This document shows, one piece after another, positions 1 through 64,000 of a stretch of DNA of 64,000 nt. The notes beneath the pieces are model-generated. The model worked only from the letters and a program-made list of their open reading frames with translations. It was not told the origin of the DNA and ran no database searches. Position 1 is the first letter of the stretch, and every line of letters begins with the position of its first letter. Source of the DNA: Felis catus (taxonomy: Eukaryota); assembly GCF_018350175.1 (NCBI RefSeq), contig NC_058368.1:110176001-110240000 (forward strand), in the 5' to 3' direction. The position numbers and the translations under genes are program-made.

Positions 1-363
1 GCTCCTTGGCGGGGAAGCCCCACTCGGTGAAAAACTGTCCTGACCCCTGTTCCCGGGGTAGGAAGGGAGTGCCTTGAGACTGAATGTGCGGGGAGGCCCT
101 TGGAGGGCTTACTGGTCCCTGGGTCTCCCCAGGACCGTAGCCCTCCTGGCATCCTGCCATCAGCAAGTTGCACAGGTGCTGTTCTGGACAGGAGGGGTCA
201 TTCTTCTGGGGACAGTGGATGTTTCCTAGAAAGAGCCTCAGCCACATAGAACAGGCTTTTGGAGATAACTTCCTGATTCCATTATGACTCCAGAGGCCTT
301 AGGAGGCGTTCCTCAGGGACTCTGTGTAACTTTGATTTCTGTGTCACATCTTGAGCAGATCAT

Positions 364-408
364 TCACATGCACGCACACGCACACACATACACACACGTG
401 CACACACA
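364..408. repeat. Imperfect (CA)n/(CACG) microsatellite
   Basis: cacatgcacgcacacgcacacacatacacacacgtgcacacaca. Confidence 0.7.
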
Positions 409-3400
409 GCAGACTAAAATTCTCAGTGGGTAGAAAGGAAGCCCAGCGGCTGTGAGTAAAGTCCAGGCCACAAATGTGGACAACAAGCTGATCCTCTGCC
501 TCCTGCCCACACTGCCTGAGATCCAGATATAGGCCTTTCCTACTCAGGCTGTCCACAATGGGTGGTCAATGAGACTTTGGGTTAGGACCCAAGAGTAGGA
601 AGCGTTCCTTTTTGCTTCCCTGGAAAGACTTGTCAATGCTCAAGGTACAAGCTCACCCCAAGTTTTGCTTTAAAAAATAAACAAAGACCTTGCATCACAA
701 GTTGACAAGCCACGTAAAGCCTGATATCTGCCTCCCTGTGGCTTTGGCCAGCATAGGAAACAAGGCCCAATTGTGTCCAAATTGAGACAGGAGAGGTTCT
801 AAAGTGGGATGTGCCTGTACCGTGCACACGCTGGCCTGCTCACAGAGGTGGGAGAATGCCCTAGACCCCGGTGAGCGTGCTCTTACCAACTCTGGCTCTG
901 CTGCTACCCTGGCGACTTCGTATTCTTGCCCTTCAGATCTCTGCACAGTGTGGGAACTCGCTGACAGGCCTCATGAAATATGACTGGGGAGATTCCATTC
1001 CACAGACCCTTAGCAAGGCTCCAGCTAAATGCACTGGGTGGAATTTACAACCTACAATTTTCTGTAACATTGTTCCCAGGGTATTTTCATTGTGGGGAGG
1101 AAGAGATGGAACAAAAAGAAAAAAAAAAAGAAAAAGGAAAAAACAAAAAAAGAAAGCCAAGAGAAGGAAATATAATTTCAAACTCATTCATGATTTATCT
1201 CTTCCCTCCCCATGGCTGCAGGGGATTCTAACTCTGCAAGATAGCCTGGCTGTGCCCATGCCACATGCCATGGAGATGCAAACAGTTTGGGCAACCTTAA
1301 CCCTTCCTTTGCTGGTTGCGTCCAGCCCTCACAAATGGCTGCTACCTGCCTGGCATCTGGCGGATCTCAGCAACTGGGCAGGACATCACTGGCCTCCTGG
1401 GGCACGCAGGTGGGTACACCCGGCTCACAGAAAGACACCCCCTGATCCTCCACACAAACAAGATTCTCTGGAGCCAAAATGGAACGGATCATGTTTGAAA
1501 TCTGTGTTCTTTCCACTTCTGCAGGGCTCTCCTTTATCCAATGCCTTCCCTTTGAAATGCTGTAAAGCCCTGAAGGGAGGCGAGTGAGCAGTGAGAAGGA
1601 GCCTTTCAGAAAGGTCAGTTTCCCCGTTGGTAAGCCCAGGCAGCAGGGCCAATCAGCCCTCCGCAGCCGCCCGCACCGATTGCACCTATGGGCTCCATCT
1701 ACAAAGGAATCATCAGCATCCCAAGCCTGCAATGCCCCACACGGTTCATAAAAGCCCTTCCTGATACATTTCCCCATTCAATCCACCTCTCGCCATGTAA
1801 TCAAGGATTTTTAACTTCCTGAAGAAAAGGGGACACAGCAACCTTGGAAGGAGTGGATGAGGCCATTAATCAATGGTCTCCTCATGAGTGTGAGAAAAAG
1901 CCAATTGGTACAGCTGAGCATCAGATTCCAATTAGCGCACGAGACAGGCAGAAGGGGTTAATGCCGATGTCGCCGAGCCAAAGAAACACTGGGGAAATTC
2001 ATTCCCACAGTCTGGCCTTCGACAAGCATCCATCTATCTATACGTTCGGCTCAGCTTTCCCTTCCCATGCTGCACAGTGAACAGTCATTGTTTAAAAATG
2101 TCACGATAATAATCAGCTTTTGCGGCAAAGATATGAAAAATGTATTGCAAGATCAAAAGGATGATATTGTCTTCCAGCAGATTACACATTCCGCCCACAG
2201 AAAGGGCTAATCTGATGTCCTCAGAGAGGAAATAGGTAAACATTTTCAACATTATCGCCATCTGTGTTTCATTTCTTTGGGCCTGCTCAAGAAAACAGTT
2301 ATTTATGTATAAATAAAAAAGAATGATTTTTGTCCTTAAGAAAATAGTAATCGAGGCCTTGAAATATCTGCCCAGGGTTTTACAGTGCCAGCTGGTACCC
2401 AGGGGAGGAAACACACGCCACCACCCTACCCTGAGGTAGACACAGCCACACTCATCCCATTTCTGTTCCATCTCCACACCAGCTGGGAGTTAGTTTGGGA
2501 ACTGGCCAAGGCAGTGTCCCACCTGACGTGTTTCACGAGGGGAGAAGGGCTCTCCTTGATGGGAACTCCAGAGAGGCACCCTGAGGTCAGGGTCTCAGCC
2601 CCTCCACACTGGCATGACATTTGTCCCTAAGTCTACACCCCAGCTATAAAATAGGGATGACTAGGCCTCAGAGATGTACCCCCAAAAGGATAGGCAACTG
2701 TTAGCCAGTGAGTGTCTTCACAGACTGGAGGGGCTGATGTGACTGTTGTTATCAGTAGGAGGAGTATTATTACACATGAAGAGAAGGCTGGCCACTGAGA
2801 AGTCCAATGCTTCGAAATTCCAACTTTTTAGATGATTACAGCAAATGTTTCCTGAACGCCCTGCTATGTGCTTAGGCCTTGGCCAGCTCTCTGGGAAGGA
2901 GACACTGGCACGGAGCTCCAGACCATCAGAGGGTGGAGGACAGGTTCCCACACTGCCACATTCTAGAAGAGGTGAGAGAGTCACAAGAGAAATTAGGCAT
3001 CCCAGCCTCTGCTGCCTGCAGACTGGGCTGATGCTGGTAGACAGTTCAGATCTCTGCCTTCTTCAGAATGGGTGCACTGTCATCTCCTCCTTCTCGAAGG
3101 ACCCCAACCACCTCTGAGGGGGTGGTACGGGGGCTGAACCCTCCAGGGGACCTTTCAGCCATCAGACTTCCAGAAACTGATGAGATTTTGCTGTTTTCTC
3201 CTGTTTCCTCAGCCTGACAGGTACCAAGGGCATGCAAGTTTATTGTGAAGCCAAAAACAAAGAGCAATGCAAACCCACAAACTGTTCTGGAGGCTTTCCC
3301 ACAGCCCTGGATCCAGGGAAGGGGTGGGAACAGGGGCCACCTATCAGTAACCACACCCCCCACCCCCGCCAAGAGCTGGCAGGTGCAATTAATACCAGAG

Positions 3401-3466
3401 GGAGAGTCACTCAATACTTGGGGCAACGAAACGTGATTAGGATTAGACCCTTAAATTCTGGATTTT

Positions 3467-3663
3467 GTTTTATTATTTTAAATATTTATTTACCTTTGAG
3501 AGAGAGAGAAAGAAAGAGGCAGAGAGTGTGAGGGAGAGAGAATCCCTAACAGGCTCTGCACCATCAGCGGAGAGCCTGATGTGAGGCTCGAACTCACATG
3601 AGATCATGACCTGAGCTGAAATCAAGAGTCAGACACTTAAATAAGACACCACCCAGGCGCCCC
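3467..3663 (-). mobile_element. Can-SINE (older SINEC_Fc-like)
   Basis: Reverse-complement head ...acccaggcgcccc, (GA)n tract and T-rich tail; diverged TSD taaattctggatttt / taagttctagatttt. Confidence 0.9.
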
Positions 3664-3727
3664 TAAGTTCTAGATTTTAAAGAAACAATTATCTAGATGT
3701 TCAAGAATAAATTTTAAATTGTTATTT

Positions 3728-3944
3728 AAAAAAATTTTTTTTTCAACGTTTATTTATTTATTTGGGACAGAGAGAGACAGAGCATGAACGGGGGAGGGGC
3801 AGAGAGGGAGACACAGAATCGGAAACAGGCTCCAGGCTCTGAGCCATCAGCCCAGAGCCTGACGCGGGGCTCGAACTCACGGACCGCGAGATCGTGACCT
3901 GGCTGAAGTCGGACGCTCAACCGACTGCGCCACCCAGGCGCCCC
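3728..3944 (-). mobile_element. Young feline Can-SINE (SINEC_Fc)
   Basis: Full-length, CpG-rich copy; perfect 13-bp TSD taaattgttattt at 3715-3727 and 3945-3957. Confidence 0.97.
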
Positions 3945-4819
3945 TAAATTGTTATTTTAAAAACACTGGTTTGCTCTCAGAAATCTGCTGTAAACTTGAG
4001 TAAATCCAATCAATAGATATTGTCTAATATCTGCTTGAGGGGACCGTAGAGAATTAAAGACCAAACGGCCCTTGGCCTCAAGCAGCGTGTAGTCTGATGC
4101 GATGGGTCACATAGGACAGGAAAGAGATGGGTGGGTTCCTGGTGCCCGAGGCTGCCTATCCGACAGAGGAGGCCACAGTGAGGCCATGAGTGGGCCATGC
4201 TCAGGTGAAGGCCGGCTTAGGCTTGTTGACATGAAATACTTTGGTTTTTATTTCTTGTTGTAGCCCCTATGTGCTCTTCATTTGACAATGAAGTATGTTT
4301 CTGGGTGACCATGTCCTCTTTCCTTTGTCTGGGACCCATGTGACACTCTCCCGTTCCCCGGCACGGATACGTGAGCCTCTGTGCCACACTGTTCTTTCCT
4401 ACAAGGGCAGCAACAAAGCTGTGTGGGGCTGACAGTGCCACCTGCTGGGGAGATGGGTCTGCCCTCTGTCCTCCCTGGAGGCAATGCCCCCTGCTCCTTG
4501 GGAGACCGGACTCCTCCTCGGTCTCAATTCCTGGACTCTTCTGTTGCCACTCAGTTTCACCTCACTGTTGTTCCTCACACGAACACACATTTCATCTCTT
4601 TCCATTCTGTCTGTGAGCTCCAGGGTGCGTTCCTACAGGAGGCTAATAGTAGTTGTAGGCCCATCTCATTTCAAAATGAAGGAACAGGACATACTGATAG
4701 TGAAGCTGGGAAAAACAGATACCCACTGGGGCCCAACACAACCTGAAGGACCCTGAACATATCTGGTAGTTTCTCTGGGAACTTCTCAAAGGTGTTATGC
4801 ACTGGGTCAGGGCAGGCCC

Positions 4820-4910
4820 TCGGCTCTAGTCAAATGGCTGGCTGTGTGACCTGAGGCCAAACACTGCACCTCTCTGAACCTAAGCTTCTTCATTTGACAA
4901 ATATGGGCTT
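4820..4910 (+). mobile_element. MIR fragment
   Basis: ggctgtgtgacctgagg...cctctctgaacctaagcttcttcatttgacaaatatggg resembles the MIR core. Confidence 0.6.
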
Positions 4911-5933
4911 GAAGCCAACTAGAGCTCAAATTCTTTGCAATCTTGCATGCTATGAGGTTAGCTTCTCACCTTCCTTCAGATTACACTGACCAAGAGGGGG
5001 GAAAAACCCTAATTTCCTCTTTAATGTTACTGTTTTATTTATAATCCTGAGTTTCCAGATATTAACCACATATGCAGAGTAATTTTAACTGCATTAAGGG
5101 TTAAATAAAGCTTTGGAGACTCATTTAGAAATCAACCCACATTCCAGGGTATATGCCTGTGGGGGGGAAAAATGCATTTTCTTTTCCAAAGTCCAAACAA
5201 CGGCGTGAAGGCAGACGACAGACTGTCGGGAACAAAACCCTCTTGTGAATTGCGGACTGCTTGCACAAATCACTTACTCAAATTCCATCTGTCGACACTG
5301 CTCTGCTATTAAAATTTCCAATCTAAAGGGAAAATGCCATAACTAGTGTGGGTTTCAATCCCGTGTCTCAATATTGGGACCTGCCATCCATCCTCCTCTG
5401 TCATAACAGACTGATTGCCTCCAGAAGTGGTTCTTCAGGAACAACGAGGTGATTCTCACATTCTCAGCAGTTTGGGCTCTTGCAAGGGACTTAATTCAAT
5501 TCCTAAGTAGTTTATTGGGGCATTTACACATTTCCTTGTTCCCTATCCCAACTCCACAGTGTAATCACCCGGTTTTAGCTCAGCAAAGTCTGTGGCTGCA
5601 AATCTGTACTTGAAACATCTTGGGATAAATGCAGATTTGATGTTTTTCCCCCATACCAAAAGTATTCCAAATTTCTAGGAAAATTCTATTGCAGTTACAG
5701 ACCATGGAGCCTGCTGGAGCCTGAGCAGACAAGTCTGGGGGTTTGCATATTTCACACCAGTGCCCTTGGAGAAGGGTTTGGTGCTCAGTGCTATTTGTTA
5801 TTAAGCTATTCTTATCTAAGCATTTTATATGATTTAGATAACTTACTATGCCATCTGATCAGCCTGGGTAATAAATCTCATGAATTTCCTTCATTTGAGA
5901 TCTCCACCACCCCCAACACATTTAAAAAGGTCA

Positions 5934-6147
5934 GGGATACCTGGGTGGCTCAGTCGGTTAAGCATCTGACTCTTAATTTCAGCTGAGGTCATGATCTCAT
6001 GGTTCGTGAGATCGAGTCCCACATTGGGTTCTGCACTGACAGCACAGAGCCTGGTTGGGATTCTCTCTCTCTTTCTCTCTCTCTTCTCCTCCTCTCTTGC
6101 ATGCATGTTCTCTCCTTCCGTCTCAAAATAAACAAAGTTAAAAAAAA
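5934..6147 (+). mobile_element. Can-SINE
   Basis: gggatacctgggtggctcagtcggttaagc head, (CT)n tract, poly-A; TSD aaaaaggtca / aaaaagatca. Confidence 0.93.
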
Positions 6148-6759
6148 AAAAAGATCAAAAGACCCAGGATGCTCAAATAAGAAAAGAAGCACACATTCCC
6201 ATAACCATACTTCAGACGCCTCCAGCGCTCAGCCGCCATGAGACAAGTTGCTCCAGGCCCACGCGGGCTCGGAGGCAGAGCCCGCCAAGCACATAAGCCC
6301 CTCTGGCAGCCACAGTGTGAGAAGTACGATGTACTTCACAGTGACGGCGATGTCAGGCAACAAGTGGGCCATCTACTTTCACAAACCATCTGGCCTCATT
6401 CTGAGTCATTCAGAGACGTCATCCACGTAGGGGTCGTGGGCACGGGGAAACACAGACGTAGCTCCTCACAGCCCGCCGCATCCTCAGCGGGGGCTGAGAG
6501 CCAGTGACATGTGCTTCCACGACATGCTCTCCCATCCCTGGGGCTCTGATGGCAGACGGAACCTCAGAGAGAAAGCTGGCCAGGTGAGGGGCTCGCGGCG
6601 TGCTCACAAGCCTGGGACCTCGGCACTCTCTTCTCTCCATCACCCTGGAGGCTCCCTAGGGAGCAGTGCCTAGCTCTGTATCTCGTTGATGCCAGGACTC
6701 TCTTGCTCTCTCTCACTCATTCCAACAGGTAGAAAACACCTTCCTTATCTTCCAGCCTA

Positions 6760-7220
6760 TTAACACTCCACGCTGTGGCTCAGAATTCCATTCACCTCCG
6801 TGGGCTCAGTGTGGCACAGATGAGGATGTGACAGTTGACTGTGCAACTTCCATTTCCCCCACAAAAGACAAAAGACACTCCCCAAATCCATTCCCATGCC
6901 AGTGATTAGTTTGGAAAAGGGCACACATCCCACCCTGGCCAATGAATGTGAGGGGCAGTCTTCCGGGCACTGAAGAAAGAGGAAGAAGAGGGAGTCTTTT
7001 CTTTCCCTGGATGTTGTTTTGTTCACAGGGGACTCCTGCAGAGGGCCAGATGCAGGGCACAGCCAGCCTGCAGGGGATGGCAAGGTGAGGAGCCTGGGCC
7101 TTGATGACATCATTGATGGTTTGTAGCCTGGGGTTTGGAGCCCTAGGACTTCACAGGGAGTAGGAAAATAACTTGCCGTACTGTTGGAGCTAGTCTGAGT
7201 AGAGACTTCTGTAACCTGAG
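6760..7220. mobile_element. Ancient ERVL/MaLR-type LTR remnant (family uncertain)
   Basis: Motifs gccagtgattagtttggaaaagggcac and ctggccaatgaatgtgagggg are typical of old MLT1/LTR16/LTR33-class LTRs. Confidence 0.4.
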
Positions 7221-7512
7221 ACAATGGATGAACTGTCCCTGGGCAAAGCCCTGGGGTCTCAGAGATGGGAGACATGTTCCAGTGACCCTTTGCTCACCTG
7301 GAGCTCACAAGCAAACAGGGTATGGCCTTGACTTGCGTCGAAAGCCTGGCTGAGGACCACCGTGTGAGGTCTGTTTTAGGCCTCAGGAATTAAACCATCT
7401 TTCCTATGCATGGGGCACCTGTAAGGAATCACAACAGCCAGCGGCCATTCCAGCATCCTTAGCCACAACGTGCTAGGCCTTCTGGTTGACTCTCCACCAT
7501 GTGAACATCTGG

Positions 7513-7886
7513 TGACAAAGACATGACCCAATTTTGGTCAGTCTCCTTTGAGCCCTCTTCTCCACTAGGCTCTGTCCTTGTGCTAAGCAAAGAATCCTAC
7601 TAAGCAGACTTGGCCAGAATCTCCCCACTCCCATTATTCTCTCAAGCTTCTCTTCCCACCCCCAACATTTAATCAAACTCCTCTTTTTCCATACCCTTGA
7701 CATGCAACCAGATTCCCCTCAGTAATCTTCCACCCCCTCCATCACTCTGCCTGCTGGCTATAAATCAGTCCCTACTCATCCCTCCTGGTTTATAGTTGAG
7801 CTCAATCTCTCTCTCCTATTGCAATAGTCTTAAATAAAATCTTCCTTCCATTATTTAAGAAGTGTTAGAATAATTTCTCCTTAATG
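7513..7886 (+). mobile_element. Solo LTR, MER31-like (ERV1)
   Basis: Starts tgacaaagac...gagccctcttctccactaggc; TATA-like gctataaatc; agttgagctcaatctctctctcctattgcaatagtcttaaataaaatcttcctt 3' end with AATAAA. Confidence 0.75.
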
Positions 7887-8089
7887 CTGGCCATTCATTG
7901 CCCCTCAGCATCCATGCTCTGTTTTTCTTTCTGATGGCCTAGGCCCAGGTAGCAATGCTCGGGAAAAGGTCTGTTACCCAAAGCGTCCCCTCTTTTCTCA
8001 CCTCATCTTGGCTCCTCAACCTCTTGGTACAGAATCATTATATCAATACGGGATAGAGCTTTCCACCACAAGGAGGATTAAGGTTTATT

Positions 8090-8301
8090 TTTATTTTTTT
8101 TTAAGTTCATTATTTGTTTTAAGAGAGAAAGATCAGGGGCAGGGGCAGGGCCAAGAGAAAAGGAGAGAGAGAGAATCTCAAGAATGCTCTGTGCTGTGAG
8201 CGTGGATCCTGATACGGGGCTCAACCTCATGAACTGCGAGACTGTAACCTGAGCCAAAACCAAGAGTGGGACACTTAAGTGACTGAGCCACCCAGACACC
8301 C
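8090..8301 (-). mobile_element. Can-SINE (older)
   Basis: Reverse SINE body ending gactgagccacccagacacccc; flanking repeat ggaggattaaggttta / ggagaattaaggttta. Confidence 0.92.
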
Positions 8302-9058
8302 CTGGGAGAATTAAGGTTTAAAGTGAAAATATCCCATCTCAAGGAGTTTGACTCTAATATACAGTGAGGTGTAAATGGTGGATGCCCTCTCCTGACAGTA
8401 GATGATGGCAGAGAGGACAAATACAAATGAATGTGCACATGACTAAATTTATAAATCAAGGTGTTGAGCACCTGAAGGCAGGTAAAAGGATAGAAGGGAC
8501 CAGAAAAGACAGGCAGGGGCAGGCAGGCAAGTGAGGACTGACTTCACCTGCCTCACCCACTTGCTTCAGCAGGGCAGCCCTGAGCCTTCGTGTGCCCCAG
8601 ATTCCACCAGGTTTGCATCGGTTCATTGTTCTGAATTCAGATCCCCTCTCTTCCCAACAAGACAGTCACCATCCCTGCAGTATGTGTTCACTGACACATC
8701 ACAGCTGCCCCTTGTCTCCAAGGCCTCCCGCATGTCCTCCCTGGAAACTGTGCTCTGGACACATGTGGCACAGTTGAATCGGGGCTGCTGAAGCGCCACC
8801 CCTCCTGCCTCCATGCAAAATACCCACAGCACAGAACCTGCCTCTGCTGTGAGCACGCATCGATCACACTAGGGACAAGGCCCCCAAAGAGCCCAGGTGA
8901 CTGACTTCAAGGCAGCTACATTTCTCCAACGGCAAAGCCATTCTTCTTGGCTGACTCTGTTTGCAGGTTTTTCTGGTTAAATAATGAGACAGTCCCAACT
9001 CCACCACCAAATACCCTAAACAAAACTATAATCCAGAATTCAAAAGTTCAAGTTTTTC

Positions 9059-9272
9059 GGGATGCCTGGGTGGTTCAGCCGGTTAAGCGTCCGACTTCAG
9101 CTCAGTTCATGATCTTGTGGTTTGTGAGTTCGAGCCCCACATTGGGCTCTGTGCTGACAGCTCAGAGTCTGGAGTCTGATTCGGATTCTGTGTCTCCTTC
9201 TGTCTCTGCACCTCCCCCACTCATGTTCTGTCTGTCTGTCTCTCAAAAATAATAAACATTAAAAAAAATTTA
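9059..9272 (+). mobile_element. Can-SINE (SINEC_Fc)
   Basis: gggatgcctgggtggttcagccggttaagcgtccgac head, A-rich tail; diverged TSD ttcaagtttttc / ttcaagttgttc. Confidence 0.95.
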
Positions 9273-9899
9273 AATTTTCAAGTTGTTCAAAGGAGTTTGC
9301 TTTTTCACAGAAGAAAGACATTGACCAGTTTCACAACAAAGCTTTACCAGAGGGACTAGCCTGTAGGGGCAAGTGCATCTGACTGCTGTCTGCAGCTCCA
9401 GGGACGCTCCCTGCCCTGCTCTAGCCAGCAGCCCCCACACTTCCACAGTGGAGTATCAGCCATGCATGCATCAGCTGTGAAAAAGGAAGAGAAGTTTCTG
9501 TGTAGGAAGGCAGGGGATGGTGACTTTGTGGCCAGGAGCCAGGGAAAAGGTGAATCTGACTGCCAAATGCGATGGGAGAATTCTCAAAGGTTATGTGAAG
9601 GAGGAGGCCATTTTCTTACATTTTATGATTTTTCTACAAAATGTAGCTGAGTGAACTAGTAATTTAAATTGAACCTTTCTATGACCTGCCTTAATTTGGA
9701 TAGTCTGGGAACTAAAACATACTTCTAGGCCTTTCCCCTCCCTCAGGAGAAATGATAATTTGCCCAGAGGGCACTATGACTTCTCACTGCTAGTCCCTGA
9801 AAGGAGCCACCAGCTCAGGTGCTGAGCTCTCCTGGCTTCTGCCCATGCCACGCTGGTTAGCTCATTGGCCTGTCACTACCTCCAGCAGAAGCGTCCACA

Positions 9900-10170
9900 C
9901 CACTTCTTCCCTTCAAAGTCTTGCTCAAGTTCTGACTGCCTCTTAAAGCCCTACCTACCTGGCTCAGCCCACAACTGTCTCCTCTGAGCTTCCTGAGGCC
10001 ATACAACTGTTCCACACAAACGTGGAAGGCACCCTGTGCTGTTCTGTATTACTCACTGTTACTTCCTGTTTCTCCCCCCCAAACAGAGAGTGAGCTTTCT
10101 GAGGGTAGGCCCCATGCCCCTTGTCTGGTGAAGCCCCCAGCAGGGTGCTGAGCCCACAGTGGGGGACTTA
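9900..10170 (+). mobile_element. L2 3' remnant
   Basis: cccttcaaagtcttgctcaag...gagtgagctttctgagggtaggccccatg is L2-like. Confidence 0.45.
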
Positions 10171-10756
10171 GAGGAAAGGCAGACTAGCAAGGACAGAGAG
10201 CCTTACTGCCCAGGTGCATGTGACATAGAACCAGTCCTCCCTCCTCTGGGAAGGAGTGGGGAAATCATATCCACTGGCCCAGCCCTCTCAGGGGAACACG
10301 GGGTGGCCCAGCTGTTTTGCAGACAGTGCCCTCTGCCACTCAAGGGGCATGCTATTTCCAGTCGGGCCTCAGCACGGGTTCTGAGAAACAAGCCGAACAG
10401 GGTGAACTAACGGACAACGCCGTCCGCTGAAGGTGGGAACAAAAGAGCATTGATGATGAGTCTGACAGAGCTGCAGGCAGACAAGCAGGACTTAAATAGA
10501 TTCTAACTGGGATACTGTACTTCCAAGTAATTAATATCGATGGTGAAAACAGAAGGTAGTTTTGAGGATGTGGGGGGCAGGATGTGTCTCTGTAGAGGCA
10601 GGAGAAGTGTCTCAGAGAGAAGGGGAGAAGGCTGCTGACCTCACTGGATGGGTCTCCAACAGGCCTGGGCTGGGGCCCGGAGAGGACAGAGGATGTACGG
10701 GATTCAAGCTTGTGTCATTTGAGATTCTTCTCCAACTACCACTGGAATCTCTCAGG

Positions 10757-10930
10757 CAATGAGTCTAAACCTTCCCTTGCAGAAGAATCTCCAGGGATGC
10801 TAGTTTAAAATACCCATCCTGGATCCCATCCCAGAGATTCTGATTCAGCAGGACTGGGCTGGGGCCCCAGAAGCTGATTTTCAAGGAATGCTCCCGGTAC
10901 TTCTGGTGAAGGTGGTCTGTGTTCCAGATC
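10757..10930. mobile_element. MER5A-like hAT-Charlie DNA transposon fossil
   Basis: ccagagattctgattcagcaggactgggctggggccccagaagctgattttcaag resembles the MER5A core. Confidence 0.7.
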
Positions 10931-11454
10931 TGACAGCCATGTGAGCCCTGAGAACAGAACTCCTGGCTACACCCTCCTCTATTTTTTTTAATGCATCATC
11001 AAGGAAAACTTGAAATAGCAGGATGTCTCTGTGTTTCAGCATCTTCCTATGGGGACACCAAAGGGGGTGGCTGGCTTTTCAAGAGACCAGACTTCCACCC
11101 CTACAGCCACCAGGCTCTGGCACCTAAGGGCGAGGCTGAGCTGGGGTTTACAGCTGTTCTGGCAGAGGAGCAGGACAAAGTCTCATTAGTGGACCTCACT
11201 CGGTTCTGAGAGGAAGGAAACAGGACACAGCCTCTGTCATCCAACGGCTCACCCACTCTGAACAAGTTGCTCACCACGTTCCACTTCCCACATAGGAAAG
11301 GCTGGTGCAGGGTGGAGAAGAGAACCCCCAAGTGAGTCACTCAATCTGTGTCTCTTATCCGGGGCTGGGGTGGGGGGGTAGTTCCTGATTTGGGGCAGAG
11401 TTCACGTGGATGGATTGCTTGGGACAAGAGGATTTACCAGTCTTCAGGGCTACT

Positions 11455-11720
11455 CATTCATTCACCGGCCATCCATCCACTCCTCTATGCAACAGGTGCT
11501 AAATTCTCTTGGAGGGAGAGATCTTTCGCCACCTGCCAGGAGCATAAAATGAACAAGGCGAGGCCCTTCCCCTCTCAGTTGCTCACAATCAGGTGAGGGC
11601 AAGAGAGAGACAATGAACACCGCACAACATACATGTGAGAGAAGCCTAGGTCTAGGGAACACCAAGGTGGAAATACCCAACTCTTTCCACTATGATAGGG
11701 AAGGTTTCACAAGGCAAGGG
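11455..11720 (-). mobile_element. L2 remnant
   Basis: tcattcattca...tgccaggagcataaaatgaacaaggcgaggcccttccc...gctcacaatc is the reverse of an L2 3' end. Confidence 0.5.
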
Positions 11721-13249
11721 GTGTGGTCTGAAGGCTGAGGAGAGGGCAGCGGTCTAGGGTCAGAGAGCATGGGTGTGCGTACGTGTGCCCATCACACGCC
11801 ACTGGGACAAAGCCCAGCAGCAAGGAGCACAGAGCAAAAGCACAAGGAAACTAGAAGGTTTTCCAGGGCGTGCGTGCAGGCAGGCTGGGCCTGCAGGTGG
11901 AGGCTGGCTCCTGAGCTCCCTGGTGCTAAGGATCGTCTGGTAGTTTACAAGAAGCCACAGAGCTGTTTAAAGTAGCAGATTAGGAATGAATCTGCTTGTG
12001 TTTCGGGTAGCCCCCAGTGTTGGCTGTGAGGAGGGCAGCTGGGAGGGAGAAGGGGAGCTGAGTTGGTGGCTGGTCTACCAATCCCAGCCACAAATGGTGT
12101 TGAGGGGGAGGAGCAAAGGGACACAGAATCCAAAGACCTAGCAGGCAGGGGGAGGGAGGGCAGGAGTCCAGGGTGGCTCCCCGGCTTCAGCAGGACCAAA
12201 AGCAGGGTCCTTCCCTGACCCCGATCCCCATGGGCAGACTGCTCACCTCATCAAGGTCCCACCTCCTGGGAACCCTGTCCCTTACACATCCCTTTTGCCT
12301 GCTTTCTGGACATGTGTTCAGACCCTGCTGGCTGTGAGCTAAACGCTCCTGAAATGTTCCTTACACATTGCAGGCGTTTTTCTGCCCTGAAACACTCGGG
12401 TGGTTTAATTTGTTTTCTGAAATAACAAAAGTAATTAGACTAATTGCCTTCGGAATGGGGCACTCACAGGGAACAGCCTCAGTACCGCACAGGAGGCGTC
12501 TGGCAGACTCCTTCCAGGTTCATCATTTATGCAGCAATCTGCCTGTCCTGTCACAGGCAGGTGTCTCGGCAAGAGAAAGGTGTGCTGGGTGCCAAGCACC
12601 TCACTTCGCAGCCCCTTAGCGGCTCCTCTGGCTGGGAAGGTAGAAGTAAGAGACAGTTACTTCCCACCATGGGTGAGCCAGGAGCGACAGCTACCGCTGG
12701 CAGGCCTTGCCTCAGTGCCACGTGGGTGTTACTGCCTAGGGGGTCACTCACATATTGGAGAAGGCTCCAACTTGTTGAGCTAGACAGAGCCCCAGGGCCC
12801 AGCAGGCCAGGACAGCTGGGAATGACCGTCTGGACTTGGCTCAAGACTGTGAGGGTTTTGGTTCACTCCGCAGTCAGTCGATAAGCAGTACAAGGGAGAG
12901 CTAGGAGTCAGGGATGGACGAGGGTGAACGTGGCTCCATCACCTCCTTTCTCGTGGAGGCACACCTGCAGCTTCTCAGATAGGCTTGCTCAGGCTGCCTG
13001 CTGAGCCTGAGGGGGCACTGAGTCATGGAATCGCTGCTCACTACCTCCCTAGCCACACTAGCCCCGGCCCCGAGATTCTGTGTATGCCAACAGGGGGCAA
13101 ACTCCCCACATCTGCTCCCGAGCTGCCCCGTCCACCAAAGGGCTCTCGGTGGGCAATCAGCTACAATCCCCTTTACCTCTCGGGTCTTACAGCTTAGTAG
13201 GGGAAACACAGTCACCCAGCCAAGGCCCGAGTACAGGGCAAGGTGACCT

Positions 13250-14600
13250 ATGAGCTCCAACAAGATGCACAAAGAAAGGGCTGAGGGTACGTGGGAAGCA
13301 AGGGTACCCCTACAGAGCAGGGATATGGGAGGACCTCTGGAGGAGGTAGCAGTTTGTCCAGTCCTAAAAGAGGGGCAGGCTTGGCAAGGCAGGTACGGCA
13401 GAAAGAGCATCTCCAGGTGAATAAATGCAGAGAGCTGGTGGCACAGAAGATGTGAGGGAGACTGGTGGCATCCCTAAGTCAGAGGGCAGGGGCAAGGGCA
13501 GCAGAGGGTGTGAGCTGGTAAAACAGCATGGGCTCAGAATGCGAGGAGGCTGAAGGGCAACACAGGCAGCTAGATTCTCCTCTGTGCACCGGGATAGGCA
13601 ACACCTTCAGTTCTGAAGACCGTCAGCTGCACCTGCTGGGCATGCAGGAGAGGCAGAAGACCTGCCAGAAAGGTCCACCCGAGGGGAAGACAACAGCCCG
13701 GGAGCCCAGGACCCAAATGCTGGGTTGAGACCCACCCACGCTGAGTATCTGCTGCCTGTCCCCCACCTCATCCACCCATGAAGCCTTTCCTGAGCACAGC
13801 TGCCCTGGGCACCATGCAGGGGCTGAGGACATACCTGAGAAGAACTCCAATACGATTCCTGCCCTCTGGGTACTACGAGCACAGGGCACCACCCAACAAT
13901 AAATGGGTGAGAAAACCCATCACGATACAAACGGTGTGCATGTGAACACAAATTGGGAGAAGGGCCGTGAAGAAAACGAGTCGGCGTGATGATAAGAAAA
14001 CAGTGGCTCAGAGGTAACCAACTGAGAGGTAGTTGACTTAAAACAGGGCATGAGGGTGAGAAAGAGGGTGCTGTGTGGTGCTACAAGAGGCGGCCAGGGT
14101 GGCAGGCACCCAGAGAGGACATGCAGATACTCAGGAGGTTGGTAGCTTGGTAGGATGGAGGAGGGCTAGATCGTGCACAAGGGCCCAGCAGGGATTTGGA
14201 TTTTGCTGAAAAGGCCGTTGGGGGAGATGAGAGGGAATCAGCTGTCAGGTCCACCACTCTGCTACGCAAGAATGGGTTATGGGGGACCAGTGGAAGGGGG
14301 CTGGTCTTTCATGTGGGATGGGGGCAGTGTGTCTAGGCTGGTAGCAGTGAGGGTGGAGAGGTGGACAGATCTGAGATACAAATATAGCAGGTGGTGCCAA
14401 GTGGACTTGATGCTGGAGGCGGGCAAGGAAGGGATGACAGACAGATGACTCAGTTTTCCAATTTAAGCAGGTGGGTGGATTTTAGTGCCATTCCCTAGAA
14501 GTGGGGATGACTGAGGGAGACACAGATACTTCTGGGAGCTGGCAGAGGGGACAGAACAGCTTTGCTTTGGGCATGTTACACTTGAAACGCCAAGTGCTGA
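13250..14600 (-). mobile_element. Fragmented L2 remnants
   Basis: ggcagtgtgtctaggctggtagcagtgagggtggagaggtggacagatctgagatac and gatgactcagttttccaatttaagcaggtgggtggat are typical reverse L2 segments. Confidence 0.5.
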
Positions 14601-14961
14601 TACTGGAAGACCACATCTTCCAAACAGGTTAGAAACAAAAGAGGATGATGGTTCACAACAACGGTGTAAGCGCGTGCACTGATTTCCTTCTATTGAGATT
14701 CAAGTAACATGACCTTAAAAGACTGACTCACAGAAATAAAGAGAAAAGGAGAGGGATACTCAATGAGCAAGGGATTTAAGACATTTCTGGAAGGATCTTA
14801 CTGGTGGACAGGGCAAAGGACACCACAGCCTAGAATGTGTGCACAAGAGGCGGCAGCTACAGACACCTTCCCCAGAGGCACAGATGGGGACAATGAAATC
14901 CAAACTCCCTTTAGGCAGAAAAACGCATGGAGGGTTCTTCTCTCAAGAAATGGAACAAACT

Positions 14962-15198
14962 GGAGTGCCTGGGTGGCTCAGTCAGTTCAGCATCCGACTA
15001 CAGCTCAGGTCATGATCTCACAGTTAGTGAGTTTGAGCTCCACATCCGGCTCTGTGCTGACAGCTCAGAGCCTGGAGCCTGCTTTGGATTCTGTGGCTCC
15101 CTCTCTCTGCCCCTCCCTTGCTTGCTTGTGCGCTCTCTCTCTCTCTCTCTCTCTCTCACCCTCCCTCCCTCAAAAATAAATAAACATTAAAAAAAAAC
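14962..15198 (+). mobile_element. Can-SINE (SINEC_Fc)
   Basis: ggagtgcctgggtggctcagtcagtt head, (CT)n, aataaataaacattaaaaa tail; flanking agaaatgga repeat. Confidence 0.95.
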
Positions 15199-15530
15199 AG
15201 AAATGGAGTAAGTCGTCCAAGGAAAACCATGGTGGTTAATGTGGGTGTTAGTGCCTTCCTTACCCTGGCTACCAGCTCACAGGCTGCTCATCCTAGAGTG
15301 GAAGCCACCCACTGGCAAGCCATGTCCCGAAACAAGTGCCTCCAGAGAACATTCGTACTGTCTTTATTCTCCCATTCAAATGGTCAACCGAGAATCTCCA
15401 GACCCACAACATAAAATAGAGCAAGACTGCAAACTACAAATGGATAAACAAAAACTTGCAATGGAAGAAAACCATGCACAAATATAATCCACATGACAAA
15501 GGAAAAGGAAAAGCAAAAAGCAAATAGAAA

Positions 15531-16350
15531 ACTCTCACACCTGTCAGAATGGCTAACATGAACAACTCAGGCAACAACAGACGTTGGTGAGGATGTGGAG
15601 AAAGGGGAACCCTCTTGCACTGCTGGTGGGAATGCAAACTGGTGCAGCCATTCTGGAAAACAGTATGGAGGTTCCTAAAAAAATTAAAAATAAAACTACC
15701 CTACCATCCAGCAATTGCATTACTAGGAATTTATCCAAGGGATACAGGTGTGCTGTTTCGAAGAAGCACATGCACCCCCATGTTTATAGCAGCACTATTA
15801 ACAATAGCCAAAGTATGGAATGAGCCCAAATATCCATGGATGGGTGAATGGATAAAGAAGATGCGGTATGTGCGTGTGTATATACACACACCACACACCC
15901 CCCCCCCCACACACATACACACTGGAATATTACTCGGCAATCAAAAAGAATGAAATCTTGCCATTTGCAACAACATGGCTGGAACTAGAGTGTATTATGC
16001 TAAGTGAAATAAGTCAGTCAGATAAGACAGATATCATATGATTTCACTTATATGTGGAATTTGAAAAACGCAACAGATTAACTTAGGGGAAGGGAAGGAA
16101 AAATAAAATAAGATAAAAACAGAGACGGAGGCAAACTGTAAGAGACTCATAAATACAGAGAACAAACAGGGCTGCTGGAGGGGAGGTGGATGGGGGGAGA
16201 AGGGAAAATGGGTAATGGGCATTAAGGAGGGCACTTGTTGGGATGAGCACTGGGTGTTGTATGTAAGAGATGGATTACTGGTTTTTACTCCTGAAGCCAA
16301 GACTACACTGTATGTTAACTAACTCGAATTTAAATAAATAAGTAAAACAA
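15531..16350 (+). mobile_element. 5'-truncated carnivore L1 (ORF2 C-terminus plus 3' UTR)
   Basis: Translation [40 protein letters not shown]...TPMFIAALLTIAK matches the L1 ORF2 C-terminus; carnivore-type 3' UTR (ggcattaaggagggcacttgttgggatgagcactggg) and A-rich tail. Confidence 0.95.
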
Positions 16351-16359
16351 AAAATTACT

Positions 16360-17900
16360 AACTAGTATCCTCAAACAGTTTCAACAAGATGTTACTTTTA
16401 GAAATTGGAGAGTGAGAAAATATGCTTGGAAGTTAGAGGCAGGATTATTGGAATAAAAAGTCTGATACTCAGGTGGGATGGCAAAGCCATGAGAATTTTC
16501 CCGAATTAAGTACATGGAAACAGAAACTTTGAGAGAAAAGGCGAGGCAGATGATATTGATCCGGGAAGTTACATATCCAATTAAGACCTCTAGAAAGACA
16601 GGAGAGATAAATCAGAAAAAGGGAATTGTTTAAAAAAAAAAAAAAAACCTGCAATGATTATAATTGCTTTTATTTGAGGAGACATATCCTTAGATTGAGG
16701 AGCCCACAGAAGGGGCCACAAAGCCAGACATATCCCTGCAAAATTTCCTTACACCAAGGTTATTATTATTTTGTTCTTCGTGGATTTTTTTATAACTTTT
16801 ATTTTGTAAAATATTGCATTATAATATCATTTCTCTTGATTACCAGAGGGTTTTGGCTGGCAGACAAAGGCCTCAATGCCCCCGCCTAATCCCAGCCAGC
16901 CGTGTTACAGACACAGGTGCTCCACTAGTTAAACCAAGTCCCTGCTCTTGTGGACCTTCAAGGACATAAGGAGATGATCCTAACAGCTTCCAGATGGATT
17001 AAAACAGGTCACCCACAGGAAGAGAAATCACTCTCGCATGGGCCTTTTATCAGAGATGCTGCTTCCTTGAAGATGAGGCTTTGCCCAATATGATGATGTG
17101 GTTGTCCCTTCCTGAATACACAAAGGATACCTCCTAATGCCTTGTCTAGCCAGGGTCATCTGACCAGCTCTCACAGAAGGAACGTGAGTAGGACCATCCA
17201 TGGCTTCTGAGCTGGGTCAGGCGAGCGCCGGTGGGCCTCTCTCTCATCTTACCCACGGTGACTTGAACACCACAACACACAAAGTGTCTGTAGAGGCCCT
17301 TGAATTATTGTCTAGAGCAGAAAACTTCCACATCCCACTATTGCAGAGGATTTCACAGCCGCCATGTGAGCGCACAACAAAGTCTGTTATGCCACTGATA
17401 TGTGAGTTACCCCACCCTGACAATTAAAAGAAAAATTTCCATCTTGGAATTCTACATCCAGCTAAGCTGTCAAGTACAAAGAGCAAAACCACTTTCGGAC
17501 ATTTGAGGAACAGAAAGGCGACCTCCTGTGCACACTTTCTCAGGAAATCACATAGGGTGCACTCCAGCAAAAGAAAATGGAAGCCAGGAATGGAAAAGTC
17601 AAGCCACCCTGGGAACAGTGGTACAACCCAAAAGAACATTCTAGGTTGGCGCACGAAAGAGGGGCTCCAGAAGGAGAACTCTGGGCAAAAAAACTAAGCC
17701 AAACCAAACTGATGACGACAGAGATGATATGAACGAATGTGAGGATATATGAGAGGCAGCAGTCGGAGGGTACAAAGCCGGACTCTGTCTGGACCTGAGG
17801 CCACTGAGTGACACAAGGGGTCCATGTGCTGGATGTACAAAGAACAGTATGAAATACTAGCACATGATGCGACTCTCCAGGCTCATACTAATATTAGATG
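16360..17900 (+). mobile_element. Ancient, highly degraded L1M (ORF1-region-like) fragments
   Basis: A-rich segments such as aaagaaaaatttccatcttggaattctacatccagctaagctgtc resemble old L1 ORF1; boundaries uncertain. Confidence 0.45.
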
Positions 17901-18031
17901 CAATTTATTTGTTTTCAGCTTTGAGAATCGGCTTACAGACCGATGAGGAGAGGCCATCCAGAGGCTATCCCCGGTGGGAACAGATCTTGGCCAGGGAGTG
18001 CAACCCCAGCCTTTAAGATGAGCTCATCAGA

Positions 18032-18240
18032 GGGGCACCTGGGTGGCTCAGTCAGTTAAGCATCCGACTTCGGCTCAGGTCATGGTCTTGCGGTCAGTGA
18101 GTTCGAGCCCCGTGTCGGGCTCTGTGCAGACAGCTCAGAGCCTGGAGCCTATTTCAGATTCTGTGTCTCCCTCTCTCTCTGCTCATGCTCTGTCTCTCTG
18201 TCTCAGAAATAAATAAACGTTAAAAAATTAAAAAAAAAAA
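18032..18240 (+). mobile_element. Can-SINE (SINEC_Fc)
   Basis: Full-length; perfect 17-bp TSD aagatgagctcatcaga at 18015-18031 and 18241-18257. Confidence 0.97.
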
Positions 18241-18789
18241 AAGATGAGCTCATCAGATCTCGCACAGGAAGGCGATATTCCCCTGGTCACTCAGGCTGTA
18301 GCAAGGACTGGAGGAAAACGACCACGGCTCCTGTATTCCGGCCCTTTGCGCCCTCTCTCTCACATCGCTCACCTTGCCCGCATTCACCACTAACAAGCTG
18401 TGGCAGGTGGACCTTCTTCCCCTGACCCTGCTTTCTCAGTGAAGGCTGGTGTGACTTTGCAGAGTTTATATCACCCAGCTCCGGTTCTGACAAGCCTCCC
18501 GTTGCCCTGTTTCTTACACACTTTTCCTCCCAGGAGGGGCAGCTGTCGATTTCCCTCCCCGGAGAAGAAAACCTTGCCTGTCCACTATGTTCCAATCTAG
18601 GGCTCTGTGCCTGTACTTTCTGGATGCTACTGGGCAGGCTCTGATTTGAAAAGAAAAAAAAAAATCAATGGTATGCTACGTAGAAGTGACACATCAAAGC
18701 ATGTGAGCTTGTGGCGATCTGCCAGGTAAGCATCCCCGCAACTCATGGTCTACGGAGAGCTTGCAACGGAGGGCACCGCGTGGCCTGTC

Positions 18790-19438
18790 AGTCAGGACAG
18801 GACAAAGTGGCTCCTAGCCGGGTGCAAGGTGTCCCTCTTAGGGCCTCTGTGAGTCAGAGATCAGGACTGACCTGTCCTGCTTGGGGGGAAAGCCATCTTT
18901 GGCAGCCTGAGGTGATGGTTGCCCAAGTGGTTAAGGGGTCAAGAGTCAGTGAAGCCAGCCCTCTGCCTCCAGGCCAATGCCACTGCCTAGAGATGCGTCC
19001 GTAGAGGTGTCTTCCACATTTGGGAACTTAGGGAGGAGTGACAACCGAGTGAGAATTTCTGGAGAACTCTCGTCACAGAGGTGACATGATCTACTCTACA
19101 ATAAAGGAAATAGGCCTCTGGCTTGACCTCGATTCTTCCCGCTCTACTTTCTTCTAGGCTTCTTTCTTCTTCTTCTACTTTGTTCTAGGCTCAGGGAGGC
19201 TGAAGGGGAGCTAGTCCCCCTCTTCAGTGCTACCTGCTGCACCAGGAAACTGAGACATGGGGAGTGTGGCATCAAGAGGTGACTCTTGACCCCTTAGCCG
19301 CTTGGGCAGCCATCACCTCAGGCTGCCAAAGATGGCTTTCTCCCCAAACATGATTGGTCAGTCCTGATCTCTGACTCACAGAGGCCCTAAGAGGGACACC
19401 CTGCACCCAGCTAGGAGCCACTTTGTCCTTTCCTGACT
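18790..19438. repeat. Long inverted repeat: 159-bp arms (18790-18948 and 19280-19438) with 331-bp spacer
   Basis: Manual alignment of the left arm to the reverse complement of the right arm: no gaps, 11 mismatches in 159 (about 93%). Confidence 0.97.
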
Positions 19439-22400
19439 CTTTGTGCATCAGTGGTTATAATAACAAGGAAATGGGGCAGACACCCACACAGCGTCTCTGT
19501 GCCCCCGTTTTCGGGTCGACAACAGGGCAGCTCAGTAGATAGGTTCAGACTTCCCGTGTCCGGGAAGTGCACAGGCCAGCAGGAAATGCCAGGATTTGCT
19601 TATCTGAGTTAATAAGTCTATTCTGCAGCTGTCATCAAGGGCATTCTGTGCTCAGGGATGAGAAAACCTCCATGGCTTTTATGACTTATAGGCAGGCATT
19701 GCAACATTAAGCAGCTATTTGTGAAGAAGGGCCTTCATTTTCTGCTTCCTTACCCTGGCATTAATAAGGAAAGCACACCTAATTGCCAAGAATGGTTGAT
19801 GCAATGAGAGAAAATGGAGAGCCAGGGTCAGTGGGAAGGGCTGGCACAGCAGTGATTACTCTTAAATTATCTTTCCTCCGTCTTAGCAGCTTCCTATAAG
19901 CGCAATAAACAAACAGCAATTTCCTTGTAGTTTTGACTGGTAACTGTCTCACTGAACACTGACTAGTCCTGTAATTTTAATTGCTGGTACTCACTCCTAC
20001 CACCTATGGGAGGAATCATCCTATGGTCCTAAATTGTTCTCATATTCAGTTCCCAGAACCTGTTCCCAATAGGGAGAGACTGGGAAGGAATGCTTGTACG
20101 TGTCAAGGGGGCTGTGAGGCTGTGCTCCCAGGACCTGGTCTTCGCAGACATTCATGTCAGAGACCGTTGGGAGTGCTCTTAACTAAGAACGAAGGAAACG
20201 AGACTGAGCTTAACATCCTGAGAAGTGTGCTCAGTCTAGACACCAACTGCATCGATTTTCCCAGCTAACTACCAACAGGTGGAAGAGAAGAGCACACAAC
20301 AAAATGTCATTTATAATTTAAAATTCATTATTGAAAAAGGCTCAACAGTAATAGTCAGACTTCAGTCATTTCAAAGATGCCTTCGCAGAGGAGGCGCCCG
20401 CATCTGGGAACGGGAACTTGTGTGGGTTTTCCAGGGCTGCTTTCCTTGCCCCCCTTCACCGGGCCTCACCTCTCCCCTGGCCACAACCCTCCTGTCAGAA
20501 AACTACTTTATCTCTGGTGAAGTTTTATGCCAGGGATATATGACCGGAATACACGAAGGTCTTTTAAATTTATTTTCAATAGCCCTGCTCTTCTCTTCTC
20601 TATGAAATATTTAGCATTTAACTCGTTATTTCTACTGCTGGCAAAGTCTCAGGTGCAGGTGGCTTTGTCGAGATGGCAGAATATCACACCAAGGTAATTG
20701 TTTCTCTTTATTTCCTCTAGATAAAGAATAAGTAATAGGCAAGTCTGAATTATCAGGCGGTGCTTCCATCACGGGCTCCAGCGATAACATAAAGCAGGAG
20801 ATTGAATTTGGAGTGGTCTGCATAATCAGCTCTCCCCCCTCACTGCAAAAATTTGCCTGAGAATCAATCTGCATTTGCGAGCCGTTTCTGCTACCCCGTT
20901 CCTGCCTGCGTGTGATAGTTCCTGCTTTCTAGGAACTCTGAGCAGTAGAAATGCCTTTCAATATCCACCCTCAAGAAGGGTCTGGGCAAGCAGGGGGGAT
21001 CTGCCCCGCAGGGTGCAGGCGGCAGGAGGGTGCTGCATGGGGAGGCAGGAACCCAGTTCAGGGAGGGGGAAGGAGCTTGCAAGAAGACGAAAGGAGGAGA
21101 AGCTTTCGCTTCCAGGGGGAAAGCAAAGAGCACAGCACCCAGACGAGGGTCTTTGTGAGGGCCTGAACCAAATGGAATTGGTCTCCAAAACCCTCTGAAG
21201 TTCTGCCACGTAGCTTTAAGTACATCATGTTCAGCTCCATACAAAACGATGAAGGAAGCAGATAGCCAGTGACTGATACATCTTGGGCACTGTGCTTATG
21301 CCCCCTAAATTTCCTTATCTGGTGTAGACCTTATTATAATTCAGTGTTAATACCAAGCAGGCGTGAGTTTTAAATGAGTGTTGGTCTAAGCACTTGGTTT
21401 AGCAATACGTTGTGACCATCTTATACCAATGCCTTTATACCTCTCAGAAAAATTTGAGACTGAGAACAAAGTTTTCTTTTTCCCCCCTCCAAGCATTTTA
21501 AGCAGACGAGGCATAAATATTCATGAGTGATCGGAAAGCTAGCTACAGAGTTGTGGTGGAGAAAATGATTCTGTGAAAATTTTATAGCCCAGCCTCTGTG
21601 GTAAAGTCTAACTCGGAAAAAGGTACATCACATATCAGATTTGCCATCCTCACCAATGGATGTCCCATGGATGTTTCCACCAGATTCTCCTGAGCCCTCT
21701 TTCCCCACCTCATCAAATTCTTCTGTTCAGGACCCAGGGGCTTCCCTTTCTATGGAGAGTGGACCTCACTGATCCAACGTCAGTGGGACACTCACTGAGT
21801 GACCTTTAGATTTACATACATATATTATAATTATCATTGGGAGACTGATTGGTAAGTGTCTTCTTGGGCCACAGTGTGAATCTCAGGAAATGGCTGGATG
21901 AGGTCAGGGAACAAGATAAGCCTGGGTCAAGGATACTCAGTCCCTGGCTGGCATCATGGGATCCTCCAGGTAGATCAGCATAAACCCAACTGACCCTCCT
22001 GAAGGTTACATCCATGACCTTGACCTCATTGGCAAAATGTTTTAATACCTGGGGCTGTGCCTGGCACCTAGCATGTACTTAGTAAGTCACTTTATTATTG
22101 AAGACTTCTGCATGTTCTGTTATCACCATTCTGCTCAAGAAGCCAACAGACTAATACCATTGATACGCAGGTGTTTACCCACTAGGTATAACATTCGGTT
22201 TAAAGTGCCTGTCCGACTGACACACTAATTGTCACTGAGGGGAAAAAATAAATCTAAGAAGGAAGAAAGGAAGGAAGGGAGGGACAGTGCTAAACACACT
22301 CCTCAAATCTGCTAGTAGGTTAGTTGGTCTATAAGAATATTGCTCTGATTTGTCAGGGGAAAGAGTCAAATTTGCCATAACCATCAATAAACAGTTCTAC

Positions 22401-22494
22401 CATTTTCTCTTATTCTCTCCGCTATTTTAACAATTCCCTTCCATGTCTTTCCAATAGATTGCCATTATGCCGAGCAGTTACTTTATGCTGGTTA

Positions 22495-22680
22495 CTCTGC
22501 TCTGTGATTCTCATACTCTCATTGAATCCTCCCAGCAAACCCATGGAGTTAAGGGCTTATGATGCCACCCCTCTTGGAGATGAGGAAACTGAGGCTGGAG
22601 AGCAGAGGTGGCTTGTCCAAGGTCACAGAACTGGTTAGTGCCAGAGCTGGGAATCAAACTGCTTGTGTGGCTCCCAAACA
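22495..22680 (-). mobile_element. MIR
   Basis: gagatgaggaaactgaggctggagag...ttgtccaaggtcacagaactggttagtgccagagctgggaatcaaac. Confidence 0.8.
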
Positions 22681-23389
22681 TTTGCTCTTAGCCAATTCCT
22701 GGTATTTCCCTTTTCAGGAAGATACAGGGCGACAGACATGACCCTTTACAGTTTTGTCTGCTTCTCTTCTCTGAGAGAACTTGCTGAAATTTTAATTGGC
22801 TTGAGTGACAGCTTTTCTGAAATCTTCTTCAAACTTTACCTTTCAAAATCGGCAAAATCCCCCCCCCCTTTTTTCCCCCTTTTATTCCTGAGAATCACCA
22901 GTTTTCCAGAGAATTCAGACAGAAGTTTGCCCAGATAATTGATAAATCTGTTTGCAGGTACTGAAGTACATACCTCTCATTGGGGGACATTTCATATTAC
23001 TCTATGCTTCAAATACTGAAAAGTCCCCACCGTCTGGCTTGTGTGGCCTCAACAGTGATGGTGTCTGAGGCAGACGCCAACCCGTTAATACCAGTGGCAC
23101 AATTTTCCCTTTCTGAATCTCAATTTGGTACATATTACTGTAGGAGCGAATTTCATTAGGAAGCAAATTATGTTCTTCCATCGAAGGTCCCCCTTGAACC
23201 AAAAACCACTCTTGATGTTCCTCCAAGATTTTCCTAATGAAAGATATGTGGGGATGAACTGCCTAACCCATCCCACGATCTCTTTCCCTTAATAAAATGT
23301 ATGCTGTGGAAAGCCCACATCGTGGCCCCAATTGGATTTAGGCTCACGCAGCTACCTTCATCCTCACGATTTATGATGTGACTGTACAC

Positions 23390-23445
23390 ACAAGCACTCT
23401 AAAAATATCTTGACTGCTCATCTGAAATTCTAACTTTACTGGTGA
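23390..23445. mobile_element. Possible MER53-like fragment
   Basis: atctgaaattctaactttactgg resembles MER53 atctgaaattcaaatttaactgg. Confidence 0.3.
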
Positions 23446-24199
23446 GCTACAAGTCGTCTGTCTCTGGTCCGCCTCTAAAACTGACTCGGGTTCAAACCAC
23501 AGGAAGGAGCATCTGTAACTGTGGTAACGGGCAGGGGATAAATAATGCATTTTCAGGAGAGAGAGACTTATTGTGCTGCAGTTTGAGAATGCATTCCCAA
23601 TATTCCAAGCTTGCAAATGTAATCTTAATTTCTTCTGTGATTTTGTCTTTATGATTCTCCATTGATCCCCTGAGTCAAGGAAATGCGTCGTTGATCATCC
23701 GCTTGATCAACAGTGGCTGAGTTCACCCAAGTTGCCTCATCTGTTCCCTTCCATAAGATCAGGACAAGATTTTAAATTTTCATGAAGAGCAAAACCGTAG
23801 CTTTCTACATGGCCAGATAACTGGGGTAATTTGTTCACACACACTAATGCAGTTTCAGCTGGAGGCTCCTGAGCTGCCCCAGACTGTAGAATGGAAAGGA
23901 GGCCACCTCGTCAGGTGGCTGTGGGGGTGGAGTGTGGGAAAACCTGGTGTGGGGGGTGTTGCGCATGGACCCCACCACGTGTGGAGACGAGCCACACCCC
24001 ACCCACAAGGCAGCCCATGGGTGTGTCCCCAAAGGATCCAGATAAAAATAATTTCTTCTTTCTCAAACTTTTAAACATTTTCCATGTAAAGTGAAATTAT
24101 TTGCATAATTCTTTACGTAAAATAGACATTTCAAGCGCCAGAAAGAAAATCTAGAGGAGTTTAAAATAAAAATGCTGAAAAAGTGCGGAATGCCTTGTC

Positions 24200-24405
24200 A
24201 CGTGCTCTCATGTTAGTCTCTTCATGGCACTCACCACTAGCTAATGGTCTGATAAGTTTGTTTACTTGCTGTCTCCCCCACTTGAATGGGGGTCCCAGGA
24301 AAGTAGGGGCCACGGTGTCTTGCGCATGGCAGGGCTCCCGCGACTTAGCCTAGCACCAGGCACACAGAAGGAGCTATACAAGGGCTTAGATCAGTGAATG
24401 AACCA
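24200..24405 (+). mobile_element. L2 3' end
   Basis: tttgtttacttgctgtctcccccacttgaatg...cctagcaccaggcacacagaaggagct...gtgaatgaa. Confidence 0.65.
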
Positions 24406-24539
24406 GGAGTCACTCCTGAGCCTAGCCCGACTCCACTGATGACATAACTGTGACGAGGGCACAAGATTCTTGAGACCTAGTTTCTCGTTCCATCCGGAGA
24501 AGATGATATTATCGGTAAAAAGTGGAAGCGTGAGCCCAT

Positions 24540-24790
24540 TTACACGACACATCCCAAGAGGTAATCTATATAGACAGAAAGTGAATCATGGTTACTTTGG
24601 GCTGGGGTGGGACATGCCTGTAAATGAGCACAAGGGCTCTTTTGGGGGTAATGGAAACCTTCTGAAATTAGAGTGTAGTGATAGGTGCACAGTTCTGTAA
24701 ATATACTAAAAGTCATGGAATATTTATTAATAAACTAAAAAAATGAATGCATTATAAAGTATGTAAATTCTATCTCAATGAAGTTGTTTA
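24540..24790 (+). mobile_element. Old L1 (L1MB/MC-like) 3' end
   Basis: aatctatatagacagaaagtgaatc...gggctcttttgggggtaatggaaaccttctgaaattagagtgtagtgatagg...tatctcaatgaagttgtt. Confidence 0.75.
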
Positions 24791-24808
24791 AAAATGAAGT
24801 ATTGTGTT

Positions 24809-24847
24809 TTTTTAAATGTTTATTTATTTTTGAGAGAGAGAGAGAGA

Positions 24848-24897
<50 letters not shown>

Positions 24898-25021
24898 GAG
24901 AGTCCAAAGCAGGCTCTGCACTAACAGTGCAGAGCCTGACATGGGGCTCGAAGTCACAAACTGCGAGATCATGACCTGACCTGAAGTCGGACACTTAACT
25001 GAAGGAGCTACCCAGGCACCC
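24809..25021 (-). mobile_element. Can-SINE with long (GA)n tract
   Basis: Reverse SINE; TSD aaaaatgaagtattgtgtt / aaaaatgaactattatgtt. Confidence 0.94.
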
Positions 25022-25324
25022 AAAAATGAACTATTATGTTAATCCCATGAGTTTTTTCTGGGGTCTTTGGGAAATGCAGTGATGTAACTAATATGTCTTC
25101 CATCTGCTTAAACAAAATGAATTGCATACAAAACTCAAAAAAATTTGTTTAAAGATGGTAACAGTATCCCATCCCTCTCCATGAGGATCAAAGGAGATGG
25201 TGTTTGTGAAAGCACTGAACACATAAAGCAAGAGGGAAAAGCTTCCACGGATCTCAGGGAATGTAGACTCTTTGGCCATACCCACCCCCACACACCGACA
25301 GCAAACACACTGGGAGGGGCACAG

Positions 25325-25525
25325 ACGCTAGAGCCACAGGCCTGGATTTGCATCTAAGCTCTAAGCTCTGCCACCTACTGGTTCATGACCTTGGGCAAAT
25401 GATGTTAGCTCTGTAAGCCTCAGTTTCCTTGACTATATAAAATGGAGATTTTAGTATCAACATCACTGTCCTCAGATCTGAACCTGGAGCAGAGTAGGCC
25501 CAATATAAAATTTTGCCATTACTAC
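25325..25525 (+). mobile_element. MIR
   Basis: catgaccttgggcaaatgatgttagctctgtaagcctcagtttccttgactatataaaatggag. Confidence 0.75.
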
Positions 25526-26424
25526 TATTCGAGTTTTTCACCGAATCTCAAGAGCTAAAATGCCACCAAAGTGCTCACATGGTCATCCTCCTGCATCAAG
25601 GGTGAAAGGCATTGCTGGAACAGCATGGAACTTTCAAAATCACAAAGTGCTTTGGGAAGCACTCTCTGATTTGACCTGAGCCTTGCCTGGCTTCAGTCAA
25701 GGTTAAGCCCATGTCTGCCTGTGGCTGCAGCTCTTGGAAGGTAGGTGATAGAGCCCTGACAGAGCCAGATAGAGCTCCTCTGTCCCTGTGCGTTCCCCAG
25801 TGATGCTTCTCTGCAGTGCCCTGAGAATCCCTTACCTAATGCTTAAACCTCTGCTAACAAATGATCTTCCATATGACCCTGAGGAAATGCTTCAGCACAT
25901 GATGGGGCTCTGGTTTCCTGGGAAGAGAAACTCGACTTTTAAATGAGATTTCTCCCCCCTGAATCTTTGCCCATGTCTTAGCAATACTTCTAAAGAAGAG
26001 AAGGGCCCCTGACCAAGAAGTAGGCCATGCACACTGCATGGGAGGCCCGTGTATGCATCTGTGTTGGAGGAGGGGTGATGGGCCAGCCTCTGACATGGAC
26101 ATAGTCTCACAATTCCAGTGTCTCCAGAGTCAAGGCTAGAGGGGACAGTGCTGTTGGCCAAACATGCCTCATAAGCTAGCCCACCAGTGGCTGGGGACCT
26201 CGCTGTTTGCTGAGGACTTCTGAGGGCAAGCATGTATCTGGTGCCCCCACAAGCTGTGCGGCTGTGGTCCAAGTCTCTCTGGCTTTGACATGTTTAGCCC
26301 TCGCTTGGGGTTTGGGCTCTAAGCTTTCTTTCTCAACCTAATCATTCACGAGCTACCAATCTTACTGTGGAAAAATTAATCACAGGTGGTTAGCCACACA
26401 GCTCCAAAGAACATTTTATCTTTC

Positions 26425-26530
26425 CATTCAATGAACAAGTGTTTACTGAGTGCTCACTATGGGCCAGGTTCCATGCCACCACCTGGGTTCACAACCATGA
26501 CAAGTGAGACGCAGTCCCCACCAGGAGGGA
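26425..26530 (-). mobile_element. L2 3' end
   Basis: cattcaatgaacaagtgtttactgagtgctcactatgggccagg. Confidence 0.6.
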
Positions 26531-28924
26531 GTGATAGAATCGACCGACCCTCAAGAGGCAAAGTTCTGCTCCTGGAGAAGGCAGTCTAGCACAGGGATAA
26601 TGCAGAGGCTGTAAATCATCTAAGAGGGCGCCCCTGCAGTAAAAACCCATGAGAACAGGCAAAGAGAACTGGGTCCTGGCTCGCAGGGATGATTTGTCCT
26701 GAGAAGAAGGGGATGGGGGGAAGGGAAGGCAGCCGACTCCAGGTGGAAAAGAAAAACATCTGAAAAAGATGAGCAGGACTACAGTCAGGCACTGTCTGCC
26801 TGCAGACTCAGCCCCAGTTTCTCTAAAAGCTAACGCTAATTGATGCAAAAGGGAAGAAAATGCCATGCACGTGTTTGTTTGAAAAAGAACAAGGAAGCCA
26901 GACTGCAATGCCAAGAGACACCAAGTCCAATACAGGCTCCTGGCTGGCATAATGTTGCAGAGCAGCACTGACCCCGTGCAAGTGAGAACAATGTCAGAAT
27001 TTGTTGAAAATGGCCAGGCTCCTGGGAAGCATTACTAGCAAGGGTGGGGGCTGCCCAGAGGTCAGTCTGGGTTGCTCCTGCTTTTCACAGACACTCATGA
27101 AGCCACAGAAATGCCTGCTTCCAGAGAATGCTGCAGGACGGACAGAGGCTGGCCCCAAGCCTTGCCCATCGACACCCATCACTTCCTGCCAGAGAACAAG
27201 GGGGTTACCCACAGTAGTGCACGGCTCGTCCTCCGTCCAAGCATGAACACAGGTCCTACAGGCCCCAGCTATCACGAGAGTGAGCAGGTGCAAGGGGGCT
27301 TTCCCATCGCAGCACGTGGCTTGCAGGGCAGGGAGAAGAGAGCAAGATGTTGGGGTACATGAGGGTGGGGGTCCCAAGGCCTCCCTTGAAGGGCAAGGGT
27401 ATGGGGGATCCTTCAGCCAGTACAAGGATCAGTTGCAATTTGACAAGACGGGGGAGGCTCAGAGCAAGCCCACAGAGGGCTCTGTGTCCCCCCCGGAAAT
27501 GACAACCCTCTGCCCCATGGGGGTAATCCACAGGGGCCATACGGGGGCGCTGGACAGAATCCTGCAGGCACTCTGGGAACAAAGCCATCTTGAGAGAGAC
27601 AAAGAGCACAAGCACCCAGAAAATGGCGTGCGCTCTTGTACACATGCCCCTCCCCACGTGCACATTACGACGAGCCCATCCAGGCCCAGTGTCCACCCCA
27701 GAACAAGGGCTGAGATATGCTGCCTGGGGCTGGAAATGGACTCTAAACGCTACACCTTCCAAGGCCATTCAAGTCCCCTATGAACGAGCTAGCCACCATC
27801 TGTTCTTTCACCACCGACCAGTCCTTGACCCTGGCCTCAGACTGGCCTCATTATTTATCCTGGAGGCGAAGGCCCGTGTGCTTTTGGTGCCGCTGTTTTA
27901 CAGAGCCTGTTTTTGTGGTTTTGCAAGGTGCATGTGGGGCCCAGCAGTGGGAGGCACCAGTGGGTCTGGGGCAGGTGGGAGAGCCTGTGGGCAGGGCAGA
28001 CAGGGGCTCGGCAGAAGACTAAATCCATCCATGCTGTCCGTCCTGCCACACAGCACACAAGAAGCCCCCTTAGCCCTTCCCCCAGACAAGTCCCCCCAGC
28101 GCCCTGTACCAGAGGTGCTGGCTACAGCTTCCACTGCCCCCAGTTCCTCCCCGCAGCCTGCCAGGGCACCAAGGAGGAGCGCCCACTTCCATCTCCTTTC
28201 TCTGCACCCTTCCTTCCAACACCCCACCCTCCACCAGTTATCACTCTCCATGCCCTGGCTCCAGCCCCAGGGCTGCCTTTCAGTGCCCCCAAACTGGGCT
28301 CTGCCATCCCCTGCCCCCGTCCACCCTCTCCCAGATGCCCCTCTGCTCAGTAGCAGGCCCACGCAGCTCCCCTGTCCCCTGAGTGTGGTACCTTCTCCAC
28401 TGCGCTGCAAACTGGGCAATTTCTTCATCTCCCAGGCACAGGCCCTAGAAGCAAATGGAAGGCGGCACCAGAAGTGGTACTATCACCATCTCCGAGCCCC
28501 CACTTTGCAGAAAATTGAAATGTAGAAAGAAGAAAGCTTTTTGAGTAGGATGTTTCCACTCAAAGTCCTCTTGCATAAAACTTCGAAGAGGACACTAGAA
28601 GAAAGGCCACTTACACAAATCGGAGATAACTTATTTTTTTAAAGAAATAGCAAGACTTAAAATCCCTGTTTTCTTCATGAGCCAAGAAGGAAGAGTAGAA
28701 GACACTCACTAGCTTGTATGTAAGAAGAACTATATTCTCCCATGTTCATAAGAGTCATCATGTGTCAAAGAAAACATGCTCTCGTGTAAAGTTGAAAACA
28801 GCTTGCCTATAAGTTCTCAACCTGCTTGTGCCTGACCAGAAAGACAACCGCCTCTACTTTCTAGGGTCTCCATTAGTTTACCTGCACTTGGCCATGGCAC
28901 TTCCTACATGCTGCTCAGCAACAC

Positions 28925-29136
28925 TTTTTTTTTTTAATGTTTATTTCTGAGAGAGAGACACACACAGAGCATGAATGGGGGAGGGGCAGAGAGACAGGGA
29001 GACACAGAATCCGAAGCAGGCTCCACTCTCTGAGCTGTCAGCACAGAGCCCGATGCGGGGCTTGAACTCCTGAACTGTGAGATCATGACCTAAGTTGAAG
29101 TTGGACGCTTAACCGACTGAGCCGCCCAGGCGCCCC
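28925..29136 (-). mobile_element. Can-SINE (SINEC_Fc)
   Basis: Poly-T start, full reverse body ending gccgcccaggcgcccc. Confidence 0.96.
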
Positions 29137-29164
29137 TCATCTACTGTCTCTTAACTGACAACAT

Positions 29165-29355
29165 CATGCGGTGATAAGAGCCTGTGGTCAGCATTCAGGG
29201 CACTTCAGAGCTAGCCCCACATCTGCAAATGATGTCAGCATGAAGGCCTCAGTGTCCCTTTCTGTAAAATGGGGATGGCTTCCTTCTTATGTTGTGTGGT
29301 CGTCATAAGGATAAACCGAGATCACGAATGTGGCAGTTAGAGCTATCTAAATGTA
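29165..29355 (+). mobile_element. MIR remnant
   Basis: gcctcagtgtccctttctgtaaaatggggat...gtcataaggataaaccgagatcacg. Confidence 0.6.
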
Positions 29356-30599
29356 GGCACCTTTTGTTTATTTCCTAAGTAACCATTCTTACTACAGCTG
29401 CAGGAATGATGCTATGCAATTCAGGCTATACCTCAATTTGGGCCTGATCTGGAGGGTCACCCCCCCCCCCCCAGAGAGCTTTCCTAGCTCTTCTATTGTT
29501 TTCATCTCTTTGTCAAAGATTTCAATACATTTATATTACCCTTGACAGTAACTGTGAATTTTGGTTTAAAAATGAAATGTGACTGCCCTGGGTGGTGCCA
29601 TTCCTTTACCCAGAAAAAAAAGAATTTATGAAATACTGCAGAGCCCCAAGAGTTTCTCCTGGCGACCACAGAGAGGACCCTGCAGCAGCCCCCGCTGTAG
29701 AAACACTGGTTCTAGCAGCATGTGCTCTGGAACAGGTAAGGAGGCAGAGTTCACGTTCACGGTTGGCTCTTGGGAACAGATGCTAAGGAAATATCTGCCT
29801 GGAGACTCATAGAGAAAGCAGGAGGGAGCCCTGATGGGCAGGTAATGGTGCTGCTTCCCACACAGGCAAGCCTTGCCCATTGAAGCTAATTGGGAGGATG
29901 GCTGGCCTGTGTTACCGGTGGCTGAATTTGGGAACATTCAAAGTGAAATCTAATTTAACTTTAGTTTCTCAGCAATTCAAACTAGAAAGTATAGCCAGGA
30001 CTCGCTGCTCTGCAGCAGTCCTCTGACCCTGCTTTAGAAGAGATAAATGATTTACAATCAGCACATTCGAAGCAGATATGGAAACAGAAGGAACCAGGGA
30101 GGCTACAAACAAGCCGTGGGCCCGAGTGGCTTGGCCAGCCAGGCCCCACACAGGCTCTGCTTCATCTGTGTGCCTGCTGACCCAGCTCGGGTTCTCGGCA
30201 AATGCCCCGTCCCTGCACAACTCAGCCAGTTTCCGGCTGTCAGGGCCTGTGGATGATGCAAGCTGAACTGTCGAAGTCCACTGTGCATGGGCACAACTTG
30301 GCTGAGCGACAGTTAACTGAGGGAGTGCATCCTTCTTACCCCAACCAATTAGTTGTCACAATGGGCTTCTCGCAGAAGAAAAACTGTCCTTCAAGCGGCA
30401 ATGGACTACATTCTCCAGTTCTGGGCTACATTGACTGTCTTCCTACTGGTAAACGGACATATTCCCACGGAGAACAGGAAATGCTTGGCACCAGGGAAAG
30501 TAGCAGTCACAGCAGCTTTAGCGCGCGCCCGTGACCACATAATCTCCACCTTACCATTAGTAAAACGTGGACTCACAGACAAGAGACAGACTGAGCAAG

Positions 30600-30925
30600 G
30601 GATGTGTGCATGCACGTGTGTGTCTGTGTGTGTGAGGGGGGCTGAGAGATACAGCGAGACACAGAGAGGAAGGGAGGGAGGGACAGAAAGGTAGGAGAAA
30701 GGGACCCTGAGAGAGAGACTAGGAACAAGAGAAGCAGACCGTGAAGTTATGAGAAAGACACATCAAGGAGCAGAGAGGGGCATGGGGAGAGAACAGGCAA
30801 CATGAAAGACCTGGAGGAAACCTGGAGAGAGAGACAGAGAGGGCGAGTGAGAGAAGGAAGGAGAGATGGGAGTGGGCAGATGGGAGAAAGAGGTGGAGTT
30901 CTCCAGGGAACAGGAGAAGGGAACA
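30600..30925. repeat. Short (TG)n followed by a purine-rich (GA) low-complexity tract
   Basis: tgtgtgtctgtgtgtgtg then about 280 bp strongly A/G-biased. Confidence 0.65.
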
Positions 30926-32449
30926 TAATTCTAGCAAGCATTCCCTCCCCTGTTCTGTCCTTCAGTTTCTTTAAAACTAGCTCAGTGGTCAACAATGTCT
31001 GAAAATGCTTGGCAGGAGAGAAGTTGAAGAAAAATGTGTTTCCCTACGAAGAAGCCATCGCCCAATGCACATTACTTTCACTGGCTTGCACCAAGAAAGC
31101 AAGAACAACACCCAGGTGACCCTTCAAAGCTGACTGGTGCGTTACCAGAAGGGTCTAGAGAGCCCCCGGCCTCAGCTCCTGGCCTGCAGAGAGGGCTGAA
31201 GCCCACAGCCAGGGAAGGCATTGGAAGGGCCTCGGGGGCTGGGAGCTGGGCTGGCCGTGGGCACATGCAGGGGAGGGTGGGGGAGGGAGGAGCCCCGGAC
31301 CACACTGGTGGGCACTGCCTTCACACTGGAGCTCCACAAAAGCCCACAAACTAATAGGTTCTCCATGGAAAATGATGCAGAAGTGGAGGCCCAGGCAGGG
31401 TGACTTGCTGGGAAGGGACAGAACTGTGACCGGGCAGGGACTTCAATACATTTACAGCACCTACGTGTGTGCGGCGGTGTGCAAGGGGAGTGGGGCTGAC
31501 ACACACCGTACACATCCTCCACGCCTTTCAAAAGCGCTCTGTGGGCTCACGAGGGTGCTGCGCTTCGGGCAGTTCATCATGTGAGCAAAGGGAGGCCTCA
31601 CAAACTCGTGTCTCCCTGCGCTTGGCACCCAGCGGGCACCACCGCCAGGGCTGCCACACTCGGGGCAAACACGCACCGTGGGCAGGTGCCCACGGTTGGT
31701 GGCTGCTGCCTGTTTGCTATTCTCTTCCCTGCGCAATCCGAGCTGTCACCGTTTGTCCTTGCAGATGATGGAACACGAGCCACTCTGAGGTGAGGCATCA
31801 CACACAGGGGCCCCGGGAACATCATGGCAGGGTCCCTGTCTGCGGGAACTATTCTGCTGTCAGCCTATCTCTGGAACTTCGGGTGTGCAAATGCCTCTGG
31901 ACCTGGGGTTTTCACTATTAAACGTCAAAGCCCTACCTTATCAGGTGGTTGCAAGTGTGTCCTGAGCTGGTGATGGAAATATTTTAGCGCGGTGCCCGGT
32001 AGATGACAAATCCTCACTTTGGTAAAGGGGAGTCAGCCACGAGGAGGCTATTTCCTCCTCTGCAGGTACCCCAACATGCAGTCAGACCCTCGCGCGCCAC
32101 TGGCCAGCCCCAGTGCTTAGGTTGGCTGAGCCCTCCGTGGAGTCATGCATGGGGCTAGCGCCTCAGACCGTTTCTGACCCCAAGAAAATGCCAGGACCCA
32201 TGGGTCTGCCTCCAACTCCACTGCTGTGGGGCTCGGACTGTCTGTTGTTATGATCCAGTTACAGAACGTGAGGTCCAAAAGCAATGGACCAGTCTAGCAC
32301 TATCATTTTACAGATGGGAAGTCTGGTGTTCCAAGAGACAAGGGTCGTGCCTCCCACAGGGACAGTTAAGGAACTCAAATTCAGATCTCTGTGCACACAA
32401 CTGTGTTTTAAAGAACTGGTAGCTAGAGTATCTATGTATATATATAAAT

Positions 32450-32820
32450 TTTTTAATATCAAATTTATTGTTAAATTGATTTCCATACAACACCCAGTGC
32501 TGATCCCAAAAGGTGCCCTCCTCAACACCCATCTCCCATGCTCCCCTCCCTCCCATCCCCCATCAACCCTCATTTTGTTCTCAGTTTTTAGGAGTCTCTT
32601 ATGCTTTGGCTCTCTTCCACTCTAACCTCTTTTTTTTCCTTCCCCTCCCCCATGGGTTTCTGTTAAGTTTCTCAGGATCCACATAAGAGTGAAACCATAT
32701 GGTATCTGTCTTTCTCTGTATGACTTATTTCACTTAGCATAACACTCTCCAGTTCCATCCACATTGCTACAAAGAGCCATATTTCATTCTTTCTTATTGC
32801 CACGTAGTATTCCATTGTGT
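32450..32820 (-). mobile_element. 5'-truncated feline L1 3' end
   Basis: Reverse L1 3' UTR (ccatacaacacccagtgctgatccc...gacttatttcacttagcataac); flanking tatatataa(a)tttttt repeats consistent with a TSD. Confidence 0.93.
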
Positions 32821-33088
32821 TATATATAATTTTTTTAACTGGTGTTTTATAATTTTGATTTTGTTGATATAATTATCTCATGTTATTTAGGATTTTTAAA
32901 AAGGCCAGAGAAATGAGATGGTCACTGTGGGAGGCCTGTCTTTTAGGTAAGAAAGCCATAAGTTTTGGTGATGGAGCATTTCCCTTCATGTGTAGGGTAG
33001 AGATGATGTGTTTACCTCTGGGTGAGAAAGGTTAGTAAAAATGTAAATTTGGAAGAAAAACTCCCAAACCATTGCCAATTTCATTCTT

Positions 33089-33296
33089 TTTAAAGTTTAT
33101 TAATTTATTTTGAGAGAGAGAGAAAGATAGCATGTGTGCACGTGAGCAGGGGAGGGGCAGAGAGAGAGGGACAGAGAATCCCAAGTAGGCTCTGTGCTCA
33201 GCCTGATGAGGGGCGTGAACCCATGAACCTTGAGAACATGACCTGAGCTGAAACCAAGAGTGAGATGCTTAACTGACTAAGCCTCCCAGGTGCCCC
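33089..33296 (-). mobile_element. Can-SINE (older)
   Basis: Reverse SINE; 14-bp TSD ccaatttcattctt at 33075-33088 and 33298-33311. Confidence 0.94.
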
Positions 33297-35116
33297 ACCA
33301 ATTTCATTCTTAAGGAAAAGGAAAACACTGAAGCAAAAACCTCCTTGGGGTATGGGAGTGGGAGCTAGGCTTTGAACAAACTTGGTGTGCTTCCGGGGTC
33401 CGCTTCACCCTGATCTCACACGCTCCAGGATGTCCCCCACTTCCAAGCCAACCACCTCACTCCACCCGCTGATTCTGGACCCCAACCTTGCACCTCTGGT
33501 GTCTGGTATGCCTTCTGGAGATGGCCCATCTGAGATGCCCAGAGCCCAGGAACCTGGGAGCTCCTGCTGTAGGACCTGTCCATAAGGCCAGCTCACCAAG
33601 CCCTCACTGGGCAGAGTGTCAGATCACAGGCAGGGGCCTACAGTAGGCATTTAATGAACGCAACTGGTGTCACTAGAAGCTTGAGCCCTCCTTCCTTTGA
33701 ATCCTGTCCTGACACTGGGGGCTAGGGATCTAGCCCAGCACTGTCCAGTACTCTTAAGACAAACATTAAATTCTAGACCTCAGAAATGAAGGAGTGGGTC
33801 CTCAGGGGAGTACCCTTTTAAGCTTACCTCTGGGGAACATCTACCCGGCCTAGTCCACTGTGGAAACCTAGTTCTGAAGTGGAAATTCTCATTGCAGTGA
33901 GTGTTGGAAGTCCAAGTACTGTGTGCAGTGAGGGAGAAGTGTACCTGATCATGTAATAATCATATATATGCACATGGCTGTTTATGTGTATGCAAGGGGC
34001 TTTCACTGCGACGAACTCAGGTGGCATGGAGGGAGGCCTCCAGTCTCCAAGTAAGGAACTGTTGAGTGTCCCTGAGGTCCCATCCAGAGGCTCTGTCATC
34101 TCTGTGCCCCTCGTTGGGCTGACACTCCTGAGACATTCTCAAGAGACCAACACGAGCTTTCTCTGCCCCCCTCCTTTCCCCTTTATTAATGAGTTAGGAT
34201 ACACAAAACCCAATAAAACACACATAAAGGCATACTAGCATCCTTTATATCTTTTCCCTCACTATGTTAAAAACTGGCATTTATATTAAAATGAAAATTT
34301 GTTAGCAAAAGAATTTTACTGTAAAACTATACAACCTACCTTTCACAGTTGTTACAAGAATCAAAGGAGATAACGTAGATGAAAGTATTTCAAACACTAT
34401 GGTTTATATGTGTAAAATAGAGGAGATTGGCCACAAGTTGATAATTGAAGCGAGGCGAGATTCTGGGGAGAAAGCTTTCCTTTTAGTGCACAAACTGTGT
34501 CTTGCCAATGGATATACGATGCATCACTCTCAAAACAACCTCTAGCTCCTCAGCTCCATGTTGTCCAAGGGGGACTCCCTGACTCTGCCTGCATGGCCCA
34601 GAGGCCCTCAATGGTGGGTGATGAAGGACAAGTAGCCATTCATCGCTGACACCTGAATGGGTGCTCATGCACATAAGCCAGGTCAGCAGCTTCCCTCTGC
34701 TCTGAGAGTGAGACTCCAGCCTGTTGCTGCAGCCAATGACATCATCTCCTACAGCTCATCCCTCCTGCCAGGAAATGGCCTTTTCCAGGCTAAACTTGAG
34801 TGCCGGGAGCCATCATCTCATTCCACAAGACATCTCCCTCCTTGTCAAATTTGTCTTTTCTCTTTTTAAGCTGCATGTGACCTGCCTTGGTTTATGTATA
34901 TTTCCTAAGTCACCTCTCACCCTTTTTGCCTCATTCATGTCTGTTGTTGGTTTTTATTTTTGGCTTAAAATTTTTATATGGTGCCTTAAAAAAAAATGAA
35001 GGACTGTCCTACGATGGAAGTGTTGTGCACTCGTCCCAGTAGTTGGTGAAATATTAAATGGATCTTCCTCTTAGGTTGTTCTGACTTTTAAGGGAATTAA
35101 AAATAAGGCACACAGA

Positions 35117-35236
35117 GGGGTGCCTGGCTGGCTCAGTCAGTAGAGCATGCCACTCTTGATCTCGGGGTTGAAAGTTCGAGCCCCACGTTGGGTGTAGAGA
35201 TTACTCAGAAAGTCTTAAAGCAAAAAAAAAAAAAAT
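35117..35236 (+). mobile_element. Short tRNA-Lys-derived carnivore SINE (SINEC_old-like)
   Basis: ggggtgcctggctggctcagtcagtagagcatgccactcttgatctcggggttgaaagttcgagccccacgttggg with A-tail and no CT tract; TSD aataaggcaca. Confidence 0.85.
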
Positions 35237-36080
35237 AATAAGGCACAAAGAAGTCTTTGGCACAGGAGCATTACTATTATTAGTCTTACCAGAGCTTAAC
35301 ATAATTTATTCGTTTTTTTTTTTTTTCAGGAGGCCAGATTTTTGTTATGGATCATCACTACTGTTTTTTTTTTAATCAATTTCTGCTCTTTATTATTTTC
35401 AAAGTTCTTACGTTAAACTCTTGGTTCTTTAATTTTCAACTTTTCTAACTTTATAACATGACATCGGAAGCCATAGCTTTCCCTCCAAGTATCATTTTAG
35501 CATCACCCTATAATCTTGGATACACAATAAACACATTATTGTTCAATTCTAAACATTCAGTAATTTTCATTATTACATCTTCTCTGACCCTCACATTATT
35601 CAGAAGTATATTTTCAGTTTCTAAATGTATGGATTTGTGGTGGGCTTCTTGCTACTGATTTATAATTTTACTGCATATTCGTCAAAGACTATGGTTTATC
35701 AATTACTTAGTATGGGCGGAAGTTTTTTTTCTGGACTAGAATGTGGTAAGTTTTTTAAATTGTATATGTGAAGGATGTATACGAGGTGCATAGTCTTACA
35801 TATATAGTGATTGGAGTAAGCTTATTATTTATATTAATAATTTCCAAATATATATTTTTATGAATTTTTGTCTGCTTGGGTTATTTTATGAAATACAAGT
35901 TAAAATGTCCCATCATGATGGTGCATTTGTCAATTTTCTCCTGTAAGTCTCTAGGCTTTGCTTTATGTCTATTTAGCACCTATGTTAAGTGCAGGCAGGT
36001 TCATAATGGTAATGTCTTCTGAGTGAGTTGTTTCTCTTATCAGTGTGTAAAAAACCCAATATAGGATCGCTTAAAGTATA

Positions 36081-36395
36081 TAGTTGGCTTTTGTACTGCG
36101 TGGGTCTACTTATACACATATTTTTTACAGTATGTGTATAAGCTGTATACACAGCTACTATTTTCTCTTCCTTATGATTTTTGTTAACATTTTTTCCATC
36201 TAGCTTACTTTAAGAATATGGTATATAATACATATAACATAAAAGATAGTTGTTAATTTACTATGTTATTGGTAAGGCTTCTGGGCAACAGGTTACTAGT
36301 AGTTAAGTTTTGTGGGGAGTCAAAAGTTACACATGAATTTGTGACTGTGTGCAGGGTTGGTGCCCCTAACTTCTGAGTCATTCAAAGGTCAGCTG
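36081..36395 (+). mobile_element. Tigger2a/MER8-like TcMar DNA transposon
   Basis: Degenerate terminal inverted repeats (tagttgg... / ...ttcaaaggtcagctg) flanked by TA; internal ttaagttttgtggggagtcaaaagttac. Confidence 0.8.
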
Positions 36396-36544
36396 TACTT
36401 TGATATTAATGCTACCACAAAGCATTTTCTCGTATTTGTGTGTTACTATACCTTTCCCCATTCATTTCATTTCAAATTTTGTGTCATCATATTTAGATAT
36501 GATGGGTAAATAGGACATCTCTATATTTCAAAAATTCAATCTGA

Positions 36545-36709
36545 AGAGACTCTTAAGGACTGAGAACAAACTGAGGGTTGATTGGAGAGAGGGGAAAGTG
36601 GGCGATGGGCATGGAGGAGGGCACTTGTTAGGATGAGCATTGGGTGTTGTATGGAAACCAGTATGACAATAAATTATATTTAAAAAAAATAAAAAGCATA
36701 AAACATTTA
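36545..36709 (+). mobile_element. Very short (about 165 bp) 5'-truncated feline L1 3' end
   Basis: L1 3' UTR (agagactcttaaggactgagaacaaactgaggg...ggatgagcattgggtgttgtatggaaacc); perfect 15-bp TSD aaaaattcaatctga at 36530-36544 and 36710-36724. Confidence 0.93.
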
Positions 36710-37870
36710 AAAAATTCAATCTGAGAATTGTGGTTGACTAACAGGTAAGTCCAATCCATTAATAACTATTACTGATGTATTCAGACTTATTTTTGCCATC
36801 TTGTTTTATTTATGTATTATTTTATTACTCTATATTACTACATCTTCCCTTTTCCTTTGCTTCACTTTGTCAACTTTCCTGCCTTCCAATGAATTGATTG
36901 TGATTTGCCCAATTGCCCTTTCCCACTCTTGTGTGTCAGAAGTGGTATTCTGTTTCTTTTCTTTTACAAGTCACCTGTAAATTTTTATTATGCATTTTTA
37001 CTTAAAATCTGAAGTTTATTAAAGTCTGTTATCTTCTCAAATGCTTTCCTTACCACCTCCCATATCATAGTTAAACACTCCCAAATTATTCACCTTATTG
37101 ATACTTTTCTACAAAAATATTTTTCTATTTCCAAATACTCCTTATTTTTCTAGAAGTCAATGCTTATTTATATTTACCCCTATGTTTGCCTCCTGGTCTT
37201 TCTTTCTAGTGATATTTGTATTCCATTATTATGGAACGCAGAACTACTAAAAGTATACGTTTTAGCAGTTCTTTCAGAGAGGGTTTATGAATGGTAATCT
37301 CTCACATCTCTGACCGGAGATACTTTTGCCCTAATTATTAAACAGAATTCTGATTATTTTCCTTCATAATTAGAAGATATTGTTCAGTTCCCTTCTGGCC
37401 ACCACTGTTGCCAATGAAAAGTTTGGAATCCATAATTGCTCCTTTGTAGTTAATCTTTTTTTCCTCTTTGTTTGGTTTTAATCTTTGGTATTCTGTATTT
37501 TACTTTGATATAGTAAGTATTTATCCTGTTCAGAATTTGGTGTGCTCCCTTAGTTTAGGAATTTATTTCTTCTTTTAATTCTAAAAAATTCTTAGTCTTT
37601 ATCTCATCTAATGTTTCCTCTCTTTGTCTTAAAATTCTTTCTCAATATCTGTTTTATATTTTCCATCTTTGGGTCTCTCTGAGTTCTTTTCTTACAATTT
37701 CCACCAGAGCTACCTTCCAGCTAAAAAATTCTCTTTTTAGTTATGTCTAACATGCTTTTTATTAACTCATTCATTATCAATTTTAATAACTTTAATTTCT
37801 AGAAACTCTACTTTTCTAAATTTACCTGTTTTTTTCCCTCTACAATTTCTTTATTTAAAATTCCCCTCTG

Positions 37871-38087
37871 GGGGTGCCTGGGTGGCTCAGTTGGTTGGGC
37901 ATCTGACTTCAGCTCAGGTCATGATCTCACAGTCCGTGAGTTTGAGTCCCATATCAGGCTCTCTGCTGACAGCTCAGAACTGGGAGCCCGCTTCAGATTC
38001 TGTGTCTCCCTCTCTTTCTGCCCCACCCCTGCTCATGCTCTGTCTCTCTCTGTCTCAAAAATAAATAAAAACATTAAAAAATTAAAA
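37871..38087 (+). mobile_element. Can-SINE (SINEC_Fc)
   Basis: 14-bp TSD aaaattcccctctg at 37857-37870 and 38088-38101. Confidence 0.96.
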
Positions 38088-38257
38088 AAAATTCCCCTCT
38101 GTGTTTTTACTATTGTATTCATTCCAAACATGAATTATTAAATAGCAACTTTTATAATGTTTTATTATCTAAAGATTCTGGGGAAGCTAACCCTCCAGTG
38201 TGTTGAGCCTAGTAACTCTCCCTCATGGGAAATTACCTCCTTATGATCTGAAAAACA

Positions 38258-38468
38258 TTTTTTTAAATTTATTCATTCATTTTTGAGAGAGACCAAGACA
38301 GCATGTGCTGGGTAGGGGCAGAGAGAGAGAAAGAGGGAGAGAGAGAATCCCAAGCAGGCTCCATGCTGTCAGCACAGAGCCTGGTGTGGGGCTCACCAAA
38401 CTGCAAGATCATGACCTGAACTGAAACCAGGAGTCAGAGGCTTAACCAACTGAGCCACTCAGGTGCCT
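38258..38468 (-). mobile_element. Can-SINE (older)
   Basis: Reverse body ending ttaaccaactgagccactcaggtgcc. Confidence 0.92.
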
Positions 38469-38569
38469 GCTTATTTTATGAAATCTTATACTTTAACTTC
38501 AGGTTTTCTTTTTTCCATGGGCAGCCCATAAATTCTGGTGTGGAAGTATTCCTTTAAACTAGATTTTCA

Positions 38570-38760
38570 GGGGCACCTGGGTGGCTCACTTGGTTGAGTG
38601 TCCAATTTTGGTTCAGGTCATGATCGCACGGTTCTTGAGTTCGAGCCCCTCACTGGGCTCTCTGCTGTCCTTGCAGAGCCTGCTTCTGATCCTCTGTTCC
38701 CCTTCTCTCTCTGCCCCTCCCCCACTAGCTCTCTCAAAAATAAATTAAAAAAAACCCCAA
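38570..38760 (+). mobile_element. Can-SINE
   Basis: ggggcacctgggtggctcac head and A-tail. Confidence 0.92.
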
Positions 38761-39479
38761 AATTTTAATCCATAAAAAATATAAAATGGATTTGCATGTG
38801 TTTCTTCCAGGATCCCTAATGGTTCTACTGATCTGGGACCTGCCTTCAAGTTAATTCTAGGTTTGGAATTTCAGCCCTCGGTAAGCAGTGTAAATCCAGA
38901 CCCCTACAATGACGTGGGGAGCAAATTCTAGCAGCTCTCAGATTACATGCCGCTTTATTGGTTCAGTAGGTAAAATTTTCTTAGTTGCTTGCAGTCCCTG
39001 AGATTTTGGTCTTAGATAGGGGCTTTTGGCAGCAATACCACACTTGCCATCTTGCCATGGATGTTAAAGCCCCTGGTACCAACCCTGATGGCTTATATCC
39101 AGACCTGACGCTGCAGCCTGAAACTGCAGGGTATCGTGACACTGGTTTTCACTCACTCATCACTGCCTCTGAGAGTTCTCTGTTCATTTGGCACCTAGGA
39201 ATTTCCCTCACCTTCGAGTTAATCCGTCTATTTAGAAAACAAACAATTTTTTCATATTAATATTTTACCCAGCATTTACATATGTTTGGAGTAGGAAGAG
39301 TGGAGCAGTCTGGTGTCAACTCACATCACCCTCCCATCAAGAATGGAATCATCCAGCCCCTTCTTCCTAGTATTTCTTTTCTTCTGAGGTAAAAAGTAGC
39401 CCTCAGCTAGGTGTTGCTTCGAACCGTGCAAAGTTAAAAGAAAGACCATTCCAGCAGTGAAGGACATGGCTCTAGCATC

Positions 39480-39700
39480 TGCAATAACAGCAGCGGACCT
39501 ACTATGCTCTGGGCACTGTTCTAAGCACATTAGCCACACTATGACATTTTATCTCCCCAACAGCCTTATGAGGTAAGTCCCGTTGGCTACTTGACGGTCA
39601 AGGAATCTGAGGAACAGAGAGGTAAAACGCAGGCAGCTGCTATGTGTTTAACAACTGGTAGCAACAGCAGAAAAGAGAAAAGGAAGACATTTCCACTTCC
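39480..39700 (-). mobile_element. MIR
   Basis: ctactatgctctgggcactgttctaagcac...ccccaacagccttatgaggtaag...ggaatctgaggaacagagagg. Confidence 0.7.
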
Positions 39701-40971
39701 CTAGAGTTCAGATGGTGCAGGATTTCATACATGACAGGAGGGTAACTTTTACCTGCCACCCAGGCCTTCATGCCAGGGTTGTCCTGCCTCAGGTGATAAC
39801 TGGTAGTGATGCCTTTTTTGCAACCTTGTGTCACACAAATGCATCATTTAACTTCCTTGAAAGCTTTCCAAGGCCAGCATCACAGGGGCAGTATGTTCAC
39901 TGAATCACTGGTGCCGTTACCAATGCCCCAGCAGACATCCGCACACGTAGAATGTCACACTCAGAATATATTTACAGACTTTTCTCGATACTCTGACAAC
40001 ACAGAATACACAGAGAGGTAGTGGTTTTTGAAGATAAAATGTTCAACAACTGCGTCCTCAGACCTGATGGGATTCCTAGCGTAGATTTAGATCAACTTAG
40101 TCTGAATTCCGTGGGGCTAAACCGTATCTGAAAAGTGTGAAATCCTGATGTCCTTTGAAGAGCATCGTCTGGTTTATGCACACATTTATTTCCGTAACAA
40201 CATGTAGAAGAAGGAGGCGGGCCGCCCGTGCCTGGAGAAAAAGGGGCTGGCGCGTGCCCTCCAGGGGAGCACACGGTCCCAAGCACAGACAGGCACGGGA
40301 CTCGCATGCAAATGCTTTGATCAACCTGCAAAGTGAACCGTGTTTTTTTCATCCTCTCGGGCCTGGAGCTGCAGGTTACTCTTAGTAAATATTTTGACTG
40401 GTGAGGCTAGAAGCAACTGTCTCCATACTGAGGCAGAACACCAAACATATCCGTGTTGAGCAAACAATGCGGATGGGATGATTCCTGCCTCGGCCCAGAG
40501 CGTCCTGACGGGAATCAGTCTGGGCAACAAGCAGCCAGAATCATTGATGAGAAAGGCCCATATAAGTGCTGGCTTGCTTACACACTGGCTGGGATGGAGG
40601 GATCACAGCCGAGACGAGACATGGCAGACACACTACCAAGCAAGGCGGGGACCTGACCCGGGCCCTGTGGGGAGGGCAATGTTGGGAGGGCAAAGCTGGG
40701 GTGTGGTGGGGGGGGGGTCATCCTGAGCTCTAGGAAACTCTGCTGCTACTTCTCCCGTGGCTATGGGGGCAAGAGCAAGGATCTGCCTGAGGGGTCACAC
40801 CTAGAAGCTGTGCTCCCAGCACTGAGGGGAATGATACGAACAGCAATAGTGATGCTGGGAAGTCAGTGCTACAAATCGCATCCTACAACTGGCACATGTG
40901 AAAATCTCTAAGGAGACAGCAAATAATCCAGACGATGGAGCTTAAGACCTTTGCAAGCAAAGCTTGCTTCA

Positions 40972-41200
40972 TTTTTTTTTTTTTGTATTAAAAATTTTTT
41001 TTTAATGCTTATTTGTTTTGGAGAAAGACAGAGGGTGAGTGGGGGAGGGGCAGAGAGCAAGGGAGACACAGAATCTGAAGCAGGCTCCAGGCTCTGAGCT
41101 GTCGGCATGGATCCTAATGCAGGGCTCAAACTCACAAACCATGAAGTCATGACCTGAGCTGAAGTTGGATGCTTATCTGACTGAACAACCCAGGCGCCCC
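40972..41200 (-). mobile_element. Can-SINE (SINEC_Fc)
   Basis: Reverse SINE; diverged TSD aagcttgcttcatt / aaacttgtttcatt. Confidence 0.95.
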
Positions 41201-43056
41201 TAAACTTGTTTCATTCTAAATGTAATCATTTTGGACAGGACCCCTTCTCTAGGGCATTACACATTCTAGCACCTTTACAGAGAGAGATTGAGTCCTCTCT
41301 CAGGGTAGATGGAGAAGTGAGATCATGATGGTGAACAGCAACGATCAGCCCAAGGTCTGCTGCCAGGACCACCCCAGGGGCGAATAAAGTATTGTTGGGA
41401 GGTCTGAGCCAACTCTGCATAAACAAGTGACCTTCTGTCCACTTCTGCAGTTTGCTTTTGGGCTGCCATCTGTCTCCTGCACTGTGGCCAGAATTTGCCT
41501 CTGGCAGCTCCATTCCTCCAGCTAACTGCTTGTAGGCTGTGAAACCAGATCATCAAGGAGGTTAGAATTATGTTGAAAGCAGGAGTTACTGGGCCTTGAG
41601 TGAGGTTTCTCTTCCCAAGTAATCATGAGCATTTGCACAGACTGGCCTCAGGAAGGGAAGCTCGGGGGTCTTCTGGGTTGCTCTGGGTTCCATGATGTTC
41701 AGGGGCAGTAGAGGGGCAGATGTGCTGTGTGGCTGCTCTGCTGCTGGGGACAGAAGGACTGATGCTGCCCAGAGTATCCAACTTGGGATGCTACCCTCCT
41801 GGGCACCCATGCCAATCTGCACCGTCATACAAGTTCTGCAACATATGCCCCCAAATCCAAAACCATCTATACTTAATTAAATAGAAGGCATACAATTGTG
41901 TGAAATAAGGTGGGTGGGTGTAGTGCACTTTCTACATTTAAATAAACAGGCAATCTTGCGGGTAAAATGCACATTGCTTTCTAGGATACTAACCTAGAAA
42001 GACAGAAAGCACTGTTCATTCCCGTGGTCTGACACTTGGTGCAAGCTCTCAGGCTAAACCTCTCCAGAGCCCGGGTCTATAGAAGTCTAAGGTCTAAGGC
42101 TTCAGATGTTTTGGCTTCTCTTCCAAACCTGGCCAATGGCCTTCCAATCAAGGGAATCTTAGTGAGACCTGAGACCTGTGTCACAGGCAAAGATCCACAT
42201 TTGCTGAGAGAGATGATGTATTAATCCAGGATAAGGAATAAGCCTCCTTACCTTCTCTCACATGGTTTCTCTGGCCACCATATCCACATAGATGCCCATG
42301 ATGGAAGTGATGTGAACGCCTCCATAGGAAATGCATACACAAGGCTGGGCAGCAAGGAGAGTCCTATACCATCTCTGCTGGCCTCTGCATGACTTCAGAC
42401 TGGCAGTGTTCTAGAGGAGGCGAGGGTTCCAAGGAAACTAAAACCACCTTCAGCTGGGTTCCACACTGCCAGCTTCTTCCACTCCCAGTGAGCACATGGC
42501 ACCGTTCCACCCGTTCCTATCCACTGCATATGGGACCGGCCAGAATCGACCCCCAGCCCCACCATTGGTGCCAGCCACCCTGACCCCTCCTTGCCACTTC
42601 TCACATACACTCCAGCTGCCCACCTTCTGGTACTGGGGAGCTCTAACCTAACCCTCTCCTCGCACCTGTCTCTCAGGGACTGGCTCCCACCTCCTCCTCC
42701 AGAGGGCCTTCCCTGATCACCTCAGCCGCGGCGTCTCCTGCCGCCCATCTCCTTCTGGACTACCCTCCAAGTTCTGTACTGGTTCCCAAGAGCATCCCTC
42801 AAATCAGTGGCTAGATTTGCTTCTACTCCTGTCTCTAGTTCTGCCAGGGCAGCATCTCACACAAGACAGACCTAGCAGGTGCTCACTAAAAGGTAGGTGA
42901 ATTGGCATGGATCGAGGAAGCAGGGAGGGATGAATAATGGCCATTTATGGAATTTGAAAAAGACCCTGGAAAGTTGGAAAGGGCCTTAAAAGACATGGTA
43001 TATTACTTTTAAAAGGACAACTTTGATGCACAGACTCTGTAATAATTTCAGTTCTC

Positions 43057-43277
43057 TTAATTAAAAAATTTTTTTTAATGTTTATTTATTTTTGTGGGAG
43101 AGAGACAGAGCACAAACTGGGGAGGGGCAGAGAGAGAGGGAGACAGAGAATCTGAAGCAGGCTCCAGGCTCTGAGCTGTCAGCACAGAGCCTGATGTGGG
43201 GCTTGAACCCACGAACCAGGAGATCATGACCTGAGCTGAAGTCAGACGCTTAACCAACTGAGCCACCCAGGTTCACC
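43057..43277 (-). mobile_element. Can-SINE (SINEC_Fc)
   Basis: Reverse SINE; TSD tgtaataatttcag on both sides. Confidence 0.95.
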
Positions 43278-44224
43278 ATGTAATAATTTCAGCTCTTATC
43301 AATCTCTGTGGCAATTCTTACTAAGCAAGACCACAAATAGGGTGTCTTGGGGACAGAAAACTTTCTCATACCTTACTTCACTGAAGAAAGAGGTGAGGGA
43401 ATGTGGGATAAACCCCAGTGGTAGTCTAAAGGCTCTAAGGATGGGGAATTGGGTGGCAGTGGCCCCGGAGGTAGGGGAGGCACCTGAGGATTCCTCTTGA
43501 AGCCCTGATGCACAGCACACTTGCTGCTCTGATTGTACATTTTTGAGGGAGGTGCTAAAGGCTCTCACAGGAGAGCTGCAAGCAGCCTCCCTCCCCAGCC
43601 ACCTCTAGGTGCCGTGAGTGTGTAGGTTGGGTGCCGTGCCTAGAAACAGACCCAACAAGTCACAGAAAAGCCTGGTGCACAGACCACTTAGCACGGGCTC
43701 AGCAGAAGTACCTTCTGGGTAAATTCTTTCATGCAAACCTCCTTCCTCTAAACTTGCTCTAAATCCTGGCTTTCTTGGGACCATCTCCTACTTGAAAAAA
43801 TAAGTTGTATAACCATGTTCTATTCTGTCTTCCATTTAAAGAACGTGGAAAAAAAAAAGTCAGGGGCAGGATGGGCAGACCATGGATGCCCCTGGGAACA
43901 CGTGCATATGTCTCATTCTGAATCATGTTCTGGGTTTATCAGAAATGCCAGAAGTCAATGCCCTGTAGACCCGAGCTCCCTGATGACAGGCCAGAGGCTG
44001 TGGGCTCCAACACCCTGGCTGCCTACCTTCTTGGGCACATGACACCACAGATTTGGGGCCTGACAGAGATGGAGCCTGCCTTTTCCTTGGATTGAGGGGA
44101 CTATGTGCCCCAGGACAGGATATAAGGGGGAAGAAGCCTCATAAATGGGGACAAGGAAATAACTCAGGACTCCCTAGGCTCAGGCTGAGGTTTCTCCCCC
44201 AGCCCATCAGGCAAACGACAATAA

Positions 44225-44450
44225 TAATAATAGCAGCAGCCATAGCTACCATTTATTGAGTGTGTACTATCATTTAGGCAGTGATCCAAGGGCCTTCCAT
44301 TTATTATTATGATTCCCATTATTATGAGATTAGCTTTATTATGTCCATCTGACAGGGAGCAAAGTCAAGGAAGGTGAGCCCTTCAAGGTCTCACAGCTAC
44401 TTAAGTGGCAGAATGAGGATTGGAACTCAGTTCCATCGGAGTCCAGAGTT
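44225..44450 (-). mobile_element. MIR
   Basis: agctaccatttattgagtgtgtactat...aaggtctcacagctacttaagtggcagaatgaggattggaactcag. Confidence 0.7.
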
Positions 44451-44707
44451 TTCTAGGGAAAGCTCCTCCTTCGTGGGCCAATGAGGTCTTGGAGAGTTCG
44501 GTGATGGGCAGATTCCCTCAGAGAGCTGGGCTCAGGGGCGGTGCCTGTGAGGGCTGAGTTCAGGGGAAAAACTGCCAGCTCTTCTGCCAATATGTGTCTT
44601 CCTTGTTTAGCGGAAATGCCTACATGATCATTGTACATGGATGTCTAACAGGGAATAGAGGAATTCCTCGAATCCCCAAAGCCCAGCAGGTTTGCAGCAT
44701 TAACAAA

Positions 44708-44717
44708 CCACACCACA

Positions 44718-44763
<46 letters not shown>
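44708..44763. repeat. (CA)n microsatellite
   Basis: More than 20 near-perfect CA units. Confidence 0.97.
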
Positions 44764-44765
<2 letters not shown>

Positions 44766-46964
44766 CCTGTACCCACAGGTAATTTTCCAAACACTGAGCT
44801 AGTGTGACATGAGCAGTGACCAGTCAGAATGGATCCCAGCCATCAGTGCCTAGTTCAGCTAAATGACTGCAGACTGGTTCAAGAGCAGCCTTTCTCATGG
44901 CCAGGCCGTGTTTAAAAAACTGCACACGGCACATCTGCCAAGCAGCTCTCTTTACATCGCTGTCTAACCTGGTCCTACAATGGCTGGTTTAAAGCTAAGA
45001 AAAGAGCTCCAAGATTGATCGGAGGCCAAGCTTTTGCCAAACTCTCTGGAGGCATCCTACCACTTGACAGGGGCTTCTCAGCATTACACACGCTTCTGGG
45101 TCCCGAAAGGGCCTGGGATGTGTGGTAGGGCCCTGTGGTAACACAGGTAGAAGGCTCATTTTGTTGTGGATCCCGGCAAAAGCCAGATTTCCTCAATTAG
45201 GGATATGAGAGCGGAGCTTCCAGTACGAACCACAATTGCCAACTGTTTCCCCCAAATTCAGACTGAGGAATAAAACAACCTCCAAGGGTTTCATTTCGGC
45301 TTAAAATTTGCTTTTCGTAACAGTGACAATTTATATTTGCTTCAGTGAAGCACACTCTTACATGATTTTAAATTCCTTCTATGACTGAGCACTGGCTCAA
45401 CAGATTAATCCCGTGGTGGGGAGCTGGGGTCTCTGACATGCTGTGAAGGCCATGCCACCCCATGCCTCTCTCTCATCCCTTTGAAGTCCTCGAGGAGGTA
45501 ATGATCTCTGCCCATCCCTGCCTCCCACAGCACACATTTTAGCTTGATTATGGGATTCTGGAAAGACAGGACCTAAATTCTGCCTTCTCCCATTTTGTTT
45601 GACATTCGCTGATTCAATCAACCAATATGTATTTAGTGCCTACTCTGTACAAGCCTGATCTTTACAACTAGACCAGAGGGGCTGCAGACCACGCTGCCTG
45701 TTTCCTTTTATCGCCTCTCATGGGCCGGCAAAAGGCTATAGATGAAGAGGGCATCATAAACACTTAGAGCATTGAATAATCTTTGTTCTGCTACAGGAAC
45801 AGGAAAGGAGTTCCAAGAAGCCTTTCATGGACTCCATTTTAAACGGAAGGATCTGGCATCCCACGGCTCTGGCTCTCCAGCCTCCTCCTCCCCGCCTTCC
45901 TTACGCTTTCACTTTGACAAACTCCCGTGACTCTCCCAAAGTCCACGCACGAGAACCTGAGCCCTCACTTTGCAGAGAAAGACACAATGGCCGTGGCAGT
46001 TGGCTGATGTCCCCGTTTCGTACACCAACGAGCCTCAGAGTTGACACTTTGCTCACACTTACCAAGCCCTGGTCATCATACTACATGACTCTGCCATTGA
46101 ACAAAGGGTTCAGGAGACCAGGGTGTGGGTTCAATTCCCTTCTTAGAAGCAGCCATCCCTCATCCTGTCTTCACAGAATGACCCACAAAGGATCATCCTA
46201 AGGGATCCCGGTCGGAGCACACACACCTGCAACTTTGCCTCAGCAGCAAGAAGTCCCAGCCTCCTGACTCTGGGGGTGCCAAGATCAGCACGCAGAAACA
46301 CAAAATCACGATGGCATTAATTTTTCAGGCTCACGCTCCGAGGCTATTTCACAAAATAGCCATCTTAAAAAAAATGTAACTGATTAACATGTTAACCTTT
46401 GAAGATATAAAAGCTGATAAAATAACCAAACCCATTTCCAAAAAGGATTTCCTAATGACGAATTCTCCTCTCTAACCTTTCTGGATAGAGCCCATGATCA
46501 TATGATAAGCTGGCGTAATTAAATTCTCCAGAGGAAATTGCCCAGAAGAGAACAAACTGGACACGCCGTGGGAAGCCGCTCAGCTTTCGACATCCCTGTA
46601 AAACACAGATCCCCGTAAGACTCGGGTTTGCTTCAGAAAAACGTGTGCTCTAACTTCTGAATTTGCTTGACATCTAGAGGAGGGGGAGATAAAAGGGAGC
46701 CTCGAGGTACCGTGTAATTTTGGCCATCCCTCACAGTGGGAGATGTGTTCCTAGGGAAGATAAAAAGAGTGTGGAGACCGCAAATGGTTGGGGATGGGTA
46801 GGGAGAGCAGGGACGACTCCAGCCTGCACAAATGCACCTCCACACGAGCTGCAGAGTGGGGTGCTATGGGCAGCCAGGAAAAGAAAATGTCCTATTGCCA
46901 AAGTCATATGAGGGAAAATGGGGAGCAATGTGTTACACACTTCACAGTTTTAAAAAAATTTTAA

Positions 46965-47195
46965 GGGGCACCTGGGTGGCTCAGTCAGTTGAGCGTCTGA
47001 CTTTGGCTCAGGTCATGATCTCGCGGTCCGTGGGTTCGAGCCCCGTGTCGGGCTCTGTGCTGACAGCTCAGAGCCTGGAGCCTGTTTCAGATTCTGTGTC
47101 TCCCTCTCTCTCTGACCCTCCCCCATTCATGCTCTGTCTCTCTCTGTCTCAAAAATAAATAAACGTTAAAAAAAATTTTTTTTTTAATTAAAAAA
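46965..47195 (+). mobile_element. Can-SINE (SINEC_Fc)
   Basis: Full-length, CpG-retaining body with aataaataaacgttaaaaaaaatttt tail. Confidence 0.96.
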
Positions 47196-47533
47196 ACAGG
47201 AGTAAACTCCCTTTGCTGATGACTGGAGCACAAAATTGGTCATATATGAAGGATGGGAGAATTACTTCTTATTACTAGATCTTGTATCAAGCAGCTTAAT
47301 CAGCTCGGGCAGGAAGTTTCTACTGATCCTGCCCCTCCCCCACCCGGCCAGGAGAGAGAAAAGTATAGGCTAAGAGACAGTCCTGTGGGATAGGCAGACA
47401 ATGCATTCAAGGTTGGAAGAGGGAGGAACAGGTCTGAAATGATGCCATCCAGGGAAGGACCCTGCACAGCAAGGGATCTATTTTTAGGCAAGTCAGCAGA
47501 TGAGCCAGTTCCTTAAAGGGCATCTTAGGAGAC

Positions 47534-48569
47534 TGTGGAAGGCAGATTGCTAACTCATGTCCCACCTCCCAAATGGTCTATGCCCTAACCCCTGGAACCT
47601 GTCAATATGATGAGATGCCATTTCCATGACTGTGTTACATTACATAGCACTGCTATGGGTTGAGTTGGGTCCCTCAAATAGAGAATGGTGAAGTCCTAAC
47701 CCCTGGTGCCTGCGAATGTAACTTTATTGGGGAACAGGGTGTTTGTAGATGTAATCAAGCTAAGATGAGGTCATGAGGGTAGGCCCTAATCCAACGTGAC
47801 TGGTACCCTTGTAAGACATGGAGAATTTAGACAGAGACACACACAGAGGAAAACACAGAGAGGGAAGACCGTCACATGGACATGGATGCAGAGATACCCC
47901 TCGTGATGCTGCTATAAGGACTGTCTAGGGCTGACAGAAGCAGGATAAGGCCAGGAAGAGTCCTCCCCTAGAGGCTTCAGTGGGAGAACATCCCTGCTGA
48001 CACCTTGATTTTGGACTTCTAACATCTAGAATTGTGAGAATCAATATCCAATGTTTTAAGCTACCCAGTTTCTGGTACTTTATTATGACAACCCTAGGAA
48101 ATTAAGACAGGGACAATTAACCTTGAGATAGGGAGATTATCTGAGTGGGACTGATCTAATGACAGGAGACCTTCAAGGCGGAGATTTCCTATGGCTGGTG
48201 GCAGAGAAGTCAGAGGTTCGGAAGCGTGAGAAATACTCGATATTCTGTTGCTGGCCTGAAGATGGGGGACCATGTGAGAAGAAATAAAGGCATGTGAAGA
48301 AATCAGGGATCTCACTCCTACTTTCCCAAGGAACTGAATCCTGCCAACAGCCTGAAGGAGCTTAGAAGTGGATTTTTTTCCAGAGCTTCCAAAGACAAGA
48401 GCTCAGACCAACCGACACCCTAGACTTTGGCCTTCTGAGACCCTAAGCAGACAACCCAGCTAAGCCCGCATGGATTACTAACCTAAGAACCTTGAGATAA
48501 CAAATTTGTGTTGTTTCAAGTTGCTAAGTGTGTGGTAAATTATTACAGCAGCAATAGAAAATTGATACG
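47534..48569 (+). mobile_element. MaLR solo LTR (MLT1D/E-like), split by a nested LTR
   Basis: Start tgtggaaggcaga...ccctggaacctg; resumes gggagattatctgagtggg; end gttgctaagtgtgtggtaaattattacagcagcaatagaaaattgatac. Confidence 0.75.
47651..48109 (+). mobile_element. MaLR solo LTR (MLT1A/B-like) nested in the older MLT1
   Basis: TG...CA ends (tgctatgggttga...ggaaattaagaca); core gatgtaatcaagctaagatgaggtcatgagggtaggccctaatcc; gacaccttgattttggacttct. Confidence 0.8.
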
Positions 48570-48601
48570 GACTGAGAAAGTTCACGATCTCAACAAGCCA
48601 C

Positions 48602-48624
48602 TTTTTTTTTTTTTTTTTTTTTTT
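48602..48624. repeat. Poly-T run
   Basis: About 23 consecutive T. Confidence 0.9.
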
Positions 48625-48765
48625 AGCAGAGAGGGCTGGTAATTTAGAAAAAAATCAGAGACTTTCAAGAGAGATATGTAAGAGATCACAGATAACTCTC
48701 CTCAGATTCCAATGGAAAAAACCCACAAAATAGCCCTAGAAACAAAGATGGAGGTTGGTTATAAG

Positions 48766-48958
48766 CAGTGGTGTGCTGGTAAATGGTTAAAAACCAGCTC
48801 TCTGGAAAGAGAGAGAGGCCCTAATGTGTAGCATTTGCTAATGTCTATGGTGTGAGTGCTCCTACAGTGGCCAATTTTAAACAACTGGCTCAGAAAATTC
48901 CTGAAAATGTGAGAAAAGTTTCCTTGAGGCAGTACAAGCGGACTTCAGCATTCCACCG
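48766..48958 (-). mobile_element. MER63-like hAT-Blackjack fossil
   Basis: Terminal cagtggtgtgctgg; internal aacaactggctcagaaaattcctgaaaatg; degenerate cagcattccaccg end. Confidence 0.7.
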
Positions 48959-49149
48959 GAAGCCACAAAGCAGAGCTAAGAGAAGTTATCTTGAAGGAAC
49001 ACAGATGCACTTGGCCTGAAAGAGCTGGGGGGCCAGCCCTAATGCATCCACCCTCCCACGGAGAAGTTCGAAGGCTCGGGCCTGATGGCCCTGTCCTAGG
49101 CCTTCTTCTTCTCACCCCATCCTCAAGCCCCAGACAACCTCAGCCACTC

Positions 49150-50080
49150 GGGGCTTCTTTTGCTGCCCACGTGCTGATGACTCCCAGATGTGTATCTTCA
49201 GCCCAGGACCCTCTGCTATATTCCCATCCCACCTGGCAAATAGCCCGCAGACTGCCTCCTCTCCCATAGCACACCCAATGTGGCACATGTGGACCAGGGC
49301 CCTGTAGCTCCCGCCCCCAAAGTCCTGGTCCTCCCCCAGGGTTCCGCACCTCAGCGTCCAGGGCCTCTACCCAGCCACAAAAGGCAGTGATCCAGGAAGC
49401 ATCCTTGATGCCTCTTTCTTTCTCACTTGCCATATACTACAAGTTATCATTGGTGATCAAAGTACTCCTTAAACACAGTAAAGAAATAGTAGCGGCCACC
49501 CATTTAACCTATTCCTACCACCATGCCATTCCAGATCACTGGCTGGGCCCTTCTAGGTTATTGTAGTAACTTCACTTCCCACAGCTCCATTCTTTATAGC
49601 AGAACAATCCTTCCTAACAAGTTACATCCCTGAGTGAAACCACTGATGGCTTACCACCACCCTTGGGATAAACCTAGCACACTTAATAGAGGCTCTGAGT
49701 GGTAGTGTCCCTGCCTACATATCCTGTGTCATCCTGTGCCACCCACTCAGCACTGTCTAAGCCACACTGGCTGCTCTCAGCTCCCCCCAGAGCTCCTGTC
49801 CTCATCCTTCTTCTCTTCCCCAGGCCTTCACTTAGACAACAACCCTTATTCCACTATCAGCAATTAGCCATCACGTTGCTTCCTCAGGGAAGCTTCCTGA
49901 TATCTAGACTAGGTCAGGTGCCCACAGGCTAGTGTTCTGCTCCATCATAGCTCTTACTATAGTTGTAATCAAATGATTATTGGTGTAATTATTTGTTTAA
50001 CGCTGACTCTTTGCCCTTGAATGAGCACACAATGAGGACAAGGTCTTTGTGGATGTAGTCATGGCTTTATCCTCATGATA
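49150..50080 (+). mobile_element. L2 remnants
   Basis: gatgactcccagatgtgtatcttcagcccagg; atccttgatgcctctttctttctcac; cttcctcagggaagcttcctga. Confidence 0.6.
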
Positions 50081-50142
50081 CCACATTGGTCTCTTCATGC
50101 AGAGATACAGTATATACATATATGATATGTGTGTGTGTGTAT

Positions 50143-50312
50143 GATTTATTTTGAGGGACGGGCAGAGAGAGAGGGAGAGAGAGAATCCCAAGCAAGCTCC
50201 ACACTGTCAGCACAGAGCCCAACGCAGGGCTCCAACTGATGAACCACATGCTCATGACCTGAGCAGAAACTAAGGGCTAAATGATTAACCGAATGAGGCA
50301 CCCAGGGGCCCC
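50143..50312 (-). mobile_element. Can-SINE (older) preceded by a (TA)/(TG) tract
   Basis: gagagaatcccaagcaagctccacactgtcagcacagagccc...cacccaggggcccc. Confidence 0.9.
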
Positions 50313-50329
50313 TAGAATATGTTTTTTAA

Positions 50330-50585
50330 AATAAGAATAAATGAAAAATGCAGTGTCAAATTTAAGAAATCAGCCTATGGAATAGAATGTACAGGAAAAT
50401 CCTGGTTTTGTGGAAACAACATAAATGTTTTAAGAGAAAAGACTAGGTATAAATCAGAATGATAACAAAGGCTGTCTCTGGGTGGTGGGATTACAAGTAA
50501 TTTTTGCCTTCCTCTCTACATATATTTATATATTCCATTTTTTAAAACAAAGGACATGTTTTGTTTTTATAATCAGAAAAAAAAA
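50330..50585 (+). mobile_element. Ancient L1ME-like 3' end
   Basis: gctgtctctgggtggtgggattacaagtaattttt...tttttataatcagaaaaaaa. Confidence 0.55.
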
Positions 50586-52382
50586 CCCATGAATGTTACT
50601 GTTTTTAAATATAATGACACAGCAGAAGGGGCATCTTGTCTGAAGTTAAAGAACAGAGGAGGGTCCTGCCTTTTTCCTCCTGGCCGGGGGTCAGCAGGCC
50701 GGCGAATCAGTGAATGCCCTCAGAGCCCACCTTTGGCAAGCAGGTTCTCAAAGGCCAATCTCTGTGTCCCAGAAGGCACCTGCCCCAGTAAGGATCGAAG
50801 ACAAGATATCCTTCCTGAGGTCAGATGAGCACAAAGGACTAACGGTAAGAGAAGACATGCCCATCTCTGCAGTTCCTTTTTAATCAAAGCCCAGGGGGAG
50901 ATTCCTGGCCATTAAGCAGGATTTTTATTTCTATTGGGATGAAGGTATTTTAAAGTGAATTTTGAAAAGAGGGGATGCACTCCCTATAGCTGCCGATTTT
51001 TTTTACGAGTGAATGAAAAACTGCAACTCTAACATCTATGTGATAAATTAAGGTTCCTACCAGCAGATGAAGCAATGGAGGGTTGTTTATAACGTTAATA
51101 CTCCCGAGGCCTGAAATCACAGCATCAGGGCTGCATATCAACGTCTGGCAGAAACAAATCAGGTGCAAGATAAAATCCAATAAACTACATCTCTCCTCGA
51201 TCCCCATCAAAAATACCCATCCCACTTGCTTGGAAATACATTCTTCAAGTAGGTTCATTTAAGACAAGACAACTACAGGATCCCAAATGGTGAGCAAAGG
51301 GCTGCCTGCCAATTCCAACAAGATGGGGGTCTCCCTGGAGCTGAGGGAGGGTCTTTCACTTCAGGAAGTCCCCATGGAATGAAAGATCATCAAAGCTGTC
51401 ACCGAAGCCCACCTCTTAGAGAAAATACTGACAATTATTTTACCAAAAATAAAAGCTGTGTCAATGCATTTGACTTCCTGGGGATTTGTGACATGGCAGA
51501 AATAGGCTTATACCTAGTCACAAAGTTTGTCCCAGATGTAACTACGACTCTAGCTAACATAAGAGTCTTTTGAGGCCAAAGATGAGAGATGTACTTGACA
51601 AGCTGCTGACCCTGAGCCAGGGTAAAAGCAAAGACACAGAAGGGTAACAGAGAACCAGTATTAGCTGCCTACGCAGAGGCGCAGAGGAGGTGATCCCATC
51701 AACGTGTCACCCTGAGAAGTCGATGGCTCAGCTCTGGAAGAACAAAAGAAGGGACAGATAAGAGGTGATGAGCAGAGGAGGGAAAGAAGTAAGGCTGAAA
51801 GCTCAACTGGGTGGGCAAGAGGGATGGAGGACAAGAATGAAAATTCTAGTTTCTGATTTGCCACTTACTGTGATAGTTATGTAACTACTCCTCACTCAGG
51901 CTGCTTCCTCACTTGCCCCACCTTGCTGTGAGAGTAGACATGACAGAAATATCCATGGACTTGAGAGTGGGGATGGGCACAGAGGTGAAAATTGAAATCA
52001 CCTCTGTTCCCGGGACTCAAAACAGTACCTGGCACACAAGTGGTCATTCAATAAACATTTGTTAGATACATGTTTGCTGGAGGAATAGCAGTCTGAATAA
52101 ATAAACAGCAAGCATTTCTGCAAGGCTCATCTGATATAAATTAGGCTGGGCCTTCAAAAAGCGGGTGATATGAAAATTCGTTTTGTTTTGTTTGGATAAG
52201 AATGAGCGAGGCAGCATGTGGCACCAGCTCTTTACAGTTTTCCCAACCAGGCTGCAAAGAGCTGGGGCCCATGAGGTCATCCCTGCAGGTCAACCAGAAG
52301 GCTGCTTTGGAATTAGCTCAGAAGCTGCCTTCACCAGTTCAATGATCCAAGGCCCTCTTTTGACAGTAACTACAACACATGT

Positions 52383-52582
52383 GGGGCATCTGGGTGGCTC
52401 AGTCGGTTAAGTGTCTGATTTCAGCTCAGATCATGGTCTTGTGGTTCATGAGACTGAGCAAGCTCCCTGCTGCCCACACAGACACCACTTCAGATCCCCT
52501 GTCACCCTCTCTCTCTTCATCTCCTCTGCTTGCGTTCTCTCTCTCTCAAAAATAAATAAACATTAAAAAAAAAAAGTAAGTA
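52383..52582 (+). mobile_element. Can-SINE
   Basis: 17-bp TSD agtaactacaacacatg at 52365-52381 and 52583-52599. Confidence 0.95.
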
Positions 52583-53489
52583 AGTAACTACAACACATGA
52601 GAACAAAAGATCTGGCAATGATTTCCAAAATGCGTGCATGAGCCTCCTTCAAACCATGGCCAAGCTGCTCCCTGCAGTGGTGGGGGAGCCCTCCTCCCGC
52701 AGTTATGCCCATGGCCACAGGGCTGCCCACCTCGCAAACATCATCTCCCTGAGCTTCTGGATTCTTCTGGGACAAAGCCCTCTCTTCCTTACCACACACA
52801 GCAAAGACTTGGCCAACCTTCTCATTGCCTCATTTCCATGTTCTGTTCAGATTTTTACTTTTCCTAATTTCTTTATCAGAGAGGAGGCTTTGCCATCCCA
52901 GTGCCTGCCTCCTCTTCACTCATTAGAGCCAGCACCCTAAATACCCGTACAGAGAAGTGAATCACTCAGCAGGTACCAATTTATCCCAAGAAAACCTTTT
53001 AAGGGGCTGGGACCACCAAGGGCTCCCTCTTGCTATTCAAATGGTTATTGCTCTCAGCCTAGGAACATGGCTATTGGAGCTTTCACTTGTGTTCTTCTGG
53101 AAATGATTCATTTTATAACAACAGAGTCCTTCAGCGAAGGACTGCAATAGCATCTGGGTTGCTAAACACACTGAGTGTTTCATTACGGATAATGGGCCTA
53201 ATACAATAACATATGTAAGCAACCAGAAAAAAGAAAAGACACAAAGACAGCTGTGAAACAGCACCATGTGCCAGCCCTTCTTCTCCTGCTGCCCTGGGCA
53301 GTGCCCACTGGCTGAGCGCCTTGACCTTGCAGCACCCCGGGCGTGCTCTGACCCCTGGCGTGGACCTCAGAGACTATGCACATGTTGAAAGCCTACATGG
53401 CTCTGGGGACAGATGTCTGGCACAAGTCCCGGATGTCACGATTCATACATGGAGGGCAGGCAAAACATCTGATCCACTCACCCATATTT

Positions 53490-53722
53490 AATAATGGTAG
53501 CTAATATCTGAATGCCCACTGAATGCCAGGCCCTGCACCAAAATATTTATATATCTTATGTCCTTTAGTTTTGACAATAACCCTATGAGGCAGGCACCAA
53601 TACTAGCCCCATTTCACAGCTGGAGGAATTGAGGTTCAGTGTCTAAGGTCACAGAGGTATTAAGTGTCCTGGCCAGGCTATGGAGCCTAGTTTGTCTGAC
53701 ACCCAGTGCTGGGCTCCTAACC
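53490..53722 (-). mobile_element. MIR
   Basis: gacaataaccctatgaggcaggc...cccatttcacagctggaggaattgagg...ctaaggtcacagagg. Confidence 0.75.
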
Positions 53723-54959
53723 AATAAGCTAGAGCCTATAACAACATCCCATATACAATGGTTCTCTACAAAACAACCTGTAGGCATCATATATTGACAA
53801 AAGCCACTGACCCCAAAAGATCAGGTGGTAAGTCAAATGAGATTATGCCCACCTGTGTATAAAAAATTAACATTCAAGCCCCAACGATTGTGCATAATAT
53901 TCCTAGGTTGGGTTACAAGCTCTGGTTGCCCAGGTGGTAGCTTCCTGCCAGCTGCCCATGATTAATTTATGATTCCAGGGTTTATTATTGTATCTACCCA
54001 GCAAATGTCCCCAGCCATTCCCTAGAACAGGCCATACAGGCTTTCAGCAAGATCAATTTTCCCAGCAGAAGGAAAAACCACAGACTCAGCTCCCTACCCA
54101 GATTTTATCTCTTGTTCTGAGAGAAGTAGGGGAAAAAAAAAAACAAAACATTTTAAAGGCAAACAGGAACAGAATTTAGTGTGTGTGTTACTGAGGGTGC
54201 TGTTTTTGTTCAGTCCTAGGGAAACCTTTCTGGAATGTGGGAAGCTCTGTGCTCTGTCTTCCTGTTTCTGCTGGTGACTCACAGAACTGATCGAAGAGCA
54301 GTAAACCAAACCTGCATCCCATTATATCAGGCTTCTGACACACATCTCTTCTGGCCTTGGGATCCATCTGTGAAATGGGAACAGGAACACCAGCTATCCG
54401 TGCAAGAAGGTTTCTATATAGCTCTTGGGTGGTGCCCTTTGTAGGAGTCATTCTTACAATGCCTCTGTAGCAACTGGTACTTCTATTGCTTGGTAAACCC
54501 TCAGGTTCATCTCTAGGAGGTTTTGTAAACTCAGTTAAGTAGGCCTGGGATGTAATCCCTGAGTTCCATCAAGGTCAGAGAGAGTGATGTCAAGGACATC
54601 ACAACCACAGCCAAGCCCACTGAGGGCCTCTGGACAGCCGACGACCTAGGGTGGCATCCCTCGGCAGCACAGGTGGTCTACAATGGGCCTGCAAGCCTGA
54701 CAGAGGACATGATCAGAAGCCTGAGATATCCAGCATCAGTCACTGATGAAGCCACATGTGATTTTTTTCTTTCCAACCAAATCCTTAAGAACAAGAATGT
54801 AGATGATTGCATACTATGCCACAGCCCCCGCCCTCCTAGAGGCTGCCTCAATTACACCAATCCTGTCACTCACTATTCTCAGTACACTCACAGCCTCTTC
54901 TAAGGAAAACTGTCTCAACCAAAGACCCAGCTAAAAGGGTACCTCTAGGCACCCATGCT

Positions 54960-55480
54960 TTGTATGCCATGACTTCCCTTGACCACAGCTAATTGGATCC
55001 AGGAGCACATATGACCCAAAGGCAGCAAATCCAAAGACTCTTCAGTGATATACTCAAGAAGTGAACGGGATCAATTGGATTTTCTATTTTAGGAATGCAT
55101 AACTGAGAAAAATACCAAGTGCATGATGCAGTTTGACCCAGATCTGAGACTTAAAGGAAGCATCAGGACAGGTCTTGAGGGAGCCTGGGGAAGCAGAAGG
55201 GTAGAGTAGACCTCAGTTGTGAGGACAAAGGAGCCGTGAGACACAGAAAAGATACAGGGCAGTAGGGGACATACATAGCAAGAGGATACAGCAGGAGAAG
55301 TGGAGGTGGAGTCCTGCTGCACAGGTCCCAGGAGCCAAGCATTCCTGGTGCAGCTCCAGTTTCTGGGTCTCCACTAAGCTCAGAGTTTTTAGCATTCTGC
55401 AAGATCCTTGCCTCCTTCTCCCCTCATATAACCTCACAGCAAAATCATTCTTCAAGCTTAACTAAGAAAGACCCTGATCT
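54960..55480. mobile_element. Old MaLR (MLT1J-L-like) LTR remnant
   Basis: cttgaccacagctaattggatccaggagcacatatgacccaaag motif; family and boundaries uncertain. Confidence 0.4.
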
Positions 55481-57643
55481 TAGAGCCAGGATGCCCACAA
55501 GACCAGCTATGAAGTCCTACACCTGGCAGGGGTGCTAATAGCTCCTCTGAAGTCCCAAGCCCAAGATGCTTGCTTTGCCCCATCAAGGGCTCACCCTTGT
55601 CTGGATGCCACAGGCTTCTTACCTGTGTGTCCCCCTCAGCTCTGTCTCTGTCATACACAGTCAACACATAGCCAACACTCACCTCTGACCACACAGACTT
55701 CCCCCAGCTCATAGGTCTCCATTCCAGGCATCCCCTAAACACTGCAGATTGGCAAATGACATTGGTAGTGAACAATCACCTATGAAGAAAGACCTGTGGT
55801 CTTCCTAAGAAGATTTGGATCTCAAATAGATTGGAGATGTGGAATTTGAAATGAGCGACTATCCAGAATTTTTTTTCTATTGATTTTTTTAACAGAGAGA
55901 TCGGACACAAAATAACAGGGGTGCTTCTTCCAAGAGTTTTACACATTAGACTTTTATAGTACATATCATCCCACTATATTTTTACATATCCAGAACAACA
56001 CTTTAGGCAACACGCATGTGCTTTTTAATCCCTTTTTACTCTGTATCATAAATAATGTATTATGTGCTGTAAAAAGATAAATATGTACATTTACATATAT
56101 GTATATACTTAGGTACCTTTATACTCAGAAATAAAACCAATGTGTTTTGCATAGAATGCCGCAACAACCTTAGTTACCAACAGAGAGGTAGGACTGGATT
56201 GAAGAAGCGATACCTAGGAACTGGATCATATTTTCCACAACCTCACAGATCCGCTTCACAGAGCTGTACCTTCTGCTAATCCTATTTTGTACTGGGCATT
56301 TTACTTTGATGACGCCTAATCCTACACTTTAAGCACACGCGCACACACACATATATATGTACACACTCACATCATATATATTCTAAACAGGGCAAAACTG
56401 TTACTCTCCACAAAGAAACATCATTTATTCATTATTCTACGGCACAGAGGTTACTGCATCCTTTGGTCAGAGAGAACGCTGCTTACTGTGAATGTAAGCA
56501 GTGACACCACGAATTCACCTAGACACAGGGGGTGGGGGCAGAGACCCCAGCAGCAGTACCCTCTGTGACTACAGTTTGTCCCTCCCCCATCCACATGGGT
56601 GCCACCCATCCAGATGGATGCCATGCTCTACATGGCAGAGAAGCGCCCAGCAGGGCTAGAAGATACACTTGGTGCTGAGTTCTTCCTATAACCTGCTGGT
56701 GAGATTGGGTTCTAATGCACCTGTCTCCAGCCACACACCTAGACAGCCAACAAGGATAAGGACATCTAAGTGCTCTATTAGCAAACAATGAATGAGAATG
56801 CACTGCTCCTCTTTCAGGGATGAGTGAAAGACTGAAACCCAACAGGAGGCCTGGGGCACAGGAGTGGAGGTGGGTAGAGGGATGTAATCGGCACCTCAAG
56901 GGAGTATCATCCTTAAGAGTCACATCTGAAAATGATCTATTTTAGGATTTAGAAGAAAATTTAACAAAATGTATGCTTCTCAATAACACTCAAGAAGTCA
57001 TGGTTTCTGAAAGAAAGCAGAAATCCACAGAGCAGAAGAATAGATAAAAAGACAAGAGAACAAATTAAAAACACAATAGAAGAGGATGAAGGGACTATGT
57101 GAGGATATCATAAGCGGGGTGGCTTAGAAAAGGGGGGATTTTAAGAAGCAGAGAATGAATCTGCACAATTAACACCCACATAGGAGCCAGTGAAGAGCAG
57201 AACTGAAATGGTACGGAACTCAATCAGGGAAACGGAAAACAAACTTTAGATGCTTTCCCAAAGCACAGAGAAGAAAGAAAACAGAGGTGGAGGGCAGGCG
57301 AGGAATAGCTCATCCACACAGATAATTTCAGAAGGCAAAACAACACAGTTGAGGAAAATTTTCCTTAAGACCCAAGCATAGATTAGAAGTGTTCATCAGG
57401 TTCCAGAAGACAAAAATAAGCAATATATGCCTACGCAAAGAAAACATTTGAGTAACAAACAGGAGTACAAGTGGTTCTAGTGTTGCAGCAAGAAAACAAA
57501 AGAAGAGGAACACAGATTTTCTGCAAGGAAATAAAATCAGGCCTCCTTCAGGCTTTTATTCTAGAACACAAAATACTGGAAGATGGGATACAGCAATGTC
57601 TATATAGTTGTAAGAGAAAATAAGTTAAGAAATACAGCTGGGG

Positions 57644-57864
57644 GGGGCGCCTGGGTGGCTCAATCGGGTAAGCGGCCGACTTCACCTCAGGTCATGATCT
57701 CACGGTCTGTGAGTTCGAGCCCCGCATCGGGCTCTGTGCTGACAGCTCAGAGCCTGGAGCCTGTTTCAGATTCTTTGTCTCCCTCTCTCTGACCCTCCCC
57801 CATTCATGCTCTGTCTCTCTCTGTCCCAAAAATAAATAAACGTTAAAAAAAATTAAAAAAAAAA
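57644..57864 (+). mobile_element. Can-SINE (SINEC_Fc)
   Basis: TSD aagaaatacagctgg / aagaaatacatctgg. Confidence 0.96.
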
Positions 57865-58387
57865 AAGAAATACATCTGGGAAAGTTGTGTTTCATGTACA
57901 AAATGATTATACTCTTGGATATGTAACATATCAGACAATATGACACTCACATACCCTTCATTCAAAAGCAGTGTTTGAAAATGTAATATTAATACAATCA
58001 ACCCCAGAGAAGATTTCTTGAAACTATAAAAGAATCCTCAATAAGCCAGACCACTAAATAAATAATAGATAAATCTAAATAAATGCTATTATGTTGGTTG
58101 ATAGGCTGAAAAACTGTCAACTTTTTTTGTTTTAAGGAAAGACTCAAAAATTTGTAAAAACTGATTTGGCTCCAAATCCCTAATAATAGTAAGGATTAAA
58201 AAGCAGTAGAGGACTGGAGAGAAAAAGTAGAAATGGAAAGGAGGTTAAAAATTCATTAAAATGAATTAATACTCAAATTCAAAAGACATTGTTTCAATGG
58301 ACTTCAGAATGAGAGGAAGATCGATTTAAAGTGCCTTAAAAAATTTTAAGGTTGCCTGTAGGAGATTTAACAACAGGGAACTTAACT

Positions 58388-59130
58388 GTTGTGGAGAAAA
58401 GGGAACCCCTGTGCACCGTTGGTAGGAACGTAAATGGGTATAGTCACTGTGGAAAACGGTATGGAGCTTCCTTAGAAAATTAAAAATAGAGCTACCTTGT
58501 GATCCCACAATTCCATTTCTGGGTATATCTCCAAAGGAATTGAAATCAGGATCTCATAGAGATATCTGTACTTAACTACGTTCATTACAGTGTTATTCAC
58601 AACAGCCAAGATATGGAAATAACCTAAGTATCCATCAAGGGATAAAGAAGACGTGGCATATGTACCCGATGGAATACTTTTCAGTCATGAGAAAAGGAAA
58701 TTCTGCCATTTGCAACAACTTGGAGAAATCTTGAGGACATTATGCTAAGTGATCTAAGTCAGACAAAGAAAGGCAAATGCGGTATGATATAACTTATATA
58801 TGGGATCTTAGCCCAACTCAGAGAAACAGAGTAGAGTGATAGTTATCAGGGACAGGAAATGAGGGTGGGGGGGCGGGGGGAATAGGGAGATGATGATCAA
58901 AGGGTACAAACTTCTAGTTAGAAGATTAACAAGTTCGAGTGATCATTAATGTACAACACAGTGATGACAGTTAATATTGTATCATATAACTGAAAGTTGC
59001 TAAGAGAGATCTTAAATGTTCTCGTCACACAAAAGAAAAGGCAACTGTATATAATGAGATAGAGGTGTTCGCTAATACTACACTGATAATCATTTCATAA
59101 TATGTAAATGTATCGAATCAACACATTTAA
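58388..59130 (+). mobile_element. L1 3' end (L1MA-like, ORF2 C-terminus plus 3' UTR)
   Basis: gtggagaaaagggaacccctgtgcaccgttggtagg...ttaaaaatagagctacc...gggtacaaacttctagttagaagattaacaagttc. Confidence 0.88.
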
Positions 59131-59271
59131 AGTGTAAAGTAGGAATATGGTGCTTGCTTTATGTGATAAATACTATCTACCTCAAAATAAAAAACAGTAT
59201 TATTTTTAACCATGACTCACCAAGTAAGGGGCGCTACTTTTACTTTTAGCATTAAGACAAAGATGCTCACA

Positions 59272-59491
59272 GGGGCGCCTAGGTGGCTCAGTCGGTTGAG
59301 CATCCAACTTCGCTCAGGTCACGATCTCACGGTCCGTGAGTTCGAGCCCCGCATCAGGCTCTGTGCTGACAGCTCAGAGCCTGGAGCCTGCTTCAGATTC
59401 TGTGTCTCCCTCTCTCTGACCCTCCCCCGTTCATGCTCTGTCTCTCTCTGTCTCAAAAATAAATAAATGTTAAAAAAAATTAAAAAAAAAA
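59272..59491 (+). mobile_element. Young Can-SINE (SINEC_Fc)
   Basis: Perfect 18-bp TSD aagacaaagatgctcaca at 59254-59271 and 59492-59509. Confidence 0.97.
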
Positions 59492-60737
59492 AAGACAAAG
59501 ATGCTCACATATTGTATACCATGACTTTGTTTTCTGTAAAGTCCAGTCATTGCAATTAGACAAGAAAACAAAATGGCAGTCAAAATACATCAGAGGGAGA
59601 GAAAAAGAATCCTCTCTTCTGGACAAAATCCACAACTTACAAAATTACTCTTAGAATTTATTAAGGACTCAGTAAGGCAACTGACTAAAACATAAAGTAA
59701 CAGAAGAGCAGATCAAATGGCAAAAAAAAAAATAAAAATCCGGTTTACGACAGCAAACCCAAAATATAACATGTCTATGAAACATACAAAACACATACGA
59801 AGAACATTACAAGTCTATTGAGAAAAATAGGATACTTGACTGAATGGAGGGACCCTATGTCTCTGAATGGAAACATTCAAGATTGTAAAAATGTCAATCT
59901 TCTCTCTCCATAACCTCTAACAACACAATTCCAGTAAATGTCTAACAGGGGTTCTTTTCGGAATATAACAAATACTATTCAAACTCATGCAAAAAAACAA
60001 TTTTCCAGAAAATATTTGGGAAAGGCAGTATGGGGTATTGACTTATCCTACATGAAAATCTGTGGTAGAGCGAGGGGGGCAGTGCGGCGCACAAGGGGGA
60101 ACAGACAGATCAAAACAAGAGGAGAAAGCCATGAAGAAATGCGTGCAAATGATAAAGGTGCTGTTTCAAAGCAAAGAAGAAAGGATATGTCATTCAATTT
60201 ATGGTGTTGGGACAACAAGTTAACCACATGGGAGATAATTAAATTAGATCTCTGCCTTACAGCACACATTACATTCTCAACAAACTAAAAAATGTAACAA
60301 CTGATACCGTAAGAGTATGAGAAGAAAGTATAGATAAATATTTATATCATTCTTGGTTTGGAAAGAACTTTCTAAGCCCACAAGATACTAAAAAGAAAAA
60401 AAAATGGAAGAATTTGCCTACATAAGCATGGAAAAAACCTTCTGTATGTTAAGCTTATCACAAAATTAATAGGCCAATGACAAATTGGGGAAACATCTGC
60501 AAAATCTATGCTGAAAAGTGAATGTCTTTAATATACTAAATTGTTACTTTACACATCAGTGAGAAAAAGATGAGATACACCAACAGAAAAAAAGTAAAAG
60601 GAACAGTCATGCCATGCAGAAATCAATACGAGGGCCCAACAAACAGACAAAAACTTGTTTATCATCACTGATGATCAAAGTAAGGCACATTAATACAGGG
60701 AAATACCATTTCAGAATATAACATTAGCAAAGATTTT

Positions 60738-60953
60738 TTTTTAATTTTTTTTTAACATTATTCATTTTTGAGACAGAGAGAGACACAGCATGAACGGGGG
60801 AGGGCCAGAGAGAGGGAGACACAGAATCTGAAACAGGCTCCAGGTTCTGAGCTGTCAGCACAGAGCCCGACGCGGGGCTCGAACTCACGGACCACGAGCT
60901 CATGACCTGAGCCGAAGTCGGCCGCTTAACCGACTGAGCCACCCAGGTGCCCC
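60738..60953 (-). mobile_element. Young Can-SINE (SINEC_Fc)
   Basis: CpG-rich reverse copy; TSD aacattagcaaagatttt on both sides (starting 60720 and 60954). Confidence 0.97.
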
Positions 60954-62672
60954 AACATTAGCAAAGATTTTAAGGACTATTAACATCCAGCAAAGGACTA
61001 GTGAGGAGAAAATGGCATCATCTTGAATTTCTAGTAGAGATGTGAATCAAAATAACCTTTCAAAATGGCAGCTTGACACTACGTCTCTAAAGATCTAAAA
61101 CTCTGGATACGTTCTCCAAATCCCAACAATTTCCCTACTCAAACTTGATGTTAAGAAAGGGATTAGGAGTATGTATTTGAGGCCATGAGTACAAACGTAC
61201 GAAAAGCTTGTTACTTTTATGTGTGTGTAAGGAAAAAAACCTAGATGGGACATACGTGCAAATAGTAATGCTGTTTAATGCCTGCATGGTAGTTGAAAGA
61301 TATTTTTTGTGCATTTTGTTGTGTTTTCAAAATTGACTAAAATACACATATGTCAGTCTGGAAACTGAAAACAAATGAAAAAGCTCTCTCAAAACCTCAA
61401 TACCAAGGCTATTACTCCCTGGCCACTACAGCACGGAACAAAATTAACAATAATCTTTGTATGTGGTTAGTCCTCGTAGTCTTTCATCACGCCGGCCAGA
61501 GAATAAAGACTATAGTCGGCACCACGTTACAGATCAAAGTGCCGAGACCCAGAAAGAAGAAAAAACTTTTGAGAAACCAAGTTCTGGGTTCCAGGGCTTA
61601 CTTGTCCCATGGGTACCAGGGTCCTCCAAGCAAAGATGGGGTGTCCCTGTCACCTCTAACTCCTCGTGGTGTTCTATCGCTTGTCCTGTCAATGTTCTTT
61701 ACAGCACTTTCTAAAAAGTGTTTCCCTTCTATGAGCCAGGACATGCCCACTGCTCCCTGCACACACGATGACTAAGGGGCCAGGGACAGCTGCCCACAGA
61801 GCTGGGTGCCACATGGATGTGCAAGCCCTGAGTGAGGGGCCCATGCCCCGTCTGTTCCTACTCCAGCACCCAGCACTTGGCACACGCAAGGTGCTTCCCT
61901 GGCCTCAAAAAGTGTGTGCTGGGCAGTGCCACCACCACCAAGGGGCATGTTTCTTGCAGTCTGCTCTCCCCAAAGCGGCAATGCCAAGGAGAGCTCCGAC
62001 AGCCACCAGCCATTCTGAGACGGCGGATGCATGCCTTTCAGAGAAGGGCAATAGCGGTAACAATGTTGCCTGTGCCCCTCCGGCGTTTTTCCTGCATTAA
62101 CTGGCTGTACTTTTCCAACCAGATATTACCCCTCCTTCCGCAGCAAGTTGCCTTTCATAGAGAATTTTGTTGTTTAGCAAGAATCATTTCTGTTCTAACA
62201 GGCGCAGTCGGGAACAAGAATTCAAAATAAGTCATCTTTAAGATCTTCTAATCAGAAGGAGAGGGCACCAGGCCTTCGACCCCATAAGTCACATGCAACC
62301 ATTCTGGGTCTAATTACAATACTCAAGCAGGAGATGTAGGTGTTAGCCCCAGCAAGGAGAGCTACAGATGATTGAGAGTAAATTTTGTATAGGAAAAAAT
62401 TACATGAAATTACTTGTGATAAACAAGCAGCTAAATTAGACTGTGGGCACCACTGTGTTAAAAAAGTAGCAATATAAAACAGATGCACATGAAAAGAACC
62501 TGAAAGGAAATAAACCAAAGTGGCAACAGGGAATAGGTTTCCAGATTTCTTTTCTCAATTTTTCTTCTCCTCTTTCTCTTACTCTTTTCCTTTTCCTCTT
62601 CCCTCTTCCTCACTCTCTCCTTCCTTCTTCTTTTTTTCCCTTTACAATGTGGTTGAATTACTTAGGTACATA

Positions 62673-62732
62673 AAAACAAAACAAAACAAAACAAAACAAA
62701 ACAAAACAAAACAAAACAAAACAAAACAAAAC
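62673..62732. repeat. (AAAAC)12 pentanucleotide microsatellite
   Basis: Perfect tandem AAAAC units. Confidence 0.97.
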
Positions 62733-63317
62733 CAGGGGTTGAAGGGGGAAGAGAGCAGAAAGGGAGATGGGCTGAGAATATCTCAGAGAATGTAACCAGA
62801 CACCAAAACAAAGAATCCTGAGCAGTGGTGAGGGACCTGTGCCTGCTTCTGTCCCTGCAATCCTGCACAACTTTGTGTGGCCTCAGGGAAGCAATTCCAG
62901 TCATCTATGACACACTGAGTGCGGACTACACACTGCAGGGTGTTGGAGAGCACTCCAGAGCAACCTCAGGGCTGCCCCTTGAGATGTTCCATGTTGGGGG
63001 CAGAGGTGGGGATGGGCATATGCCAAGGCACCAAGTGACAGGCAGAGCTTCCACAGGGCACAAGCCACTCTCAGGAGGAACACAGTACTCCCAGAGGAGA
63101 AAACAGCATATTCCATATTCAGCAAACAGCCCTGCATACCTACTGTGCGTCCCACATGGTGCCAAGTGCTTAAACTGGGGAGCTGCTTGGTTCCTGCTGT
63201 TAGAAAGTGTAGGGCTGAGCTCAGGCACTGGTAGGAAGGAGTGGAGGGTGGAAAGTATTCAATGAAGGGAGTTTTATAAACAGTGTTGTTTTTCAAAATT
63301 AAACCATTGGGGCTACA

Positions 63318-64000
63318 CCAAAACAAAAAGCTTCTGTAGAGCAAAGGAAACCATCAACAAATGAAAAGGCGACCTAGTGAATGGGAGAAGATACTAGCAA
63401 ATGATATATCTGAAAAGGGGTCACCATCCAAAATATACAAAGAACTCATACAACTCAACACACACTAAAAACAATCCGATTAAAAAATAGGGAGAGGACT
63501 TGAATAGACATTTTTCCAGAGGACATCCAGATAGCCAACATACACACCAAAAGATGCTCAACATCACTTATCATCAGGGAAGTGCAAATCAAAACCATAA
63601 GAGATACCATCTCATACCAGTTCGGATGGCATCCAAAAGACAAGACACAACAAGTGTTGACGAGGATGTGGGGAAAATGGAGCCCTTGTATACTGTTGGT
63701 GGGAATGTAAATTGGTATAATCACTGTGGAAAACAGTATGGAGTTTCCCCCCAAAATTAAAAATAGAAATATCACATGATCCAGTAATTCTACATTGGGT
63801 ATTTACCCAAAGAATACAAAAACGCTAATTCGGAAAGATACATACACCCATCCCTGTGTTTACAGCAACATTATTTACAATAGCCAAGATATGGAAGCAA
63901 CCCAGCATCCATCCATCCATCGATGATATATGTATCTATATATTTATATATTAATATTTGTATATTTATATACTTATACACGTATATATTTAGATTTGTA
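63318..64000 (+). mobile_element. L1 ORF2 3' region (degraded), continuing beyond the window
   Basis: aaaagcttctgtagagcaaaggaaaccatcaac...gaatgggagaagatactagcaaat; translations LNRHFS and [10 protein letters not shown] resemble L1 ORF2. Confidence 0.92.

Follow-up and report, generated by a model that had tools for sequence, protein, structure and literature searches.

Insertions of the MMB-TI class lie near their template and inverted to it, carry microhomology at the junction and, as described in PMC8421209, occur as germline variants in normal cells. Thousands of short-range template switches have been reported in apes, many of them in the ‘4 before 1’ configuration, in which the return point lies ahead of the leaving point and one large insertion results (PMC7954356). 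Non-repetitive intergenic inverted duplicates are abundant in mammals, with millions per genome and 0.6–0.8 per kb of non-repetitive DNA according to PMC5398296.

The inverted repeat described here lies within a window of 64 kb, the window being the whole stretch of DNA that was analysed (64,000 nucleotides). Self-comparison of the window reveals two arms of 159 nt each, at 18790–18948 and 19280–19438, around a spacer of 331 nt. The arms align without gaps and with 11 mismatches (93% complementary, BLAST E 4e-64), comprising 8 transitions and 3 transversions; 5 mismatches would form G-U pairs on a plus-strand transcript and 3 on a minus-strand transcript. Arm length, mismatch number, spacer and G-U counts were recomputed and agree with those given in an earlier note on this DNA. 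The same note placed the arms in apparently unique sequence, with no resemblance to a recognised SINE, LINE or LTR, and within the 64-kb window this holds as far as SINE and L1-like copies are concerned: a sensitive self-search returned no third arm copy, and the arms neither overlap nor match the 21 SINE copies and the L1-like self-matches mapped there. An inverted pair of the local young SINE or L1 was tried as an explanation and rejected for this lack of a match. The window contains 302 inverted pairs, and among the longest 25 of these the studied repeat is the sole long non-SINE pair, the other 24 being SINE pairs. The features of the locus are as follows, by position in the window.

18790–18948, plus strand: left arm, the likelier template and older copy, a polarity drawn from microhomology totals.
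18790–18795, minus strand: outer end of the left arm, putative switch-back microhomology, 5 bp with the spacer kept and 6 bp with the spacer inverted.
18850–18856, unstranded: heptamer that we take to be of AP-1 type, inside a 45-bp identical core; second copy at 19372–19378.
18871–18879, plus strand: cluster of 3 arm mismatches, at which the left arm reads exactly as 18793–18801 reverse-complemented.
18941–18948, minus strand: inner end of the left arm, formed by the 8-mer TGACTCTT, putative switch-out microhomology.
18949–19279, unstranded: spacer, 331 bp, for which two orientation models are compatible with the junctions.
19133–19191, plus strand: pyrimidine-rich 31-bp tandem, 1.9 copies, within the spacer.
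19280–19438, minus strand: right arm, the likelier of the two to be the templated insertion.
19280–19287, plus strand: TGACTCTT, copy 1 of an 8-bp direct repeat, innermost in the right arm.
19288–19433, minus strand: interval between the two 8-mers, 146 bp, itself free of terminal inverted repeats.
19434–19441, plus strand: copy 2 of the direct repeat, 5 bp in the arm and 3 bp in the outer flank, the putative ancestral target site.

Heptamers of the AP-1 type number 11 in the 64-kb window, 2 of them in the arms of the inverted repeat, and there is no evidence for a functional role of this pair.

The right arm begins with the 8-mer TGACTCTT, which returns 154 bp later over the outer end of the same arm; reverse-complemented, it also forms the left arm's inner end. 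The two ends of the left arm have only 6 bp in common. In simulations that paste a randomly chosen 159-bp segment in inverted orientation at a distance of 331 bp, ignoring sequence, a repeat of at least 8 bp at both ends of either arm arises in 98 of 56,008 pastes, and narrower nulls for the 8-bp direct repeat give 8/20,000 and 54/200,000. A first junction null (p=0.06) included arm-terminal bases that match by construction and was superseded by the null of 56,008 pastes. The locus therefore combines two of the features by which a template switch is recognised, a copy inverted with respect to a template close by and microhomology at both junctions (8 bp and 5–6 bp). The mechanism that follows depends on a single 8-bp coincidence, which was spotted by inspection.

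The repeat was probably created by a germline replication or repair error, a microhomology-mediated templated insertion, and would have drifted neutrally afterwards; the template switch itself is what we infer from the junctions. The ancestor would have carried a single arm, most likely the left, together with an 8-bp word ∼340 bp further on that was complementary to the inner end of that arm. A nascent 3' end could pair through these 8 bp and switch to the opposite strand, after which the polymerase would copy backwards through the arm. Return would take place where the new end matches 5–6 bp of the same 8-bp word, which would then be copied again, leaving 154 extra bp flanked by an 8-bp direct repeat. 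Two geometries would lead to this outcome. With the spacer kept, the switch order would be 3-2-4-1, with 8+5 bp of homology and ∼150 nt copied; with the spacer inverted in the same event, the order would be 3-1-2-4, with 8+6 bp and ∼480 nt copied. The extra matching base would favour spacer inversion, whereas the shorter copied tract would favour a simple insertion. If the left arm were the new one, the homologies would be 5+6 and 5+5 bp, giving totals of 10–11 bp for left-derived models against 13–14 bp for right-derived models, and because of the higher totals the right arm is more probably the new copy. A pre-event empty site that lacks the right insert is a prediction of this mechanism: in an outgroup the 154 bp would be missing, one 8-bp word would be left, and the orientation of the spacer would separate the two switch orders. 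Staggered breaks, or end joining that uses a templated patch, could also give similar junctions. A local inverted duplication was one of the readings offered in the earlier note, and it is this one that gains support, the junction microhomologies now supplying a mechanism.

The left arm may record a further event. The exact 9-bp inverted pair formed by 18793–18801 and 18871–18879 exists in the left arm only and holds all 3 inter-arm transversions. Its chance is ∼0.002 per 9-mer, for a pair noticed post hoc, and a second, short template switch is a possible source of the mismatch cluster at 18871–18879.

MITE and foldback transposons also consist of a short spacer between long inverted termini, and insertions of the hAT type have an 8-bp target-site duplication (TSD). 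The locus could on these grounds be a non-autonomous foldback or MITE-like DNA element, or else a single dispersed repeat inserted twice independently, since its outward form is right and its 8-bp duplication has the hAT-type length. Both versions are nevertheless very unlikely. No TSD stands at the exact ends of the unit, where the best duplication is 3 bp after sliding the ends by up to 6 bp, and the 146-bp insert is devoid of terminal repeats. That the 8-mer is also a part of the left arm is not expected from separate insertions, and within the 64-kb window neither a family, a third copy nor a match to the SINE or L1-like copies is seen. The ‘foldback element’ of the earlier note thus fails at the target site, and its statement that no TSD is present stands for the whole 649-bp unit but not for the right arm, which is bounded by the 8-bp direct repeat. 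A hAT-type insertion was tried separately and rejected, as the ends of the insert share 1 base and the duplicated 8-mer also forms the end of the opposite arm.

The templated insertion favoured here resembles MMB-TI (PMC8421209) in being inverted and close to its template, in its microhomology at both junctions and in its presumed germline origin. It differs in being an old event (7% arm divergence), in its length of ∼150 bp and in being known from the derived allele alone, and its template distance of 331 bp exceeds the 100-bp search range of MMBSearch (PMC8421209). With the four-point template switch of PMC7954356 it shares the nearby reverse-complement fragment, the single inverted repeat and the large insertion, here only possibly of the ‘4 before 1’ type, whereas the copied length is greater than in the great-ape gold-standard events reported there, for which the median is 12 and the maximum 128 nt. 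The limits of 128 nt and 100 bp stem at least partly from the detection methods. The arms, spacer and foldability of the locus fall within the definition of the intergenic inverted duplicates of PMC5398296 (arms of 10–10,000 nt, spacer below 1,000 nt), although at 159 bp it sits in the long tail of a distribution whose human 80th percentile is 36 nt. The earlier note regarded the repeat as the best candidate in the window for something undescribed; this finds no support, as the class is already well described in these sources (PMC8421209, PMC7954356, PMC5398296).

The polarity of the event was also approached through remnants of old SINEs. A profile made from 4 old-SINE copies in the window has no match at the inverted repeat. 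Weak matches at 18925–19005 (plus strand) and 19244–19284 (minus strand) lead to old SINE copies at 22480–22705 and 53560–53740, which we take to be MIR-like: one match, head-like, spans the left inner junction, and the other, core-like (27/31 identical), is found at the right inner junction, neither being significant in continuity tests. Those direct tests of junction continuity give p=0.40–0.88, with 0.40 and 0.50 for the key two, and lend no support to either polarity. Twelve pairwise tests yielded a single p=0.008, in the orientation opposite to that expected, and no other value below 0.07. A head-anchored test, chosen afterwards, returned p=0.011 for the left junction and p=0.40 for the right.

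Judged from their differences, the arms look like neutrally decaying DNA. Each holds one CpG site that is TpG in the opposite arm, and this decay of CpG in both arms fits independent decay in methylated DNA. The K2P distance between the arms is 0.073, which corresponds to 15.9–23.8 My at 2.3–1.54e-9 substitutions per site per year, rates taken from PMC9290555 and PMC4643047; when the CpG sites and the mismatch cluster are left out, the estimate falls to 8.9–13.3 My. The divergence suggests an age of ∼16–24 My, with limits of 8–39 My, and such an age predicts that the repeat is present in most felids and absent in dog, unless conversion hides a greater age.

Conversion would do so if the repeat were an active recombination substrate, with recurrent flips of the spacer or gene conversion between the arms, and hence older than its divergence suggests. 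The identical runs of 45 bp and 31 bp, and the slightly better junctions of the spacer-inverted model (8+6 against 8+5 bp), are compatible with such activity. The runs are, however, within the random spacing of 11 mismatches, the longest of 45 bp being unremarkable (p=0.26, in a test of low power), and mismatches come within 8 and 17 bp of the arm ends. Mismatches cluster along the arms with p=0.05, and neither this clustering nor the longest run gives evidence of conversion tracts. The arm-specific CpG decay is something that recent conversion would be expected to erase. Continuing recombination is thus distinctly unlikely, and independent decay after a single templated insertion is the preferred account.

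An assembly artefact is extremely unlikely in view of the diverged arms and the retention of words in sequencing runs. The 11 differences between the arms show a CpG-decay pattern, and 14 of the 24 listed runs, from 6 studies, contain 0.95 of 173 words sampled from 18300–20000, although the window itself may derive from one of the 14. Were the right insert lost, 160 of 1,655 distinct words (9.7%) would go with it, and the small number actually missing would have p ∼0.05 even if all of them lay in that insert. An exact 24-base arm pattern matched nothing in viral contigs or in metagenome contigs.

Mouse oocytes contain hairpin endo-siRNA loci. An inverted repeat born by the proposed template switch could be transcribed and work as a long hairpin RNA, whether as an ADAR substrate, as a source of oocyte endo-siRNA or in splicing and back-splicing. 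The predicted stem is very stable on either strand, with 153 (plus) and 151 (minus) of the 159 positions paired, unbroken runs of 68 and 74, and fold z-scores of -23 and -28 against 20 shuffles each; the z-scores are so strong because any such inverted repeat must fold in this way. A stem of ∼160 bp, which the earlier note held to be possible, is accordingly predicted on both strands. Precedents exist in the miRNA hairpins seeded by template switches (PMC10710096), where the same birth mechanism could yield an instant hairpin, and in mouse oocytes, the main setting in which long hairpins feed RNAi according to transgene work (PMC3245926). The pri-miRNA of PMC10710096 has a stem of ∼35 bp and a short apical loop, whereas the 159-bp stem and 331-nt loop found here are not miRNA-shaped.

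Two observations bear on transcription. Four RNA-labelled runs, and 2 further runs guessed to be RNA, contain 0.53–0.77 of the sampled words; the four are metatranscriptomes from 2 studies, with 446–1,887 million letters of contigs, and their word shares are not taken as expression and may reflect carry-over of host DNA. The repeat-masked T-A skew on the plus strand is -0.051 over the whole window (95% interval -0.087 to -0.013) and only -0.014 in 16–24 kb, which is weakly and unevenly the skew of a minus-strand transcript, so that minus-strand transcription is possible. The excess of A over T on the plus strand of repeat-masked sequence is seen window-wide and is reversed at 32–40 kb (+0.111).

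Against a hairpin RNA stands the absence of a G-U bias (5 of the 8 transitions give G-U on the plus strand, p=0.73, with low power), as does the decay of CpG sites seen in each arm. Neither a coding exon nor an RNA family was found. None of the 393 stop-to-stop ORFs of at least 62 aa in the window reaches the Pfam cut-off, with 4 weak hits, in a screen that would miss short or uncatalogued exons; as far as can be told, the 64-kb window is non-coding. Rfam places no family on the repeat and gives 2 chance hits near it at E 4.4, while across the window it finds 2 tRNA-like hits, both on the heads of SINE copies. The repeat would in any case add little new dsRNA, since SINE pairs within the 64 kb match its stem in both length and identity (220 nt at 90%, 179 nt at 92%). 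Intergenic inverted duplicates are, moreover, rarely expressed in the survey of PMC5398296: 7.8% in human and 5.7% in mouse, against 7.4% and 5.5% for mirror controls. The hairpin or endo-siRNA locus proposed in the earlier note finds no positive support in these results, G-U pairs at transitions being at chance level, and a working hairpin RNA is unlikely; lack of function is what we infer. The SINE copies at 57644–57863, 59312–59490 and 60734–60953, two of which face the third in inverted orientation at 90–92% identity and at distances of 1.2 and 2.9 kb, are better ordinary candidates for dsRNA than the studied repeat.

It is improbable that the locus is a felid-specific long hairpin of the minus strand that undergoes ADAR editing or oocyte dicing, or that its arms flip the 331-bp spacer between two sites of the AP-1 type. 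Were such a hairpin real, it would have arisen in one step from a template switch exceeding the catalogued ape events in length, and in the hairpin or the flipping form the locus would be a dated, junction-resolved long dsRNA element born de novo from non-repeat DNA. Expression together with editing or small RNAs, if found, would mean that template switching makes long functional dsRNA, beyond stems of miRNA size.

The repeat is real and is likely to be what its junctions suggest, a probably neutral local inverted duplication in which the template switch can still be read. As it stands, it matters little, as a well-preserved trace of a mutation process already known, and its value lies in junctions that are readable after an estimated 16–24 My. 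A young SINE at 18016–18259, 540 bp to the left of the repeat, has a TSD of ∼16 bp on both sides, in contrast with the 8-bp junction repeat; the SINE of the window presumably resembles a family of feliform carnivores. Five mutually similar fragments (63–79%) lie at 15574–16266, 32449–32820, 36537–36686, 58390–58806 and 63647–63913, four of them in the same orientation, and we take them to be probably the ends of old L1 copies.
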